Shown here piece after piece: positions 1-20,000 of a stretch of 20,000 nt of DNA (the stretch's first letter is position 1; every line of letters starts with the position of its first letter). This DNA is from an uncultured virus (IMG/VR IMGVR_UViG_3300032307_000587) (Duplodnaviria; Heunggongvirae; Uroviricota; Caudoviricetes): IMG/VR virus record IMGVR_UViG_3300032307_000587. The stretch is one strand, 5' to 3'. The notes beneath the pieces are model-generated. The model worked only from the letters and a program-made list of their open reading frames with translations. It did no database searches and was not told the origin of the DNA. The position numbers and the translations under genes are program-made.

Positions 1-2
1 TC

Positions 3-500
3 GAGTATCAAGATATTCATAAAATGATATGTGAAGATAAAGAAATTTTGGGAGCATTAGTTCCTATGAAAAAAATAAATTGGGAAGCAATTGAAATGGC
101 ATCAAAGTTTCAAGAAAATAACTTAGAAGATTTTAGTGGTGTATTCAATTTTAACCCATTGATGTCAACTAATGGTGTTACCCCTGATTTGAGTAAAGCG
201 TTTGAAGTGGAATACATAGGAACGGGTATGATGTTGATTAAAAAAGAAGTTTTTTATAAGTTAAAAACGATTGTACCAAAATATAAACACAATTCGGGAT
301 TAGTGTATGGAATTAACGATGGCGATATAGTGCATGAATACTTTTCAACATCTATTGATTCTAATTCAAATCTTTTGTCAGAGGATTATCATTTTTGTTC
401 AATTGCAAAAACACAAAACTACAAAATTCATGCAGTATCGTATCCTAAAATATATCATGCGGGAACATACTTTTTTAAAGGCAAATTAAATAATCAATAA
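3..500 (+). CDS. GT-A fold (GT2-like) glycosyltransferase, 5'-truncated by the window edge
   Basis: Frame is open from base 3 (EYQDIHK-M) to the stop at 500. Motifs GTGMMLIKKEVF, SEDYHFC and the C-terminal HAG are typical of phage GT-A proteins. Confidence 0.75.
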   Translation, partial: EYQDIHKMICEDKEILGALVPMKKINWEAIEMASKFQENNLEDFSGVFNFNPLMSTNGVTPDLSKAFEVEYIGTGMMLIKKEVFYKLKTIVPKYKHNSGLVYGINDGDIVHEYFSTSIDSNSNLLSEDYHFCSIAKTQNYKIHAVSYPKIYHAGTYFFKGKLNNQ

Positions 501-507
501 ATAGAAT

Positions 508-837
508 ATGGAAAACTTTCAATCAACAATAGAAGGAAAATGGGTTAAAATAAATAGTGTAGAAATAACTGAAATTGAACAAGAGTTATTAAAGTCTACA
601 AAAGAAGAAGATAAGGTCGCAAAATTAGAGGTAATAGAGGCGATTAAAACAAAAAGATTCACAAACTTAACTGCAACAAAAAGCAAAGAGTTTGTAACTT
701 TATATAATATCGTTAAACCCGTTTTAAAAGAAACGGATGAATATCAATTAATAGCAATTGATGTTTGCAAAACTGATAGACTTTCGGGCATATTAAATTG
801 CCGTATTAACGGGGAACACAAACAAATAAGATTTTAA
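508..837 (+). CDS. hypothetical protein
   Basis: 109-aa ORF, ATG with A-rich leader, tightly packed in the + strand operon. Confidence 0.75.
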   Translation: MENFQSTIEGKWVKINSVEITEIEQELLKSTKEEDKVAKLEVIEAIKTKRFTNLTATKSKEFVTLYNIVKPVLKETDEYQLIAIDVCKTDRLSGILNCRINGEHKQIRF

Positions 838-839
838 TT

Positions 840-1115
840 ATGACAATAGCAAACGTAGTATCAAAGTCGTGGACTTACACATTAGTATCGGATAGCATTA
901 TTGTTGATTCGGTTTTCGGATTTACAATCATATCTATACTTTGTACGTCAGGAACGACAACAGTTTTAGGAGGTACGGCTGCAAATGGACTTGCATCAAC
1001 GCCAATTACATTATCGGAAGGGCAAAGTTTAACCATTAATAGCGGTTCTGCAAGTCTTATTTCGGGAATAACAATAGATGCCTCTTCGGGCGCAGCAAAT
1101 ATAATCGCAAGGTAA
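840..1115 (+). CDS. small S/T/G-rich beta-strand protein, probable virion structural/accessory protein
   Basis: 91 aa, rich in S/T/G/I, few charged residues, directly upstream of lectin-like genes. Confidence 0.55.
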   Translation: MTIANVVSKSWTYTLVSDSIIVDSVFGFTIISILCTSGTTTVLGGTAANGLASTPITLSEGQSLTINSGSASLISGITIDASSGAANIIAR

Positions 1116-1145
1116 TATGGATTTGGATTTTGGGTTTGGTAGTAG
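1113..1145 (+). repeat. 33-bp direct repeat, copy 1 (stop + leader + MDLDFGFGSS codons)
   Basis: taatatggatttggattttgggtttggtagtag; 31/33 identical to 3698..3730. Confidence 0.9.
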
Positions 1146-2028
1146 TGGTGGGGGTAGCTACAACTTAGGGTTAGTTGATAGGTATGGAAATACATTACCT
1201 ACAAAAACCGTTGACAATGATATAACTTGGGATTTAAGGACTTTAACGCCTTACGATTGGGCGGACATTTTTTTAAGTAGGGAAGCATCGTGGGGTGGTG
1301 CAACTATTGAAAACGCTTTAATTGATTTATGCGTAGATTTAAAATCTTGGGGCAGTACCAATAAATTATCTGTTTATTACCCTAATATTGGAGGGACTGC
1401 AAATAATCATCGTTGGAATTTATTATATCCATTTAACACTAACAATGGTTATCGTCAAGTATTTTCAGGATTTACACACACAAATAAAGGTGTAGTTTGT
1501 ACGGGTAATGGATGTAATATATTTTATCATCCAAATCAAGTTAAAACACAAATAAGTGCGGGTTCGGGATATGGGTTTTATCAAACTACTGAATTTATTA
1601 ATCCATTATCAGTAGCAACAAGAAATTTTTTGTCGGAAAACGCATCATCAGGTCGTTGGAGTTATTTTGCTATAAGACCTTCTGATGGTAGAGTTACTTA
1701 CGCTTGTCAAGGCTCTACTTTGACATATACGCCACCATCTGTTCCTTTAACTCAAATTGGTAGCAAATTGGTTACTCGTGTAGGTAGTTCTATTTTTTAT
1801 TATGTTAATGGTATTTTAAATAATTCAGGAGCATCACTTTATGTTGAAACTTCGGGTGCGCAAATATTTTCTAACGGATATTATATTTATGGGACTAACG
1901 CATTTTTAAGCGATAATTATGACGCAAGTATTGGGTCTGTTTATTTTTTTATAGATAGTTTAAATAGTACAGAAATTTCTGAATTTAACACAATAGTACA
2001 AACTTTTGAAAATATAGTAAGAATTTAA
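1117..2028 (+). CDS. putative virion accessory protein with concanavalin A/LamG-like beta-sandwich (paralog A1)
   Basis: N-terminal MDLDFGFGSS; helical segment LIDLCVDLKSWG..KLSVYYPNIGGTANNHRWNL; LamG-like TRVGSSIFYYVNG; C-terminal helix LNSTEISEFNTIVQTF; N/S/T/G/Y-rich. Confidence 0.6.
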   Translation: MDLDFGFGSSGGGSYNLGLVDRYGNTLPTKTVDNDITWDLRTLTPYDWADIFLSREASWGGATIENALIDLCVDLKSWGSTNKLSVYYPNIGGTANNHRWNLLYPFNTNNGYRQVFSGFTHTNKGVVCTGNGCNIFYHPNQVKTQISAGSGYGFYQTTEFINPLSVATRNFLSENASSGRWSYFAIRPSDGRVTYACQGSTLTYTPPSVPLTQIGSKLVTRVGSSIFYYVNGILNNSGASLYVETSGAQIFSNGYYIYGTNAFLSDNYDASIGSVYFFIDSLNSTEISEFNTIVQTFENIVRI

Positions 2029-2032
2029 AAAT

Positions 2033-2431
2033 ATGGAATATATCGTAACAATAACAGAAATACCAACAATAGTTAATAGCCCTTACATTTTATTATCAAT
2101 CCCAATTTTATCGGGAGATAATATAGGTAAATTTGCGTATGATTTATCAAGTTTACAAACATTTCCCGAAGTGTTTAAAGGTGTTTCTTATGAAATATTG
2201 AATTTGATAGATAGAGATTTTGTAAATACCTACCCCGCACAACCCGAAATAGACCAATACAGATTAATTGATGTAACGGATTTGTATAATGAAACAATTA
2301 ACATAAATTTGTTTGATAACTTGACATTGCAAACATCTGTAATAAACAGACCATATATTAATGGAACGTGGACTGATGCAGATGTAGTTTTTTATGTTAA
2401 TCAACTTAACGAAGAGGAAAAAATAAAATAA
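2033..2431 (+). CDS. acidic partner protein (paralog B1), possible fibre chaperone/adaptor
   Basis: C-terminal half (RDF..Y...RLI.V.DLY.ETI.IN.F....PYINGTWTD.DV.FY.NQ) matches 3313..3696. Confidence 0.65.
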   Translation: MEYIVTITEIPTIVNSPYILLSIPILSGDNIGKFAYDLSSLQTFPEVFKGVSYEILNLIDRDFVNTYPAQPEIDQYRLIDVTDLYNETININLFDNLTLQTSVINRPYINGTWTDADVVFYVNQLNEEEKIK

Positions 2432-2432
2432 A

Positions 2433-3311
2433 ATGGGATTTGGATTTAAAAATAACGCACAAAGTTTTGGGATTTCCCAATTGATTCCATCGGGGTTAGA
2501 CGTGGATGCCGCAAACTATATAAGTGTAGCGGGTTTTACGAATCCAACATTAATCACATTGATAAACAATTTTTATATACAACTTAAAACAACGGGATTA
2601 TATAGTAGATTCACTCACATGAAATTAAATCTTACTGATAGTACAACGAATGCTACAAGTTTGTTTCAATGTAGTATTAATGGGATTAACCCATTGGTAG
2701 GTCAAACGGTTTATACGAACAATCCAACGGCTAATTATAGTGGGGTTACTTACAACGGAACAAATCAAAGTGCAAGACTAAGTTATAATCCCGCTTTGGA
2801 TATTAAATTAGGGGAACAAAATACGACATTAATTGCTTATGCTTATTCAAGCGAAGTTGCATACTTATCATGGGCGCAAAGAAGTGTTGGAAGTGGTGGA
2901 AGCGCAACTAATCTTGGTGTTACTTCGGTAAACAATGGAGTGACACAAAATTTTATTAATGATGCTGCGACTATTATCACTTTTAGTGGACTTAATACAA
3001 CTTCGGGATTTATTGGAGCAAGTAGAGATGATGTGTTCAACGAAAAATATCACTTTAAAAATGGTGTTGCTATTACAGAAGTAGGTATAGGAACTAACGG
3101 AAGGTGTAGTATTGATGTTGTAGAGGGTGGTAGAACATTAGATAACGTAACGATTGCCAATTATTATAGCATGAGGGCGCAATTTGTGGCTTTTGGACAA
3201 GGTTTTTCTGTTGCCGAAATGTCGGTAATAGAGCCTATAATAAATAGTTTTCAAGGCAAGATAGATACATTATTTGGATTAACGGGAACAAACGCAAGAA
3301 AAACATATTAA
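2433..3311 (+). CDS. putative virion accessory protein with LamG/ConA-like domain (paralog A2)
   Basis: N-terminal MGFGF; DVDAANYI..AG...LINNFYIQLKTTGLYSRF helix; GFIGASR, HFKNG; C-terminal helix FSVAEMSVIEPIINSFQ; same architecture as 1117..2028. Confidence 0.6.
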   Translation: MGFGFKNNAQSFGISQLIPSGLDVDAANYISVAGFTNPTLITLINNFYIQLKTTGLYSRFTHMKLNLTDSTTNATSLFQCSINGINPLVGQTVYTNNPTANYSGVTYNGTNQSARLSYNPALDIKLGEQNTTLIAYAYSSEVAYLSWAQRSVGSGGSATNLGVTSVNNGVTQNFINDAATIITFSGLNTTSGFIGASRDDVFNEKYHFKNGVAITEVGIGTNGRCSIDVVEGGRTLDNVTIANYYSMRAQFVAFGQGFSVAEMSVIEPIINSFQGKIDTLFGLTGTNARKTY

Positions 3312-3312
3312 C

Positions 3313-3696
3313 ATGGAATTTTATATAATAAGCGAAGCAATAAAAGATGAATATCAAGGTTTTCAAAAACAAAACTTTGTTATAAATTTTAGTGAAACCA
3401 ATCAAGGTTTATGGGTAATAAATAAAGGGTGTGGCGAAGATATTTTTACGGAATTAGATTGGGATAGCTTTGAAACAATCGAATTGACAAATAGAGATTT
3501 CATCCCAACCTATAATAACCATCCATTAATAAATGGTTTTAGGCTTATAAGTGTTTTAGACTTGTATGATGAAACGATTGATATAAATATCTTTAATATT
3601 GATTCATACGAAACAACAACTATGAATAAGCCTTATATTAATGGTACATGGACAGACGAGGATGTTGAATTTTACATTAATCAAATTGTGAAATAA
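3313..3696 (+). CDS. acidic partner protein (paralog B2)
   Basis: Shares the PYINGTWTD.DV.FY.NQ C-terminal domain with 2033..2431. Confidence 0.65.
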   Translation: MEFYIISEAIKDEYQGFQKQNFVINFSETNQGLWVINKGCGEDIFTELDWDSFETIELTNRDFIPTYNNHPLINGFRLISVLDLYDETIDINIFNIDSYETTTMNKPYINGTWTDEDVEFYINQIVK

Positions 3697-3697
3697 T

Positions 3698-3730
3698 TAA
3701 TATGGATTTGGATTTTGGATTTGGAAGTAG
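3698..3730 (+). repeat. 33-bp direct repeat, copy 2
   Basis: taatatggatttggattttggatttggaagtag; the two differences are synonymous Gly codon positions. Confidence 0.9.
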
Positions 3731-4268
3731 CGCAATGACAATGACAATACCAACAATAAGTTATGGATTATATGCTCAAACGCAATTAAGCGTACCCGTT
3801 GTTAATACAACGGTGGAAACTACTATTATTGGAAGTGGTAATGGCACATTGAGTGTACCCGCAAACACATTCAAAGTAGGAGATAGTTTTATTGCAAAAA
3901 TGTGTGGTTTAATGAGTTGTTTAAACAATTCAAACTTAACCATAAACATAACTGCAAATGGTATTAATATTGTATCTATCCCTTTACTGAATTTAGATAC
4001 TGCAACAAATAAAATATGGGATTTGGTTATAGATTTTACTATTGCACAAATAGGTGGAGTTGGTGTTGCTGATATGCACGTTAATGGCACATTTAGTTAC
4101 ACTAAGCAATCAAACAATCAATTTATTGCAAAGAATTTTTTAATTTCAAACCTACCCGCTTTTGATACAACAATATTAAACACATTGGATATAAAAGCAA
4201 CTTGGGGCGTAGCATCTACAAGCAATTCAATACAATCTCAAAATTTTAACTTAACAAAGATTTTTTAA
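3702..4268 (+). CDS. beta-sandwich virion accessory protein
   Basis: N-terminal MDLDFGFGSS identical to that of 1117..2028; T/N/S/G-rich all-beta composition. Confidence 0.55.
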   Translation: MDLDFGFGSSAMTMTIPTISYGLYAQTQLSVPVVNTTVETTIIGSGNGTLSVPANTFKVGDSFIAKMCGLMSCLNNSNLTINITANGINIVSIPLLNLDTATNKIWDLVIDFTIAQIGGVGVADMHVNGTFSYTKQSNNQFIAKNFLISNLPAFDTTILNTLDIKATWGVASTSNSIQSQNFNLTKIF

Positions 4269-4280
4269 TATAATAGACAC

Positions 4281-4613
4281 ATGACAAACGAATCAGTAAT
4301 TTTAGAAAAGCACCTTAAAAAAACAACTATCATAACAAACGTATTCTCAATGTTAGTTGCGGGATTAACAACATTAGCCGTTGTTAATTCATTTTACTAC
4401 AATACCAAAAATACTTTGTCCGAACATACGGAACAAATTACAGAAGTAAAAAAGGATGTTAAAAGCATTAAAGAGAATATCAAAGATGCACAAATATTTC
4501 AGGGCGTAAGTAATGCCGAAGTAACTGCGTTAAAAGAGAAAGTAACATCACTTGATGAAAAAGTAGATAAGATGAATGATAAGTTGGATAGAATTTTAAT
4601 GCAAACAAAATAA
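4281..4613 (+). CDS. single-TM + coiled-coil membrane protein at the start of the lysis cassette (holin/antiholin- or i-spanin-like)
   Basis: Hydrophobic segment IITNVFSMLVAGLTTLAVV followed by a heptad-rich C-terminus (VTSLDEKVDKMNDKLDRIL). Confidence 0.5.
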   Translation: MTNESVILEKHLKKTTIITNVFSMLVAGLTTLAVVNSFYYNTKNTLSEHTEQITEVKKDVKSIKENIKDAQIFQGVSNAEVTALKEKVTSLDEKVDKMNDKLDRILMQTK

Positions 4614-4614
4614 T

Positions 4615-5307
4615 TTGAACGGAATAAAAAACATATCAGAAAGAGATAAGTGGTTGCTCGTTACAATAACGGGGGCTATTTTTATTGCTATAACGTACAT
4701 TAATAGAAAAACTATTGTAGAGGGTGTGAAAGCAATTAGTGATTATGTTTCAAATTTGCAAAATTACGCATTGCAAGAGTTTAAGGCTTGGGGCAATGGT
4801 ACAAAAAAAGAAAACGACAAGTCTATGCAAGATACTATTGCAAAATATTGGAAAGAGGGTGCGGGTATAAAAAATTGGAGTACACAAAGGATGCAAGATG
4901 AGGCATGGTCGTCAGCATTTATTTCTTATATCGTTAAAAAGTCAGGCGGTGGCAAAGATTTTAAATATTCTCCATCTCATTCGACATACATTAATGATTC
5001 AATTAAAAATAGATTACAGAACAATTCAAATCCATTCAAAGGATATAGACCCGAAGAGGTTAAATTGGAGATTGGAGATATAGTGGGTAAGCCAAGACAA
5101 AGCGGTGTAACATACAATTCGAGAGGTGCATATAAATCGCATACTGACATTGTTGTTGCTATTAAAGATGGTTTTGCAGAAACGGTTGGTGGTAACGTAG
5201 GTAATTCTGTATCTATGACAAAAGTTCCGCTAACAAGTGATGGTAAAATAGACAATTCAAAAGTAAGCGGATATAAATATTTCGTGGTAATTAAAAATAG
5301 TAAATAA
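4615..5307 (+). CDS. N-terminally membrane-anchored DUF2272/CHAP-like cell-wall hydrolase
   Basis: TTG start; TM WLLVTITGAIFIAITYI; motifs I.KYW, AWSSAFISYIV, HSTYI, GDIV, SHTDIVV, GGNVGNSV. Confidence 0.7.
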   Translation: MNGIKNISERDKWLLVTITGAIFIAITYINRKTIVEGVKAISDYVSNLQNYALQEFKAWGNGTKKENDKSMQDTIAKYWKEGAGIKNWSTQRMQDEAWSSAFISYIVKKSGGGKDFKYSPSHSTYINDSIKNRLQNNSNPFKGYRPEEVKLEIGDIVGKPRQSGVTYNSRGAYKSHTDIVVAIKDGFAETVGGNVGNSVSMTKVPLTSDGKIDNSKVSGYKYFVVIKNSK

Positions 5308-5329
5308 TAATAAATAATACAAGTACAAT

Positions 5330-5611
5330 ATGAAACAATTTTTTAAAACATTATTCGATGATAACAACTCAATCAATGAAAAAGCAGTTGTAGGGTTTAT
5401 CGCTTTTTTTATGTTAGTAATAGCATTAGCAGTTGACTTAATTACGGGTTATACGGGCAATCATTTAATAATTAATGAATTTATATTTGATGGGTTCATG
5501 GTTATTGTTTTGGGCGCATTTGGTATAGCCTCTGTTGACAAATGGATGAACCATAGAAAAGCGAATAAAAAAGAAGATTCAAGTGAACCAACAAACGAAG
5601 AAAATAAGTAA
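5330..5611 (+). CDS. holin (2 TM, charged C-terminal tail)
   Basis: 93 aa; TMs AVVGFIAFFMLVIALAVDLI and FIFDGFMVIVLGAFGIASV; highly charged tail; immediately upstream of the endolysin. Confidence 0.7.
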   Translation: MKQFFKTLFDDNNSINEKAVVGFIAFFMLVIALAVDLITGYTGNHLIINEFIFDGFMVIVLGAFGIASVDKWMNHRKANKKEDSSEPTNEENK

Positions 5612-5631
5612 TCAATTAAATTAATAATATA

Positions 5632-6099
5632 ATGCAAATCTCAAAACATTTAACATTAGCCGAAGTAAGTAGAAGTGAAACTGCGAAACGTAGAGGCATC
5701 AACAACACACCGAGTGGAGAACATTTAGCAAACTTTAAATTATTAGCTGAAAACATTTTTGAACCTATTCGTGAACATTTTGGTGTACCAATTCATATTT
5801 CGTCAGGGTACAGAAGCAAAGAACTCAATACCGCTATTGGCGGGAGTTTGACTTCTCAACATTGTCAGGGTGAAGCAATCGACATTGATATGGATGGTAG
5901 CACAAATGGTGTTACTAATAAAATGGTGTTTGATTTTATCAAAGACAATCTAAATTTTGACCAATTGATATATGAGTTCGGAACAGACAAGAACCCTGAT
6001 TGGGTACACGTTTCTTATGAATCAAGTGGTAAACAACGTAAGCAAATCCTAAAAGCGGTTAAATCGGGTGGTAAGACATCTTATGTGCCATATAAGTAA
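5632..6099 (+). CDS. endolysin, peptidase M15A (Zn-dependent, Hedgehog/DD-peptidase fold)
   Basis: SSGYRSKELN..IGG..TSQH..GEAIDI and WVHVSY supply the His-Asp-His zinc ligands. Confidence 0.9.
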   Translation: MQISKHLTLAEVSRSETAKRRGINNTPSGEHLANFKLLAENIFEPIREHFGVPIHISSGYRSKELNTAIGGSLTSQHCQGEAIDIDMDGSTNGVTNKMVFDFIKDNLNFDQLIYEFGTDKNPDWVHVSYESSGKQRKQILKAVKSGGKTSYVPYK

Positions 6100-6114
6100 T
6101 CGTTTCGAGTTAAG

Positions 6115-6855
6115 GTGAAGAATTTATCAAAAGAAGAATTATTAAGCCGACTTGAGGCAATTAATCGTAGCAATGCTATTATTTACTTTGACCTCAATGG
6201 TATTATTCTTGGGGTGAATACTATTTTTTTAGAAACGATAGGTTTAGAGGAAGGTGAACACGATAAAATAATTGGCAAACACCATAGTATTTTTGTATCT
6301 CCTGAATATGCTAAATCTAAGGAATATGAAAAATTTTGGAAAACTTTGCGAAGTGGTGTTTTTTTTGAAGGGGAATTTGAAAGAATTAAGTTAAATGGTG
6401 AGCCTCTTTTTTTACAAGCAACCTACAATCCGATTTTTAATGAAAATGGTGAAGTAGCCAAAATAATGAAAATTGCTACTGATATAACCGAAAAAGTCAT
6501 TAGTAAGAAAAAAATTGATGAACTATCACAAACTTTACAAGATGAGTTAAATATTTCTAATAAGCTAAAAAACTCAATAGAGATGGAAAAAAATGCGGCA
6601 ATAAACGACTTGGATGTATTGATTAAGAAAAATCAAAGCGAATTAATCAAAGTCATTGTAAAGGTCGCACTAACAGTAATAGTTGGGGTTGGACTTGTTA
6701 CCACGATTTTATATTGGATGGCAATGATTACGGGGAAAGATACTCAAATAATAGGCTCTACATGGTCAAATATGTTTAGTGTATTGCTTACAAATGCTTT
6801 TTCGATTGTAGGAACGATAATGGGTATCAAATATGCTACGCAAGATAAGAAGTAG
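6115..6855 (+). CDS. PAS/PAC sensor domain + coiled coil + two C-terminal TM helices
   Basis: GTG start; aa 13-126 chemoreceptor-type (BdlA-like) PAS: AINRSNAIIYFDLNG.I..VN..FL, GKHHSIFV, Y..FW..L..G....GEF.R, LQATYNPI, KIATDITE; coiled coil aa 127-178; TMs at about aa 184-206 and 217-239. Confidence 0.85.
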   Translation: MKNLSKEELLSRLEAINRSNAIIYFDLNGIILGVNTIFLETIGLEEGEHDKIIGKHHSIFVSPEYAKSKEYEKFWKTLRSGVFFEGEFERIKLNGEPLFLQATYNPIFNENGEVAKIMKIATDITEKVISKKKIDELSQTLQDELNISNKLKNSIEMEKNAAINDLDVLIKKNQSELIKVIVKVALTVIVGVGLVTTILYWMAMITGKDTQIIGSTWSNMFSVLLTNAFSIVGTIMGIKYATQDKK

Positions 6856-6868
6856 GTAAGAATTACCT
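6854..6868. terminator. small hairpin at the convergent junction of the + and - gene blocks
   Basis: aggtaa-gaa-ttacct 6-bp stem overlapping both stop codons; weak, no U-tract. Confidence 0.2.
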
Positions 6869-7165
6869 TAAATAAGAGAGTAAACTTTCTAAAAATTTAA
6901 TTCGATGTTCGTGCTTTAAACGTAATTCAGTTGGGTTGTCACGACCTACACAAGCTAAGTTGTGAGGGCATAGCGTAATTAATGTGAATTTATAACCATT
7001 ATTGATAAACCATTCTTGTAGATTGGTGTATTCTTTTGTTTTACAAAATTTGCAAATACCTCTATCAATATTATTGGCTCTACAATATTCAATGTTTAGG
7101 TTTTCGGGCTTTAAAGCCAACTTATACACTTGAATAGTTTCTTTTATTTCGTGTACTATATCCAT
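6863..7165 (-). CDS. hypothetical protein (Cys-containing)
   Basis: 100-aa ORF with CKFC and CPHNLAC; last gene of the - strand array. Confidence 0.7.
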   Translation of the reverse strand: MDIVHEIKETIQVYKLALKPENLNIEYCRANNIDRGICKFCKTKEYTNLQEWFINNGYKFTLITLCPHNLACVGRDNPTELRLKHEHRIKFLESLLSYLR

Positions 7166-7167
7166 TG

Positions 7168-7467
7168 CTAAATGATATTACGTCTTTCAAATTCATGGTG
7201 CAAGGCTACATATAACGCTTTTGCGCCCTCAATAGACAAATTAAAGGTTAGGCATCCAATTTTGTCTTTTAAGTTAGTGTATGAAGCCGATGATTGGTTT
7301 TTATCGGGGTCGTTTTTGTCTAATAGTTTGGCAAATTGTATGGTCAATAATTTGTCATTATATTCGAGTGGATTACCAACTATTATTCTTCGGTTTTTAA
7401 TTTTTACGCTTGTTGCGTTTTGGTAAGTAATGATGCGACATTGTGGGTTTGATTTATCTTCTTCCAT
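7168..7467 (-). CDS. hypothetical protein
   Basis: Start reassigned to MEEDKS (7467), 7 bp after the upstream gene's stop. Confidence 0.7.
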   Translation of the reverse strand: MEEDKSNPQCRIITYQNATSVKIKNRRIIVGNPLEYNDKLLTIQFAKLLDKNDPDKNQSSASYTNLKDKIGCLTFNLSIEGAKALYVALHHEFERRNII

Positions 7468-7474
7468 GATGTGT

Positions 7475-7744
7475 TTATTTAACTTTATGATATTTTGGAT
7501 ATCCACTATTTTCTGCAATAATTTCTGCAATAATTTTTTTATTATCTTCAATCACTTTTAAAGCCTCTTCGTAAGATGATACTTTGCATTGTTTTTCTTG
7601 AAAATAATCCCCATACCATCGTAAAAGTAAATTATTACGGCTTTCGATACCTTGCCATGCAGTAAATGAGATAAATCCTAACCGTTTTCGAGTTTGTGGT
7701 ATAAACTCATTTTTGCTTATTTGCTTTATTCTAAAAAAATACAT
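7475..7744 (-). CDS. hypothetical protein
   Basis: 89-aa ORF with A-rich leader caaacaaataagtATG. Confidence 0.7.
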   Translation of the reverse strand: MYFFRIKQISKNEFIPQTRKRLGFISFTAWQGIESRNNLLLRWYGDYFQEKQCKVSSYEEALKVIEDNKKIIAEIIAENSGYPKYHKVK

Positions 7745-7771
7745 ACTTATTTGTTTGTTTAATTAATTAAA

Positions 7772-7987
7772 TTATAGTTTTTCGTGTTTAACCTCAATCC
7801 ATTCTTCTTTAAATTTATCCATCATTTGATGTACTTGCCTAATGAATCGTGGATTATTATCTAAATCTTCTTCTGTCGCACCTTTAAAGTCCACAATTAT
7901 TGTTTGCAAAACGCCTTTACCGAGTTCTTGATTGAATATTGGCGGATTCTGTTCATCTTTGATTTTTATTGTAAATTTAAGTTCCAT
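7772..7987 (-). CDS. hypothetical protein
   Basis: 71-aa ORF, flanked by 15-bp direct repeats. Confidence 0.65.
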   Translation of the reverse strand: MELKFTIKIKDEQNPPIFNQELGKGVLQTIIVDFKGATEEDLDNNPRFIRQVHQMMDKFKEEWIEVKHEKL

Positions 7988-8057
7988 GATAGGGTGTAGT
8001 TTTAATTTTTTATACTTATTTGTTTGATTTGTTTGATATTAAGATAACCATTCGTAT

Positions 8058-8237
8058 TTAGATTTTACCCATTTCTTCAATTTTCTTTTTTAGCCTTTGT
8101 TTGATGCAATTTTCAATCATTTCTTTTCCGTATGAATTGAAATAAAATTGGTCATTTTCTCTAATCGCCCAAAGGCATTTCAATATAACATCTACATTTA
8201 TATCGTGGCTAATATTTTCAATTGGTTTTTGTTTCAT
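8058..8237 (-). CDS. hypothetical protein (59 aa, absent from ORF track)
   Basis: Manual translation MKQKPIENISHDINVDVILKCLWAIRENDQFYFNSYGKEMIENCIKQRLKKKIEEMGKI; ATGA overlap with the upstream stop. Confidence 0.6.
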   Translation of the reverse strand: MKQKPIENISHDINVDVILKCLWAIRENDQFYFNSYGKEMIENCIKQRLKKKIEEMGKI

Positions 8238-8422
8238 TTTTTTAATTCTATTTTCCCTGATTCAACTTTCACATAAGAAAAGCACCGACCATTGTTGTGT
8301 TCATAAGGAGGGCTTGAAAAGTATGATACGCTTTCACCACTACCATTGATAGTTGCTAAATATCTTTTGCAAGTTTCCTTTAAAGGACAATCTGTGCCGA
8401 TGCATTTCGTTATATTGCTCAT
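8234..8422 (-). CDS. small Cys-rich (probable metal-binding) phage protein
   Basis: Start reassigned to MSNITKCIGTDCPLKETCKRY; ends SYF..PPY....C. Confidence 0.7.
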   Translation of the reverse strand: MSNITKCIGTDCPLKETCKRYLATINGSGESVSYFSSPPYEHNNGRCFSYVKVESGKIELKK

Positions 8423-8423
8423 A

Positions 8424-8621
8424 TCAATCCATTTGATGAAAATTGCGAATATCCGAAGCATCCATTGTGGTTTCAATCGGTGTATTCATTACTTGTTTGA
8501 TTTCCTCAAGCAGCCCAATAATAAAATGAGGGGTATAATTAATATCAACTTCCTCATTCTTTAAGTCTGCAATAGCTTGTTCGATAGCTTTGTCGATTAG
8601 TTCGTTTGCTTGTTTTAACAT
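8424..8621 (-). CDS. hypothetical protein
   Basis: 65-aa ORF coupled to both neighbours. Confidence 0.65.
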   Translation of the reverse strand: MLKQANELIDKAIEQAIADLKNEEVDINYTPHFIIGLLEEIKQVMNTPIETTMDASDIRNFHQMD

Positions 8622-8890
8622 GGCTTTTTTATTCTATTTAATTTTTCAATGATGATTTCGATGTCTGATTGGTCTAATTTAGCGAAAAATAGGTGTGTAT
8701 TGCTTGTCAGGTTGCCTTTAAATTGCTTTTTGATACTATCTAACGATGTACCCTTTTTTATGCGCTTAAAATCAAAAGGCTCGTTTGTTGATTTTCTTAA
8801 AATAGCCAATTCGCTAATTTCTTTTCCAATACTTAAATTGTGTTGTTTAAGTTGAATGATTTGATTTGGTTTGATTAATTGTGATTGCAT
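8615..8890 (-). CDS. hypothetical protein
   Basis: 91-aa basic ORF; TAATG stop/start overlap. Confidence 0.65.
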   Translation of the reverse strand: MQSQLIKPNQIIQLKQHNLSIGKEISELAILRKSTNEPFDFKRIKKGTSLDSIKKQFKGNLTSNTHLFFAKLDQSDIEIIIEKLNRIKKPC

Positions 8891-9159
8891 TACTCTGTCA
8901 TTAGTGTTATTTTGCCCTCTAATTTAAGTCTGTAAAAAGTCGCTCCTTCGGGGTGTGTACCTTTTGGTTTGCGCTCTTCTAAGATTTCTACTACCTTACC
9001 GCTCTGATTGTAATAGTTGCCGTTAATTCTACCCATGTGATAAAATTCATCCCCTAATTCAATCTTGGTAAGTGATACAATGTTTGCTACTGCATCTTTT
9101 TCATTTGCTATCCATTCCATTAGGTGTGGATACCCTTTAAATGTGTCTAAATTTGTCAT
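8890..9159 (-). CDS. hypothetical protein
   Basis: 89-aa ORF in a tightly packed array. Confidence 0.7.
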   Translation of the reverse strand: MTNLDTFKGYPHLMEWIANEKDAVANIVSLTKIELGDEFYHMGRINGNYYNQSGKVVEILEERKPKGTHPEGATFYRLKLEGKITLMTE

Positions 9160-9163
9160 ACGA

Positions 9164-9361
9164 TTATTTATTTTTAAAATTTTGATGTTTGATTGATTGT
9201 TTTTTCTCCCAAAGTTTTGCGTATATATACTTGGCTCTTATGCTTTCGGGGTGTTCTTTAACGACTGATTGGATTTCGCTTATTGCGTGGTCTAAATCCG
9301 CTAAATCCGTACAATTGACAACTTTAAAGTACGGGTTTTGTAGTTTGGTTTTTAAGTTCAT
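9164..9361 (-). CDS. hypothetical protein
   Basis: 65-aa ORF in a tightly packed array. Confidence 0.65.
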   Translation of the reverse strand: MNLKTKLQNPYFKVVNCTDLADLDHAISEIQSVVKEHPESIRAKYIYAKLWEKKQSIKHQNFKNK

Positions 9362-9374
9362 TATTTGCTTTTGG

Positions 9375-9755
9375 TTAATATTGTTTCGCTAATCCTAAAG
9401 TGTAATCGAATGAGTATCTTGCAACCTCTTTGCCCTCTTCTAATACAACCGCCCATAGTATATCTTGCGTTGGTCTATGTTCGTATTGTTTTGCTAATAT
9501 CATTTGAATGAAGTCTTCTGTAATATTTAACTCCGTTTTATTTACTTTAAATTGTTCTGAACCTTCGTAAAACCTAACTTCATTTTGTGGTTTGGGTTCA
9601 TTTGAATCTTGCATAATTTTTAATTTATCTTGTTTTAGTCTATACCATATTTGCGCTCTTTGAGTTGCAGTTAATTCGCCATTCTGCAATACCTTTACAA
9701 TAGCAATATTGATGTTTTTAATTTGCTCTTCTTTAGTGATGTTGTTTGCTGACAT
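9375..9755 (-). CDS. hypothetical protein, first gene after the promoter at 9788-9817
   Basis: 126-aa ORF with poly-A leader. Confidence 0.7.
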   Translation of the reverse strand: MSANNITKEEQIKNINIAIVKVLQNGELTATQRAQIWYRLKQDKLKIMQDSNEPKPQNEVRFYEGSEQFKVNKTELNITEDFIQMILAKQYEHRPTQDILWAVVLEEGKEVARYSFDYTLGLAKQY

Positions 9756-9775
9756 TTTTTTTAATTATTTAATTG

Positions 9776-9837
9776 TTAATATGAGAGCAAAGGTAGTATT
9801 ATTATTGGTAATTGCAAGTTTGCAACCAAAATAATTT
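9776..9837. repeat. 62-bp intergenic direct repeat, copy 1
   Basis: 57/62 identical to 13582..13643. Confidence 0.9.
9788..9817 (-). promoter_or_regulatory. Bacteroidota sigma70-type promoter (-33 TTG, -7 TACCTTTG)
   Basis: Minus strand TTGCAATTACCAATAATAATACTACCTTTG matches the TAnnTTTG consensus; intergenic, upstream of the ATG at 9755. Confidence 0.8.
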
Positions 9838-9877
9838 TCAAAATAGCTTTAAATAGCTGAAAATGAGGGAGAAAAAT

Positions 9878-10378
9878 TTATATAACTTTTAACCTTTTTA
9901 GGATTATAATCAATAAAATAACCCCAACAAAGTATAAAATGTTAGGTAATTTAAAGTCCTTTTTGCGACTTTTATCGAGTTGTTTGTATTGCTTTTGATG
10001 AACAATAGTAGTGTCTATTCTGTCAGCTAATTTAAGGTCATATACTATGTGACCATTAACCAATCTGATTGTAAGTTTATAGTCTTTGTTATCAATAAAG
10101 ATAGGTTTAATCTTTAGACTTTGTTTGATTGTCTTAATGCGTTCCTTTGTGAAACAAGTGTCTAATAGATACAAACTATCGACTACCCGCTTTTCAACGA
10201 ATAGTCGAGTTGTATCGTGAATACTATCCCCTTTGATTAATTTTGTAATTACCTTAGTAGAATCCGTTTCGGACAAACAACCTAAATCTTTTGCTTTATT
10301 TAGAACTCTTTGACATTTTTTTTCTGCGCTACATGAGGCTAAAATAACCACCAAAGCGAATAGTATTAATTTTTTCAT
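9878..10378 (-). CDS. lipoprotein with C-terminal TM helix: unimolecular spanin (u-spanin) topology
   Basis: Signal peptide MKKLILFALVVILAS-C (lipobox); beta-rich middle; C-terminal TM ILYFVGVILLIIIL followed by KRLK. Confidence 0.65.
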   Translation of the reverse strand: MKKLILFALVVILASCSAEKKCQRVLNKAKDLGCLSETDSTKVITKLIKGDSIHDTTRLFVEKRVVDSLYLLDTCFTKERIKTIKQSLKIKPIFIDNKDYKLTIRLVNGHIVYDLKLADRIDTTIVHQKQYKQLDKSRKKDFKLPNILYFVGVILLIIILKRLKVI

Positions 10379-10380
10379 TT

Positions 10381-10725
10381 TTATTTTATAAGTGTGCCTT
10401 GAAAATTCATTACATCATTTTTAAAGTAAACTTCGCCATTTTTCTTGATATGACCCCCTCTATTGTATTTTGCTTGTGGCATAAAGTTTATATGATTGTC
10501 TTTAGGCGTACTAACGGCTTGTACTTGAATTGCGGAAACTCCATCAAAGGATATTTCTCCGTAACCCGTTCCATCCATCCTTAGTTTACCATTGACCGTT
10601 CTGTTTGAGCCAATACCCGCACTTTGATACAGACGACCTTCAAACTCATAGGTTTTTCTTTGTTTCTCTTTTGAACACCCTACAAGGGCGAGTGCTACGA
10701 ATAGCATTAATACTAATTTTTTCAT
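10381..10725 (-). CDS. lipoprotein of unknown function
   Basis: MKKLVLMLFVALALVG-C lipobox; beta-rich mature part. Confidence 0.75.
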   Translation of the reverse strand: MKKLVLMLFVALALVGCSKEKQRKTYEFEGRLYQSAGIGSNRTVNGKLRMDGTGYGEISFDGVSAIQVQAVSTPKDNHINFMPQAKYNRGGHIKKNGEVYFKNDVMNFQGTLIK

Positions 10726-10741
10726 TCTTTTATTTGGGGGT

Positions 10742-10900
10742 TTATTTTTTGGTTGAATCTTCTAACACAACGAATTTTACTCCATCAATTGATTCTGTTT
10801 TTACCTTACCTTGTTTCATTAAGGCATAGATATGTTGTGTTGTTACGTTTTTTTGTAAAGCGTAATTTCTTACGGTGATTAGGTTTTGTTTATTACTCAT
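10742..10900 (-). CDS. small Xis/MerR-like winged-HTH DNA-binding protein (52 aa, absent from ORF track)
   Basis: Manual translation MSNKQNLITVRNYALQKNVTTQHIYALMKQGKVKTESIDGVKFVVLEDSTKK fits the pattern ITV..YA....V....IY.....G.......G..FV. Confidence 0.7.
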   Translation of the reverse strand: MSNKQNLITVRNYALQKNVTTQHIYALMKQGKVKTESIDGVKFVVLEDSTKK

Positions 10901-10908
10901 TTTTATTA

Positions 10909-11127
10909 TTATTTACTTGGTTGCAAATTTAAAGTATTATTGTTGCAATTTAAAATCTTTTTATTAGCTAAATCGTTAGTACGCATTATTTTTTCTTTTA
11001 AAACCGCCAAATACAAATCCATATTGAAATTACCTACGTTTGACCAATAGTTTATTTGTTGGCATAGACGTTTATGCGCAATCGATTCGATTTTATCGTT
11101 AGTTTTTTGAAAATGCGGAATATACAT
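10909..11127 (-). CDS. hypothetical protein
   Basis: 72-aa ORF overlapping the upstream gene end. Confidence 0.55.
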   Translation of the reverse strand: MYIPHFQKTNDKIESIAHKRLCQQINYWSNVGNFNMDLYLAVLKEKIMRTNDLANKKILNCNNNTLNLQPSK

Positions 11128-11479
11128 TGTAAGGGTTGTTTTTAAATAATTTACGGGCTAATTCTGTGGTTAAAAATGATATGTTTTCGCATAGGACATC
11201 ATAATCGGTTAATACGTTGGAAATATTCCCTATTTGACTCATACCGACAATCACAATATTCCCAAAAATAGGCAGTTCATATTCATTGTGCATAATTCCA
11301 TTGTTGTTGTCTTTATAAAAGCCATAATAATCCGCAAAAATCACGTCACTATTTGAGAAAATATAAGGACAAACAAAAGTATTGCAGTTGTTACCAATTT
11401 CTTTCATTATGTCCTTATAATTATTCACGATAATAGCATCAATTGTTCTGTTATTGCAGTCGATTTTGTAGCCAATCAT
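11099..11479 (-). CDS. DUF3846-like protein
   Basis: KID....I......YKDI...IG, D.IF.D..G, PIFGNIVIVG resemble this family; the usual acidic DEEG motif appears as DYYG. Confidence 0.45.
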   Translation of the reverse strand: MIGYKIDCNNRTIDAIIVNNYKDIMKEIGNNCNTFVCPYIFSNSDVIFADYYGFYKDNNNGIMHNEYELPIFGNIVIVGMSQIGNISNVLTDYDVLCENISFLTTELARKLFKNNPYNVYSAFSKN

Positions 11480-11495
11480 TTTTTAAATTTTGAAA

Positions 11496-11503
11496 CAAAT
11501 ATA
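11496..11503 (-). promoter_or_regulatory. possible Bacteroidota -7 promoter element (TATATTTG)
   Basis: Intergenic TAnnTTTG 16 bp upstream of the ATG at 11479; no clear -33 box. Confidence 0.4.
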
Positions 11504-11515
11504 CGGAATTAATTG

Positions 11516-12562
11516 TTATAGGTTTTCTACTTTAGCTTTAGCCCATTTTTTAAAAGCATCAAACTTAAATAGTATATCTTGAAAAGTTTCGTTGTCCGCT
11601 TCAATAAATGTTCTATTTATTTCAAAACTATCAACCCAAACATTGAGTTTCTTTTTTATAGGGGCTTTAGCTAATTTGTCAGCCTCTTTTTTTGCTTTTT
11701 GAATTTCCGCCAATCTTTCGGCTTCTGCTAATTTTTCGGCTTCAACTTTTGCCCTTAGTTTGGCTTCTGCTTCTTTTCTTTTATTTGCTTCGATAAGTGC
11801 CAACTCTTTAGCTTTTTGACGTTCTTTCTCCAACTTATCTTCCATAGCTTTTCTTTCATCTTCAATAGCTTTATTTTTTGCTTTAAGGATTCTATCATTC
11901 TCTTCTTTTTCTAACCTTACTTTTTCTTCCTTTTCCTTTAATTCAGCTTTTAATCTTTCGTTTTCTATCCGTACTCTTTCCCTCTCTTCTTCTTCCGCTT
12001 TAGCTTTAGCAATACGCTCTTCTTCGGCTTTTATTTCCGCTTGTTTTTTTGCTTCAATTTCAGCCTCATGTTGCAGTTTTGCGCCATTAAAAACATTCAT
12101 ATAGTCAGCATCGGGCATCATTCCCAAATCATATCCGCCAAATACAAATTTCTTATATGGCTCTAACTCTTCTAACCTTTTGGCACGAAGTTCGTCAACA
12201 CGTTTTTTTTCTTGTATTTCAAAGTGTTTTTCAATCTCTTCTAAATTAGCTTCCATGCGCAAATTGATTTCAACTTCAACACGTTTTGTGGCATCTACAA
12301 ATTGTCCGCCTCTCAAAAAATATTCTTTAGCGTTTTTGTGCCAAACTTCGATACCTTTAGTTCGGTTGTCTTTAATTAACTTCTTTAATTCTTTTGCCTT
12401 TTTTGAGGTTAAGGGGTCATTGATGTCCAAATTAATGATAGTATCATACTGCTCAATCAAAACATTACGTTCCAATCTTAGTTGAGGGAGATTCGCCATC
12501 AATTCATTGACTTTTGTTGGTTCAAGACCAAACTCATTCGGGTTTACTTTTTCTTTGCTCAT
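11516..12562 (-). CDS. long coiled-coil (E/K/A-rich) phage protein
   Basis: Start reassigned to MSKEKV (12562) because the longer GTG start lies inside the promoter; extensive heptad E/K/A repeats. Confidence 0.8.
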   Translation of the reverse strand: MSKEKVNPNEFGLEPTKVNELMANLPQLRLERNVLIEQYDTIINLDINDPLTSKKAKELKKLIKDNRTKGIEVWHKNAKEYFLRGGQFVDATKRVEVEINLRMEANLEEIEKHFEIQEKKRVDELRAKRLEELEPYKKFVFGGYDLGMMPDADYMNVFNGAKLQHEAEIEAKKQAEIKAEEERIAKAKAEEEERERVRIENERLKAELKEKEEKVRLEKEENDRILKAKNKAIEDERKAMEDKLEKERQKAKELALIEANKRKEAEAKLRAKVEAEKLAEAERLAEIQKAKKEADKLAKAPIKKKLNVWVDSFEINRTFIEADNETFQDILFKFDAFKKWAKAKVENL

Positions 12563-12588
12563 ACTTATTTTTTTTATTAATTGGTTCA

Positions 12589-12618
12589 CAAATGTAATAT
12601 TAAACTTGACAACTGCAA
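12589..12618 (-). promoter_or_regulatory. Bacteroidota sigma70-type promoter (-33 TTG, -7 TACATTTG)
   Basis: Minus strand TTGCAGTTGTCAAGTTTAATATTACATTTG; same 30-bp spacing as the other three copies. Confidence 0.8.
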
Positions 12619-12647
12619 ATATTATATTAATTCTAATGATTTATTTA

Positions 12648-12821
12648 TTAACAAGCCAAAAAACCTATTATACAACTAATCATTGCTAATACTAATATAA
12701 TGGTCATTAAATTAGCGGTTTTTTCTGATTTTTTTGCTTGAATTGAGTTTGCTATGCTAAATCCCATAGCGATGAAGGTGAATCCACCTATAAATGCCAT
12801 TGCTCCTAATATTTCATTCAT
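12648..12821 (-). CDS. small 2-TM membrane protein (57 aa, absent from ORF track)
   Basis: Manual translation MNEILGAMAFIGGFTFIAMGFSIANSIQAKKSEKTANLMTIILVLAMISCIIGFLAC fills the gap between the DenV-like gene and the promoter. Confidence 0.65.
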   Translation of the reverse strand: MNEILGAMAFIGGFTFIAMGFSIANSIQAKKSEKTANLMTIILVLAMISCIIGFLAC

Positions 12822-12840
12822 ACTTTTTCTTCTATTTTAA

Positions 12841-13311
12841 TTAATTATACCAATAAGGGGTTTCTCTATTTTTCCATTTTGCAAAACTTTTTTTCGCTCC
12901 AATATAGTAGTTTCTGTAAGATTGAACAACATCATTCTTTACTTTGTATTCTTCGGGCATTGCTTGGGGTTGTTTAGTCACTCCAATATCATTGATAACG
13001 GGCTTGTTAATTAAACACCAATCAATGACTTGTTTTGACTTATGTACCTTCCCATACCTAAAGGTATATTCCTCACATAATTGAGTAGCTAATTCGCAAA
13101 GCAATAGGTAATTTGATAGTGATTCCCTTGCCCATATACTACAAGGATGATTAATATGTGATAATTTATAAGGTATAGGTAATTGGCTACCAATAGCGTG
13201 ATGTACGCCACATAGTAATTGTGCGCTTTCAAGAATCATTTTAACAACGTGTTTGTCGCAATGATATTCTGCGCATTTTTTTACATTATTGTCTAAGAAA
13301 AATATATTCAT
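12841..13311 (-). CDS. pyrimidine-dimer DNA glycosylase / T4 endonuclease V (DenV)-superfamily protein
   Basis: MNIFFLD....CAEYHCDKHVVKMILESAQLL, HINHPCSIWAR, EYTFRYGKVH, QAMPEEYK, YRNYY...K..FAKW; start reassigned to MNIFF. Confidence 0.75.
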   Translation of the reverse strand: MNIFFLDNNVKKCAEYHCDKHVVKMILESAQLLCGVHHAIGSQLPIPYKLSHINHPCSIWARESLSNYLLLCELATQLCEEYTFRYGKVHKSKQVIDWCLINKPVINDIGVTKQPQAMPEEYKVKNDVVQSYRNYYIGAKKSFAKWKNRETPYWYN

Positions 13312-13327
13312 ACTACTAATAGTCTTT

Positions 13328-13564
13328 TTAAAATAATTCTGTTTTTTCAAACCCAAGAAACTTGTTTACTTTTTTTTGCAAACCGATATATAATGTTGGA
13401 GATATAATATATTTTTCCCATTCATTAGGGTTGTCTTCGATTGATTTTTTGGTAATATCCATTATCATTACTATTCGCTCTCTAAGTATTGCTAATTCGA
13501 TACTACTAAGGTCATTTAATAAGTCCTTAATTAAGGTTTCGTTTGTTACCATTTTTTTACCCAT
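13328..13564 (-). CDS. hypothetical protein, first gene after the promoter at 13594-13623
   Basis: 78-aa helical ORF. Confidence 0.7.
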   Translation of the reverse strand: MGKKMVTNETLIKDLLNDLSSIELAILRERIVMIMDITKKSIEDNPNEWEKYIISPTLYIGLQKKVNKFLGFEKTELF

Positions 13565-13581
13565 TATGTATTTTTTTGTTA

Positions 13582-13643
13582 TTAATATGAGAGCAAAGGT
13601 AATATTAATATTGGTAATTGCAAACTTGCAATCAAAATAATTT
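13582..13643. repeat. 62-bp intergenic direct repeat, copy 2
   Basis: 57/62 identical to 9776..9837; the flanking tgaaaatgag...aaaaattta is also shared. Confidence 0.9.
13594..13623 (-). promoter_or_regulatory. Bacteroidota sigma70-type promoter (-33 TTG, -7 TACCTTTG)
   Basis: Minus strand TTGCAATTACCAATATTAATATTACCTTTG; intergenic. Confidence 0.8.
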
Positions 13644-13718
13644 GTAAATCATTGAAAATGAGATGTAAAAAATTTAAACAAAAGCCTATTAAGTCCTCAA
13701 TGTAGAGTATCTTTTACA

Positions 13719-14039
13719 CTAAATACTAACTACTATTGGCTTGTTATTATCAGGATTATCATATATAATGTAGTCAAACATTCCATGACTAATTTGCAAT
13801 TCAAATATTTTATCATCAATAGAAAGTTTGTTAAATTTGCTTATTGGCATATCATGTTCGTTTTTGTCGCTAAACCAATATGTTTCATAAAAATGATTCA
13901 ACATTTTTGACAATGCTAAATCTATGTTTTTAGCTTTTATTGTATATTCAAATATCCCATCAGCCATGTAATGTGATGCACCTCTTCTGTCGGGGTGATT
14001 TTGTATTTGTTGTATTAAAGTTGCTTTGTAAATTGGCAT
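13719..14039 (-). CDS. hypothetical protein
   Basis: 106-aa ORF. Confidence 0.7.
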   Translation of the reverse strand: MPIYKATLIQQIQNHPDRRGASHYMADGIFEYTIKAKNIDLALSKMLNHFYETYWFSDKNEHDMPISKFNKLSIDDKIFELQISHGMFDYIIYDNPDNNKPIVVSI

Positions 14040-14043
14040 AATG

Positions 14044-14391
14044 TTATTTTTTAATTTCTAAGTCTTGTTTTGTTAGTGCAAAAATAAAATTTTGAAAAGT
14101 ATGTACATATTCCAATACTACGGATGAACCATAGTCAATAAATTTACCATGACGAACAACGATTAATCTATCTTTGAAATTATATTTGAATCTGTATTGA
14201 TTTTCTTTATTGTCAAACTCATATTTTTCAAGCCCAAACATTATTAACCATCTTTCAGTAAGTAGTATTGGTTTATATGTTTTTAAGCCTTTATTATCCC
14301 AAATATCAAAAATTGACCTTGCATCAATCTTAACAACCAAATCATTGTTGTATAGATAATTCCCTATTCTAAGTTCTTTTATATCAATCAT
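14044..14391 (-). CDS. phage protein, 'ELRIGN...PI.LT..WL..FG...YVH.FQN' family, paralog 1
   Basis: Three conserved blocks shared with 14393..14797. Confidence 0.75.
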   Translation of the reverse strand: MIDIKELRIGNYLYNNDLVVKIDARSIFDIWDNKGLKTYKPILLTERWLIMFGLEKYEFDNKENQYRFKYNFKDRLIVVRHGKFIDYGSSVVLEYVHTFQNFIFALTKQDLEIKK

Positions 14392-14392
14392 T

Positions 14393-14797
14393 TTATTTTT
14401 TAATTTCTAATTCTTGTTTTTCAAGAGCAAAATATATGTTTTGAAATTGATGTACATATTCAAATTTTGCTATTGCCCATGTAGGAGGTGTTATACCATC
14501 AATGCAAAGCGAATAGCTATTATCATCGTTTAAGTAGCTTTTTAACACTCTGTATTTCCCTTTTTGCCATACATTGCATCCACTCATTTTAATGTTTGTT
14601 TTCTCAAACCCAAACTTCAACAACCATTCCTCTGTTTGTGGTATTGGTTCTATTTCATCGTATGCAGCAGCACCTATGTGTCGTGTTTTTAGATTATCTA
14701 AAGTAACACTATATTTCCTAATTTCTGACCATACACAATATGCCTCATTTTCATAATTTACTAAATTTCCTATTCTTAATTCATTTTCTTGTATCAT
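14393..14797 (-). CDS. phage protein, 'ELRIGN' family, paralog 2
   Basis: Start reassigned to MIQENELRIGN; C-terminus EYVHQFQNIYFALEKQELEIKK. Confidence 0.75.
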   Translation of the reverse strand: MIQENELRIGNLVNYENEAYCVWSEIRKYSVTLDNLKTRHIGAAAYDEIEPIPQTEEWLLKFGFEKTNIKMSGCNVWQKGKYRVLKSYLNDDNSYSLCIDGITPPTWAIAKFEYVHQFQNIYFALEKQELEIKK

Positions 14798-14801
14798 ATT
14801 A

Positions 14802-15107
14802 TTATTTTTTATTTTTTGATTTGTACAATTCAACTTCACCTTCGTATGCTGCTTTTGATAGCATCATATCAATGTCGGTTATATCACTACTTAGTTCTTT
14901 AATTATTGTTTGAACATTATATCGAGCCAATTTATGAGTAGTAACATCGTATGTTATCTCTTGATTACTTTCAATTAAATGTAGAACCAAATTCTCTTCG
15001 GTTAAACTCACTAAAAACCAATGCCTATCACTTCTAAATAGTATTCTAAATGATGTCTGTATCCTTATAAATAATGGGGTTGATTTGAACTTTTTAAATA
15101 TTTTCAT
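14802..15107 (-). CDS. hypothetical protein
   Basis: 101-aa ORF. Confidence 0.7.
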   Translation of the reverse strand: MKIFKKFKSTPLFIRIQTSFRILFRSDRHWFLVSLTEENLVLHLIESNQEITYDVTTHKLARYNVQTIIKELSSDITDIDMMLSKAAYEGEVELYKSKNKK

Positions 15108-15152
15108 TCTTGTATTTTACTTTTATGTTGTTAAACTATAATAAATGATTTC

Positions 15153-15575
15153 TTATTTTACTTTAGTTTGCGAGTATTTTTTAATTTCCGCTTTTACCAA
15201 TAGGTAATAATAGTATTCATTTTTTATTTCGTATAGAACGCTAAGTGTTTTATTGACAACTATCAATGCACATTTTTTACAATTCTCTATTTTCTTATCA
15301 TAGCTAAATATAAACCCTTCTTCACCATCAATTTCACTATCAACCAAATTATCAAAGCTATGAATTAATTCTTTTGCCTCTTCTTTGGCTTTATCCCCTA
15401 AATCATATAATGTAGGCTCTTGACAACGGATGATACTTCTTACTTCATCAATTGTAGCCTTGCCTTTACTGACACAAATTGCATCATTTGAGTATAGGTA
15501 GTATTTGTTGTTTTTACCTAATCGAATCGTATATCCTTCCAATCCGCCAACTTGTATCACTTCTATTATTTGCAT
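15153..15575 (-). CDS. hypothetical protein
   Basis: 140-aa ORF; C-terminal KEEAKELI..F...KKCALIVV...L...YY..VK.EI pattern. Confidence 0.7.
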   Translation of the reverse strand: MQIIEVIQVGGLEGYTIRLGKNNKYYLYSNDAICVSKGKATIDEVRSIIRCQEPTLYDLGDKAKEEAKELIHSFDNLVDSEIDGEEGFIFSYDKKIENCKKCALIVVNKTLSVLYEIKNEYYYYLLVKAEIKKYSQTKVK

Positions 15576-15593
15576 ATTTTTAAAATTTAATTT

Positions 15594-15794
15594 TTATTTC
15601 CACTTTTTAATTCTATCTCTTTGTTTCTCCCATTGTCTAATCTCTTTTCTATTGTTCAGGTATTGAAAAAATAACCAACTATCTTTACTTCTTTTAATGA
15701 TATAAGACATTAGCAAAAACAATGACCCAATAAACGCCGAAATGACTAATAGCCAAAATAAAACAAACCCTACCCAATAATATATTACTTCCAT
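15594..15794 (-). CDS. small membrane protein
   Basis: N-terminal hydrophobic stretch YYWVGFVLFWLLVISAFIGSLFLLMSYII, basic tail. Confidence 0.7.
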   Translation of the reverse strand: MEVIYYWVGFVLFWLLVISAFIGSLFLLMSYIIKRSKDSWLFFQYLNNRKEIRQWEKQRDRIKKWK

Positions 15795-16135
15795 AATGTT
15801 TCAAAATAAAATTTACCATTCCACAATTTATATTTAATTGAACCCATTTTCATAGCTACTTGCATTTTAGTTTTGCTTTTAAATAAATATTCCAACTTCT
15901 CATTCAGCATTTTGTGTAACTGACCTCTATAACCCTCCAAATCAGTATGGCACTTGTATGTATTACAGTCCTTGCAACTTGGATTTAAGTTCGCTAAATC
16001 CTCTGTTCCGCCAAATATTTTTGGAGTGATGTGGTCAACGTGCCAACCTTTTGTTAATTCAACACCACAATAAGCGCATTTGCAATCATACTTATTGAAA
16101 ACAATATTTCTTATTTCTTTTTTACTATTCATCAT
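15785..16135 (-). CDS. HNH endonuclease
   Basis: CAYCG...WHVDHITPK..GGT.DLANL.PSCKDCN.YK. Confidence 0.9.
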   Translation of the reverse strand: MMNSKKEIRNIVFNKYDCKCAYCGVELTKGWHVDHITPKIFGGTEDLANLNPSCKDCNTYKCHTDLEGYRGQLHKMLNEKLEYLFKSKTKMQVAMKMGSIKYKLWNGKFYFETLWK

Positions 16136-16346
16136 TTTTTTGTTTAATATTTACTTCTTCTTCTGTATTTACAAGAATCCATTCACTTTCCATAATAACA
16201 TATTTACAAGAAATGCAATGATGCACAAAGTTATAAAACGGCATTGTATGATAAACTGTTGCCATTTGTCTTTTTCCGCACTCAGGACATTCTATTTCCT
16301 CAATATGGCTATCTATTTTATCTTCTTTTTTCACTTCTTTCTCCAT
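16125..16346 (-). CDS. small zinc-ribbon protein
   Basis: CPECG...HCISC. Confidence 0.65.
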   Translation of the reverse strand: MEKEVKKEDKIDSHIEEIECPECGKRQMATVYHTMPFYNFVHHCISCKYVIMESEWILVNTEEEVNIKQKNDE

Positions 16347-16725
16347 GTTTAATTACGAAGTACAATGTTTCGGAATCCTCTGCACCCCATTCTATTTTGC
16401 CTAACGATACTTTTATCCCGTTATGTTTGAATCTTTTTATCCTTGTGGTATCTTCTGCGTTTGGGTATCCCCATGTCATTACATTTTCAGAAAATTCTTT
16501 AAAGGTAATTTCGCCTAATTCCAAACCTTGTTGAATCAATTTTGATGATGGATTGAATTTCCTTACAAAATAATTTTGAGTCCAAAAATACTGACTTTGT
16601 TTTTTGCCATTGAATAGTAAAAGACGTGAACACCAATAAGGGGTAATATTTCTATAATCTTCTGTTTTAAAATTAGGGTCGGTCATGGTGAACCATTTTT
16701 CGATAAGTGATAAATATAATTTCAT
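16318..16725 (-). CDS. ASCH/PUA-like domain protein
   Basis: MKLYLSLIEKWF.M.....KTEDYR.ITPYW.SRL, GYP, G..EWGAE....YFVIK.G; start reassigned to 16725. Confidence 0.65.
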   Translation of the reverse strand: MKLYLSLIEKWFTMTDPNFKTEDYRNITPYWCSRLLLFNGKKQSQYFWTQNYFVRKFNPSSKLIQQGLELGEITFKEFSENVMTWGYPNAEDTTRIKRFKHNGIKVSLGKIEWGAEDSETLYFVIKHGERSEKRR

Positions 16726-16726
16726 G

Positions 16727-17266
16727 TTATTTATAAGGGTTAAATTCTTCTGAAACTGAGATTGCCAAACCTTTTTCAATAAGGTTGTGGATGTCGATTT
16801 TCCATTCGTATAGTTTTTGTATTGTTCTATATGGCAATTCGATTAACTCATTCTTATCAAACATTAATGTCATTGCTAAGTCTTTTTCTTCGCCATAACC
16901 TAATTTTTCAATAGGCACAAAAACCAAATCTTCTCTAAATTCAGTTAGTGAGGATATGGGGAATAAGATTGGTTTAACTTCGCTCAAAAACACATCATCC
17001 TCTTCAAAGCCTAAACTTGATTGTAGCTGACCTAAAAAATAACTACCATCTTCCCACATTATTTGTGGGTTATTTTGATAAAAATATGAATTAATATATT
17101 CGCCTAAATGATTTTTAAGTTCTTTTTCATCTAAAAAAGGTATAGCTAATCTAAAAGGTTCATTTTCCATAATAGATTCATAACGCTCTGATTCTAATGG
17201 TAAAGAGTATTTCAAACCATAAGGCAAATAGCCAACTATGTGTTTTAATTCTAATTGTTCTTTCAT
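16727..17266 (-). CDS. phage protein, 'YLPYGLK...KPIL.P.S...LIEKGLAI' family, paralog 1
   Basis: Conserved N-terminal, central and C-terminal blocks shared with the next two genes. Confidence 0.8.
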   Translation of the reverse strand: MKEQLELKHIVGYLPYGLKYSLPLESERYESIMENEPFRLAIPFLDEKELKNHLGEYINSYFYQNNPQIMWEDGSYFLGQLQSSLGFEEDDVFLSEVKPILFPISSLTEFREDLVFVPIEKLGYGEEKDLAMTLMFDKNELIELPYRTIQKLYEWKIDIHNLIEKGLAISVSEEFNPYK

Positions 17267-17267
17267 A

Positions 17268-17738
17268 TTAATTGTAAGGGTTAAAGTCTTTTGTTACTGC
17301 TATTGCCAATCCTTTTCCAATTAGGTTATGGGTGTCTATTTTCCATTCGTAAAGTTTTTGAATTACCCCAAATGGCAAATATTGAACATCATTAACAATT
17401 CCATGTTTAGACAATGATTCTAAACTTCTTATTGTTTTAATATTGCCATGCTCATATTCTACACTATCATTATCATCATCGCCTATTTCAAAATATTCAA
17501 TAGGAATAAATCCCAAATCTTTTCTAAATTCAGTTAGTGAGGATATGGGGAATAAGATTGGTTTAAAACAATTTACTTGGACACTTTGGCTATATAAAAC
17601 ATGATTTAACCCGACTATTGTGTTTGTATATGATTGGCACTCCCAATCAATTGTTCTTGCTTTACCAAAATCATCTACCGCTTTTATGCCATAAGGCAAA
17701 TAGCCTACGATTTCTTCTAATTGTAATTGTTCTTTCAT
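17268..17738 (-). CDS. same family, paralog 2
   Basis: IVGYLPYGIK, KPILFPISSLTEFR, KLYEWKID..NLI.KGLAI..FNPY. Confidence 0.8.
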   Translation of the reverse strand: MKEQLQLEEIVGYLPYGIKAVDDFGKARTIDWECQSYTNTIVGLNHVLYSQSVQVNCFKPILFPISSLTEFRKDLGFIPIEYFEIGDDDNDSVEYEHGNIKTIRSLESLSKHGIVNDVQYLPFGVIQKLYEWKIDTHNLIGKGLAIAVTKDFNPYN

Positions 17739-17739
17739 G

Positions 17740-18201
17740 TTATTTGTAGGGGTTAAAATCTTCTGTAACTGCTATTGCTAATCCTTTTTCGATTAGTCCA
17801 AATACATCATAATGGTTTAAAAAAAAGAACTCCATAACTTCGTAAGGGGCTTGTAGAACCAACTTATCAATATTTTCGGCATCATCAAACCACGCATCGA
17901 AATAATCTTCGTAATGGACGCACCATTGCCCTATACCTAAGTATTTTTTAATATCATCAATGTTTTCGGATTCAAAGTTTGATAAAGGTTGTAAAATTGG
18001 TTTAAATTCAATTTCGTCATTATAATAAACATTGTAATCCGTATGGTTTTCGCCATTCCATCTTTCTTCGCCATTTACTAATAATGTTAAATCCATTAAT
18101 TTATCAATTCCTAATAATTCATGTACATAGTTCGCACTACTTACCATTTTCAAACCATAAGGCAAATAGCCTACAATTTCTTTTAATTCTAATTTATTCA
18201 T
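17740..18201 (-). CDS. same family, paralog 3
   Basis: IVGYLPYGLK, KPILQPLS, DVFGLIEKGLAIAVTEDFNPYK. Confidence 0.8.
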   Translation of the reverse strand: MNKLELKEIVGYLPYGLKMVSSANYVHELLGIDKLMDLTLLVNGEERWNGENHTDYNVYYNDEIEFKPILQPLSNFESENIDDIKKYLGIGQWCVHYEDYFDAWFDDAENIDKLVLQAPYEVMEFFFLNHYDVFGLIEKGLAIAVTEDFNPYK

Positions 18202-18473
18202 AATTCTGTTGCCTCCTTAATTAGTTGTTCTATACTTTCACCCGTTTTTGTACCTTTAAATGTAGGTCTTAAAAATATCAACATCTCTAACATCTCAGGT
18301 GCTTTTGATATTAGAAGAGCATTTGCTTTTGCTTTTTCATCGCAGCCAAAAACTTCTGCAAACGAGTAATCATAGTCAGTCCTTATAGACGTGCATATTA
18401 CGTTATATTTATTACGCCTTATGTTTATATGGTCTACATACCACTTCCCTTTTGTTCCTTTAAATTCGCTCAT
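18198..18473 (-). CDS. conserved phage protein ('T.G.W...ANA.LI..APE.LE.L' type)
   Basis: FKGTKGKW and KANALLISKAPEMLEML motifs. Confidence 0.7.
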   Translation of the reverse strand: MSEFKGTKGKWYVDHINIRRNKYNVICTSIRTDYDYSFAEVFGCDEKAKANALLISKAPEMLEMLIFLRPTFKGTKTGESIEQLIKEATEL

Positions 18474-18482
18474 AATATTTTT

Positions 18483-18845
18483 TTAATTATTTTTATCTAA
18501 AATTCTTTGTAATCCATCACAACAATCGGTTATTGATTTTGCCCGTTGTGAGAGCGAAACAATCATTGCTTCTATATCTTCATTCAAGTACGACACGAAA
18601 TAGCCGTTAGACGTGCTAATTATAGGTATTATGGCATTAACTCTGTAATAGTTCACTATCTTTCTTAGCCTAACATCCGTAAATTTGTTTTTAAGGTCGA
18701 AAAACTTGTTGACCCCATCAACTATCTCTTTTGCCTTAATTGGGTTATCCTTGCCTCTTTTCTTGAAGTGAGGAATAAGGTTTGTCGCCAATAGTATTTC
18801 TTCGGCTGACAATTCTTGCGTTTCTTTTTCGTGTCCGTTTATCAT
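18483..18845 (-). CDS. winged-HTH DNA-binding protein
   Basis: NPIKAKEI....TDVRLRKIVNYYR....PIISTSNGYF. Confidence 0.65.
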   Translation of the reverse strand: MINGHEKETQELSAEEILLATNLIPHFKKRGKDNPIKAKEIVDGVNKFFDLKNKFTDVRLRKIVNYYRVNAIIPIISTSNGYFVSYLNEDIEAMIVSLSQRAKSITDCCDGLQRILDKNN

Positions 18846-19045
18846 ACTGATTTTTTTATAAGTTTATTTATTCTTAATCTGTTATTAACCCTAACAAGAG
18901 CAAAAGTTTTATTTATCCTTAATCTATTATTAATCCTAATAAGAGCAAAAGTTTGCCATTTACTTAGTTTGTATCTTTTTAAAATAAATACAATCGTGTT
19001 GACATTACCCTGATTTGCAATCTTTTTAATTAGTTCGCTTCGCAT
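18842..19045 (-). CDS. small basic hypothetical protein with an internal 15-aa duplication
   Basis: TFALIRINNRLRINK / TFALVRVNNRLRINK. Confidence 0.45.
   Translation of the reverse strand: MRSELIKKIANQGNVNTIVFILKRYKLSKWQTFALIRINNRLRINKTFALVRVNNRLRINKLIKKSV
18863..18952. repeat. tandem repeat, 2 x 45 bp
   Basis: tttatttattcttaatctgttattaaccctaacaagagcaaaagt / tttatttatccttaatctattattaatcctaataagagcaaaagt. Confidence 0.9.
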
Positions 19046-19324
19046 AACTTTTATCCTTTATTTATGTAATTATTGATATTAACCTTACCAACCAATAACT
19101 ATTTTCGTTTTATCGTATGAAATTATTTTTAAATCTTTTTTGTGTAATCTTTTTGGAAGATGCCATGTTGTCCAATTGTGAGGGAAATTCAAGTAATCGT
19201 GAACAACCGAAATGTGCTTATATTTATAGATTTTAGGTTTAAATAAAAATTCATTAATAATGGCACTACTTGATTCATGTATTTTAATTTCAAAAAAATT
19301 ACGCATAACTTTTATCCTTTATTT
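19041..19324. repeat. 23-bp perfect direct repeats (19041-19063 and 19302-19324) flanking one small gene
   Basis: cgcataacttttatcctttattt occurs at both positions. Confidence 0.9.
19085..19306 (-). CDS. hypothetical protein
   Basis: 73-aa ORF between the direct repeats. Confidence 0.55.
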   Translation of the reverse strand: MRNFFEIKIHESSSAIINEFLFKPKIYKYKHISVVHDYLNFPHNWTTWHLPKRLHKKDLKIISYDKTKIVIGW

Positions 19325-19551
19325 TCTTTGTCTATGTTAAATGTATTTTCATAATATGCAGTTCCATATTCTTTAGCATCTTCAAGATTGAATTTTTCGG
19401 GCATAGCTAAATAACCTCGTGATGCTGCATTGATTATATTGTTCTTTTCCATTTCTTTTGCTTGTTCAAATATTGAAAATTGAATTTCAATATCTAAATT
19501 ATCAAGTTGTTGCTCAAACCATTCTACTGCCGTTTGTTTTTTATTACTCAT
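19312..19551 (-). CDS. small phage protein ('KQTAVEW...EQAKEMEK' type)
   Basis: KQTAVEWF, FEQAKEMEK..II.A, YYENTF motifs. Confidence 0.7.
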   Translation of the reverse strand: MSNKKQTAVEWFEQQLDNLDIEIQFSIFEQAKEMEKNNIINAASRGYLAMPEKFNLEDAKEYGTAYYENTFNIDKENKG

Positions 19552-19567
19552 ATTTTATAATTAATCA

Positions 19568-19759
19568 TTAAACATTAAGGTAGGCTACTTGATGAAACAT
19601 CCTTTTTTCAATCAACATAATAATATGAATAAGCAAATCTTCTGACTTACCTTCGTTTCCTTTACCTTCAACAATCTGAATTATCACCTTTAGGTATAGT
19701 ATAGTACCAACCATTTCATACTTAGCGTAAATCTTACCATTTATATTCAACTCTTTCAT
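19568..19759 (-). CDS. hypothetical protein
   Basis: Start reassigned to MKELNING (19759), downstream of the promoter at 19784-19813. Confidence 0.5.
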   Translation of the reverse strand: MKELNINGKIYAKYEMVGTILYLKVIIQIVEGKGNEGKSEDLLIHIIMLIEKRMFHQVAYLNV

Positions 19760-19783
19760 GTTTATTACATTATTATCCATTTG

Positions 19784-19813
19784 CAAATGTAATATTAAAA
19801 TTGACAACTACAA
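19784..19813 (-). promoter_or_regulatory. Bacteroidota sigma70-type promoter (-33 TTG, -7 TACATTTG)
   Basis: Minus strand TTGTAGTTGTCAATTTTAATATTACATTTG; 28/30 identical to 12589..12618. Confidence 0.8.
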
Positions 19814-20000
19814 AATAAATTTCAAATAATTTTCACCGACCCAAAAAAAATAATAAAACAAGGAACATCTCTTCATCATTTAACTTCATTAAATAATAAA
19901 ATAGAAACAGAGTGTCATTGTATAAGTGTTATACCTTATACTATGCACCTCTGTCCATGCACCATCATTATAGTTGTGTTGTTAATGATACACTTATCAC

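Follow-up and report, generated by a model that had tools for sequence, protein, structure and literature searches.

A PAS sensor fused to an invariant membrane hairpin in phage lysis cassettes, a candidate accessory module for lysis timing

Lysis timing determines phage burst size and fitness. In the systems studied so far it depends on how holin accumulates, with superinfection-responsive antiholins contributing in a few of them. Known holins and antiholins are diverse in sequence. Class II holins are small proteins of about 70-110 aa with two transmembrane (TM) helices and a charged C-terminus, encoded beside the endolysin, and in the pinholin S21 one TM regulates the other. Sensory control of holin-like proteins or of the lytic programme is also known, acting via transcription: LytSR controls the holin-like proteins CidA and LrgA in Firmicutes, and the PAS-type receptor VqmA-Phi of phage VP882 triggers the lytic programme. 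PAS/LOV signalling-helix kinases, among them the LOV-kinase chimeras 4gcz and 8a7f, NifL and MmoS, combine a PAS fold with a DIT-type junction and a long helix. Phage P1 shows that several holin-like proteins can act together and fit lysis to the host and to the conditions of growth (PMC9025707). Closest in logic to the locus described here is T4 lysis inhibition (holin T, with periplasmic RI and cytoplasmic RIII), in which an accessory protein makes lysis signal-dependent; PMC11413866 and PMC8385771 describe RI as binding holin T and blocking its oligomerisation. In the titles and abstract openings of the literature searched, we found no description of a PAS-bearing lysis protein or of a phage two-component system tied to lysis.

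We analysed a 20,000-nt stretch of DNA from an uncultured lake virus of the Caudoviricetes (IMG/VR record IMGVR_UViG_3300032307_000587), referred to below as the window, in which a lysis cassette includes a gene for a PAS domain fused to a membrane hairpin. In its predicted membrane anatomy, an N-in/C-in hairpin with a charged C-terminus and an endolysin neighbour, the protein comes closest to pinholins and class II holins (phage 21 S21 68, P1 LydD) and to dual-start antiholins (lambda S107). Unlike class II holins, which are sensorless and diverse, the proteins of the window family are 246-372 aa long with at least 180 predicted cytoplasmic residues, carry an invariant TM2, are optional and match no holin model. 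They have no sequence or architectural relation to T4 RI, which is secreted, periplasmic and answers superinfection; in the window protein a PAS domain predicted to be cytoplasmic serves as the sensor and is joined to a membrane hairpin, and the neighbouring holin candidate is not constant. With the PAS/LOV kinases the protein shares fold, junction and long helix, whereas its output would be a membrane hairpin instead of a DHp/CA core, and it has no cysteine. The same PAS subtype is found on a HATPase_c kinase in related phage loci, termed N-domain loci below. The sensory coupling resembles that of LytSR-Cid/Lrg and VqmA-Phi, but in the phages described here sensor and membrane module form one polypeptide, or are connected by a single-domain receiver and an N-domain, and are encoded within the lysis cassette, which implies that control would be post-translational.

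The window is phage DNA with a G+C content of 30.8%. A block of genes on the + strand, which have a PHROG match or no family match, terminates in the lysis cassette (Table 1). The PAS gene is the final + strand gene ahead of a long − strand block of small genes that begins at 6863 and includes an HNH endonuclease and a phrog_624 DNA-binding protein. The initial annotation had placed the PAS gene 15 bp past an M15 endolysin on the same strand, and re-measurement returned the same 15-nt gap, between the end of the endolysin stop codon at 6099 and the start at 6115. Upstream in the cassette, the spanin-like candidate has weak PHROG matches to Rz-like spanins (phrog_739, phrog_7686, E about 1e-3) and also matches coiled-coil Pfam families, all below cut-off. 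The DUF2272 protein may have a role in lysis, judging from its position. The holin candidate of the h78 family has no family match in Pfam, PHROG or NCBIfam.

Table 1 Features of the lysis cassette and of the PAS-hairpin gene in the window.
Feature	Coordinates	Strand	Evidence
i-spanin-like cassette candidate, 110 aa	4281..4613	+	N-terminal TM (about aa 17-33, hydropathy) and coiled coil
DUF2272 protein, 230 aa	4615..5307	+	PF10030 E 3.8e-28; N-terminal TM/signal-anchor-like segment aa 13-29
h78-family protein, 93 aa, two TM, charged C-terminal tail; holin candidate	5330..5611	+	
Endolysin Peptidase_M15_3, 155 aa	5632..6099	+	PF08291 E 1.8e-20; phrog_894 E 3.4e-40
Gene for PAS, linker helix and membrane hairpin, 246 aa, GTG start	6115..6855	+	
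PAS domain, aa 13-126, ending D123-I124-T125	6151..6492	+	Pfam, TIGR00229, model, fold matches
Predicted cytoplasmic linker helix, aa 125-183, running into TM1	6487..6663	+	Single DSSP helix 125-206 in model
TM1, about aa 184-206, variable	6664..6732	+	Hydropathy, alignment, flavour table
Invariant TM2 block, aa 210-242	6742..6840	+	Identity across copies; amphipathic
Basic tail QDKK and stop codon	6841..6855	+	

The PAS-hairpin open reading frame is confirmed as real and not a chance frame, because 5271 homologous proteins (E<=1e-3) and 239 IMG/VR stretches encoding a relative were found; the top matches are PAS-PAS-helix-hairpin forms of about 370 aa, and the N-terminus aligns with the MKNLSKEELL start of the family. 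Residues 22-126 match PAS_9 (E 2.4e-11, 44.3 bits against a cut-off of 27), with PAS_3, PAS_4 and PAS also matching, and residues 15-128 match TIGR00229 (sensory_box, 50.8 bits against 22.9), the sole NCBIfam model above cut-off. Outside the PAS region there was no match to Pfam, PHROG or NCBIfam, including their holin and antiholin family models. The family membership that can be claimed is 'PAS domain' and nothing further. An AlphaFold2 model built from 21 homologs (mean pLDDT 76.8) has a PAS fold at 21-123, followed by one continuous helix (125-206), a turn and another helix (211-243); strands 21-25, 30-34, 84-91, 97-108 and 114-123 form a five-stranded antiparallel sheet with flanking helices. 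Read directly, the sequence becomes hydrophobic past K183, followed by a loop G207-K208-D209, a TM2 of about 210-238 and the tail KYATQDKK. TM2 is amphipathic (hydrophobic moment 0.85 per residue, Kyte-Doolittle) with a Ser/Thr/Asn/Gly face, and TM1 occurs in two flavours, …LYW… or …MYSFA…. The hairpin is likely to be N-in/C-in, because the 180-residue N-terminal part has no signal sequence and lysines lie at both cytoplasmic ends. Set against what is expected of a class II holin, the protein has the two TMs, the basic tail and the adjacent endolysin, at 246 aa versus under about 150 aa. The Pfam and NCBIfam matches together with the model bear out the anatomy initially described (PAS, DIT, coiled coil, two TMs and a basic QDKK tail), and the Pfam scan of the 246-aa protein likewise agreed that it has no kinase, MCP-signal, GGDEF or HTH domain as an output.

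We assessed the genomic context of the family in 80 viral loci kept from the IMG/VR search (70 single-PAS and 10 double-PAS), in which ORFs were called, four neighbours on each side were clustered and cluster representatives were annotated. The simple gene caller dropped h78 in at least three loci, and the neighbourhood counts are therefore lower bounds. An endolysin lay within three genes of the PAS gene in 76 of the 80 loci. The exceptions were L032, where the locus ends right past the gene; L018, with h78 and a spanin-like gene downstream; L076, with h78 upstream; and L003, with h78 upstream and a gene with a GH19-like motif, read by eye, at +5. The endolysins belonged to M15_3 (49 loci), GH19 (phrog_181; 21 loci) and GH24 lysozyme (PF00959; 10 loci), and an endolysin of the window type (58-88% identity) adjoined the PAS gene in 48 of the 80. 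At least 51 of 82 loci have h78 next to the PAS gene, 32 times at position −1, and at least 10 loci have Phage_holin_4_1. Some loci also encode proteins with a lipobox and a C-terminal TM that resemble unimolecular spanins and have no family match.

Gene order was variable, mostly h78, PAS gene, endolysin (h78-gene-M15 20 times, h78-gene-GH19 9 times), while in the window the endolysin precedes the gene. Of 81 copies, 40 are flanked on either side by a labelled lysis gene no more than two genes away, 38 have one on a single side only and 3 have none, and the median gap to an adjoining lysis gene was −4 nt (111 junctions), such that start and stop codons overlap. When the 48 window ORFs were searched against the loci of the relatives, only the PAS gene, the endolysin and h78 were widely common. 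The PAS-hairpin gene thus travels with lysis genes across unrelated phages, given that the endolysins come from three unrelated families and that the endolysin and h78 are all these loci share with the window. The backbones are otherwise unrelated, which together with the nearby endolysin in nearly every viral locus supports membership in the lysis cassette; the outcome that would have counted against the proposal of the initial annotation, homologs lying mostly outside lysis modules, was not observed. L077-L080 have a unit of just two genes, one for the hairpin protein and one for a GH19 endolysin, and no further small TM protein is encoded within 3 kb on that strand. The gene had also been considered as the sole holin in L025, L029, L048 and L066; this was rejected after a finer ORF scan revealed h78 and other small two-TM ORFs there.

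A scan on the window's endolysin returned 80 loci with an endolysin of 77-88% identity, 26 of which contain the hairpin motif. Among the 51 loci with at least 1.5 kb on both sides, the hairpin gene was present in 19 and absent in 32. The pair L182 and L179 illustrates the difference: they are 93% identical at the nucleotide level over the endolysin, h78 and a 153-aa TM gene, after which L182 has a 1265-nt segment with a PAS-PAS-hairpin gene and L179 instead has 661 nt without a comparable ORF, and synteny returns at a 405-aa gene beyond the replaced segment. The cassette is evidently complete without the PAS-hairpin gene. Because cassettes exist without it, the gene is unlikely to encode the essential holin. 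This narrows the earlier proposal of a sensor-gated holin, antiholin or pore: the essential-holin part is unlikely, given the loci lacking the gene, L179 among them, and the other holin candidates that are usually adjacent. A different neighbour cluster, Mphos323, is a metallophosphoesterase.

Conservation differed sharply between the hairpin and the holin candidates that accompany it. The 33-residue block T210-T242 is identical in 81 of 81 copies, encoded by 56 distinct DNA versions in which synonymous sites are saturated, with every synonymous codon used, including TCN<->AGY serine switches. TM2 is therefore under extreme purifying constraint. Mean column identity in the h78 family is 30%, the hairpin and h78 share no homology (hhalign probability 5%), and which flavour of TM1 a copy carries shows no relation to the kind of holin candidate beside it. 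As the holin candidates diverge while TM2 stays constant, TM2 would act on something common to all infections, and we think that such a common target is favoured over a lock-and-key antiholin made for one holin. Candidate targets may include the membrane or its potential, a TM2 oligomer, or a conserved host membrane protein.

To characterise the hairpin apart from its sensor, a linker-plus-hairpin profile was run against 1.84 billion protein-cluster representatives, of which only 111 matched at E<=1e-3; a Pfam scan covered 68 of these 111, and the sequences of some were inspected. The hairpin was found fused to PAS (P0177, P0191, P0219), PAS-PAS (P0178) and GAF (P0185). The majority form is 180-230 aa long and consists of an N-terminal domain of ~45 aa without Pfam assignment (the N-domain), a coiled coil and the hairpin, and short coiled-coil-plus-hairpin forms without a globular sensor also occur (P0212, P0218, P0194). 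Fusions to SOUL, TsaD and GT2 fragments, and kinase-TM/hairpin fusions, are probable chimeras or deletion products. The MCP signalling domain (PF00015), which marks methyl-accepting chemotaxis proteins and BdlA-type soluble chemoreceptors, was absent from the window protein and from the 68 scanned representatives. The occurrence of the same hairpin on PAS, PAS-PAS, GAF and, downstream of phage kinase and receiver genes, the N-domain supports the earlier proposal in which the membrane segment serves as the output.

The N-domain form is present in at least 570 IMG/VR stretches, and the hairpin gene was located in 79 of 80 loci kept. Directly upstream in these 79 loci were a PAS/HATPase_c kinase gene (70) and a single-domain Response_reg gene (68), and at least 31 of the 79, in which other genes are unannotated, had a labelled lysis gene within four genes. 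The window's cassette has no kinase or receiver gene (HATPase_c, Response_reg). The PAS domain of the window protein shares 48% and 43% identity with the kinase-proximal PAS domains in two phage PAS/kinases from N-domain loci, compared with 24% for the best PDB match, which suggests that one sensor subtype feeds either a chain of kinase, receiver and hairpin protein or, in the window, the hairpin itself.

Within the sequences sampled, the hairpin is confined to viruses. Five Atlas clusters that share its fold were 91-100% Viruses, and the hairpin profile had no match in 401 sampled genomes of one bacterial phylum, a search that had no positive control. Two queries also returned no hairpin match in 50,697 deposited phage genomes; one of them gave a single PAS-only match (MT836939, 41% identity over residues 4-143) and the other gave none. 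The one cellular locus, L081 on a Sphingomonadales chromosome, is a 40% PAS-only match in a non-lysis context with no endolysin; the search patterns were mostly derived from the PAS. An ESM Atlas feature search gave no usable match. A search for sequencing runs listed 14 DNA metagenomes and no RNA.

Similarity of the sensor to solved structures gives a hint of the type of cue. By sequence, the closest solved PAS is 3ewk (E 1.4e-5), with Aer 8dik at E 1.3e-3, and by fold 3ewk (MmoS) aligns at rmsd 2.7 Å with 24% identity. Foldseek assigned a probability of 1.00 to many PAS/LOV structures, and the nearest fold matches include short LOV proteins with a C-terminal helix (LOV-Jalpha), LOV-kinase chimeras, NifL, MmoS and DosP. 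In the alignment with Aer, the stretch RHPDMP lies opposite VSPEYA, where our assignment of pocket residues is presumptive. We take the PAS domains of 3ewk, Aer, NifL and MmoS to be flavin-binding or redox-type, and together with the weak similarity to them this suggests a leaning towards a flavin/redox-type cue. A canonical LOV photoreceptor was rejected, because the 246-aa protein lacks any cysteine and so has no adduct-forming residue.

Taken as a whole, the gene neighbourhoods, optional occurrence and TM2 constraint are best read as those of an accessory sensor-coupled lysis-timing module, an inner-membrane signalling protein of the lysis cassette, to which we assign a probability of roughly 0.55; the protein would probably tune the time of host burst to a signal inside the cell. 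The protein would be a late product, made alongside the holin candidate and the endolysin, and its N-terminal PAS would stay in the cytoplasm and bind a cue. The DIT junction and the unbroken helix would then pass the state of the PAS into TM1 of a tight hairpin with a three-residue periplasmic turn, probably inside a parallel dimer as in other PAS/coiled-coil sensors. A shift of TM1 would reposition the invariant amphipathic TM2, the presumed effector, which depending on the PAS state would advance or delay membrane permeabilisation and access of the endolysin to the wall. The sequence data show the anatomy, the place in the cassette, operon coupling, optional occurrence, the extreme conservation of TM2, viral restriction within the sampled sequences and modular exchange of the sensor, whereas we infer topology, dimerisation, an influence on lysis timing and the kind of cue. 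An accessory timing role is favoured over that of essential holin because the gene is optional, usually lies beside holin candidates and accompanies different holin and endolysin families. Several observations nevertheless sit uneasily with it. Involvement in lysis rests on gene position, and accessory 'moron' genes unconnected with lysis can settle beside lysis genes. No family match in Pfam, PHROGs or NCBIfam ties the hairpin to holins or antiholins, the fraction of N-domain loci with a labelled lysis gene nearby is only at least 31/79, and the two-gene unit of L077-L080 suits a holin better than a modulator. Total invariance of TM2 is unlike known holins and antiholins and may point to a target outside lysis, and no hairpin match was found in the 50,697 phage records.

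The same data can be read in other ways, one being a sensor-gated holin or pinholin, with TM2 oligomerising via its polar face into a lesion that frees or activates the endolysin, and the PAS and linker restraining it until a cue arrives. The predicted N-in/C-in two-TM hairpin with a charged tail and an endolysin neighbour resembles the anatomy of a class II holin, the Ser/Thr/Asn/Gly stripe would suit such a lesion, forms without a globular sensor (P0212, P0218, P0194) exist, and L077-L080, where a hairpin gene and a GH19 endolysin are all that is on offer, keep this reading alive. We nonetheless consider it unlikely: the gene is missing in 32 of the 51 loci with the same endolysin, L179 retains its endolysin, h78 and 153-aa TM protein without it, and in most loci h78, Phage_holin_4_1 or small two-TM proteins adjoin the gene. 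No holin family model matches, a length of 246-372 aa is far above known holin size, and absolute invariance is atypical of holins. That no gene adjoins the PAS gene more often than h78 (32 times at −1, 51 of 82 loci) and that start and stop codons overlap with those of neighbours would also fit a classical antiholin, whose hairpin binds the h78 holin, or another, and blocks its oligomerisation until the PAS state changes, like T4 RI/RIII; T4 lysis inhibition is a precedent for signal-dependent inhibition of a holin (PMC11413866 and PMC8385771). An antiholin of this type would require an interface in which one partner never changes while the other has diverged widely, given the 30% mean column identity of h78, and Phage_holin_4_1 replaces h78 in at least 10 loci and other TM proteins do so in some. 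With TM1 flavour independent of holin type and no homology between hairpin and h78, we regard an antiholin of this kind as distinctly unlikely.

A function outside lysis, such as superinfection exclusion, counter-defence or manipulation of host membrane physiology by a sensor-controlled membrane protein whose accessory gene is lodged in the late or lysis region, is another unlikely reading, though one that accommodates several features: the gene is optional in a replaceable segment between conserved flanks, sits at an operon edge in the window, has a lysis gene on one side only in 38 of 81 copies and, in its N-domain form, is near labelled lysis genes in only 31 of 79 loci (a lower bound), and an invariant helix would fit binding of a conserved host membrane protein. 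It fits less well with a gene that is often placed between the holin candidate and the endolysin (20 h78-gene-M15 and 9 h78-gene-GH19 arrangements) with overlaps of −4 nt, and linkage across three endolysin families, several gene orders and unrelated backbones exceeds what an insertion hot spot would produce. Very improbable is a functionless, decaying remnant of a PAS chemoreceptor or sensor kinase that the phage acquired from a host. Many homologs are labelled 'methyl-accepting chemotaxis protein' by JGI and the PAS subtype is like that of the Aer receptor, but all copies examined have an intact frame under extreme purifying selection, and homologs number in the thousands; the hairpin was not found in the 401 bacterial genomes (no positive control), the Atlas clusters are viral and no scanned architecture has an MCP signalling domain. 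Truncated host chemoreceptors, the alternative against which the initial annotation had set its own proposal, are contradicted by the 91-100% viral clusters and the absent MCP domain, and were rejected on these grounds and on the conservation of TM2.

The accessory timing module could be part of something broader. Phages of this group may own a signalling pathway for the burst decision that reads the redox or energy state of the host, with the hairpin as a holin-independent trigger, a possibility that we advance tentatively and hold doubtful. Such a pathway would take the form of a one-piece PAS-hairpin protein or of a relay from kinase to receiver to N-domain-hairpin protein, and dissipation of the membrane potential is one possible mechanism by which the trigger would fire whichever holin the phage carries. 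If an accessory role in timing is true, phages would match lysis to the physiology of the cell they infect, via a fused sensor or a phage-encoded two-component relay. The protein would also offer a small, defined system for studying how a PAS signal passes into a membrane helix, and lake and marine viromes contain the family in abundance, with the PAS-hairpin and N-domain forms encoded in 239 and at least 570 IMG/VR stretches, respectively.

In related phage contigs (L082-L161) that encode the hairpin preceded by an unassigned N-domain and a coiled coil, kinase and receiver genes lie immediately upstream of the hairpin gene. The kinase is membrane-anchored with PAS and HATPase_c domains, one example having a GAF-PAS-PAS-kinase arrangement of 711 aa, and the receiver is a single-domain protein of 145 aa. 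The hairpin gene adjoins the kinase without a receiver at two loci (L155 and L157). At L077-L080, a double-PAS hairpin gene and its endolysin partner form an isolated plus-strand unit with minus-strand genes on either side, and no further small TM gene was found within 3 kb on the plus strand.

Features of the window and of related loci (L numbers).
Feature	Location	Strand	Context
Examples from N-domain hairpin loci with upstream kinase or receiver genes	L103:4338-5570; L121:1385-1822; L157:1085-3220		
Double-PAS hairpin gene and 280-aa GH19-cluster endolysin	L077-L080, 6001-8041	+	
Short ORFs of 63-75 aa with one or two TM segments	L029:1685-1876; L066:3938-4382		immediately upstream of h78
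Strongly basic ORFs, 41-45 aa, C-terminal ...YRGQGR	e.g. L063:5646-5771; L015:7470-7607		beside lysis cassettes
DUF2272 protein, N-terminal TM segment	window 4615-5307	+	within lysis cassette, upstream of holin candidate
Tandem paralogs, three of phrog_10841	window 16727-18201	-	minus-strand block
Tandem paralogs, two of phrog_10066	window 14044-14839	-	minus-strand block
HNH endonuclease	window 15785-16135		within minus-strand block

Among matches to the hairpin profile, the hairpin was also fused to GAF (P0185, 360 aa), and apparent deletion products (P0205, P0247 and P0225) joined a kinase N-terminal TM region or PAS stub straight to the hairpin, which suggests that the module undergoes frequent recombination.

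On the window's minus strand, the product of 10381-10725 had a weak N-terminal match to the Cor superinfection-exclusion PHROG family (E 3.6e-5, residues 1-35). Within the lysis cassette, the DUF2272 protein may act on the wall as a second enzyme, tethered to the membrane. The basic ORFs were recurrent, forming clusters of 13 and 5 loci in neighbour-gene clustering. Because several cassettes have additional small TM ORFs upstream of h78, the holin-candidate family, these phages may encode more than one holin-like protein.
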